A DNA stretch of 48,588 nt, from NCBI GenBank assembly GCA_964610875.1, contig CAZSWP010000031.1, positions 1-48,588 on the forward strand, given 5' to 3'. Both the position numbers and the translations under genes were made by a program. Below, one piece after another: positions 1 to 48,588 of the stretch. Every line of letters begins with the position of its first letter. Within the stretch, counting starts at the first letter, position 1. The notes under the pieces are model-generated. The model was not told the DNA's origin. It saw only the letters and a list, made by a program, of their open reading frames with translations, and did no database searches. This DNA is from an uncultured archaeon. Its GTDB lineage: Archaea; Asgardarchaeota; Thorarchaeia; Thorarchaeales; Thorarchaeaceae.

Positions 1-562
1 ATGTGTCTAGGGAGATCTCTTTTACTCTATTCATTATGTCAAATTCATCACATAACCCAAAATCCCGATAGACTATTTTTGGATTACATTTTCTGACTTC
101 GTTTATTGAAGCATCAATCAATTTCTCAGAAGTTTCTGAATGGAACATATATTCTCTAACTGCTTGGACATAGCTTTCAAAATCATTTTCCAAGAGGTCA
201 AAAATAATTGGCAAACAACGGAGTCTGGCTCCAGTTCCTATTAGAATGATTCCTGCCAGATCTTCAGAATAGGATATCGCATACTTCTGTGTTAAAGCGC
301 CTCCCATTGAATGACCCCCCAGAAATGGGTTATCAAAAACATCCACTACTTCTTTTATGTCCTCCAAATATGAATTAAAAACATCTTTTGGTTTTCTATC
401 TGGAGTTAGTCCATGTCCATTCAAATCAAGGGCTACTACATGCAGTTTGGAAGACAAGTGTTTAAGCTGCATAAACCAAGTCGCCGTTGAACCACCAGCG
501 CCATGAACAAAGATAACTGTTGGATTCTTATTATCACCTGCTTCAATGAAGTGCACTGTCAT
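1..562 (-). CDS. Alpha/beta hydrolase fold protein (3' end runs off window)
   Basis: Not in the ORF track; translated manually from ATG at 562: MTVHFIEAGDNKNPTVIFVHGAGGSTATW...VALDLNGHG...GGHSMGG. Shows the HG oxyanion motif, DLxGHG and the GHSMGG nucleophile elbow. Confidence 0.85.
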   Translation of the reverse strand, partial: MTVHFIEAGDNKNPTVIFVHGAGGSTATWFMQLKHLSSKLHVVALDLNGHGLTPDRKPKDVFNSYLEDIKEVVDVFDNPFLGGHSMGGALTQKYAISYSEDLAGIILIGTGARLRCLPIIFDLLENDFESYVQAVREYMFHSETSEKLIDASINEVRKCNPKIVYRDFGLCDEFDIMNRVKEISLDT

Positions 563-743
563 AGCATAGGAAAACTATGAATTCCCTTTCAGTCTTACTA
601 ATTCTCTATATCATCAAATAAAATATACAGAAATGAAGAGGTTTTTTAGGTTGTATGAAGATGTTTAATGAAGGTCGAGAGTCTTGAGTTATCAAGACTA
701 CTCAAAATGCGTGGTTTCTCGACCTACCATGCTAATGGAGTAA

Positions 744-1826
744 ATGAGAATGAGCTCAAACAAAACAATAGCCATCATTCTGATTATCGTCATACTTGTT
801 GCAGGGGTGGTAGGCATTGTCCTCTTAGGACCGATGCTATTCCCATCCGGACCACGAGTAGCTATCGTGTTTGCAACAGGCGGTCTTGGCGATAAATCAT
901 TTAATGATGCTGCTTATGAAGGCGCATTTAGAGCGCGTACTGATTTTGGTTGGAACTTTACATATGCAGAACCGACTCAGATCAGTGAATACGAGGGTTT
1001 CCTCAGAGACTTTGCGGAAGATGGTACGTACGACCTCATCATATCAATAGGATTTGACCAGGCAGAAGCTCTAAATGATACAGCGCAAGATTTCCCGAAT
1101 CAGAAGTTTGCGATTGTTGACATGGTTGTTGACCAACCAAATATTGCTAGTCTTGTGTTTGATGAACATGAAGGTGCCGCACTCGTTGGTGCAATAGCTG
1201 GTCTTACCACTGAATCTGACATGATTGGATTCGTTGGCGGAATGTCAATCCCATTGATTAACAAGTTTGCCGCTGGATATGTCTGGGGTGCCGATCATGT
1301 TAATGATGGAATCAACTACACAATTGCATACACAAATGATTGGGTTGACACTACTGCAGGACAGAACCTTGCTGATGCTATGTACACATCTGGTACTGAT
1401 GTAATCTTCGCAGCTGCAGGTCGGTCTGGTCTTGGTGTCTTCACTAGTGCAAAGAACAACAATGGTTCTTCTGGATTTCCAAATCCATTGTGGGTCATTG
1501 GTGTTGACAGTCCACAGATGTACCTTGGTTGTGAGGACACAAATAATCCAGAACCACCAACTGTTGGTCTGACATCAATGCTCAAGAGAGTTGACGTTGC
1601 AGTCTACAATACCATCGAGTCTGTGGTTCAAGGAACCTTCCAAGCTGGAATTCAGGTATTCAACTTAGCAAACAATGGATTGGGTTATGAAGTAAATGAA
1701 GAGTTACTTACTCTACCTGCTTCAGTTATTTCTACTGTTGAGGACTTGAAAGACGGTATCATTGATGGTACCTACACTGTACCAAGCAACCTGACTCAAT
1801 TACAGGATGCTATCGGTCTTCTGTAA
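744..1826 (+). CDS. BMP-family ABC transporter substrate-binding protein (nucleoside/purine), N-terminally membrane-anchored
   Basis: GGLGDKSFNDAAYEG, DVIFAAAGRSGLGV, VIGVDSPQ and TSMLKRVDVAVY motifs; N-terminal hydrophobic helix. The start may be the second ATG (750). Confidence 0.93.
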   Translation: MRMSSNKTIAIILIIVILVAGVVGIVLLGPMLFPSGPRVAIVFATGGLGDKSFNDAAYEGAFRARTDFGWNFTYAEPTQISEYEGFLRDFAEDGTYDLIISIGFDQAEALNDTAQDFPNQKFAIVDMVVDQPNIASLVFDEHEGAALVGAIAGLTTESDMIGFVGGMSIPLINKFAAGYVWGADHVNDGINYTIAYTNDWVDTTAGQNLADAMYTSGTDVIFAAAGRSGLGVFTSAKNNNGSSGFPNPLWVIGVDSPQMYLGCEDTNNPEPPTVGLTSMLKRVDVAVYNTIESVVQGTFQAGIQVFNLANNGLGYEVNEELLTLPASVISTVEDLKDGIIDGTYTVPSNLTQLQDAIGLL

Positions 1827-1840
1827 GTGTCATATAATTT

Positions 1841-1878
1841 AGAGAGAGGCTCTGCCTCTCTTCTCTGTTTTTTTTTTA
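1841..1878 (+). terminator. Hairpin plus poly-T terminator/attenuator after the BMP gene
   Basis: GAGAGGC-TCT-GCCTCTC stem followed by TTCTCTGTTTTTTTTTT. Confidence 0.65.
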
Positions 1879-1971
1879 GTTCGTACCGTATTGTTAAATA
1901 CCACAATGCATTCTTTTCGAGGTAAGCTAAGATGGGACTGCAATCACAAATAGAATGAGAAGGAGGTACAC

Positions 1972-3615
1972 ATCATCTACGCAGTAGAACTCGAGAATAT
2001 CTCCAAGACATTTCCTGGAGGCGTTGAAGCAAACAAAGACATCACGCTTCGAATAAAGGAAGGTGAAGTACATGGTCTTCTTGGAGAAAATGGAGCCGGT
2101 AAGAGTACGATTATGAACATCCTTTATGGATTGCTTTCTAAGGATAGTGGGACAATTAAAATTAGAGGAGATGAGGTGAATCTTCGTTCTCCGCAGGATG
2201 CGATTGCTCGAAGTATTGGCATGGTGCATCAACACTTCAAATTGATTCCACCTCTAACGGTTACTGAAAATATAATTCTTGGACTTGAACCGATAAGAAT
2301 GGGTGCTGATGCAAAATTAGAAGTTGATGAAATCGATGATGTTTCAATTCTTGGAAGGTTAAAGCATGTAGTATCCTCTATTCTTGGAGCATTTAGACAA
2401 CTGATGCCTACTGATATTCATGGCGCTGCTAAACGAATCAAACAGATTGCTGAAGAGAATGGGTTGAATATTGACCCTTATGCAAAAATTGAGGAAATCT
2501 CAGTAGGTTTACAGCAGCGTGTTGAAATCATTAAAACCCTCTATAGAGCGGCCGAGATTCTTATTCTAGATGAACCTACTTCAGTCTTGACTCCTCAGGA
2601 AGTAGATGAACTATTCGTCACCTTAGATAAGTTCAGAGAAGCGGGACGTACAATCATCCTCATCACACACAAACTTCGTGAAACCATGGCACTCTGTGAT
2701 AGAATAAGTGTACTGAGAGATGGAGAACTGGTAGGTACAGTAAACAAATCTGATACATCAGCTCAAGAACTTGCAGAGATGATGGTGGGACGTCCTGTTG
2801 TCTTCACCACGAAAAAGGAACCATCAATACCTGGTGAGGTCATCCTTGATGTCAAGAATCTACAAGTAGAAGATAATCGTGATCTCTTAAAGGTTAAAGG
2901 TATTGATTTGCAGGTACGAGCTGGAGAGATTCTTGGTATTGCCGGTGTTGAAGGAAACGGTCAAACAGAGTTAGTTGAAGCTCTAGCTGGCCTCAGAAAG
3001 CCAAAGACTGGAAAAATCATTGTGGATGGCCATGATATAACTGGTAAGAGTGCTAGAGAAGTAAGAGCTGCAGGTGTTAGTCATATTCCTGAAGATCGAC
3101 ATGCCAGAGGTTTAATTCTTGGGTTTACAGTTAAAGAAAATCTTACTTTAGGCAGACATCACATTGAACCCTTTGCTACAGGTCCTGTCCATTCATTTTT
3201 GAATTTTGATACGATGAAGAAGCACTCTGACAAGTTGGTTGATGAATACTCAATCAAAGTTTCAGACATTGATAGTGCAGCAAGCACACTCTCAGGAGGA
3301 AATCAGCAAAAAGTGATTGTAGCTCGAGAGCTTGCGACATCACCAAAGTTAATTCTAGCAGCTCAACCAACAAGAGGTCTAGACGTGGGAGCCACGGAAT
3401 ACATTCATCGAGTTCTGATTAATATGCGTGATGAAAATGTTGCCGTATTGCTTATTTCAGCTGAATTAGATGAAATACGTAATCTTTCCGATCGTATTTC
3501 TGTTATTTATGATGGTAGGATTGTGGCTACTAAGGATCCGGAACAAACAAACAATCAAGAACTGGGATTACTGATGGCTGGACACGAAGACGAAACAATA
3601 GAGGAGGTAGTGTAA
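1972..3615 (+). CDS. Nucleoside/sugar ABC transporter ATP-binding protein (two ABC domains, NupA/YufO-like)
   Basis: The frame extends upstream of the track's ATG (2113) through AVELENISKTFPGGVEANKDITLRIKEGEVHGLLGENGAGKST (Walker A). Also ILDEPT, LSGGNQQK and PTRGLDVGA. The start is probably ATC at 1972 or 1975 after AGGAGGT; in-frame TAG at 1951. Confidence 0.92.
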   Translation: MIYAVELENISKTFPGGVEANKDITLRIKEGEVHGLLGENGAGKSTIMNILYGLLSKDSGTIKIRGDEVNLRSPQDAIARSIGMVHQHFKLIPPLTVTENIILGLEPIRMGADAKLEVDEIDDVSILGRLKHVVSSILGAFRQLMPTDIHGAAKRIKQIAEENGLNIDPYAKIEEISVGLQQRVEIIKTLYRAAEILILDEPTSVLTPQEVDELFVTLDKFREAGRTIILITHKLRETMALCDRISVLRDGELVGTVNKSDTSAQELAEMMVGRPVVFTTKKEPSIPGEVILDVKNLQVEDNRDLLKVKGIDLQVRAGEILGIAGVEGNGQTELVEALAGLRKPKTGKIIVDGHDITGKSAREVRAAGVSHIPEDRHARGLILGFTVKENLTLGRHHIEPFATGPVHSFLNFDTMKKHSDKLVDEYSIKVSDIDSAASTLSGGNQQKVIVARELATSPKLILAAQPTRGLDVGATEYIHRVLINMRDENVAVLLISAELDEIRNLSDRISVIYDGRIVATKDPEQTNNQELGLLMAGHEDETIEEVV

Positions 3616-3616
3616 T

Positions 3617-5137
3617 TTGGCTATATCCGAAGAAGTGACCAGTGAAAATATATCTGAAACAGAAACAGGATCTATTGGACTAATTTCCGCTATTATAGAT
3701 GGCATCATAAAAAAGCTGAGCAGTGCAGAATTTCAAAAGACTGTTGTTGTAACAATGGGTTCTATTATATTGGCGATTTTGATAGGCACATTGGTCATGA
3801 TAATGGCCGGTTATAATGCAGGATTGGCTTGGATTGCTTTGATACAGGGTGCAGTCATTAGGTTTGACCGAGTACTTTTTTATGCAACTCCTCTGATATT
3901 CACAGGACTATCAGTAGCATTAGCATTCAGATGTGGACTATTTAATATCGGTCCTGAAGGTCAATTATTCATTGGAGCAATGGCTGCAGCTGTTGTTGGT
4001 TTCTCTGTATCGTTACCATTTGTAGTTCATCCAATCGCAGCCCTAGGTTTTGCAGCGCTTCTCGGAGGTCTCTGGGGATTTGTACCAGGTCTGTTGAAAG
4101 CATATCGTGGTGCTCATGAAGTAGTTACTACTATGATGTTAAGCTATACAGCAATTATACTCACACACTGGCTTGTTGAGGGTCCACTTCTCGAACCCGG
4201 AAATGAATATGTTTTAGAAACTCCAGATATTTTCCTATCTGCAGAGCTGCCAAAACTCTATGGTTCGTTTTTAAGTTGGGCATTCATAATTGCTGTTATT
4301 GCTGTTGTCGTGATTGATTTCCTGATCAACAGGACTGTTCTTGGCTATGAATTGCGTGCAGTAGGTATGAATAAGGAAGCTGCTGAAACTGCTGGAATTA
4401 ACTCTAAGAGAAATATTGCCTTGTCTCTTGGAATTGCCGGTGCACTTGCTGGAATGGGTGGTGCCGGTGAGATTCTAGGCTATCACCATAGGTTTGTTGA
4501 TGGATTCTCATCGGGGCTAGGATGGGATGGAATCACAGTTGCTGTACTTGGAGCAAATAATCCTTGGGGTGTGCTTGCTGGAGCAATTTTCTTCGGAGCT
4601 CTACGAGCAGGAGGTAATCAGATGCAGACATTAACCAATGTTCCTCTAGAAATGATCAGTGTAATTCAAGGTCTTATCGTTGTTTTAGTTGCAGCACCTA
4701 GAATTATTGATTGGTTGATTGACAAAGGATATGAAGAAGTTAGATGGGTAAAGGAGGTTCCGAAGGAAGGAACTCCACACTTCTTAACACTGGGAGTAAC
4801 ACTGGTGACTTCTGTGATTGGTTTTTCTTCAATTACTCCCTATATTAACAGAGGCGATTCCAACATCTTTTGGCTTTATGCAGGAGGATTGGTGGCAATT
4901 GGGGGGGTTCTGGGAATTACCGCTTTTGTATTAATGCTGACTAGAAGTGAAACTGGATTAGCTTTGGCCTTGGTGACAGCTACTTTCTGGTTTGGACTTG
5001 CGTTCATTGGTGTGCTTCTACCTAATAATGGTATCATACTCTATGGAGTTCTGCTTGGAGCAATTCAAGCTGTATTCGCACTCGTTTCAATATTGATTGC
5101 TAGAAGTATCTTGGAAATTAACGGAGGGATGAACTAA
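3617..5137 (+). CDS. Nucleoside ABC transporter permease (NupB-like) with extra C-terminal TM segment
   Basis: GLFNIGPEGQ, AHEVVTTMML, GYELRAVG.N..AA..AGI and GWDGITVAVLG motifs; TTG start. Confidence 0.9.
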   Translation: MAISEEVTSENISETETGSIGLISAIIDGIIKKLSSAEFQKTVVVTMGSIILAILIGTLVMIMAGYNAGLAWIALIQGAVIRFDRVLFYATPLIFTGLSVALAFRCGLFNIGPEGQLFIGAMAAAVVGFSVSLPFVVHPIAALGFAALLGGLWGFVPGLLKAYRGAHEVVTTMMLSYTAIILTHWLVEGPLLEPGNEYVLETPDIFLSAELPKLYGSFLSWAFIIAVIAVVVIDFLINRTVLGYELRAVGMNKEAAETAGINSKRNIALSLGIAGALAGMGGAGEILGYHHRFVDGFSSGLGWDGITVAVLGANNPWGVLAGAIFFGALRAGGNQMQTLTNVPLEMISVIQGLIVVLVAAPRIIDWLIDKGYEEVRWVKEVPKEGTPHFLTLGVTLVTSVIGFSSITPYINRGDSNIFWLYAGGLVAIGGVLGITAFVLMLTRSETGLALALVTATFWFGLAFIGVLLPNNGIILYGVLLGAIQAVFALVSILIARSILEINGGMN

Positions 5138-6088
5138 ATGCAGATAGAACCAGCTCTTATCGCAGGGTATCTTTTAAAGACCACATTACAAATGGGAACG
5201 CCTATCATCCTTGCAGCCTTAGGAGGTATGTTTTCTGAACGCTCAGGCATTGTGAATATTGGTTTGGAAGGGATGATGCTAACTGGCGCTTTTACTGCAG
5301 TGGTTGTAACTGCTTTTACTGGCAACCCTTGGTTAGGTCTACTCATTGGTGCAGGAGCGGGAGGATTGTTAGCAGTCATCCATGCTATTGTTTGTGTAAA
5401 ATTCAAAGGAAATCATATCGTAAGTGGAACCGGTTTGATTTTGCTTGGATTTGGTATTAGTACTCTAGGGTTGTGGATTGTTTGGAATATACGAGGAAGG
5501 TCAGATGAAGTAACACGTCTGCCAAATGTAGAAATTGCAGGACTTGAAACGGTTCCAGTTTTTGGTACTACATTTAGTTCTCTCTCGCCAGTAGTCTATT
5601 TGATGTTCATCATAACAGCTTTATGCTGGTACATAATGTATAGGACTCCATTTGGTCTGAGATTAAGAGCCGCAGGAGAAGACCCGAGCACTCTGGACAC
5701 TGCAGGTGTGAATGTCGAAACCTACCGTATTATTGGTGTAATATTGAGCGGTGTTCTAGCAGGGCTTGGAGGTGCATATCTTTCGGTTGGGTATGAAAGT
5801 GCATTTGCAAAGAACATGACTGCTGGAAGGGGATTCATTGGCTTAGCTGCGTTGATATTTGGCAACTGGACTCCAATAGGATGCCTTCTCGCTGGATTAT
5901 TCTTTGGATTCCTAAGCGGACTCGAATATGGTTTACAAATCAGTCTGGGTCAGGAAACAGTGAGGGCTTACCTTTCATTTATACAGATGTTGCCTTTTAT
6001 TCTAGTAGTCGTTGCTCTTGCAGGAATTCGTAGGTCAGTGCCACCAAAGGCTATTGGACAACCATACGAAAAAGAGAAACGAGTGTGA
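5138..6088 (+). CDS. Nucleoside ABC transporter permease (NupC-like)
   Basis: SERSGIVNIGLEGMML, TPFGLRLRAAGEDP and AGRGFIGLAALIFGNW motifs. Confidence 0.92.
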   Translation: MQIEPALIAGYLLKTTLQMGTPIILAALGGMFSERSGIVNIGLEGMMLTGAFTAVVVTAFTGNPWLGLLIGAGAGGLLAVIHAIVCVKFKGNHIVSGTGLILLGFGISTLGLWIVWNIRGRSDEVTRLPNVEIAGLETVPVFGTTFSSLSPVVYLMFIITALCWYIMYRTPFGLRLRAAGEDPSTLDTAGVNVETYRIIGVILSGVLAGLGGAYLSVGYESAFAKNMTAGRGFIGLAALIFGNWTPIGCLLAGLFFGFLSGLEYGLQISLGQETVRAYLSFIQMLPFILVVVALAGIRRSVPPKAIGQPYEKEKRV

Positions 6089-6159
6089 TACCATACAAAT
6101 GCTATGAACACTTCCTTCGAGCTATCTTTAAAACAGATACATCTCGGAGAGTGATTACC

Positions 6160-6654
6160 TTGAAGCAAATACACAATCGAACATCGTTCTTCATGAGCCT
6201 CATAGGTGGTTTTCTAATGATAGGCTCCGGTGCAAGCGGAACACTTGGTTACTTGGATCAGCTTCGCGAAGCATGGGAATTAGCTTTAGGTGAAGGAATA
6301 TCATTTACCTTTGAAATCATAATGGGTATTCTTGCAGCATTAACACTGATTGGGGGATTAGGAGTCATAATCGGAGGGTTGATTCTAACAACGAGATATG
6401 TTGAAGCAGGACGAATAGTTATCCTTGTCAGTGTAGGTACTGGTGTACTGAGTCTTGTTATGAGTCTGGTTCAATTGCTACTTGCAGGAACATTGGCTAT
6501 GGGTCTGGCAATTCAATTAGCACAATCATTGGGGTGGTTAGGCGCAATCCTCTCAGTTCAAGCAAGAATAATTGCTGAGCAACAACCCATAATGCCTAAA
6601 GAAACCAGAACCATAACGCCGATTCTTACTTCAGATATCGAAAATAGAGACTGA
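6160..6654 (+). CDS. Hypothetical 4-TM membrane protein
   Basis: Four hydrophobic Gly-rich helices. The likely start is TTG at about 6160 after GGAGAGTGA (the track starts at 6085). Confidence 0.65.
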   Translation: MKQIHNRTSFFMSLIGGFLMIGSGASGTLGYLDQLREAWELALGEGISFTFEIIMGILAALTLIGGLGVIIGGLILTTRYVEAGRIVILVSVGTGVLSLVMSLVQLLLAGTLAMGLAIQLAQSLGWLGAILSVQARIIAEQQPIMPKETRTITPILTSDIENRD

Positions 6655-7026
6655 TGTTTCAAGATTCTTAGCAGCTTGTACACACTCTCTCAAAATCCCC
6701 CATTTGTCCTGGTCCATTGGTGCAAAAGCCATTACATACCATACACCCTTTCCAGTTCCCATTATTAGACTTGTTGCACCATCTGGATTGACAGCCACTA
6801 ATCCATTCTGTTCATTAAGTGCTATCATGAATGGTACATGTTTCACAGTGAACGTTTGGAATTTTCCATTCCAGGCATCAAGGACGACTCTAATGTCACC
6901 TTCCGATATCTGCACATTCTCACTACTGTAGCCGATTTTTCCTTCGTATGTGAATGCACATGCCCCAGAAATTCCATCATAGTTTGACATGGCGATTTCA
7001 ACGGTTCGTTTGACTCGAACAGACAT
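6631..7026 (-). CDS. Profilin-like protein (Asgard actin regulator)
   Basis: 131 aa. N-terminal helix, then a GACAFTYEGKIGYSS beta-hairpin (compare the profilin 'aai.g.dG.vwa.s' pattern), helix, FTV..V.FM strands, a 'G..sli....k.vw.vmaf' segment and a C-terminal helix. This is profilin topology, recognised by pattern only. Confidence 0.6.
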   Translation of the reverse strand: MSVRVKRTVEIAMSNYDGISGACAFTYEGKIGYSSENVQISEGDIRVVLDAWNGKFQTFTVKHVPFMIALNEQNGLVAVNPDGATSLIMGTGKGVWYVMAFAPMDQDKWGILRECVQAAKNLETSVSIFDI

Positions 7027-7106
7027 TTTTCAATCAGAGATATTCTGGTTTCTAACATAGAAATAAGTATCCCGTCTGAAGCGTGATGAACCTGTGCTCT
7101 TTTCTC

Positions 7107-7700
7107 CTAACTCGCTATCTTCATCGCTCTGGCCATCAGCAACATTCGACCGTAGAGTTCTTCGTTGCCTACCCATGAGATGAACCTACCTTTATCCACA
7201 CTCATTCCATGCCTGAGTGCAATCTCCTCAATGTTAGCAGCATCAATTCTGGATGATATAAGCCTGTAGACAAACCATTCTCCAGAACCATATTCCTTGA
7301 TTCTGCATTTGATATATACTTCTTTTCCATTCTCAAGAAGAATCCGGAATCGCTTTCCGATTGTCTGCTTGATCTCTACATCAGAACCGAAGATTCCCCT
7401 AATAACTCCAAGAGTGTAATAGACTGCTGGTGCAGGTAGGAATGCCCATGACCAGAATGCATACATGAACACCATGATAGCAAGGGCTAGAATGAATCCT
7501 ATGGTATTGAAGGAATACATCACTTCAAAACCTTGAGCCCAACCCGGTGGAACCCAATCAGGAGGCACAGTTACAATTCCATATATATTCTGACTGTAGA
7601 AGATATAGAAGGTGAAAGTGAAGATAATTAGTAGCGTCGCTAATGCAATGCGTTGTCTCTCTTTGAAGAGACCCTTTGCATGTAATAGGAGATTATCCAT
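7107..7700 (-). CDS. Hypothetical membrane protein (2 TM plus soluble C-terminal domain)
   Basis: Two hydrophobic segments; GGAGGAG RBS; follows the upstream gene by 2 nt. Confidence 0.7.
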   Translation of the reverse strand: MDNLLLHAKGLFKERQRIALATLLIIFTFTFYIFYSQNIYGIVTVPPDWVPPGWAQGFEVMYSFNTIGFILALAIMVFMYAFWSWAFLPAPAVYYTLGVIRGIFGSDVEIKQTIGKRFRILLENGKEVYIKCRIKEYGSGEWFVYRLISSRIDAANIEEIALRHGMSVDKGRFISWVGNEELYGRMLLMARAMKIAS

Positions 7701-7702
7701 CG

Positions 7703-8053
7703 CTACTCCTCCAAGTTCTTTTCGTATATTTCTCTGGTTTCTGCACCATATGTTCTACACATCTCAACCAAGACCGACAACAACGGATGCTCGTTGTTGA
7801 TCCTGATAGCATAGAGCTTCGGTGTAAGCTCATCAATCAAGATCATCTTGTTCTCTTGGAGATGTGAGAGAACGCCTCTATAGAGGCTTCTTGACTTACC
7901 GCTGTAGCCAATCATTCGACTAAGCTGGACACCACTAACACTCCGAGGATAGATATGGGCTAGAGCCATCACTATCGACCGTCTTGTATCGTTGAGAGTC
8001 GACAGAAGTTGGACCAACTCATATGTTGAACGTAGTGTGTCCTCAGTATCCAT
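7703..8053 (-). CDS. Winged helix-turn-helix protein (ArsR/MarR-like transcription regulator)
   Basis: LLSTLNDTRRSIVMAL...SGVQLSRMIG...LSHLQENKMI pattern typical of wHTH. Confidence 0.6.
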   Translation of the reverse strand: MDTEDTLRSTYELVQLLSTLNDTRRSIVMALAHIYPRSVSGVQLSRMIGYSGKSRSLYRGVLSHLQENKMILIDELTPKLYAIRINNEHPLLSVLVEMCRTYGAETREIYEKNLEE

Positions 8054-8077
8054 AGTGCATCAACTGACTATCAAGGT

Positions 8078-8166
8078 TTATGTGCCTTATAATACACATC
8101 ATTTGCTGACATCAAAAGCATGCGAAGGTTCTGATATTCACCCCATTATGTCAGTATAAGACATAA
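8078..8166. promoter_or_regulatory. Divergent promoter region with inverted repeats (candidate operator)
   Basis: TTATGTC-AGTATAA-GACATAA (8146-8166) is a perfect 7-bp inverted repeat. A related ATGTG-CCTTATAATA-CACAT lies at 8080-8099. Both bracket TATAA. Confidence 0.4.
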
Positions 8167-8288
8167 ATCCAATTATATTTCTCTTTTCCCGTATACGCTA
8201 ATTTTTGATTAATCCTTTAAACACCATAGAGTTAATAGAATTCACGTTCTTTACAAATTTAACTACTATAATTAAGGAGGTCTTTATC

Positions 8289-8855
8289 ATAGCGTTTGGA
8301 AGCAAATACTTCGGTTGGCTCGCCGCAGTTTTGATTGTACTGATCGGTGGATGGTTCTTACTGCCAGCCGGGTATGAAACACTAATAATGTGGCTCTCAC
8401 CACAACTTGGAAATTATGTACGACCAACGATGGTGATGGTCAATGCCCTGCTTGTAAATCCATTGAACAATCTCATAATGGTTGCAATTTGGGGCGTTGC
8501 AGGATTTGTCGGAGGCATGCTAGCCGGTACAAAGAAAGGCGCTTTTGTTGTAGGGCTTTTCACTTGGCTTACAATGATTATCATTACAATCTTTTGTGTG
8601 TATCAGTTATTCATGACTGGTGTTGAACTATCAACATTACCACCAATTCCTGCAAATGCGTCTCTTGCCGATATTCTAGGTATCCCCCTCGTGCAATCTC
8701 TGCTTGGTGAGTTACTCCCAATGATTGCAGGAATGAGTGGTGGTAGTCCTGATATCGTTGCACTACTAACACCACTGCTGATATGGTTCATTATACCTGT
8801 CATCATTGTTATTGTAACCGCCATCATTGGCGCTACAGTGAGGAAAAAGGAGTGA
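8289..8855 (+). CDS. Hypothetical multi-pass membrane protein
   Basis: Several TM helices. AAGGAGGT (8274-8281) precedes in-frame ATC/ATA (8286/8289), giving M-A-F-G-S-K-Y. The track's upstream TTG has no RBS. Confidence 0.7.
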   Translation: MAFGSKYFGWLAAVLIVLIGGWFLLPAGYETLIMWLSPQLGNYVRPTMVMVNALLVNPLNNLIMVAIWGVAGFVGGMLAGTKKGAFVVGLFTWLTMIIITIFCVYQLFMTGVELSTLPPIPANASLADILGIPLVQSLLGELLPMIAGMSGGSPDIVALLTPLLIWFIIPVIIVIVTAIIGATVRKKE

Positions 8856-8860
8856 TACTG

Positions 8861-10537
8861 ATGAAAGTAAAAATACAGCACGCACTAGGTTTACTACTTG
8901 TGACATTTCTAGTAATGGCACCAACTGTTGCTGCCATTGGAAATTCTGCATTTATTATTGCTGAAGATGAACCGGGATTTGGAGAAGAATTAATCCAGAA
9001 GTTATTTGAAGAAGGTGCGGAGGTAATCTTTTCCAACATCGATGAAGAAGGTGTGCCATCTGTTATTTATGGACAGTTAGGAATTCCTTCGGATAGTTTG
9101 AATCTTGATTCAGAAATGTTTCAACAATGTATTGCTATGGCATTAGTATCAACACATGGAGAGTTTCTGGAAATGATTCTGGAACTCGTTGGTGGAGATA
9201 TGTTTGGAGATGATGGTGACGATGAATACTCCGAAGGAGAATTTGTTCTAGCACAGGATGGTGGCGGATTTGATGTCAATAGTATTCTAGACATGTTAGG
9301 TACTGAATTCAATCTACTCATCAACGTCTTTGTGAACGTTGATCAAGCTACTTCCCAGTCTAGGATGAGTCAAATTCTGAATCATATGTCTGTAACTTAT
9401 GGTTTCGGTTTCACTGAATTATTTACTTACAGAATTGATGAGAATACATTCCCACCAGAAGCAGATATCGAACTTCCTTTTGATTCAATTGACCTCTATA
9501 TTTACCAAGAAATTCATACATTTGGGGATGCAGTTGATTTTCTCTTCAATGTGATGGACACTGGAGGATTTCTAGATGCTATCAATCCGTCAGTATTCTC
9601 TGGAGCAAGAGCAGCTGCTTCAGGATTACTTGCTATTCCAGATATGGGGTATCTTGCTGAATTGATCGAATCATTTGAAGGAGAGGATACTGGTGACTAC
9701 GAACCATCGTTCATTCTTTCGGAAGTATACCAGACGGCACAACTTCCATTCAATGTATCTGGCTCTTTGGCAATTGCTGCTGCGGGATACAGAGGCGACC
9801 AAGTGGTTTCATCTGCAACAACAGAATTGAGAATAAGTGAGTTAATTGGTTCTACAGGAACAATTTCACCATTGAGTACAGGTAACTCGTTGATTCTAAT
9901 GCAACTACCAGAAAATGCGAACATCACTTCGTATTCACCTTCAGTTGAAGGTCAATCATTCTATGAGAATGGGTCGAATATGGTGATTTGGAATGCTACA
10001 GCATTAGGCGATCAATCGGATTACATCATATCATTTGAAGCAGATGATTTTCCACCGTTAGTTAAACTGGAAAGAACGTTCTCTGTAAACTCAACTACAG
10101 TTGGTGGTTCAACCCACGTAACTGTGACTCTTACAAATGAAGGAACAGAAGCAATATCTAATGTCCACTTGAATGACTCAGGAATTGCGGACTACTATGA
10201 TTCAATTTCTGTAAGTGGTACAACTGAAAAAACCTTTACCAATGTACCCGGTGGTGGCACTGTAGAAATAACATATACTGTTTCATTCAGCAATGAGGGC
10301 GGCTATAACTTCCCAAGAGCTAATGCAGAATACGGATATGACGGGAAAACATTCGCTAAGACAACTCCACGTGACGTTGTTGAAGTGAGAAGTGACATCG
10401 GAGGATTCCTTTCTCAAGGAATTTCTGATGGTTGGCCCTACTCCGCACTTGCACTTGGTGTTGTTGGACTCGTTGGTGTCTATGCAATAATGGGCATTGT
10501 TCGAGGTTCAAAGAGCTCGGGTGTATACGAAGTCTAG
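8861..10537 (+). CDS. Secreted, C-terminally anchored acidic surface glycoprotein with TRAP-beta/DUF11-like Ig domain
   Basis: Signal peptide MKVKIQHALGLLLVTFLVMAPTVAA; many NxS/T sequons; C-terminal Ig-like domain (V.VTLTNEG..AISNVHLND...YTV....GGYNFPRA.AEY) followed by a TM helix. ATG 8861 follows GGAGTGA. Confidence 0.7.
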   Translation: MKVKIQHALGLLLVTFLVMAPTVAAIGNSAFIIAEDEPGFGEELIQKLFEEGAEVIFSNIDEEGVPSVIYGQLGIPSDSLNLDSEMFQQCIAMALVSTHGEFLEMILELVGGDMFGDDGDDEYSEGEFVLAQDGGGFDVNSILDMLGTEFNLLINVFVNVDQATSQSRMSQILNHMSVTYGFGFTELFTYRIDENTFPPEADIELPFDSIDLYIYQEIHTFGDAVDFLFNVMDTGGFLDAINPSVFSGARAAASGLLAIPDMGYLAELIESFEGEDTGDYEPSFILSEVYQTAQLPFNVSGSLAIAAAGYRGDQVVSSATTELRISELIGSTGTISPLSTGNSLILMQLPENANITSYSPSVEGQSFYENGSNMVIWNATALGDQSDYIISFEADDFPPLVKLERTFSVNSTTVGGSTHVTVTLTNEGTEAISNVHLNDSGIADYYDSISVSGTTEKTFTNVPGGGTVEITYTVSFSNEGGYNFPRANAEYGYDGKTFAKTTPRDVVEVRSDIGGFLSQGISDGWPYSALALGVVGLVGVYAIMGIVRGSKSSGVYEV

Positions 10538-10550
10538 AAAACCAATTTGA

Positions 10551-10592
10551 GGCTCTCGAATTAACATCGAGAGCTTTGCTTTTCTTTTTCCT
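10551..10592 (+). terminator. Hairpin plus T-rich terminator
   Basis: GGCTCTCGA-ATTAACA-TCGAGAGCT followed by TTGCTTTTCTTTTTC. Confidence 0.6.
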
Positions 10593-10609
10593 TAGTATTT
10601 ATCTTTAGG

Positions 10610-11578
10610 ATGCATTACGATAAACTAGGTGTAATGATGTCGTTCCGCGAACTACTCAATGGTTATTTGCGTTTACCAAGGAAATTTTTTGGGATTCCAG
10701 AGTCAAAAGACGGATTCTCTGATATTGGAATCCTTGGTGTCCCATATGACATAACTTCAAGTTACCAAGCTGGACCTCGAGAAGCTCCGGATGTTATTAG
10801 ACAAGCAACAGATTCAGAAAGATCTCATAGTTATCCACTTCAGATTGGTCTTACTCAACGGCATCAAGAGACACCACTTTCAGAGAGGATAACAATAGAG
10901 GATATGGGCGACTTAGAAGTTGGAGTCCAACACCCGGAGTCTGTTGCTGTACATATTAGTAATGCTACTCAAAAATTAGCTGATACGAATTCAAATTTCC
11001 TCTTCTTAGGCGGGGATCATTTCATTACATATCCGCTTATTCGTGGAATACAACGCAAAAAGAATACAAAATTAGGTTTAGTCTATCTAGATTCCCATGC
11101 TGACTTCTACAAAGAAATGGGGGGCTCACCACTTTCACACGCCACAACTTTACGTAGGATTACTGAACAGGGATTAGTTGCTCAACAGGATGTTATTGTC
11201 CATGATGCAAGAACTACTCCTCCCGATCAGTATTCAGAGTTGCAAGAAACAGATAGTGTTGGCTTCAATGACATAGATTTGTTTACTAAGGCAATTGGAA
11301 ATCTCAGTATTCGTGTAGATGAAATCTATATTTCAGTTGATATGGATATACTTAGTCCAGAGGTTGCACCAGGTGTTTCTCATCCTGAATCAGGAGGTCT
11401 CAATTTGGTACAATTACTAGGATACATACGTGCAGTATTTCAAAGTAGAAAGGTAAGATATGCTGATGTTGTCGAATTCAATCCTATGTTGGATAAGTCT
11501 GGATTGACTTCCGTTGCTGTTCGTGATTTAGTAAAGGAAATACTCACTGGTTTTGCACATCAGAAGGAATCTCTGTGA
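10610..11578 (+). CDS. speB: Agmatinase / ureohydrolase (arginase family)
   Basis: GVPYD, GPREAP, LGGDHFITYP, DSHAD, SVDMDILSP, APGVSHPESGG and VVEFNP metal-binding motifs. The start may be about 10634. Confidence 0.85.
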   Translation: MHYDKLGVMMSFRELLNGYLRLPRKFFGIPESKDGFSDIGILGVPYDITSSYQAGPREAPDVIRQATDSERSHSYPLQIGLTQRHQETPLSERITIEDMGDLEVGVQHPESVAVHISNATQKLADTNSNFLFLGGDHFITYPLIRGIQRKKNTKLGLVYLDSHADFYKEMGGSPLSHATTLRRITEQGLVAQQDVIVHDARTTPPDQYSELQETDSVGFNDIDLFTKAIGNLSIRVDEIYISVDMDILSPEVAPGVSHPESGGLNLVQLLGYIRAVFQSRKVRYADVVEFNPMLDKSGLTSVAVRDLVKEILTGFAHQKESL

Positions 11579-11686
11579 GTCAATTCATATAATTGGATAT
11601 GAAAGAAGCATGTCTCGAATTGATAAATCCAATACAGATTTAAGTAGCAATTACACATAATTTTAATACTAAGAGATGACCTTGAA

Positions 11687-12409
11687 TTGATGGATGAACG
11701 ACTTGAAGCAGTTGAAAATCGTGCGAGCAATAATCTCCGTGAGCTTGGATTTGGGGTTCACGAATCCTTGGTTATCGTGGCACTAAATAAGATGCAATCG
11801 GCAACTGTTTCAGAAATCTCCAGTGCTACAGGAATACATCATGCCAATCTCTACACAATTCTTGATGGACTTGAAGGTAAAGGATTAGTAGTTTCTGATA
11901 ATTCTCGCCCTAGAAGATATGTATTTGCACCTTTGTCACATATTGAGGATTACTTGGAGTCAAAAGTACATGCATTAATGATTGACCTAAAGAAGATACA
12001 ACAATCCAGAATCTCCGATAGTTTGATACCAACTTTAATCTATACGATTAGAGGACATGATGATGTTTTGAACAAGATCCTAAGTATGATTTCAAAGGTA
12101 TCAGAGAGGATACTATTGGTCACACCTGCATTAGAAATAATGGGTGACCCTGTTATAGAAGCATTGGAGAATGCATCAAGAGGAGAAGTTGAAATACGCT
12201 TAATTCTTGGTCAAGATGTTGATGTACCATTTAAATCAGAAAAAAGATTGAAAGATGATACATTAGCAATTAACCTTGTAGTAGATGGTAAAGAAGCTCT
12301 GATTTCAATGCCGGACCTTACTGTCTGCGGATGGGCGGATAATCATCTTATCTCTCTTCAATTTGAGGGATATCTAGAGCAAACATGGGAATTAGCGAGG
12401 ATGATATGA
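11687..12409 (+). CDS. TrmB-family transcriptional regulator
   Basis: LRELGFG..E..V.VAL...ATVSEIS..TGI....LY.IL..LE.KGLV wHTH, plus a C-terminal TrmB/PLD-like effector domain (VVDGKEALI). Confidence 0.88.
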   Translation: MMDERLEAVENRASNNLRELGFGVHESLVIVALNKMQSATVSEISSATGIHHANLYTILDGLEGKGLVVSDNSRPRRYVFAPLSHIEDYLESKVHALMIDLKKIQQSRISDSLIPTLIYTIRGHDDVLNKILSMISKVSERILLVTPALEIMGDPVIEALENASRGEVEIRLILGQDVDVPFKSEKRLKDDTLAINLVVDGKEALISMPDLTVCGWADNHLISLQFEGYLEQTWELARMI

Positions 12410-13780
12410 ATGGTTGATTATGATGTAATTGTTGCAGGTGCTGGTACTGGAGGTTCTACGACAGCATATACAATTGCAAAAGAAGGAAGAAGTGTTCTTC
12501 TCATTGATAGGAAGAAAAAGGATAGAATTGGAGACAAGACATGTGGTGATGCTCTAGGTAGCCATCACATAAAAGAAATACAAGAGCTAGTTGGTATTCC
12601 TGATGTCCCTCAAGATATTATCGAACATGAGGTAACTGGTATTGACCTGATAGCACCAGATAGGGTACACAGACTCAGGATGCAGGGACCAACGACAACA
12701 GGTATGTCTTTTAATCGTCTTAAAATGGGGCAATGGTTCCTCTCACTTGCTGAAGATGCAGGTGCGGAAGTTATGGCTTCTACAAGGGCGAAACGCTTAA
12801 TTTTCGAAGATGGGAAAGTTATTGGTCTGAGAATCCTTGATTCGGAAGGCAAAGAACGTGCTATAACAAGTAAAATAGTAGTTGACGCAACTGGCGCTAC
12901 TGGCATGTTGAGACGTCAGCTTCCTGAATCATCACCAGTAGAGAGGACCATCAATAAAGAAGATCAGATGGTTGCATGGAGGGACATTTATGATACTCCT
13001 GATTATACCTTTGAAACACCCGAGATACTAGAAATATTTTGGAATCAAGAGGAAACCCTTGGCGGCTATACTTGGGTATTTCCACAAGGAAAACACCGTG
13101 TCAATGTAGGGGCTGGAGTGATGACAATCGAGGGTCATAGAGCTCCACAAGAGATCATGAAAGAATTTGTGAAACCAAATTGGGATTTCATGAAGACTGA
13201 TTATATAGTCTTAGACAGTAGTGGTGGTATTGCTCCCATTAGACGACCTATTGATACTTTAGTTGATGATAATTTCATGTTGGTAGGAGATGCAGGATGT
13301 CAGGTGAATCCAATTCATGGTGGAGGAATCGGCTCATCACTACTTGGAGGTGCACTTGCTGGGCTAACAGCTGTGAAAGCGATTGAGAACAATGACACTT
13401 CAATCAAAGGATTGTGGGAATACAACCCACGATATATGGAGTATTATGGAGGTAAACAAGCGTCTCTTGATGTCTTTAGATGGTTCTTACTGAATATAAC
13501 CAATGAAGATATCAACTTTGCATTTCAAAAAGAAATTATCAAAGCCAGCGATTTACTTGATACAAGCATGACCGGGAAGATGAAGATTGGTACTGGTGAT
13601 AAATTCAGAAGACTGCTTTCTGGTTTAGGCAAGATTCCGCTTCTATTGCGAGCATCAAAGATTGCAAAACTAATGGATGAAATCAGAGAGGTTTATGCAA
13701 ACTATCCTGATTCTCCTGCTGGGCTTGATGCTTGGATACAGAAACTTCATCCAATATATGAAGAAGCCAAAACACTATAG
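12410..13780 (+). CDS. Digeranylgeranylglycerophospholipid reductase (geranylgeranyl reductase family)
   Basis: VIVAGAGTGG FAD motif, KTCGDA, VDATG, GYTWVFP and LVGDAGCQVNPIHGGGI (YxWxFP and PxxGGG are GGR signatures). Confidence 0.9.
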   Translation: MVDYDVIVAGAGTGGSTTAYTIAKEGRSVLLIDRKKKDRIGDKTCGDALGSHHIKEIQELVGIPDVPQDIIEHEVTGIDLIAPDRVHRLRMQGPTTTGMSFNRLKMGQWFLSLAEDAGAEVMASTRAKRLIFEDGKVIGLRILDSEGKERAITSKIVVDATGATGMLRRQLPESSPVERTINKEDQMVAWRDIYDTPDYTFETPEILEIFWNQEETLGGYTWVFPQGKHRVNVGAGVMTIEGHRAPQEIMKEFVKPNWDFMKTDYIVLDSSGGIAPIRRPIDTLVDDNFMLVGDAGCQVNPIHGGGIGSSLLGGALAGLTAVKAIENNDTSIKGLWEYNPRYMEYYGGKQASLDVFRWFLLNITNEDINFAFQKEIIKASDLLDTSMTGKMKIGTGDKFRRLLSGLGKIPLLLRASKIAKLMDEIREVYANYPDSPAGLDAWIQKLHPIYEEAKTL

Positions 13781-13791
13781 GAGATAGAGTT

Positions 13792-14739
13792 GTGCGGTCC
13801 ATCGGGACAGCATGTGGTATTGAGTTGCTTGCTCCCAATGACGCATATCTTTCTTATTTTAACAGTCCATATACTGGCCACTTGAACAATTCTGCAATTG
13901 ATATCTATCCTTCTCATGGTGAATGGAATGGACCGTGTCCATCCCCGATATCTGGGAAAGTTGTAAATATCCGCAGAATCCGAATGGGAAAAAGTAGAGG
14001 TTTTCTTACACCGGAATATGACTTTTCTATTGGAATTAAACCAGCAACCGAATCACACGAAATTGTAAGGGTTCTTCATTGTGAACCTTCAGTAGAGGTA
14101 GGACAGGAGGTTGAAGCAGGAGAGAATCTTGGCAAGTTAATTCGATCTAGATACTTCAATTTCTGGACAGGTCCGCATTTACATGCCGAGATTTTGGATA
14201 TTGAGAATATTCATCGTGCTTCTAAATCGTATCCACTAAAACTCCCTTATGAGGAGTTCAATGTCAAAAGATTAGATGAATTAAAGACAGAAATAGAATG
14301 TACCATCGTTGAATTGACTAAAGATGTTGTAATAGTGATTTCTAATGGCATTGGATATGGTACTCTAGATGATCTAGTGGGATTAACAGTTTCAAATGGA
14401 AGACATCAACAAATTGGTGTAATGGACGCTGGAATTCCATACTATGAATATGGAGGGATTCATTCGGGACTATCTCAGTTGCGTTATGACGATGTCTTTC
14501 TATTTGCAAAAAAGATAGGTGAATGCACTATCAATTACAAAGAATTTTCCAGATTCAGAGTAGAAAAAAATCTGAATATACGACTTGATAATGCACCGAT
14601 GAAGGGCATATCATCATTTCTCTATCCTAAAGCTCATAGAGTTAGGTGTGAAATTCCTATTCGCCTTATTCCTCAGGAATATGCCACTTCATTCGATTTT
14701 ACAATTGGCGACTTTGTTCAACTATCATTATATTCTTGA
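13792..14739 (+). CDS. M23 peptidase-like (duplicated hybrid motif) conserved archaeal protein
   Basis: SPYTGH....IDIY, SPISGKV, HCEPSVEVGQEVEAGENLG and TGPHLHAE (HxH) motifs; no signal peptide. Confidence 0.6.
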   Translation: MRSIGTACGIELLAPNDAYLSYFNSPYTGHLNNSAIDIYPSHGEWNGPCPSPISGKVVNIRRIRMGKSRGFLTPEYDFSIGIKPATESHEIVRVLHCEPSVEVGQEVEAGENLGKLIRSRYFNFWTGPHLHAEILDIENIHRASKSYPLKLPYEEFNVKRLDELKTEIECTIVELTKDVVIVISNGIGYGTLDDLVGLTVSNGRHQQIGVMDAGIPYYEYGGIHSGLSQLRYDDVFLFAKKIGECTINYKEFSRFRVEKNLNIRLDNAPMKGISSFLYPKAHRVRCEIPIRLIPQEYATSFDFTIGDFVQLSLYS

Positions 14740-14740
14740 A

Positions 14741-15028
14741 TTAGAATACTGTTGATTCTTCTTCTTCATCATCTTGTAAGACCCAAGGTCCTAACCTAGA
14801 AACCCACCAGAAGAGGAACACACCTCCATCAATTGTAAGGACCCAAAATGCTGCAACTGTAAAGAACTGAATTATCATTGCAGTATCTGTTGGTGCAGGG
14901 CGTCCATACCAGATGTATGCAACGAACATAATGACCTGAACCAGCAATCCTAGTAGTATTGCAATCTGAAAGAAGAGAATCATCTTCTGTTCGGTTATGA
15001 ATGTCTTGAATTTCTCTCTACGACTCAA
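14741..15028 (-). CDS. Small 2-TM hypothetical membrane protein
   Basis: Two hydrophobic helices and an acidic tail; TTG start. Confidence 0.6.
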   Translation of the reverse strand: MSRREKFKTFITEQKMILFFQIAILLGLLVQVIMFVAYIWYGRPAPTDTAMIIQFFTVAAFWVLTIDGGVFLFWWVSRLGPWVLQDDEEEESTVF

Positions 15029-15146
15029 GCGAATTACCCACTTTATTGTAGTATATCACTATGATAAATCTGTATGTTATATCTAGAAAATCTCATTTTG
15101 TTCTAACAGTAGTGTTAAATAAAAACCTCTTGAAAATAGAAACGAA

Positions 15147-16124
15147 ATGGTTGATAGAATACGCCTCTCTATTGGCACAGCTTTAAAGTTTGGACTAGAG
15201 AGTGGTCCCTCCAGTAACCATTTCACGACAGCGTTTTTAATGACATATAGTGACAAAAAATGCGATGCAAACTGTGTCTTCTGTCCACAGGCGCGTTCAA
15301 GTTCCTCAGATCAGAAGTTACTTTCCAGAATTGGTTGGCCAGTTTTCGAAATTGATGAAGTAATTTCTCGGTTCAAGCAGAATTTGTTTCAAAGGATTTG
15401 CATACAGACTTTGAACTATGATGAGGTAATAGAGCACACAGAGGAAATTATTAAGAGAGTGAGAAAAAAAGTTGAAACTCCAATCTCAGTCTGCATTCAT
15501 CCTATAAACAAGCAAGATATGCAAACTCTGAAAAATGCTGGGGCAGAGAGGATTGGGATTGCAGTAGACGCTTGTACCGAAGAAATATTTGATGCAGTAA
15601 AAGGTAAAAAACGGGGTTCTGATTATAGATGGAACTCTCATATCAAAGCTCTAGTTACTGCTCAAGACATCTTTGGTAAAAAGAAAGTCACAACACATTT
15701 GATGGTTGGTCTTGGTGAAACAGAACGGGATGCAGCCCATTTCCTCTTCAGGATGGCAGAGATGGATGTCAGAGTTGGCCTATTTGCCTTTACACCTGTA
15801 AAAGGCACTACATACGAGAATAGGTCTCAACCTGATATTGGAAAATACCGTCGACTTCAAATCCTGAAATATCTTATTGACAGACAAAAAATCTCAGAAC
15901 AATCAATAGGATACACTTCTAATGGAAAGATTGAATTTAGAATGGAAACCAAGAAACTGATAGGTGCTTTGAAATCAGGGGCAGCTTTTCAAGTAACAGG
16001 ATGTCCTGGATGTAATAGACCATATTACAATGAGCGCCCTCGTGGTGAAATGTACAATTACCCCAGAAAATTGGTGAATGATGAAGTATCTGAAGCACTC
16101 AAAGAGGCAGGATTGGTGAAATAA
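15147..16124 (+). CDS. lipS2: Radical SAM protein, archaeal lipoyl synthase subunit LipS2-like
   Basis: CDANCVFC (CX3CX2C) and C-terminal TGCPGCNRP, matching the TXGCPXC(N/D)RP motif described for LipS2. Adjacent to lipoate ligase genes. Confidence 0.75.
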   Translation: MVDRIRLSIGTALKFGLESGPSSNHFTTAFLMTYSDKKCDANCVFCPQARSSSSDQKLLSRIGWPVFEIDEVISRFKQNLFQRICIQTLNYDEVIEHTEEIIKRVRKKVETPISVCIHPINKQDMQTLKNAGAERIGIAVDACTEEIFDAVKGKKRGSDYRWNSHIKALVTAQDIFGKKKVTTHLMVGLGETERDAAHFLFRMAEMDVRVGLFAFTPVKGTTYENRSQPDIGKYRRLQILKYLIDRQKISEQSIGYTSNGKIEFRMETKKLIGALKSGAAFQVTGCPGCNRPYYNERPRGEMYNYPRKLVNDEVSEALKEAGLVK

Positions 16125-16125
16125 A

Positions 16126-16893
16126 ATTCGAGTATTTAGGCTACTTGGTTTATCTACAAACTCAGCATTTGAGAACATGGCAATTGATGAATCTATTATG
16201 CTATCTATGAAAGAAGGGGAGGCGCCACCAACATTTCGTGTGTATCGCTGGAATCCTTCTGCAGTATCAATAGGTACTTTTCAGAGTATGGACGAAGAAG
16301 TTGATGTAGAGTTCTGCAAACAAAACGAAATTGATTATATTCGAAGAATAACTGGAGGTGGCGCAGTATATCATGACTATGAGGGAGAAGTGACCTATAG
16401 TGTCATATTGCCAAAAGGAGATCCTTTAGTTCCAGATGATATATTGAAGTCATACCGTGTATTATGTTCAGGCATTATCGAAGCTCTAGCAATATTTGGA
16501 ATAGAATCTGAATTCAAACCGGTTAATGATGTCATTGCTGGTGGAAAAAAGATATCAGGAAATGCCCAAACGAGACGACACTCTTGTATATTGCAACATG
16601 GAACTGTATTGCTAGATTTAGATGTTGAAAAGATGTTCACGATATTGAAAGTCCCAGCTGAGAAAATCTCAGATAAGATGATTCAAGATGTAAAGGATCG
16701 GGTGACCTCAATCAAAACCATTCTTGGAGAAGAGACCAATTATCAAAAATTATCAAAAGCACTGATAGAGGGATTCTCAAGGTCTCTGAATATCGAATTA
16801 CAATCTGGTGGCTTGACGGACAAAGAAAAGAAGAATGCTGAAAAACTTGTCAAAGAAAAATACTCTACCAATGAGTGGAACTTCTCAAGGTGA
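16126..16893 (+). CDS. lplA: Lipoate-protein ligase A, catalytic domain
   Basis: NMAIDE, RRITGGGAVYHD, KKISGNAQ and LQHGT motifs. The N-terminal strand (I)RVFRLLGLSTNSAFEN lies upstream of the track's ATG; start inferred at ATT 16126. Confidence 0.9.
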   Translation: MRVFRLLGLSTNSAFENMAIDESIMLSMKEGEAPPTFRVYRWNPSAVSIGTFQSMDEEVDVEFCKQNEIDYIRRITGGGAVYHDYEGEVTYSVILPKGDPLVPDDILKSYRVLCSGIIEALAIFGIESEFKPVNDVIAGGKKISGNAQTRRHSCILQHGTVLLDLDVEKMFTILKVPAEKISDKMIQDVKDRVTSIKTILGEETNYQKLSKALIEGFSRSLNIELQSGGLTDKEKKNAEKLVKEKYSTNEWNFSR

Positions 16894-16899
16894 ATTACT

Positions 16900-17178
16900 A
16901 TGAAAGCTGTCTATAAAGTTCCAGATGGAAAGATGATTAAAATAAACTTGAGTATTGATAATGAACAAATATCAGACATAAGAATAACTGGAGATTTCTT
17001 TCTTCATCCTGAAGACACACTGCAGAAAATTGAATTGAAACTTATTGGAATCAACCTGTCTTCGAAGAAGATAACTGATGCAATTACACAAGTGCTTGAA
17101 ACAACTAATTCTACTCTTATTGGTGCAAAAGCACAAGATTTTGCTCATGCTATTCTACTTGCTAAGGAAAATCAATAA
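16900..17178 (+). CDS. lplB: Lipoate-protein ligase accessory (C-terminal) domain, LplB
   Basis: KVPDGKMIKI...I.DIRITGDFFLHPE...IE..L.G pattern of the LplA C-terminal domain; split two-gene arrangement as in other archaea. Confidence 0.85.
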   Translation: MKAVYKVPDGKMIKINLSIDNEQISDIRITGDFFLHPEDTLQKIELKLIGINLSSKKITDAITQVLETTNSTLIGAKAQDFAHAILLAKENQ

Positions 17179-17717
17179 TCAACATCACGTAGTATACGAA
17201 TAACCAGGGTTTCTGTTTCACCAAGTATAGTATTACTGAGAAGGACTGTCGAATTCGATAACTCTAATCTGCCAGCTTCAATTTCTCCTGTATAGACCTT
17301 AAGAACATCGGTTACTATGCTTTCTGGTAAAGATATATCTGGAGTGTCTTTATCCCATGAAAGAGCTTTATCGTCCTCACCTCTCATATAGAATAAAGCT
17401 TCCGAAACAATATGCATAACATCCTTGTCTTCCAAAGGTACTAATTCATACATGAAACTCTTCGCTATGTCATTGGCGAACACATTAAGTGAACGCTTAT
17501 CACCTATCCAAGAGCGAGCCAATCTAAGTTCTGCTTCTAGGATTGTTTCTTTATCATCCATCTGAAGTATAAGCTCGATGAATTCCTGATAAGCACCCGG
17601 CTGTAAAGTGACGATGATTCCAGTGTTACTCTTTTCTCTTTTGACTTCTGTACACTTGAAAAATAAGAACAGATCAGATTTTTTTACATCCATATATGGT
17701 TTTAGACCAGATTCCAT
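17172..17717 (-). CDS. Hypothetical protein
   Basis: Likely start MESGLKPY at 17717. The track's longer version overlaps the divergent gene. Confidence 0.55.
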   Translation of the reverse strand: MESGLKPYMDVKKSDLFLFFKCTEVKREKSNTGIIVTLQPGAYQEFIELILQMDDKETILEAELRLARSWIGDKRSLNVFANDIAKSFMYELVPLEDKDVMHIVSEALFYMRGEDDKALSWDKDTPDISLPESIVTDVLKVYTGEIEAGRLELSNSTVLLSNTILGETETLVIRILRDVDY

Positions 17718-17845
17718 AATTCTTCGAAAGAACAATCCAACATAAGAATCATCTCTAAAATGGATTAATCGTGCGAAAAGTGAAATACTGGATTTATATC
17801 CAATTACATGATAAAAACATAGATTTCGCGTACGGTGAAATGAAG

Positions 17846-18826
17846 ATGAATGCATACTTTTCAATAGTTCTGCTTGCGATACTGCTATTCTTTGTAGTCT
17901 GGGCTTTAGGCTGGATTCTTGAGCAGCTTTCACATGTTGCTCTTGACATAACTCGAAGTCCTGGGTCAAGAGCTTGGTATGCATTGGTTGGTCCCGGAGT
18001 CGCATTGCACGAGTCTTCTCATGGATTAGGGTGTTTATTCACTGGAACTGAGATAGTAGAATTCAAGCCCATCAATGTATCAGTTCAGGGAGACCAAGTA
18101 GTTCTTGGCTATGTATCATATAGAGATCCAAAGAGTGTATTCAAGAAGGCTATCATCAATCTTGCACCGGTAGGAGTGTCACTAGTACTATTGACTTTCT
18201 TTGCTTTAGCTGTGACATATCTTGTTCCTACATCTCCGGGTATTGGAGGTCAAGCATTAATCCTCCTTCAGGACCTGATTGATGTGAAAAATGATGCCGT
18301 TCTTTTAGCAGATCCAGTCTATCCTGTTGTTCTGATACTCGGGTTTGTCTATTCCTTCTTTTACACATTTGCAGGTCTAACAGTTATCAGTCCAATATTT
18401 TGGATCGTTGCTTTTCTTGCAATGACTATAATGTTCAGTAACGCACCTTCGGATGTTGATATCAAGAATGCATTGCCCGGACTGAAATGGATTATGTTGT
18501 TCAATGTAATCTGGCTTGTTGTTGCGTATTTCCTACCTATTGCTGGATGGGCATTATTCGGTTTATACGAATTACTTGCAGTTATGTTTGCTCTAGCTGT
18601 GGCTTTCTCTGTCCTTGCTTATGGGTTCTTCATCATGATTACTTTTATGGGGAAGTTAAAAATTCCCTTCAATGTCCTTCCCTTTATGGCAACTATTGTT
18701 GCTGGATTCATTCTTGCATCTATTGGATATGGTACACCCGCATTTCAGACAGTCATCTCTGTAGCAGTATTTGTGTTGATTGCTCTTCCTCTATTGATGA
18801 TAAAATCCCTTAGAGTACAGAAGTAA
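17846..18826 (+). CDS. Membrane-embedded HEXXH zinc metalloprotease-like protein (M50/DUF3267-like)
   Basis: PGVALHESSHGLGC (HExxH), LGYV, INLAP and APSDVD; many TM helices. ATG 17846 follows GGTGA. Confidence 0.7.
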   Translation: MNAYFSIVLLAILLFFVVWALGWILEQLSHVALDITRSPGSRAWYALVGPGVALHESSHGLGCLFTGTEIVEFKPINVSVQGDQVVLGYVSYRDPKSVFKKAIINLAPVGVSLVLLTFFALAVTYLVPTSPGIGGQALILLQDLIDVKNDAVLLADPVYPVVLILGFVYSFFYTFAGLTVISPIFWIVAFLAMTIMFSNAPSDVDIKNALPGLKWIMLFNVIWLVVAYFLPIAGWALFGLYELLAVMFALAVAFSVLAYGFFIMITFMGKLKIPFNVLPFMATIVAGFILASIGYGTPAFQTVISVAVFVLIALPLLMIKSLRVQK

Positions 18827-18875
18827 TACCTACTTTCATATTCAGAAATTTTGACTCAGTATTCGGGTATAGAAT

Positions 18876-27848: not shown

Positions 27849-28892
27849 CTATTTTATACCCCGGGTTCTCATTCCCCATCCGATGAAATATTTAGCAATT
27901 AATGTGAATGAGATGGACATCAACATGAGTACCAATGCTACCGAAAACAGTGCAGATCTCCATAGTGGTTCAACATATGCAGTTCCCAATTGATTCGTGA
28001 TTATACTAGTCATTACGTAACAAGGATCAAACAGAGTGGCAGGTATTTGCAGTGAATTCCCAGTCACCATCAATACAGCCATAGTTTCACCTACAGCTCT
28101 TCCTAGTGCGAGTACAATCGCAGCTCCAACACCTGGAAGTGCTGCAGAAAGCACGATTTTTCTTGCTGTTTCACTTTTTGTTGCACCAAGTGCAAGAGAA
28201 GCTTCACGGTAGGTTCTAGGTACCGACTGCAAAGCATCGTCAGAAACAGTAACAACAGTAGGTATGAGCATTATTGCCAGAATCAGGCCTCCTGAAAGCA
28301 AGCTCAATCCATTCATGTGTTCTCCCGTCCAGACTTGACCAAAATCTGCAACCCAATATCGGAGATTTGTAAAAGCCCAAAGCCCGTAAACAATACTAGG
28401 TATAGCTGCCATCATTTCTATAACCATTCTTAGTGTATCACGAATTTTTCCTGGGCAAAATTCACTGAGAAATATTGCTCCCCCTATTCCCACTGGAACA
28501 GCCAATCCTATCGCAATCATTGAACACATGAAGGTACCAGTCATAAAGATGAGAATACCAAAATGATCTCGACTTGGCCCCCATTCTGGATTCGTGAAAA
28601 CCTGCACTCCTCCGGAAGGATGTACCAAAATAGGTGTAGCTTCATACCATAACATAGCAAGAATGAGCGAAATAATGAATATACTAGCGAAAGCTGGAAT
28701 TAATAGAATTACTTTTCCATAAACATCAATACGTGCTGCACCTTTTGCTGTTCTTAGGTCTCTGAAGAATTTTTTCAAAGAACATGCAAAGTCATTGAAT
28801 GCACCTTTGATTTTCTTTCTAAATGTGTCACGAACTTCAAAATCCAGCTCGCATTCATATGCTTCTGCTGACGTAAATGTTTCTTTTGTCAA
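27849..28892 (-). CDS. pstC: Phosphate ABC transporter permease PstC
   Basis: AAIPSIVYGLW, EASLALGAT and LGRAVGETMAVLMVTGN motifs. Confidence 0.95.
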   Translation of the reverse strand: MTKETFTSAEAYECELDFEVRDTFRKKIKGAFNDFACSLKKFFRDLRTAKGAARIDVYGKVILLIPAFASIFIISLILAMLWYEATPILVHPSGGVQVFTNPEWGPSRDHFGILIFMTGTFMCSMIAIGLAVPVGIGGAIFLSEFCPGKIRDTLRMVIEMMAAIPSIVYGLWAFTNLRYWVADFGQVWTGEHMNGLSLLSGGLILAIMLIPTVVTVSDDALQSVPRTYREASLALGATKSETARKIVLSAALPGVGAAIVLALGRAVGETMAVLMVTGNSLQIPATLFDPCYVMTSIITNQLGTAYVEPLWRSALFSVALVLMLMSISFTLIAKYFIGWGMRTRGIK

Positions 28893-28976
28893 TCGTCAAT
28901 ACACCACCGTACTGATTTGTTTTTCATAATAGTAGTTTCTTTGGTTCGAATCGGATTTTCTTTTTCAATAAAGAAA

Positions 28977-29009
28977 TGGGAGTGATATCCCAATTGGGAT
29001 ACCCTCCCA
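28977..29009 (-). terminator. Strong stem-loop between pstS and pstC (terminator or mRNA stabiliser)
   Basis: TGGGAG-TG-ATATCCC-AATT-GGGATA-CC-CTCCCA imperfect inverted repeat about 15 nt after the pstS stop. Confidence 0.55.
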
Positions 29010-29024
29010 AGGAGGAAAGCTGTA

Positions 29025-30083
29025 TTATGCTGTAGGTGTCATACCCGCTACTACACTGACTGCGTATACATGAGCAGAAGATCCTACTATTGGCACATAA
29101 CCTACATCTGCAATGTATTCCTGACCAGTGGAAAGACACCAGTCAAGGAATGCAATAGTATACCATTGGAGGTTGTCTGGATTAATCAGATAAAAGAGAA
29201 GACGTGCAATAGGATATGCACCAGTATTCTCAGAATTGAACAGATTAACACCAGGGTCTGTAATCTCGTCAGGTAAAGATTTCAGAACGTTAGCTTCGCT
29301 AGGCGAAACCCATTCATCATTTCCTGGATTATAGAGATCAACGGGTACGAGGTCGTCCATAAATGCAAGACCTACATAGCCAACACCATTATCATCATTT
29401 TTAACACCTGACGCAACGCCGGGATTGCCTTCAACTGCGTTGAGACCCGCTGGCCAATCTAATGCTTCATCATGACCATATTCCCAAGTATACTCTTCAC
29501 CTTCACTGTTTGTGTTATCATCAGCCGTTTCTAGCCATTTGCCGAATGTTGCAGTTGTACCACTTGCATCAGAACGAACATAGACACTAATGTCGCCAGT
29601 TGCTTCTACCTCTACTCCGAAAGTTGTTTCAAAATCTTCCCAAGTATCGATCTGACCTGAGAATATAGCTACTGCCATATCACAGTCCATTTTCATTGTG
29701 TCATTAACTTCAGGATTGATAACCACACCGAGACCGTCTGCTGAAATTGGCAAGATGTGCATGTCAGGATTTGCGGTTCTCCATTCTTCTTTGGGATATG
29801 AACTTGTAGCACCAATGTCTACTAGAGCCCCTGCTGAGTCTGACTGACCCTTACCAGATCCACCGCCAGTTGGATTGAACTGGAAAGTTGGATAATATGT
29901 TGTGATCTGTGATGCCCACTCTTGTGATAGAGGGAGTACAGTGGTTGATCCAGAGCTTGTGATTGTAAATGTTGTTGTTCCGCCACCCAATCCAAGGAAT
30001 GGAGTAGCTACGAACATTGCACCGGCTCCTATCAATAGACCGATTACAAGTCCGACAAGCAATGTTTGTGTATTTTTTGTCAT
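29025..30083 (-). CDS. pstS: Phosphate ABC transporter substrate-binding protein PstS, membrane-anchored
   Basis: SGSTTVLP, GGGSGKG, RSDASGTTATF and YPIARLLF motifs; N-terminal TM helix; start MTKNTQ at 30083. Confidence 0.93.
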   Translation of the reverse strand: MTKNTQTLLVGLVIGLLIGAGAMFVATPFLGLGGGTTTFTITSSGSTTVLPLSQEWASQITTYYPTFQFNPTGGGSGKGQSDSAGALVDIGATSSYPKEEWRTANPDMHILPISADGLGVVINPEVNDTMKMDCDMAVAIFSGQIDTWEDFETTFGVEVEATGDISVYVRSDASGTTATFGKWLETADDNTNSEGEEYTWEYGHDEALDWPAGLNAVEGNPGVASGVKNDDNGVGYVGLAFMDDLVPVDLYNPGNDEWVSPSEANVLKSLPDEITDPGVNLFNSENTGAYPIARLLFYLINPDNLQWYTIAFLDWCLSTGQEYIADVGYVPIVGSSAHVYAVSVVAGMTPTA

Positions 30084-30160
30084 TATTTTATTTTCTCCGA
30101 TATTGGTGTGACTGTGCCCAAAAATCAAAATGTTAAGCAATGCGCATGTACTTCATTAAT

Positions 30161-30350
30161 ATGCATTTACAGTAAATGCAACAAATGCATAGGGTATATG
30201 CGAAGAAAATTCCGTCTTAGTACTAATAGAAACGAAAAAGAAGGCTTAACAGCACTTCGTGCGTAGATTACCCTCACAAAAAAAATAACATAAATCTGAA
30301 ATGTAAACATAGTAAATGCATAATACATTATGTAAATAATGCATTTACAA
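30161..30350. promoter_or_regulatory. Repeated GTAAATGCA motif (candidate phosphate-regulon operator)
   Basis: TGCATTTAC-A-GTAAATGCA (30162-30180) and GTAAATGCAT-N17-ATGCATTTAC (30312-30348), located in the divergent pstS/regulator intergenic region. Confidence 0.6.
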
Positions 30351-30382
30351 TTATTTGCAATTTTGGGTGATGGTGTAATGTC

Positions 30383-31390
30383 ATGATTACTACAAGAAAA
30401 TTGAATCAAGTTAGAAATTCATTCTATGTATATTTACCTCGAGGTTGGTGTGATAAATTCAGTCTTACGAAGGATTCTGAAGTAAGAATTGAACAGACAA
30501 CAGAGGGTCTTCTGCGAGTCTTTCCGCCTAATTTCGAAAAGGATGAAAGCAAGCAGCTATTGTTAGATATTACACCAAAAGCACAGAGCAGTATTGTCAA
30601 CCTTCTCATTGGTGCCTATCTAGTTGGAGCAGGAGAAATTGAACTACATTTCAAGGAACCTATTGACCTTGCGACAAGAGAGGAAATCAGTCGCTGGATT
30701 CGCCGCCTTCCAGGTTTCGAGATCTTGGACGAGCATAGCGATAGTTTCACAATAAGCGATACAAGTGAGAAACAGGTTATTGCTCCGATTTTGAAGCGTC
30801 AATTTAGAACTACAAAATATATGTTAGATAGCTTCATTGCCGCTATGGAATCTGAAGATTTTGAGGAAACGACACGAATTCTTGACCGTGATGAGGATGT
30901 TAATCGGCACAGGTATTTTGTGGAGCGCCTATGTCATCTTGCCTTACGCAATCCCTCCTATGCAAGGAAGATATCGATATCTCCATCAGATGCGCTTCAC
31001 TTCAGCCTTGCAGCAAAGTATGTAGAAAGGATAGCTGACCACATCTGTGAAGCTACTACTGCATTAATCAATATGAAACAGGTAGACGCTCCCCTGAAGA
31101 AAGTTGCACATGCTGTACTCCAATCATATGATGACACAATGAAGACATTTTTCAGTGTCGATAGTCTTAGAAACCATGAGAATCAAGATGTTGCATCTCA
31201 AACTCAAGAAGCATTTGCAGCATTAACTGAATCGAATCGATTAGCCAAGAAACTAGGTAAACTTGACCCTGGTAAGAGAGATGTATCTTCCCAGAGAGTT
31301 CTTTTAGTATTGCACTTGGAAAGAATAGCATCTTATAGCGCAGACATCGGAGAAGTGGCTATTAATCGCATCATCCAATTCAGTCTATGA
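30383..31390 (+). CDS. Archaeal phosphate uptake regulator (AbrB-type N-terminal DNA-binding domain plus PhoU repeats)
   Basis: TRKLNQV.NSFYVYLPRGW (AbrB/SpoVT-like) followed by YVERIADH and LERIASYSADIGE PhoU motifs. Confidence 0.88.
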   Translation: MITTRKLNQVRNSFYVYLPRGWCDKFSLTKDSEVRIEQTTEGLLRVFPPNFEKDESKQLLLDITPKAQSSIVNLLIGAYLVGAGEIELHFKEPIDLATREEISRWIRRLPGFEILDEHSDSFTISDTSEKQVIAPILKRQFRTTKYMLDSFIAAMESEDFEETTRILDRDEDVNRHRYFVERLCHLALRNPSYARKISISPSDALHFSLAAKYVERIADHICEATTALINMKQVDAPLKKVAHAVLQSYDDTMKTFFSVDSLRNHENQDVASQTQEAFAALTESNRLAKKLGKLDPGKRDVSSQRVLLVLHLERIASYSADIGEVAINRIIQFSL

Positions 31391-31477
31391 AACAACATCA
31401 CGCATCTACCATCAAAAACTGCTTACGTTTGGGGGAAACTTCATATGTAATACATATGCGCTCAGCTACGGTCAGAG

Positions 31478-33282
31478 ATGCAAGATCTAGTTATGCAGAA
31501 CTTGGAGATCGCTTTCAAAATAATTGGTGGACTTGCAATTTTCATGTTTGCCATAACAATGCTAAGGGAAACACTTGGTAAGTTATCTGGTGCTAGTGTT
31601 GCTAAATTACTAGAAAAAGTGAGCAATAATCCTGTGAAGGGAATGGGCGCGGGAACAGCTGCTACATTCATGACACAAAGCTCAAGCATAACAGTTCTGA
31701 CTCTGATTGGCTTTGTTAATGCGGGTATGATGACTTTCAGACAATCTGTTAATGTCATGCTCGGATCTGAAATTGGTACAACAATAACTGCACAATTAGT
31801 TGCTTTTGATGTCGGATATCTTTACTGGCCTCTACTAGCAATTGGTTTCTTCGGAATGCTGTTTTCACGCAATGAGAAGATGAAACTCACAAGTACGATA
31901 ATTTTCAGTCTTGGTTTGATTTTTCTTGGTATGGAGTTCATGAAAGAAGGGTCGCGAACAGATACTAATAATCAGGACAAACCTTGACATTATTGTGTAG
32001 GTGCTTATATAGGACCGGTAAGGATATTTTAGTGAGGGTGTCTTGACACACGATCTTACCCTCGCAAAGCCAGTCCCAGTACCGTTGTCTGGGAGGACAA
32101 AGCTTTGGTGTCCAGATTTGTCCAACTTACAATGAACGGTCTAGACCACTTGGTCAAAGCGAATTCTTTGTCAGTATGATAAACTCTTATGGTGAATTTC
32201 CAATCATTGGTATCCTGATAGGAGCGGCAATTGCAGGAATTACTCAGAGCAGTTCAGCTACAACAAGTTTGGTTATAGCAATGGGAAGTGCCGGAGTTAT
32301 TCGATTAGATTCTGGAATTGCGCTGATCATGGGTGCCAATATTGGGACTTGTTTCTTAGAATTAATTGCTGGATTTGGTGCTACTACTCCTGCTAAGCGT
32401 ACTGCAATAGCCCAGACTATCATTAACATTGTTGGAGTAGCAATATTTTATCCATTCATTGGTCCATTTTCGGATTTAGTTGCTACTACGGCTACAGACT
32501 TGCCCAGGCAAATAGCAAATGCTCATACAATCTTTAATGTTCTAGTAAGCCTCATGTTCATTCCACTCGTAGGACTTCTTGTTAGATTTTGTGAATGGTT
32601 AATACCTGACAAGGAAGGTGAAGTAATTGGTCGACATTTCTTTGATGACCAAATGCTAAACATGCCACAGGTAGCAATGTTGGAGGCAGAGAAGGAGATT
32701 CTGCGAACTGCAGATATTACAATTGAAATGATCCAGAAAGCACAAGAAGCACTACTCCAAGGTTCAAAAGATGCAATACAGTGTATCATGAATTTGGAAG
32801 ATGAAGTAGATGATAGGTGCCGAGAATCAGAACGGTTTATCGATCTCATAAAAGAGGAAGAGCTGAGTGAGAGTGACAAGGTCTGGCGGATGAAACTATT
32901 AGCCATAATTACTGATATTGAAAGAGTTGGAGACTTGACTCAAAATATTGCCGAATATGCTCAGGAAATGGCAAATGGAATCTCTTTCTCTGAAGAAGCT
33001 AACACCCAAATGGCATCTATGTTTGACATTGTTGAAAAGACATATGCAAAGTCCATAAAGGCACTAAAAACTAGAAATAAGGAGATGGCTAAACAAGCAG
33101 AACAAATGGAAGATAAGGTTGACGAGATGGAACGAAAGCTTAGAACTTCACATAAAGTTAGAATGGGACAGGGTTTATGCCAGCCTGAAGCTGACACAAT
33201 TTTCGTTGAAACACTCCGCAATCTTGAAAGAATAGGAGACCATGCCGATAATATTGCCTTCGATGTCATAATGGATTATTAA
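31478..33282 (+). pseudogene. Na+/phosphate cotransporter (NptA/YjbB family with C-terminal PhoU domains), interrupted by a 188-bp insertion; either a pseudogene or an intron-containing gene
   Basis: The N-half (31478-31953) has TQSSS and GSEIGTTITAQL. The C-half has TQSSSATT, GANIGT, QIANAHTIFN and ERIGDHADNIA. Removing 188 bp fuses the halves in frame: ...MEFMKEG-SRPLGQSEFFVSMINSY... Confidence 0.88.
31954..32141. mobile_element. 188-bp structured non-coding insertion (MITE-like or intron-like) flanked by a GGTC direct repeat
   Basis: GGTC at 31950-31953 and 32138-32141. Subterminal imperfect 18-bp inverted repeat at 31975-31992 / 32106-32123. Several internal stems; no transposase ORF. 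Confidence 0.75.
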
Positions 33283-33340
33283 AAATCAGAATAGGTTAGA
33301 CTTATGAAATTCTTAAACATTTCAAATATGGTAGTGTACT

Positions 33341-34177
33341 TTGATTAAAAAATCTGTATCAAAACGTTTGAATGACCTTGATGGTAAAAGCTGGGTAAAG
33401 GCAACTAAATCATGGTTCAAAATTTTAACAAGAAAAAGGTCTACTTCACAGATACAACATCCCGGTAAATTTCCAGAAGATCTTGTACTAAAATTTGTCG
33501 AGTATTTCACTAAGGAGAATGATTGGGTCTTGGACCCATTTGCTGGTGTTGGAAGTACTCAAATTGCGTGTAAGGAAATCAATCGTAATTCAGTTGGTAT
33601 TGAACTTAACGAAGAGTTTGTGAAGATTGGTAATGAAACAATTGCGAACACAGCTGGTGATTGTTCTCAATCACTTATCGTAGGTGATTCTTCACAAATC
33701 ATCTCAACTCTGAAGAACCAAATTGAAGATATACCTCAATTCTCGTATCTTATCACATCTCCTCCATACTTTGATATGCTACGAAAATCACGAGGTGGAA
33801 ATGATACAACTCATAAAGAAAGAGGAGATTCAGGTTTAAAACAATACTACAGTGACATGGAAGCTGACATTGGGAATATCGATAATTATGAAGAATATAT
33901 TGAAACAGTTGGACTAGTTCTCGATGCAGTGTACCCTGTAATGAAGGATGGAGCATACCTTACAATCATTGCACAAAACATGAGAGATGATGATGGTACC
34001 ATGCGTCCTATTGCTTGGGACCTAGCTCGACGAATCTCAGAGAAATACCAGTTATGTCAAGAAATGATTTGGTGTCAAGACAACAAACGATTAGGATGCT
34101 GGGGATATCCTACTACCTATGTTTCGAATGTTCATCATCACTACTGCTTGATATTCAGAAAGGTATGTGATGAATAA
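33341..34177 (+). CDS. Orphan DNA methyltransferase (N4-C/N6-A, TSPPY type)
   Basis: HPGKFP, VLDPFAGVGST (motif I) and ITSPPY (motif IV); no adjacent restriction endonuclease. Confidence 0.88.
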   Translation: MIKKSVSKRLNDLDGKSWVKATKSWFKILTRKRSTSQIQHPGKFPEDLVLKFVEYFTKENDWVLDPFAGVGSTQIACKEINRNSVGIELNEEFVKIGNETIANTAGDCSQSLIVGDSSQIISTLKNQIEDIPQFSYLITSPPYFDMLRKSRGGNDTTHKERGDSGLKQYYSDMEADIGNIDNYEEYIETVGLVLDAVYPVMKDGAYLTIIAQNMRDDDGTMRPIAWDLARRISEKYQLCQEMIWCQDNKRLGCWGYPTTYVSNVHHHYCLIFRKVCDE

Positions 34178-34226
34178 ACATTCCACTTCGTACACTTCAT
34201 AAGGGTTAGACAAAATCAAAAAAATC

Positions 34227-35090
34227 ATGACTATCACTACTCGCATACTCGATGAAAGGGACCATGAAAAGATCATTGAGATATCAGAATCCGTTTGGGA
34301 AGACGATTACGTACCTGATAATTTCAAGAACTGGGTCAAAGATCCACTATGGACACCCATAGGCTGTTTTGACAATGGAACGCTGGTTTCATTTGCAGCG
34401 TTAGAGGAAAAGAGTGAATATGCTGAGGTTAAAGCCCTACGAACCCACAGTGAACACCAGAAAAAAGGTTACGGAGTTCGAGTAGTAGATGAGATAGTAT
34501 CTCTTGCAAAAGATAAGGGGATTAGAGATCTGAGATACTGTACCAGTTCGCGGAATTCAGGGTCAATGAAATTAGCAGAGCGTGCTGGTTTTATGTTAAC
34601 TGAGGAGGTTGGTTATGTGCGACTATACTCGCCATTTCCACCTCATCCTAAACCTAGCAGTAGTTTGATTCCTGTTGAAGTTGATGCAGAACGCGCATTT
34701 GATGCAATTCAATCAGCTCCTGAATTAGTAGAAAACAAATTCATACCAGTTGCATGGGAATTTGAAGACAAGACACTAGAGGGGCTAAAGCGATTGGAAA
34801 AAGAAACCACGTTCAACCTTACAATAGGACTAGATGGAAAACCCCTTGGGTTTTTTTTCAAGAAGTATAGAGAACGAAAGGGAATCAAAACTATTGTGCA
34901 TTCAGTCTTCACTAATGAACGCTCTGTATTTGTAGACATCATCTCTCGATTGCTTGAAGAAGTAGATTCTGATGTAGATAGATGCGTTTTCTTCTTAGGA
35001 AATAGTGGTGGAGAATGGATGGAAGATATGGCAATTCTGCCAGATGACTGGGAACGAAGAAAATTCCTCTTCTACCAGTTATTGATGTAA
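34227..35090 (+). CDS. GNAT family N-acetyltransferase
   Basis: LRTHSEHQKKGYG acetyl-CoA motif A; N..SMKLAERAGF. Confidence 0.85.
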   Translation: MTITTRILDERDHEKIIEISESVWEDDYVPDNFKNWVKDPLWTPIGCFDNGTLVSFAALEEKSEYAEVKALRTHSEHQKKGYGVRVVDEIVSLAKDKGIRDLRYCTSSRNSGSMKLAERAGFMLTEEVGYVRLYSPFPPHPKPSSSLIPVEVDAERAFDAIQSAPELVENKFIPVAWEFEDKTLEGLKRLEKETTFNLTIGLDGKPLGFFFKKYRERKGIKTIVHSVFTNERSVFVDIISRLLEEVDSDVDRCVFFLGNSGGEWMEDMAILPDDWERRKFLFYQLLM

Positions 35091-35092
35091 GA

Positions 35093-35617
35093 TTACTCTT
35101 CTTCCTCTTCAATCCAATAGTCATCTTCGTATTGTTCGAGCATTGAAAAATTAGGAGCGTATTGAATCGTTTCGAGGTCGCGTTCTTGGAGGTCCAGACC
35201 TTCACGTTTTGCAATCTCTTTTCTTAAAGTATAGGATTTTGCTCCATCCCATTTAAGGTAGGCATTGAGATCATAAGAGAAGTTGCCTTGATAAACTCCA
35301 CACTGACCTGCACAAAATATCTGGGAGCCTCGTATCTCAAGAACATCTTTGCAGTACCGACAGAGCGCTTCTCTTTCATGTGCATGAATGCGCCCATTGA
35401 TTATACGAACAAAAAGCACTGTGCCATCAAAATCACAGACACCCCACTTTTCATCATCGGTGAGAGTCTTCAACCAGAGCTCTGGTCTTGGACGTTTGGT
35501 TCTGGGGATAGGTCTATGATTTGATTGGTTAGATTTCTTATCACTTGAACCAAGACATGTGGGAACATCTTCATCGAAGTCAGAGAGACTTGTCTGAGAT
35601 GTATGGTGCTCTGTCAT
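35093..35617 (-). CDS. Hypothetical protein with putative Zn-binding Cys pairs
   Basis: CRYC...CAGQC cluster and acidic tail; likely start MTEHH at 35617. Confidence 0.6.
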   Translation of the reverse strand: MTEHHTSQTSLSDFDEDVPTCLGSSDKKSNQSNHRPIPRTKRPRPELWLKTLTDDEKWGVCDFDGTVLFVRIINGRIHAHEREALCRYCKDVLEIRGSQIFCAGQCGVYQGNFSYDLNAYLKWDGAKSYTLRKEIAKREGLDLQERDLETIQYAPNFSMLEQYEDDYWIEEEEE

Positions 35618-35847
35618 ACAATGATGTCCTGTTAGACTATAGATAAACACGTACAAATCTTAGTGGATTTATTCATCATATTAGAATGGTTAACTTTCTA
35701 ATCTAGCTGAAATCGATTCGTATTATAGATCTACTTGATACTATTGCAGAATTTTTTAGAGTCATGACTTCTTCCTCAACATTTCTGTCCTCTTAATAAA
35801 AAAGAAAAAACCGAAATACAGCTATTTCATCATATGGCTGAAAACAA

Positions 35848-37218
35848 ATGACACCTCTCTATGTTCAACCCATTCTACTCTATGGAATTCATGAGAGAAA
35901 AGAAAAAACCAGTTGGAGACCTTGGGGTAGTATCCAAACTAAAGAAGATGCTGAAAAAGAATCTAAGAAGATACAATCTGAATTAGATGAATTACACACA
36001 GAAGCAGAATACCCACTGATATTTCAATCATTGCAAATGGTTCGTACCTATGAAGAAATACAAGATTTAAACATCAACACAGATGTCATTTTGGTATATG
36101 CCGCGGGGGTTCAAGAATCTAATTCGCTAAGACCCTTTGAGGAGATCTTGGCTTTTGATTTACCTACTCTCTTTTTCTTGAGGAGAAACTACCTCTGGTA
36201 TGAAATCATTCATCCAAGATTTCTTAGAAAGAATGAATCTGATGATATTCTACAGCCTGTTATCATAGAAGATATTATCGTCGATGATTATTCAGACCTT
36301 CTCTCAAGATTGAGGTCAATGTATGGTCTTAAACATGCCATTGGTACAAAAATAATCTCTATTGGAAAAGCGTCAGGTTGGGGAGTTGGAGAAGAAGCAT
36401 CTCAAAAAGCGAAAGAACAATGGAATTTTGAACTTGTGGAGATATCCTATGAAGAAGTAAAAAGAAGGATGATTCATTTGAAAACAAATGAGATAGCTCT
36501 TCATAAAGCAGAAAATGATGCAGATGAATATCTTTTGCATGATCATGTTATGTCAAAAACTAACAGAACTTACATTGTCAATGCTTTCTTACTTGAACGA
36601 CTATTCAGAGAACTCTTGAATGAACAAGATGCTAAGGTTTTCACAATAGAAGAGTGCATGTCCACAATCATGCCAATTGCCGAAACGACCGCTTGTTTAC
36701 CTCTATCTATTTTGAATGATTCAGGATATCTTGCATTCTGTGAATCCGATTTTGTTGTGATTCCTGCGGGAATCTTGTTGCATTATATTTCACAAAAGCC
36801 AGTCTTTCTCGTTGACCCAACACTTCCATATAAGGGAGAAGTTGTTGTCGCACATTGCACAGCACCAAGAAGAATGAACGGTTCTATTCTTGAAAATGTG
36901 GAGGTCGTAACACATTTTGAATCAGATTTTGGTGCTGCCCTGTGTGTTAAATTCAAAGAGGGACAAATAGTCACTGTTGTGGATCCAGCATTTAGTGGTG
37001 ATGAGTGGATTGGTTTCAGAGGGACAATTGTTGAGAATACAGCTCTCCCTATTTGTAGATCTCAAATTAACATTGAAATTCATGGTGACTGGAAAAAACT
37101 GCTTCGTGAGATGAAAGGGTTCCACTGGATGATTGTTTATGGAGATTATCTCGAAGAGGTTGGCTATGCTTTAAATAAAATGAAAATCAAATGGACCAAT
37201 TTATCAAGCCCATTTTGA
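35848..37218 (+). CDS. L-fucose/L-arabinose isomerase-like sugar isomerase
   Basis: TACLPLSILND.G..AFCESD, AHCTAP, THFES, CRSQ and GFHW..VYGDY motifs of the FucI/AraA C-terminal family. Confidence 0.75.
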   Translation: MTPLYVQPILLYGIHERKEKTSWRPWGSIQTKEDAEKESKKIQSELDELHTEAEYPLIFQSLQMVRTYEEIQDLNINTDVILVYAAGVQESNSLRPFEEILAFDLPTLFFLRRNYLWYEIIHPRFLRKNESDDILQPVIIEDIIVDDYSDLLSRLRSMYGLKHAIGTKIISIGKASGWGVGEEASQKAKEQWNFELVEISYEEVKRRMIHLKTNEIALHKAENDADEYLLHDHVMSKTNRTYIVNAFLLERLFRELLNEQDAKVFTIEECMSTIMPIAETTACLPLSILNDSGYLAFCESDFVVIPAGILLHYISQKPVFLVDPTLPYKGEVVVAHCTAPRRMNGSILENVEVVTHFESDFGAALCVKFKEGQIVTVVDPAFSGDEWIGFRGTIVENTALPICRSQINIEIHGDWKKLLREMKGFHWMIVYGDYLEEVGYALNKMKIKWTNLSSPF

Positions 37219-37229
37219 TTTTTCCATTC

Positions 37230-38489
37230 TTAAAGAAAAATTGTAGTCCAATTTAGAAACGCTGTAACGGCATAATGGTCAGAAGCTGAATCAGCAGGTA
37301 CTGAATCGACAACCGTTGAATTCAATAACATGCCATCAAAGAAGGAGTTTACAATCAGGTAATCGATTCGAATTGAAGTATATGCATCTCGATGACCAAA
37401 AGTATAGCCGGCGTCATCTGGGTTGAGTGTTCTGAATATGTCAGTGTAATTATGAATCTCAGAACTATATTGGCCATATGTATCATTATCAGAGTCTAGC
37501 ATCATTGTAAGTGGACCATAACCAAGGGTTCTATCCCATTGTGGCGCGAGTGAACCTACATCTGTAGGAGAGTAAGAATTGAGGTCTCCGAGGTACATGA
37601 TTGGTACATCACCAAGATTGTCCATATAATTGATGATTCCTTCTGTTTCTCTTTCCCTTCGGTATTCGTTATTCTCGCCATCAGAAGCCTTCAGGTGGGT
37701 TCCTATCACATGAATATCTGTACCATTGATATCTATTACAGCATCAATGAAATCATGAGTGACTTGGTATTCAGAATCATCATCAAGTGGAACTGTCGCA
37801 ATCTGAATGAAGTCTTTGATTGGAAAACGACTAAGAATAGCTTCACCAGTTGTGGGAAAATATGAATTCTGCGCACAGTATGCTTCGTAGTGATTCTCAT
37901 TTTCAAAATACTGGTTGAATTCACTCACAGCTGCATTCAGGATTTCATTGGATTGGTCATCCCATGTACCAGTTTCTACGACAACCAAAATATCTGGATT
38001 CTCCGCTTTAACCACAGTTTTCCAATCATCATTCAATCCTGATTCCTTGACATTGTAAGCCATTATCTTCAAAATGCCGCTAAATGGTACAAGTACTTCC
38101 TCAAAGTTTTCTGTAGTGACTTCAATACTGACATCATCATCTTGTCCAGCACTATCTTCTACAAATACGCGAATAGAGTGTTTACCATCTGGAATCTCTG
38201 AGGTATTCCATTGATAATTTGAGGTGGAAGCGACGAGTATACCATCAATGTAAATATCTGGAGTAGGATTTTCTTCATCTGAAACACTTACATTAACTAG
38301 TACGATTCCTGAAAGAATGTCATCTTCTTCCGGATTCAATATAGAAACTTCTGGAGGTAAGTCCATAGGAGTTGTATCAGGGACATTCTGATTATTCAAA
38401 ATAACAACAATCAATATTGCTGATACAATCATTGCAATGAGAACGATGACAATAGCAAGTTTCTTTGAATCCATAACAGCTTTCTCCAT
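37230..38489 (-). CDS. Membrane-anchored extracellular endonuclease/exonuclease/phosphatase (EEP) with Ig-like domain
   Basis: N-terminal TM; Ig-like domain (YQWNTSEIPDGKHSI); MAYNV, PDILVVVE, GTHLK, LGDLNS, RIDY and SDHYAV motifs. Confidence 0.88.
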   Translation of the reverse strand: MEKAVMDSKKLAIVIVLIAMIVSAILIVVILNNQNVPDTTPMDLPPEVSILNPEEDDILSGIVLVNVSVSDEENPTPDIYIDGILVASTSNYQWNTSEIPDGKHSIRVFVEDSAGQDDDVSIEVTTENFEEVLVPFSGILKIMAYNVKESGLNDDWKTVVKAENPDILVVVETGTWDDQSNEILNAAVSEFNQYFENENHYEAYCAQNSYFPTTGEAILSRFPIKDFIQIATVPLDDDSEYQVTHDFIDAVIDINGTDIHVIGTHLKASDGENNEYRRERETEGIINYMDNLGDVPIMYLGDLNSYSPTDVGSLAPQWDRTLGYGPLTMMLDSDNDTYGQYSSEIHNYTDIFRTLNPDDAGYTFGHRDAYTSIRIDYLIVNSFFDGMLLNSTVVDSVPADSASDHYAVTAFLNWTTIFL

Positions 38490-38646
38490 ATATTCGCATT
38501 CTACGACATCTTAGATAATAAACACAGTGAAAGGGAAGATATCACATTGATTTTAGGTTTTGCAAGAAAAGGGAATGGAGGACCTTAGTATCAAAAAACT
38601 CATTCAAATCAAGATACATGGTATTTTTGACTAAAGATATCTTTTT

Positions 38647-38678
38647 GAGGGGTTCAAAACTGAACCCTCTATTTTTTA
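38647..38678 (+). terminator. Hairpin followed by a T-run in a long intergenic region
   Basis: GAGGGGTTCA-AAAC-TGAACCCTCT then ATTTTTT on the + strand. Confidence 0.4.
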
Positions 38679-38815
38679 TAAATTGCAATAAATAACATCA
38701 TATTTCAAACTAAACTACATAACCACAATTATGGCAATGTGGTTTTATATTGTATTCTTTTTTGTTGTAGCAGATTATTTGTATTATCAATAAATCTCGT
38801 TGAATGTCTTTTAAT

Positions 38816-39781
38816 CTAAATGGAAAGATATTCTATTAAACCCAATAGATAGGTATCAACATCTCTACCTTTTGAGTATGTATCCACAAAAGGGGTTTCC
38901 ACAAACTTACCAGCAATCTCACCGAGCATAACACCCGATTTCCCTGCCTTTATACATTCTACTGCATATGCACCAAGTTTCGTAGCAAGAATTCTATCTT
39001 GTCTTGTCGGATTCCCACCACGTTGAATATAGCCTAGAACGGATACTCGACAATTCTCTCCCACTAAACCAGACATCTTACGGCTGATTTCCATTGCGTC
39101 TCCAGCTTCATCACCTTCAGCAACAATGACAAATGCAAAGTTCTTTCCTCTACGTCTATTTTCAATGATGCTCCTAGCTAATGATTCGATGTTTGTTTCA
39201 GTTTCTGGTACAAGTATAGCTTCAGCACCACAGGAAACTCCTACATGAATAGCTATGTCACCTGAATGTCTTCCCATGACTTCAATCAAAAAGATGCGGT
39301 CGAAGGATTGTGCAGTGTCCCGTATTTTGTCAACAGCATCAATGGCATTATTAACAGCAGTATCAAATCCAATTGTAAAATCAGTTCCATAAACATCGTT
39401 ATCAATGGTTCCTGGTAGACCTATTAGTAGACCATCCCAGAATTTGGATAGTGCCTCTAATGCTTGCATGGTCCCATTCCCCCCTATTGCTACAAGTGCA
39501 TGGAAGTTATGTTCTTGCAAAATCCTTGCTGCTTTTTTTTGACCTTCCTCTGTTCTAAATTCTTTAGACCTACCTGTTGTAAGAACAGTACCGCCTCTGT
39601 GAATCACATTGGCAACGGATCTTGCTTCCATAAGTTGGAATTTCTCATCCAAAATTCCTTGTAGGCCACCAACTATACCCCATGGTTTTAGGTCTTTACA
39701 AATTCCAACTCGGACAATCGCACGTACAGCCGCATTCATCCCAGGACTGTCGCCACCACTCGTAAGAACACCAATTTTCAT
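38816..39781 (-). CDS. pfkA: ATP-dependent 6-phosphofructokinase (bacterial PfkA type)
   Basis: LTSGGDSPGMNAA, IGGNGT, PGTIDND, TIGFDTA, EVMGRHSG and LGYIQRGG motifs. Confidence 0.95.
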   Translation of the reverse strand: MKIGVLTSGGDSPGMNAAVRAIVRVGICKDLKPWGIVGGLQGILDEKFQLMEARSVANVIHRGGTVLTTGRSKEFRTEEGQKKAARILQEHNFHALVAIGGNGTMQALEALSKFWDGLLIGLPGTIDNDVYGTDFTIGFDTAVNNAIDAVDKIRDTAQSFDRIFLIEVMGRHSGDIAIHVGVSCGAEAILVPETETNIESLARSIIENRRRGKNFAFVIVAEGDEAGDAMEISRKMSGLVGENCRVSVLGYIQRGGNPTRQDRILATKLGAYAVECIKAGKSGVMLGEIAGKFVETPFVDTYSKGRDVDTYLLGLIEYLSI

Positions 39782-39839
39782 ACTAAATGCATTACAATAC
39801 TCATAGATAAGGCCAACGAGTCTGCATCAATTTCGTCAT

Positions 39840-40379
39840 TCACTTCTTTTCTGCAAAGAAATGTAGATAATCAGTTGGAGGAATATCTTTGTCCATCTCT
39901 CTAAGTAGAGCAATAATCTGTCCACGATGGTGAAATGTATGAAATACATACTGCATCAAGAAGTCTATTCTATCTAATGTGATTGGATTCTCTGAAATAT
40001 GAGAAGCTACAACTTCCTCGTCTTTCTGCTGGATAAGTCCTGAAGCTAATCTCTCTTCGAGAGATCGGCATTTGTTTATCAATTCATTCCTATCTGAATT
40101 CTCAATAGATTCGTAGACGGACATATCAGATTACTTGTCAAGGATATTGATACATGTTTGAAGAGCGAACGTGATATGTAAAGAGAGAGTTTGAACACTC
40201 TTTGAAGATATCATCTCAGAATATTCTGTATCGCTGAGATTCAAAATCAAATTTCTGATTTTCTCACAAACCCATAGTTGATATTGACCTATGTTTTCAA
40301 AAAATATAGAAATCCCAGAATGTGCTAGATAATACACCATATCTATATTATGGATACAACAAAGATAGTTTGCAGACAT
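39840..40379 (-). pseudogene. DinB/YfiT-family protein split by an in-frame TAA
   Basis: The two track ORFs share a frame: ...LDK-TAA(40133-40131)-SDMSVY... Together they give YQLW...SVQTLSLH...HTFHHRGQI..LLR, the DinB His motifs. The true start is uncertain. Confidence 0.75.
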
Positions 40380-40380
40380 A

Positions 40381-41343
40381 CTAAAGCAGATTTCGTACTC
40401 TCAAATAGAAAAGAATTGGAAGTGTGGTCATCATACTGATTCCAAGAATAATCATAAATCCAAATGGATTTTCTTCCAAGGGTAGGCTCAAATTCATCCC
40501 GTACAATGATGCAATCAAAGTAGGCACACTAACAAGTACAGATATCGAAGTGAGTGTCTTGATTACTGCATTTAGGTTATGTCCTACTAAGCTATCATAC
40601 CCATCTACTGCATTTTGTATGAGTGCTCTATAGATTATACTCAACTCCATCTGCTGCTGCAGGTCAACTTCTAATTCTTCTAATCTGTCTTCATCCAGAA
40701 TCATCTTTCCAAATCTTTTCATTGTCTTTAGTCTGCGTAAAACTCGCATATTACCTTTTAACGCGGCATCCATGAAGATTGCATCACGTGAGAGCTGAAA
40801 GAATCTATCCAATCTTGAAGGATACAGTTCTCGTCTAAATCCCTCTTCAGCTTCGTTTATTGTAGCCTCAATTATATCAAGAGTTGTTTCAAATGAATGA
40901 ATGACAATCTCAAGTTGATTGTATATTATTTCACTTGCGCTTGTACTTCTTCGAATAACGTATCGCAGTCTTTTCTTCCTAAGGGGTATGACATCATGCT
41001 GTAGGATGATAATATCTCTTCCATTAGTGAAGATACCTATTGGTGATGTAGAATAGTTTCTATCACTCCCTGGTATATACAAATCGATAGGGACTCGTAG
41101 AACAAGCATGGCGAATTTATCTTCTAACTGTAATCTGGGTCGCTCATCCATGTCCAAGAGGTCTTGTAGATCTTCAAGGTCAACTTCGAATTTGGTTGAG
41201 AGGGTACCAAAATATTCAGGTTGAATTCCAACCATCTCTATCAGTAATGGTTCATCTGGTGCTTCTGCTAAGCTTGGATATTTGATTCCACTTTCTAATG
41301 CCATTATTGTAAAACTGAATCGCTCTTGGTTGTTGACGCTCAA
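40381..41343 (-). CDS. corA: CorA-family Mg2+/Co2+ transporter
   Basis: DERPRL, LNAVIKTLT and PTLIASLYGMN (GMN motif), followed by two C-terminal TM helices. Confidence 0.92.
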   Translation of the reverse strand: MSVNNQERFSFTIMALESGIKYPSLAEAPDEPLLIEMVGIQPEYFGTLSTKFEVDLEDLQDLLDMDERPRLQLEDKFAMLVLRVPIDLYIPGSDRNYSTSPIGIFTNGRDIIILQHDVIPLRKKRLRYVIRRSTSASEIIYNQLEIVIHSFETTLDIIEATINEAEEGFRRELYPSRLDRFFQLSRDAIFMDAALKGNMRVLRRLKTMKRFGKMILDEDRLEELEVDLQQQMELSIIYRALIQNAVDGYDSLVGHNLNAVIKTLTSISVLVSVPTLIASLYGMNLSLPLEENPFGFMIILGISMMTTLPILFYLRVRNLL

Positions 41344-41467
41344 TCTTTTTACCTCTCGTTATCTTATGAAAACAATAGCACATTGTATCTATTTGGCTTG
41401 CAATATTACAATATGCTACAACGCAGTGCCGCATTAGGAAGGAAAGGAAACTTTACGCTTTCCTTTT

Positions 41468-42784
41468 CTAAATTACCACACTCTCTATCTCAACTTTTCT
41501 ATTTTTGATGTCAAGAGTATCAGATGGTACCTTCTTTCCACCATAGAGTTCAACTTCAGGAAGGTCTCTATATAGTGCATCAGCAATACGTGCCATGGCA
41601 TCTGCTTTCATTATTCCAGAACCACTGGCTCCATTGACTACTATTACACCATTCTTCTTATACACATATGGTATAGCATCTTGAGAGTAGCAATATCCAC
41701 CTGCCCAGCTGTTCACGGGTCGTGTAGTCGCAAATGCTGGAATATATTTGGATAAGACGGGAAACATACTATTTTCATAATACGAACTCTCTGGAACAAG
41801 GATATCATCTGTCTGTATGTATTTGTATGCTCTTCCAAGTTTATCTCCACAGCCAATCCAAAATCCTTGTTCCTGCATCTGTGGTCTGAAATAAACTCCA
41901 GCAGAAGGAAGAATGACAAATGGGCACATGTTCATCTCATTAAATCCTTCAGTGTTTAGGAGATTCTTTAATTCTGCATTATTTCCTGCATGGACTATGA
42001 ATAATTGTCGCTTCTTACATTTCGTCCGACTATCCATACCAATCGGATCGAGAAGCTCATTTGCCCATGCTCCAGTTGCTATGACAGTTACTTCTGCTTT
42101 GAAGTCACCTTTGTTAGTTTTGACACCTGTTACTTTCTTATGTTGCCAGACATAAGGTTCACCTGGAAGTTCGAGTTCAGGGTCAGCAGAAAGAATTAGA
42201 GATTCAACATCAACCCCAAATCGTGGTTTGACATGAGTTATTTTATTGAATTCTTCGAGATAATATTCTACAAGCCTTGTTGGATCAAGTACTCCACAAT
42301 CACCACCAAAGAGACCGTAGTCTATTTGTTGGAGATTCATTAGTTCTGCTTCATCATCATTTTGGAAGTCAACATTCAGTGTCGGCATCATTTGCTTGAG
42401 TTCTGCTTTGTTGTATACCTTGTAATGAATACCGGATTTCTCCATCCGCTTCATCCACATCTGAACACTATCATGTTCAAATTGTGACTTACTGAGTAAC
42501 CAAAGATACCCACATTTCTCAAAGAGTAGTTCATATCCAATTTCATTTTGTACATAATCGATGAACTTCACTGTCGTATCAGTAAGCATTTGATTTGTTG
42601 AGGACGCAAACATATTCCTGACAGCGGCGGCACTCATTGCAGTATTTGCCTGTCCTGCTGCAAGATATCTATCTATGAGAAGTATCCTCGTTTCGGGATT
42701 ATTCTTCTGAAGATAATAGGCAGTTGCTACACCAATAACACCGGCTCCGATGACAATGATATCGAAACTCTCAGAATCATTCAC
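41468..42784 (-). CDS. FAD-dependent oxidoreductase, DAO/sarcosine oxidase-beta/proline dehydrogenase family
   Basis: DIIVIGAGVIG, VIATGAWA, WAGGY and GASGSGIMKA motifs; GTG start after AGGAGGT. Confidence 0.85.
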   Translation of the reverse strand: MNDSESFDIIVIGAGVIGVATAYYLQKNNPETRILLIDRYLAAGQANTAMSAAAVRNMFASSTNQMLTDTTVKFIDYVQNEIGYELLFEKCGYLWLLSKSQFEHDSVQMWMKRMEKSGIHYKVYNKAELKQMMPTLNVDFQNDDEAELMNLQQIDYGLFGGDCGVLDPTRLVEYYLEEFNKITHVKPRFGVDVESLILSADPELELPGEPYVWQHKKVTGVKTNKGDFKAEVTVIATGAWANELLDPIGMDSRTKCKKRQLFIVHAGNNAELKNLLNTEGFNEMNMCPFVILPSAGVYFRPQMQEQGFWIGCGDKLGRAYKYIQTDDILVPESSYYENSMFPVLSKYIPAFATTRPVNSWAGGYCYSQDAIPYVYKKNGVIVVNGASGSGIMKADAMARIADALYRDLPEVELYGGKKVPSDTLDIKNRKVEIESVVI

Positions 42785-42939
42785 CTATATGACCTCCTGA
42801 ACAGTGGCTTCGCGTTCAGCTTGACCTACCTTTAATATTTTGGATTGTGTGCTAATCATCAGGCTAAATTAAGTACAGATGTGAGAGCTTAAAATACTTA
42901 GAATCACATGTTTGCACCATCATATGCTTGGTGAATTAC

Positions 42940-43575
42940 ATGCAGACCTCGTCAGAGATAAACGAAGTGATTGTGCATTTACGACGTGGTTTGAGAGACA
43001 AAGTTATTGCATGGTTTGAGAGTCAACAACTTTCACGACAGGAAACTGTTATAATGATTGAGAGAGTTCTTAATGAATTAGATATACTCTGGATGAAAAA
43101 CGAAGTCCCACTCACAGTCATATATTTGGCTTCCCGAATCATTGAAGATTTGCTGCAAAAGTGGAAGGAAGTTGAGGATTTTGACAGTTCTAAAAAAGGC
43201 GTCATCGTAATTGGTACATTGGTCGATGACTATCACTCACTTGGTAAGAACATAACTAAACGTATTCTATCACCGTTTTTTGAAATTCATGATCTTGGAT
43301 GCGATGTTGGCCCAGAAGCCTTCGTTCAATTTGCGAAATCGAAGAGAGCAGATTTTATCGCTATATCTGCCTTGATGTTGAATTCGGTAGTTCAAATTCG
43401 TGATTTGAGAAAGATGATTGATAGCACATCTTGGGATAAGAAACCACACTTATTGGTTGGTGGAGCACCTTTTACACTGGACTCTGAATTGTATACATTT
43501 GTTGGTGCAGATTGTTACTCAAAATCTGCATTAGATGCGGCAAATACATGCTTATCAATGCTTGGAGGGATATAA
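42940..43575 (+). CDS. Corrinoid (B12)-binding protein, methyltransferase cognate type
   Basis: DDYHSLGKNI (DxHxxG), HDLGCDV, ISALM, LVGGAPF and VGAD motifs; ATG 42940 after GGTGA. Confidence 0.9.
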   Translation: MQTSSEINEVIVHLRRGLRDKVIAWFESQQLSRQETVIMIERVLNELDILWMKNEVPLTVIYLASRIIEDLLQKWKEVEDFDSSKKGVIVIGTLVDDYHSLGKNITKRILSPFFEIHDLGCDVGPEAFVQFAKSKRADFIAISALMLNSVVQIRDLRKMIDSTSWDKKPHLLVGGAPFTLDSELYTFVGADCYSKSALDAANTCLSMLGGI

Positions 43576-44592
43576 TTGGAACCAATAGAACGAGTCACAA
43601 TTGCTTTAAAACATAAGGAACCGGATAAAGTACCTATTTTTCTGTTTATGATTATACATGGTGCAAAAATTTTGAACATTGGTTTTGATGAATATTTCTC
43701 AAAAGCTGAAAACGTTATGAGAGGACAGATTGCACTTCAAGAAAAATATCATCATGACTGCTTGTATCCATTCTTCTATGCAGCAAAAGAGTATGAAGCC
43801 TTTGGTGGGCTACGTAGAATAATGAAACACGGTTCTCCTGAATCTGGACCACCGATTTTTTCATCAGCAGAAGAACTTTTGGAATCAGAACTTCCATCAG
43901 TACAGAATCCTCACTTGGAGGAAATAGCAAAGGCTCAAAGATTACTCTATGAGCAAAAAGGAGATTCACTTCCAATAGTAAATTCAATAATAGCGCCTCT
44001 ATCATTGCCGGTAATGCTCTTAGGTTTTGAAAAATGGATAGAATATATCGTTGATACACCGGAGATTGCTAAGGATGTAGTACGACACCTTATTGATTAT
44101 TCAATCGATTTTAGTAACTATCTAATTGAAAACCATGCTGCGGCAGTTGTATACTTTAATCCTGTAGCTTCAAACCAAATGATACGCTTTCCTGAATATA
44201 TTGAGATTTCATATGAGTTTGATAGGAAATACTACTCCAAAGTGAAAGGAGCTGCTGTTTATGCAATGGCTGGTGGGAGAAGCACAGAACTCATGGATGT
44301 TTTAGCAAACAAAGTTGGAATCCACGGAGTAGTGGTATCACATGACGATAATCTTGCTGAATTGAAACAAAAGTATGGAAAGAGACTAATTTTAGTAGGT
44401 AACCTAGAAAATATCTCTATGATAAGATGGTCCGAAGAAGAAACTGAACAAAGAGTGAAAAATTGTATCAATCAAGCAGCCAAGGGCGGAGGTTATATCA
44501 TTGCCGATCACCATGGAGAAATTCCGTTTAATGTTAGTGATTCTACTCTTCATGGATTAGTAAAAGCAAGGGACAAATGGGGAGTGTATTGA
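43576..44592 (+). CDS. Uroporphyrinogen decarboxylase / MtaA-CmuA family protein
   Basis: MEPIERV..AL..KEPDKVP, EYEAFG, APLSL...LLG.E, LVGNL and GGGYII motifs. Confidence 0.85.
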   Translation: MEPIERVTIALKHKEPDKVPIFLFMIIHGAKILNIGFDEYFSKAENVMRGQIALQEKYHHDCLYPFFYAAKEYEAFGGLRRIMKHGSPESGPPIFSSAEELLESELPSVQNPHLEEIAKAQRLLYEQKGDSLPIVNSIIAPLSLPVMLLGFEKWIEYIVDTPEIAKDVVRHLIDYSIDFSNYLIENHAAAVVYFNPVASNQMIRFPEYIEISYEFDRKYYSKVKGAAVYAMAGGRSTELMDVLANKVGIHGVVVSHDDNLAELKQKYGKRLILVGNLENISMIRWSEEETEQRVKNCINQAAKGGGYIIADHHGEIPFNVSDSTLHGLVKARDKWGVY

Positions 44593-44593
44593 A

Positions 44594-45853
44594 TTGTCCA
44601 AAGATGGAATTCTGACAGATGAGCAAGCAAGAAAAATCAAAGAAGAAATGATTGAACTTGAGAAGATTTCACAATACTACTCGCAGTTACAATATCTCTT
44701 GAAAGAACTACTAGAAAATCCCGACCCAAATGAAGTACTTGCATCAATTCTTAAAGAGATTAAAACTTTGGTTGGTGGAGAGCCATCGCTATTAATCAAA
44801 TATGATTCGGGATTATGGGAAAAATTCTCACTTGATTGTTTTAAGAAGAATAGGCGATGGTGCAATCCTATGGATTTTGATTCCGAATTGTACGAAATTG
44901 CATTAGAATTGGGAGAAATCACTTGGGTAAAGGCTAATGAAGAATGTCATGTTGACAAGAATCTAGAAGAACTCCTCCGGGAAGATGGTCGCAATAGCAC
45001 AGTGATGTTAGCATTGACTGGTGATACACCCATTGTGCTTGATGTAAGAGATGTCATAACCCCAGAATACTCCTCAAAATATTTGGAAGCAATCAATTCA
45101 TTCTTTACACCGTTGGTTCTGTCTGTGAAACAATCAGCTCTATTACAAGGTTTTCAAAAAGAGAAGGAAAAGTCCGATCTTCTGCTGGAACTTTTATTTC
45201 ATGATATCCGCGGATTCATTGGTAATATCCAGATATCTTTGGAGTTGCTTCAATACAAATGGAATGGAACACCGGATCTTCTCAAATTTCTCAACGATGC
45301 CAATGAACAGACTGGAGCTGCAAATGATTTACTAGAAAGAGTACGAAAAGTGCTCATGATGAAATCTAGGAGAGATGAATTTGAACCTCGATTACTCGTT
45401 GCTTTAGTGAAACGTGGAATAGAACTCGCCACTTTACAGTTTCTTAGAAAGAACCTGATGATATCAATGGACATTGATAAGGATTATCAAGATATTGAGG
45501 TTGAGGGGGATGAACTCCTGATTGAAGTCTTTGTTAACATAATTTCAAATGCAATAAAATACACTGAAAAAACGGAAAAACGTGTGCAGATTGATGTTGG
45601 TCCCTGGGAATCTCAAAAGGAATATGTACTTATCAAAATCACTGATTGGGGAATAGGAATACCCGATACTGAGAAACCCTCTGTTTTTGGAAAGTTTACT
45701 ACAGAGAGTTCAAAAGGAATCGGTCTGGGACTGAACTTATCTTTAAGGGTGATTGAAAACAACCATGGGTATTTCTGGTTCGAGAACCGAGTGCCAGATG
45801 ATCACAAACAGGGTACTATTGTATGTATTGCCCTTCCTATTCATCAGTCTTGA
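44594..45853 (+). CDS. Cytoplasmic sensor histidine kinase (GAF-like input plus HisKA/HATPase)
   Basis: LFHDIRG (H box), EVFVNIISNAIKY (N), DWGIGIP (G1), VFGKF (F) and GIGLGL (G2); no TM segments. Confidence 0.9.
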   Translation: MSKDGILTDEQARKIKEEMIELEKISQYYSQLQYLLKELLENPDPNEVLASILKEIKTLVGGEPSLLIKYDSGLWEKFSLDCFKKNRRWCNPMDFDSELYEIALELGEITWVKANEECHVDKNLEELLREDGRNSTVMLALTGDTPIVLDVRDVITPEYSSKYLEAINSFFTPLVLSVKQSALLQGFQKEKEKSDLLLELLFHDIRGFIGNIQISLELLQYKWNGTPDLLKFLNDANEQTGAANDLLERVRKVLMMKSRRDEFEPRLLVALVKRGIELATLQFLRKNLMISMDIDKDYQDIEVEGDELLIEVFVNIISNAIKYTEKTEKRVQIDVGPWESQKEYVLIKITDWGIGIPDTEKPSVFGKFTTESSKGIGLGLNLSLRVIENNHGYFWFENRVPDDHKQGTIVCIALPIHQS

Positions 45854-45871
45854 ATCAATTATTCTTCTGTT

Positions 45872-46690
45872 CTACTCCGTTTCTGGCGGCACCAGAATTT
45901 GCAACCTATCATTGAACATCTCATTGAGGAATATTCTAGATACAATGATTCCACAGATGACACATGCTAAAAATATCATAATGAAAACTATCACCTGATA
46001 CAGAGCGGCTACGATTACATTGGCACCGCCTATGATTAGACCACTCATGAATCCAGGAATTGTTACAATTCCTAGAGCAGCGTACCTGTTTAAATTGGGT
46101 AAGAGTCCCGAACGGATTGATTCGGTAATGGTCATCTTTGTTGCTTCATATGATGATGCACCCAGGGCTAATGCAGTTTCAAGTAAGGAACGTTGTTTCT
46201 GTGCAAGGGACCACATCCTATCTAATACCAAAGATGCGAGATTCATTGTATTTCCAATGACCATTCCACCCATTGGAATGAGATACTCTCCAGTTGGAGG
46301 TATAATACCCAATATCACCACTAATAACATTACAAAGAGACCTCCAACAAGGATTCCTGGAAATGCAGTCTTAGTAACACCTGGAATATGATCGAGGTTC
46401 GATTTAGCTGTGTGTGCTGCAAATGTACACATAAAGATAAGGACTACAAAAATAATGATTAGATTTTGGAGAGCAAATATTTCATAGAGAATCAAAGCCA
46501 ACAAGAGTATCTGTATGGTTCCTCTTATTGTTCCCACAATTAATTTGCTTTCAATACCAAGACCCTGCCATCTGGAAACAACAATAAGTAGTATTAGAAG
46601 CACCATTGTCAGGGTATAACTCTGGAAACCTGCAATCACTTCCTCAGGAATTTTTTCTAGTAATTGCCAGAGGTCAAAATCGAACTGCAT
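45872..46690 (-). CDS. fetB: ABC transporter permease FetB/YbbM (UPF0014)
   Basis: RGTIQILLL, YLIPMGGMVIGNTMN, ETALALGAS and GIVTIPGFMSGLIIGG...AALYQ motifs. Confidence 0.9.
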   Translation of the reverse strand: MQFDFDLWQLLEKIPEEVIAGFQSYTLTMVLLILLIVVSRWQGLGIESKLIVGTIRGTIQILLLALILYEIFALQNLIIIFVVLIFMCTFAAHTAKSNLDHIPGVTKTAFPGILVGGLFVMLLVVILGIIPPTGEYLIPMGGMVIGNTMNLASLVLDRMWSLAQKQRSLLETALALGASSYEATKMTITESIRSGLLPNLNRYAALGIVTIPGFMSGLIIGGANVIVAALYQVIVFIMIFLACVICGIIVSRIFLNEMFNDRLQILVPPETE

Positions 46691-47373
46691 TATTGTGACA
46701 CCTCGTTATTTTTCATCTTTATCTCTACCACACGTGATGTGAATCGTTGAGCTTGTTTTTTATCATGTGTTACGATCATTACGCCAATTTGACGCTCTTG
46801 GATAACCGATTCTATTGATGATTCAACAATATGAATGGACTCTTCATCTAGTGCAGAAGTTGGCTCATCTAAAAGGAGTAGTTTTGGTTCAAGAAGTAGA
46901 GCACGTGCTATTGCAATTCGTTGTTTTTCACCACCGGATAGATTTCCAGCAACTCTGTCTAGATAATCCTTATTCAAGTTCACTTCTTCAAGTACTTGGA
47001 TCAGAGTATTTTCATCATAGTCTATTCCATGAATCTTCAATGCCCATTCAAGATTATCTCTTACAGTCGCTGGAAACATTGATGCTTCTTGCGGAACAAG
47101 GACCATGTTCATTCTGAGTTCTTTTGGGTCCCATTCAGCGATGTCTCGTCTCATAAACTTCACATGACCAGTAGTGGGAGTAAGCAAATCAATAGCAATT
47201 CTGAGTAGTGTGCTCTTACCAGAACCGCTCGGTCCAGTGATACCAATCGTGTCATTTTCTTTAACTTCAACTGATACTCCTTCAAACAAGATTCTATCTT
47301 CGAATTTCATTGAGATATCATGCATCTCCAAAAGGGTTGAATTTTCCACGCAATACACCGGACCCGGAATCAT
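46690..47373 (-). CDS. fetA: ABC transporter ATP-binding protein FetA/YbbL
   Basis: GPSGSGKST, LSGGEKQRIAIARAL and LLDEPTSALD motifs; stop overlaps the fetB start. Confidence 0.88.
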   Translation of the reverse strand: MIPGPVYCVENSTLLEMHDISMKFEDRILFEGVSVEVKENDTIGITGPSGSGKSTLLRIAIDLLTPTTGHVKFMRRDIAEWDPKELRMNMVLVPQEASMFPATVRDNLEWALKIHGIDYDENTLIQVLEEVNLNKDYLDRVAGNLSGGEKQRIAIARALLLEPKLLLLDEPTSALDEESIHIVESSIESVIQERQIGVMIVTHDKKQAQRFTSRVVEIKMKNNEVSQ

Positions 47374-47463
47374 AGCTCAAGCTTAAATAGCTCTTGATAG
47401 AGGTACATCAAGATAACTTTAATCTAGGTTTAGTGTAGCGAGGAGTCTGAGGAGTTATACCAA

Positions 47464-48459
47464 ATGCATGGGCTTATAGTGAGAAAGAGTAACGGCGATT
47501 TGAGATGGTATCCACTATTCAAACAAGATAATAATTATACATTCTATCCATCTGATAAGCATGGCCAAAATGAAACAGGTCGAAAGGTTGGAAAAGGTTT
47601 CAATTTTGAAAAGTATATGATTGGATATTGGACACCGGGAACAATACCATCTATAAGACGACGAATAGGAGGAGGATCTTCGTTAGTTGTCTTAGAAGGG
47701 GATGGTGACCTTAAGTACTACCCATTCAGAAATGAGAAATTTCAGGGGTCGGGAGATAAAGTAGGTAGAGGTTTTTCTACAGACTGGGATTATTACGTTG
47801 CTGAATGGATGGGTAATGGCACATCTGATTTGCTTGTACGAGATGACAATGGACGCCTACGATTATTCAAGTGGGAGGGTAAGGAATTCAAGGATCTTGG
47901 TCGTGATGAAAAAGTTGGAGATGGATTTCATAAGGACAAATATCCCGATTTATTTCCTGGATATTGGAGGAACCAAGAATACCCCGACCTTTTGGTTCGT
48001 GAAGAAAATGGGGATCTATGGTTGTATCCTTTCAATGGTCGGACATTCAAGAATCAAGGACGCCCAAAGAAAGTTGGTAGGGGATTTGATAACGACTTTA
48101 CACATTTCCTAGTTGGCGAGTGGATGAGTAATGGTACACCAGATCTTATAGTTAGAAGGAATAATGGAAAATTGATTCGCTACCCTTACGGAAAATTCAA
48201 GGGTAAAGATGAGTATGACTTTAGTGATCCACCATATGAAAACGTTGGAAAAGGATTCCATGAGGACTGGGTCTACATTGTCGGTCACTGGCGAGAACCT
48301 GGAAAACCAGATTTGATTCTATGTGATGATGACCACAAGATGCGCTTTTATCCATTTGATAACGGAAAATTTACTGATCTTCCAAATCGTGAAAAGTACA
48401 TAGGTAAGGGATGGAAATTCACACATTTCTGGGATTTCTACCCAGAAATTTACTCTTAG
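47464..48459 (+). CDS. Six-repeat beta-propeller protein (FG-GAP/tachylectin-like repeats)
   Basis: Six repeats of about 50 aa with the pattern 'DL.VR..nG.L..Yp...f.....kVG.Gf'. Confidence 0.75.
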   Translation: MHGLIVRKSNGDLRWYPLFKQDNNYTFYPSDKHGQNETGRKVGKGFNFEKYMIGYWTPGTIPSIRRRIGGGSSLVVLEGDGDLKYYPFRNEKFQGSGDKVGRGFSTDWDYYVAEWMGNGTSDLLVRDDNGRLRLFKWEGKEFKDLGRDEKVGDGFHKDKYPDLFPGYWRNQEYPDLLVREENGDLWLYPFNGRTFKNQGRPKKVGRGFDNDFTHFLVGEWMSNGTPDLIVRRNNGKLIRYPYGKFKGKDEYDFSDPPYENVGKGFHEDWVYIVGHWREPGKPDLILCDDDHKMRFYPFDNGKFTDLPNREKYIGKGWKFTHFWDFYPEIYS

Positions 48460-48588
48460 GAGAAGAAAGCATCTAGTCCATAATTGAAAAATTATCATAT
48501 ATCGAGATAGTAACGGATCACATGCTTGCTTGAATATCTTCATAGATAGTAGATTTCAAGCTTCTTTTCTTTATGATATATGTTACAA

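Follow-up and report, generated by a model that had tools for sequence, protein, structure and literature searches.

Does the insert that splits a sodium/phosphate cotransporter gene in this Thorarchaeaceae genome behave as an mRNA intron, or is it a mobile element that has disrupted its host gene? The window, a stretch of 48,588 nucleotides analyzed at its full length, contains at positions 31478–33282 a Na/Pi cotransporter gene (nptA) with PhoU domains, recognized by Pfam and broken by 188 bp of foreign DNA. The original prediction weighed a spliced intron against a non-autonomous miniature element. Our analysis favors, with a probability of roughly 80%, a non-autonomous IS607-family mini-transposon that recently inserted in nptA and provides a guide RNA for TnpB in trans. 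The two parts of this reading differ in strength: the assignment to IS607 mini-elements is nearly certain, and the prediction that the element supplies a working guide is likely.

Interruption of the nptA gene

Removal of 188 bp (31950–32137, or any equivalent register up to 31954–32141) restores, as had been proposed, a single open frame of 539 residues that reads M-K-E-G-S-R-P-L at the joint. Both halves match Na_Pi_cotrans (Pfam), and the spacing across the joint, said to fit the family, is identical in 13 aligned orthologues. Unbroken nptA orthologues of 534–595 aa are present in 17 other genomes; the broken gene is the sole copy found in this one. Its two parts are as follows.

31478–31951, + strand: nptA 5′ part, running into the element and ending at a stop at 31985–87 (169 aa)
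32140–33282, + strand: nptA 3′ part, containing Na_Pi_cotrans repeat 2 and two PhoU domains, otherwise intact

The insert, with its stop at 31985–87, probably inactivates nptA, and it is possible that a promoter within the element drives read-through into the 3′ half. The gene adjoins an intact-looking pstSCAB-phoU cluster (gene names by inspection) and is followed immediately 3′ by an N4/N6 DNA methylase gene (PF01555; 33341–34177 of the window). Two tandem small GTPase genes (23963–25406 of the window) with Rab/Ras-like motifs, identified by inspection, adjoin the pst operon. Tandem small GTPase genes of the Rab/Ras-like kind are typical of Asgard archaea.

A dispersed family with a fixed target site

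BLAST searches of this genome and its relatives place the insert in a dispersed family, with near-identical and diverged copies on many contigs of the same genome. There are 40 full-length copies of 177–217 bp that fall into several subfamilies, about 52 right ends, and a dozen left ends located at contig breaks. An identical copy of the 188-bp insert at C9:34322–34513 indicates that this subfamily is recent. Related DNA occurs in 25 of 37 Thorarchaeaceae genomes versus 0 of 24 others, and an RNA model of the family finds matches in 10 of 17 further family genomes and in none of 103 genomes from elsewhere in the phylum. Named records that carry the family's right end are Thorarchaeota MAGs.

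The empty sites reconstructed from the 40 full-length copies share a W-G-GG-T target logo with no further conservation: G occupies position −1 in all 40 copies and GG follows in 38, and 51 of the 52 right ends are directly followed by GGT. A few copies carry C for T after the right-hand GG, or A for G before the left-hand GG, exceptions that place the crossover at GG and define the element as 31952–32139. The GGTC repeat at the junctions had been read as a 4-bp target duplication. Only GGT is constant there, the fourth base being T in 26 cases, A in 15, G in 6, and C in 4; because this base varies after right ends, the C of GGTC is a chance match. The exact frame on removal and the variable fourth base show that a target-site duplication is absent. 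The subterminal repeats are short, with GACA pairs at the left end and TGTC pairs at the right, and do not form true terminal inverted repeats. The proposed miniature element was therefore right in kind, without the duplication and terminal repeats ascribed to it. A classical DDE-type MITE is rejected by the absence of these same two features.

Confidently coding DNA is the site of only 6 of the 40 copies, compared with 229 of 400 random WGGGT sites (Fisher p = 2e-7), a depletion that would be expected if genic insertions are harmful. Three of the six genic copies lie in sense orientation and three in antisense. One antisense copy splits an Fpg/MutM glycosylase gene at C12:48437–49432 (L143), whose halves match consecutive Pfam domains.

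These properties bear on whether the interruption is real. Misplacement of a repeat in nptA during assembly would be favored by the high copy number of the element and by the many contigs that end at it. We nevertheless regard such an artefact as very improbable: the flanks are two halves of one gene and join again with single-base precision, the site follows the W-G-GG-T rule, and read depth (25–35 in the element versus 3–5 in its flanks; runs X1 and X2) fits a real multi-copy family. Among the pieces listed in Logan contigs of three DNA runs, none bridges a junction and none carries the empty-site joint.

Mini-elements also host another transposon. At C2:158416–159104 joined to C15:76657–77757, a 217-bp mini-element is interrupted in its right end by an IS110 element. 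The right flank recurs at C61:13139–13561, beside a second, deleted IS110 copy, and this IS110 appears to target the mini-element. An IS110 origin of the family was rejected, as both IS110 copies that are joined to a right end of the family lie inserted in mini-elements.

An autonomous IS607 element with matching ends

IS607 elements are defined by a GG target, dissimilar ends, short motifs in phase, and the lack of a target duplication (PMC6188088). The same genome contains, at C18:16147–24729, an 8.6-kb IS607 element whose ends match those of the mini-element, and whose order is left end, tnpA, a 1844-aa antisense cargo gene, and a 735-aa TnpB (PF07282) running into the right end. A second IS607 element begins near C18:60599 and leaves the contig. 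The C18 tnpA genes score 175 bits (that of the 8.6-kb element) and 183 bits against the NCBIfam IS607 model NF033518, above its cut-off of 110 bits. Left ends of the mini-element type precede tnpA in many relatives, and large TnpBs with D-E-D motifs and a right end of this type are widespread. The D-E-D motifs (catalytic triad) are intact in the C18 TnpB and kept in most of the 28 full-length homologues read.

The cargo ORF (C18:16822–22353, equivalent to L032:1323–6854; minus strand, 1844 aa) shares 39% identity with the cargo of the second IS607 element and 27–29% with ORFs near other TnpBs (C78, C3, C37). The 1844-aa protein has no Pfam match and is absent from the results of a Cas1 family search. 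The TnpB loci of C3, C37, C25, and C16 (L023–L027) form a separate set of about 570–625 aa, followed by a GTTCACTCA-like motif. A motif of this type after TnpB has been described for Asgard Cas1-associated TnpB elements (PMC10691335). Assignment of the parent to Aloposons (PMC8813620) was rejected because Aloposons have a different gene set and integrate at tRNA sites, and an IS200/IS605 PATE was rejected because no Y1 TnpA was found in the genome.

Aligned with its copies and the parent, the insert is divided into these parts, several of which overlap.

31948–31952, + strand: left junction A-G-GG-T, comprising host W-G, the GG crossover core, and the element's first T; predicted TAM/target in the empty allele (40-copy target logo)
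31952–32139, + strand: whole 188-bp IS607-type mini-transposon, from T at 31952 to the terminal GG
31952–31990, + strand: left end with T-N6-CAG and a pair of GACA motifs at 10-bp spacing (31975–79, 31985–89), laid out as upstream of autonomous tnpA
31997–32034, + strand: predicted archaeal promoter with a purine-rich BRE-like box, TATA at 32005–10, conserved A at −10 (32024), T-G initiator, and predicted +1 at 32034; homologous to the parent tnpB promoter
32034–32063, + strand: P1 hairpin, 32034–39 with 32058–63; its 5′ arm resembles the tnpB leader/Shine-Dalgarno
32045–49 with 32108–12, + strand: pseudoknot A, formed by the P1 loop GACAC
32065–32107, + strand: P2 helix, 32065–69 with 32103–07; strongest covariation; not found in the parent omega RNA
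32075–32093, + strand: nexus hairpin, 32075–79 with 32089–93; common with the autonomous omega RNA
32081–86 with 32135–40, + strand: pseudoknot B, nexus loop with the terminal bases; common with the autonomous omega RNA
32095–32139, + strand: P4 helix (32095–99 with 32119–23) and right end
32095–32139, + strand: right end, with TGTCC motifs (32109–13, 32119–23) and a conserved terminal 11-mer that ends in the GG core
32141–32160, + strand: predicted guide, the host nptA sequence after GGT, placed from the 5′ self-targeting guide of tnpB and PMC10711439

Promoter and fold of the predicted RNA

The alignment comprises 35 distinct copies, drawn from 17 genomes in 10 genera. The TATA box, the A at −10, and the T-G initiator are conserved, and the spacer that they enclose is fixed in length and free to vary in sequence; the distance from TATA to P1 is 29 nt in 26 of the 35 copies and 27–30 nt in all of them. 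The tnpB genes of the parents are preceded by a promoter of identical layout. As a host reference, tRNA promoters have TTAWA-like boxes 29–38 nt upstream in 12 of 16 cases; TATA positions relative to ATG show no peak in the host.

Downstream of the promoter, 82 nt into the insert, begins the structured part. An unguided stem scan of an alignment made from sequence alone recovered P2, pseudoknot A, the nexus hairpin, P4, and pseudoknot B; with P1 added, the six helices are 93% paired and contain 70 two-sided changes versus 23.8 in shuffles and 14–22 in slid controls, counts that are not probabilities because the copies are related to one another. When most paired columns are excluded from tree building, about 17 coupled changes are seen in six pairs. 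Pseudoknot B is 98% paired and invariant within mini-elements, which could partly reflect DNA-level conservation of the end; it covaries in the parent loci L161, L163, and L171. The nexus, P4, and pseudoknot B are common to the mini-element and the parent's 3′ RNA, and a model built from mini-elements alone matches the 3′ end of 26 of 28 TnpB loci. The stem scan found neither P1, P2, nor pseudoknot A in the parent's omega RNA, and gave no support to a hairpin in the parent's tnpB coding end as a P1 homologue. The promoter-like cassette and covarying fold together predict that the interior is an RNA gene. Two variant mini-elements, L207 (G019) and L208 (G010), keep the TATA box and nexus with a different or absent P1, suggesting independent origins or a remodelled 5′ part.

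The stems named in the original prediction are all present as sequences and differ in standing, conservation and covariation being limited to some. GAGGGT/ACCCTC, AAAG/CTTT, and CCCAG/CTGGG are conserved and covary; GGACCGG/CCAGTCC and ACCT/AGGT do not belong to the conserved set. The supposed outer stem consists of the inverted GACA/TGTC end motifs common with the parent transposon, and the predicted RNA would begin only downstream of its left arm. The insert as a whole folds only modestly better than shuffles (z = −2.18). The suspicion of selection at the RNA level is supported, with the RNA now best read as a TnpB guide scaffold and not a ribozyme.

On this evidence, the reading in which nptA stays functional because the insert is removed from its mRNA, as a mini-IStron or as a small intron spliced by itself or by an enzyme, is largely refuted and retains a very low probability. 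The clean frame restoration, the real RNA-level covariation, and the sense orientation at this locus would each suit such an intron, and IS607 elements with group I introns exist (10.1101/2023.11.20.567912). Scarless restoration is, however, also the outcome of IS607 insertion; gene-splitting copies show both orientations in equal number, coding DNA contains far fewer copies than random sites would predict, and the structure starts well inside the insert, behind a promoter. An Rfam scan of the insert and seven parent loci returned no intron or ribozyme match, and no group I core (P3–P7) is conserved in the alignment. As for group II, no register gives GUGYG ends, and the AGC triad on which the likeness had partly been based is not conserved, most copies having GGAG there. 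There is likewise no BHB motif: the flanks of the 40 copies show no conserved pairing and are unconstrained beyond W-G-GG-T. The self- or trans-spliced intron of the original prediction is not supported. An HDV-like ribozyme was rejected by inspection, as the helix order differs.

Predicted guide boundary and TnpB self-targeting

At the 5′ end of tnpB, a nexus-like hairpin and a terminal motif occur once more, in effect a second omega-RNA-like scaffold. In 18 of 26 parents, the bases after this scaffold agree at 10 or more of 14 nt, mostly 12–14, with a stretch immediately 5′ of the TATA box of that tnpB gene itself, against a shuffled mean of 8.7, and the self-target lies after TGGT or a near variant. 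The C18 example of this 5′ scaffold and guide is at 22497–22640 (L145), and 17 others are found among TnpB loci L146–L174. This arrangement suggests RNA-guided autoregulation of tnpB and supports RNA guidance in this TnpB family. The match after a TGGT-like motif implies that guides begin after GGT and that the TAM ends in GGT, which would explain the invariant T after the core. For the insert, the predicted guide (32141–32160) would correspond to the empty nptA allele; elsewhere the genome has no perfect site of GGT plus a 12-nt seed.

Four TnpB loci from different genomes (L153 at 3692–3710, L154, L161, and L168) have a common guide after the right end that resembles the 5′ end of tRNA-Lys(CTT). 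A tRNA-Lys(CTT) gene lies 40–110 nt downstream of these loci on the opposite strand (ARAGORN for L153 and L161), and the GG core is altered in some of them. They are possibly immobilised TnpBs with a conserved target.

Could the RNA of the mini-element be something other than a cutting guide? It might titrate TnpB in the role of a decoy or regulator; alternatively, transposition or stability might be what the promoter and fold serve. P1, P2, and pseudoknot A, which covary in mini-elements and were not found in the parent, leave room for such a role, and the short guide that the TnpB family already uses at its own promoter makes non-cutting functions plausible. However, the nexus, P4, the terminal pseudoknot, and the guide position are exactly as in the parent, and in the G010 variant the promoter lies right before the nexus, without P1, pointing to the scaffold as the selected core. 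We therefore consider a non-guide RNA unlikely and retain the guide RNA as the preferred reading.

Proposed mechanism and origin

For the IS607 mini-transposon, we propose that the serine TnpA, supplied in trans, would bind the GACA/TGTC motifs, excise a circle, and integrate it at GG without duplication. Starting at 32034 in this copy, each copy would be transcribed over about 107 nt and then for about 20 nt more into the host DNA downstream, the latter stretch serving as guide. The large TnpB would load this RNA in trans and cut the empty allele (GGT followed by the guide), and repair from a filled copy would keep or spread the insertion. Cutting of empty alleles by TnpB, with repair restoring the insertion, has been shown for other TnpB elements (10.1101/2023.03.14.532601). 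As the mini-element RNA has three helices beyond the parent omega RNA, its compatibility with TnpB is assumed.

Two deletions in the parent could have produced the mini-element. One would have taken tnpA and the cargo; the other would have removed tnpB between the nexus-like hairpins at the two ends of the gene, fusing promoter and leader to the right end, a route suggested by the way these hairpins bracket tnpB. P1, P2, and pseudoknot A may have evolved later, once the coding constraint was gone. Far more speculatively, the mini-elements might parasitize the large Thorarchaeota TnpB through guide RNAs made from their own promoters: the reinforced omega RNA of ~50 copies would outcompete parent guides, drive against insertion-free alleles, and divert TnpB from the parent's promoter-targeting guide, linking TnpB expression to copy number in a feedback; we rate this as doubtful.

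Our analysis removes a candidate Asgard mRNA intron and offers in its place a natural example of an IS607 mini-transposon that keeps a predicted guide-RNA cassette under RNA-level selection in at least ten genera. It further predicts, for an archaeal TnpB of unusually large size, a scaffold of about 107 nt and a TAM that ends in GGT, and suggests that mini-elements knock out Thorarchaeota host genes such as nptA and fpg.

Comparison with known systems

Archaeal BHB mRNA introns, such as that of cbf5, and group I/II introns resemble the mini-element solely in being structured inserts that interrupt genes. The mini-element differs from them in lacking a BHB motif, a catalytic core, and splice-site rules, in occurring in both orientations, and in avoiding genes.

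With the IS607 family (H. pylori IS607, M. tuberculosis IS1535; PMC6188088), the mini-element and its parent share the GG crossover core, the (G)GG target without duplication, the serine TnpA, the unlike termini, and imperfect subterminal inverted repeats made of short motifs about 10 bp apart. The mini-element is distinguished by the lack of genes and the invariant T after the core, and the parent by its 8.6-kb size, the 1844-aa antisense cargo gene, and the 735-aa TnpB.

The RNA resembles the omega/reRNAs of IS607 TnpBs (ISXfa1, PMC10711439; CboIStron, 10.1101/2023.11.20.567912) in having a right-end scaffold that ends in CGG, a loop that pairs with the last scaffold bases, a flanking base incorporated in the scaffold, and a G-rich TAM that matches the transposase target; the loop-to-terminus pseudoknot is required for IS607 TnpB (PMC10711439). 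Unlike these RNAs, it is predicted to have its own promoter rather than a tnpB mRNA source, adds P1, P2, and pseudoknot A, and is not accompanied by a group I intron. In the literature searched, we found no description of an Asgard IS607 mini-element that has captured a promoter and gained helices.

Gene-less elements with omega RNAs have been published for IS200/IS605 (10.1101/2023.03.14.532601; PMC10691335). IS200/IS605 PATEs and stand-alone omega RNAs are likewise gene-less mobile derivatives that keep an omega RNA for use in trans. PATEs are Y1/ssDNA elements with terminal hairpins, whereas the mini-element described here would be their serine-recombinase counterpart, found in Asgard archaea and equipped with a captured tnpB promoter.
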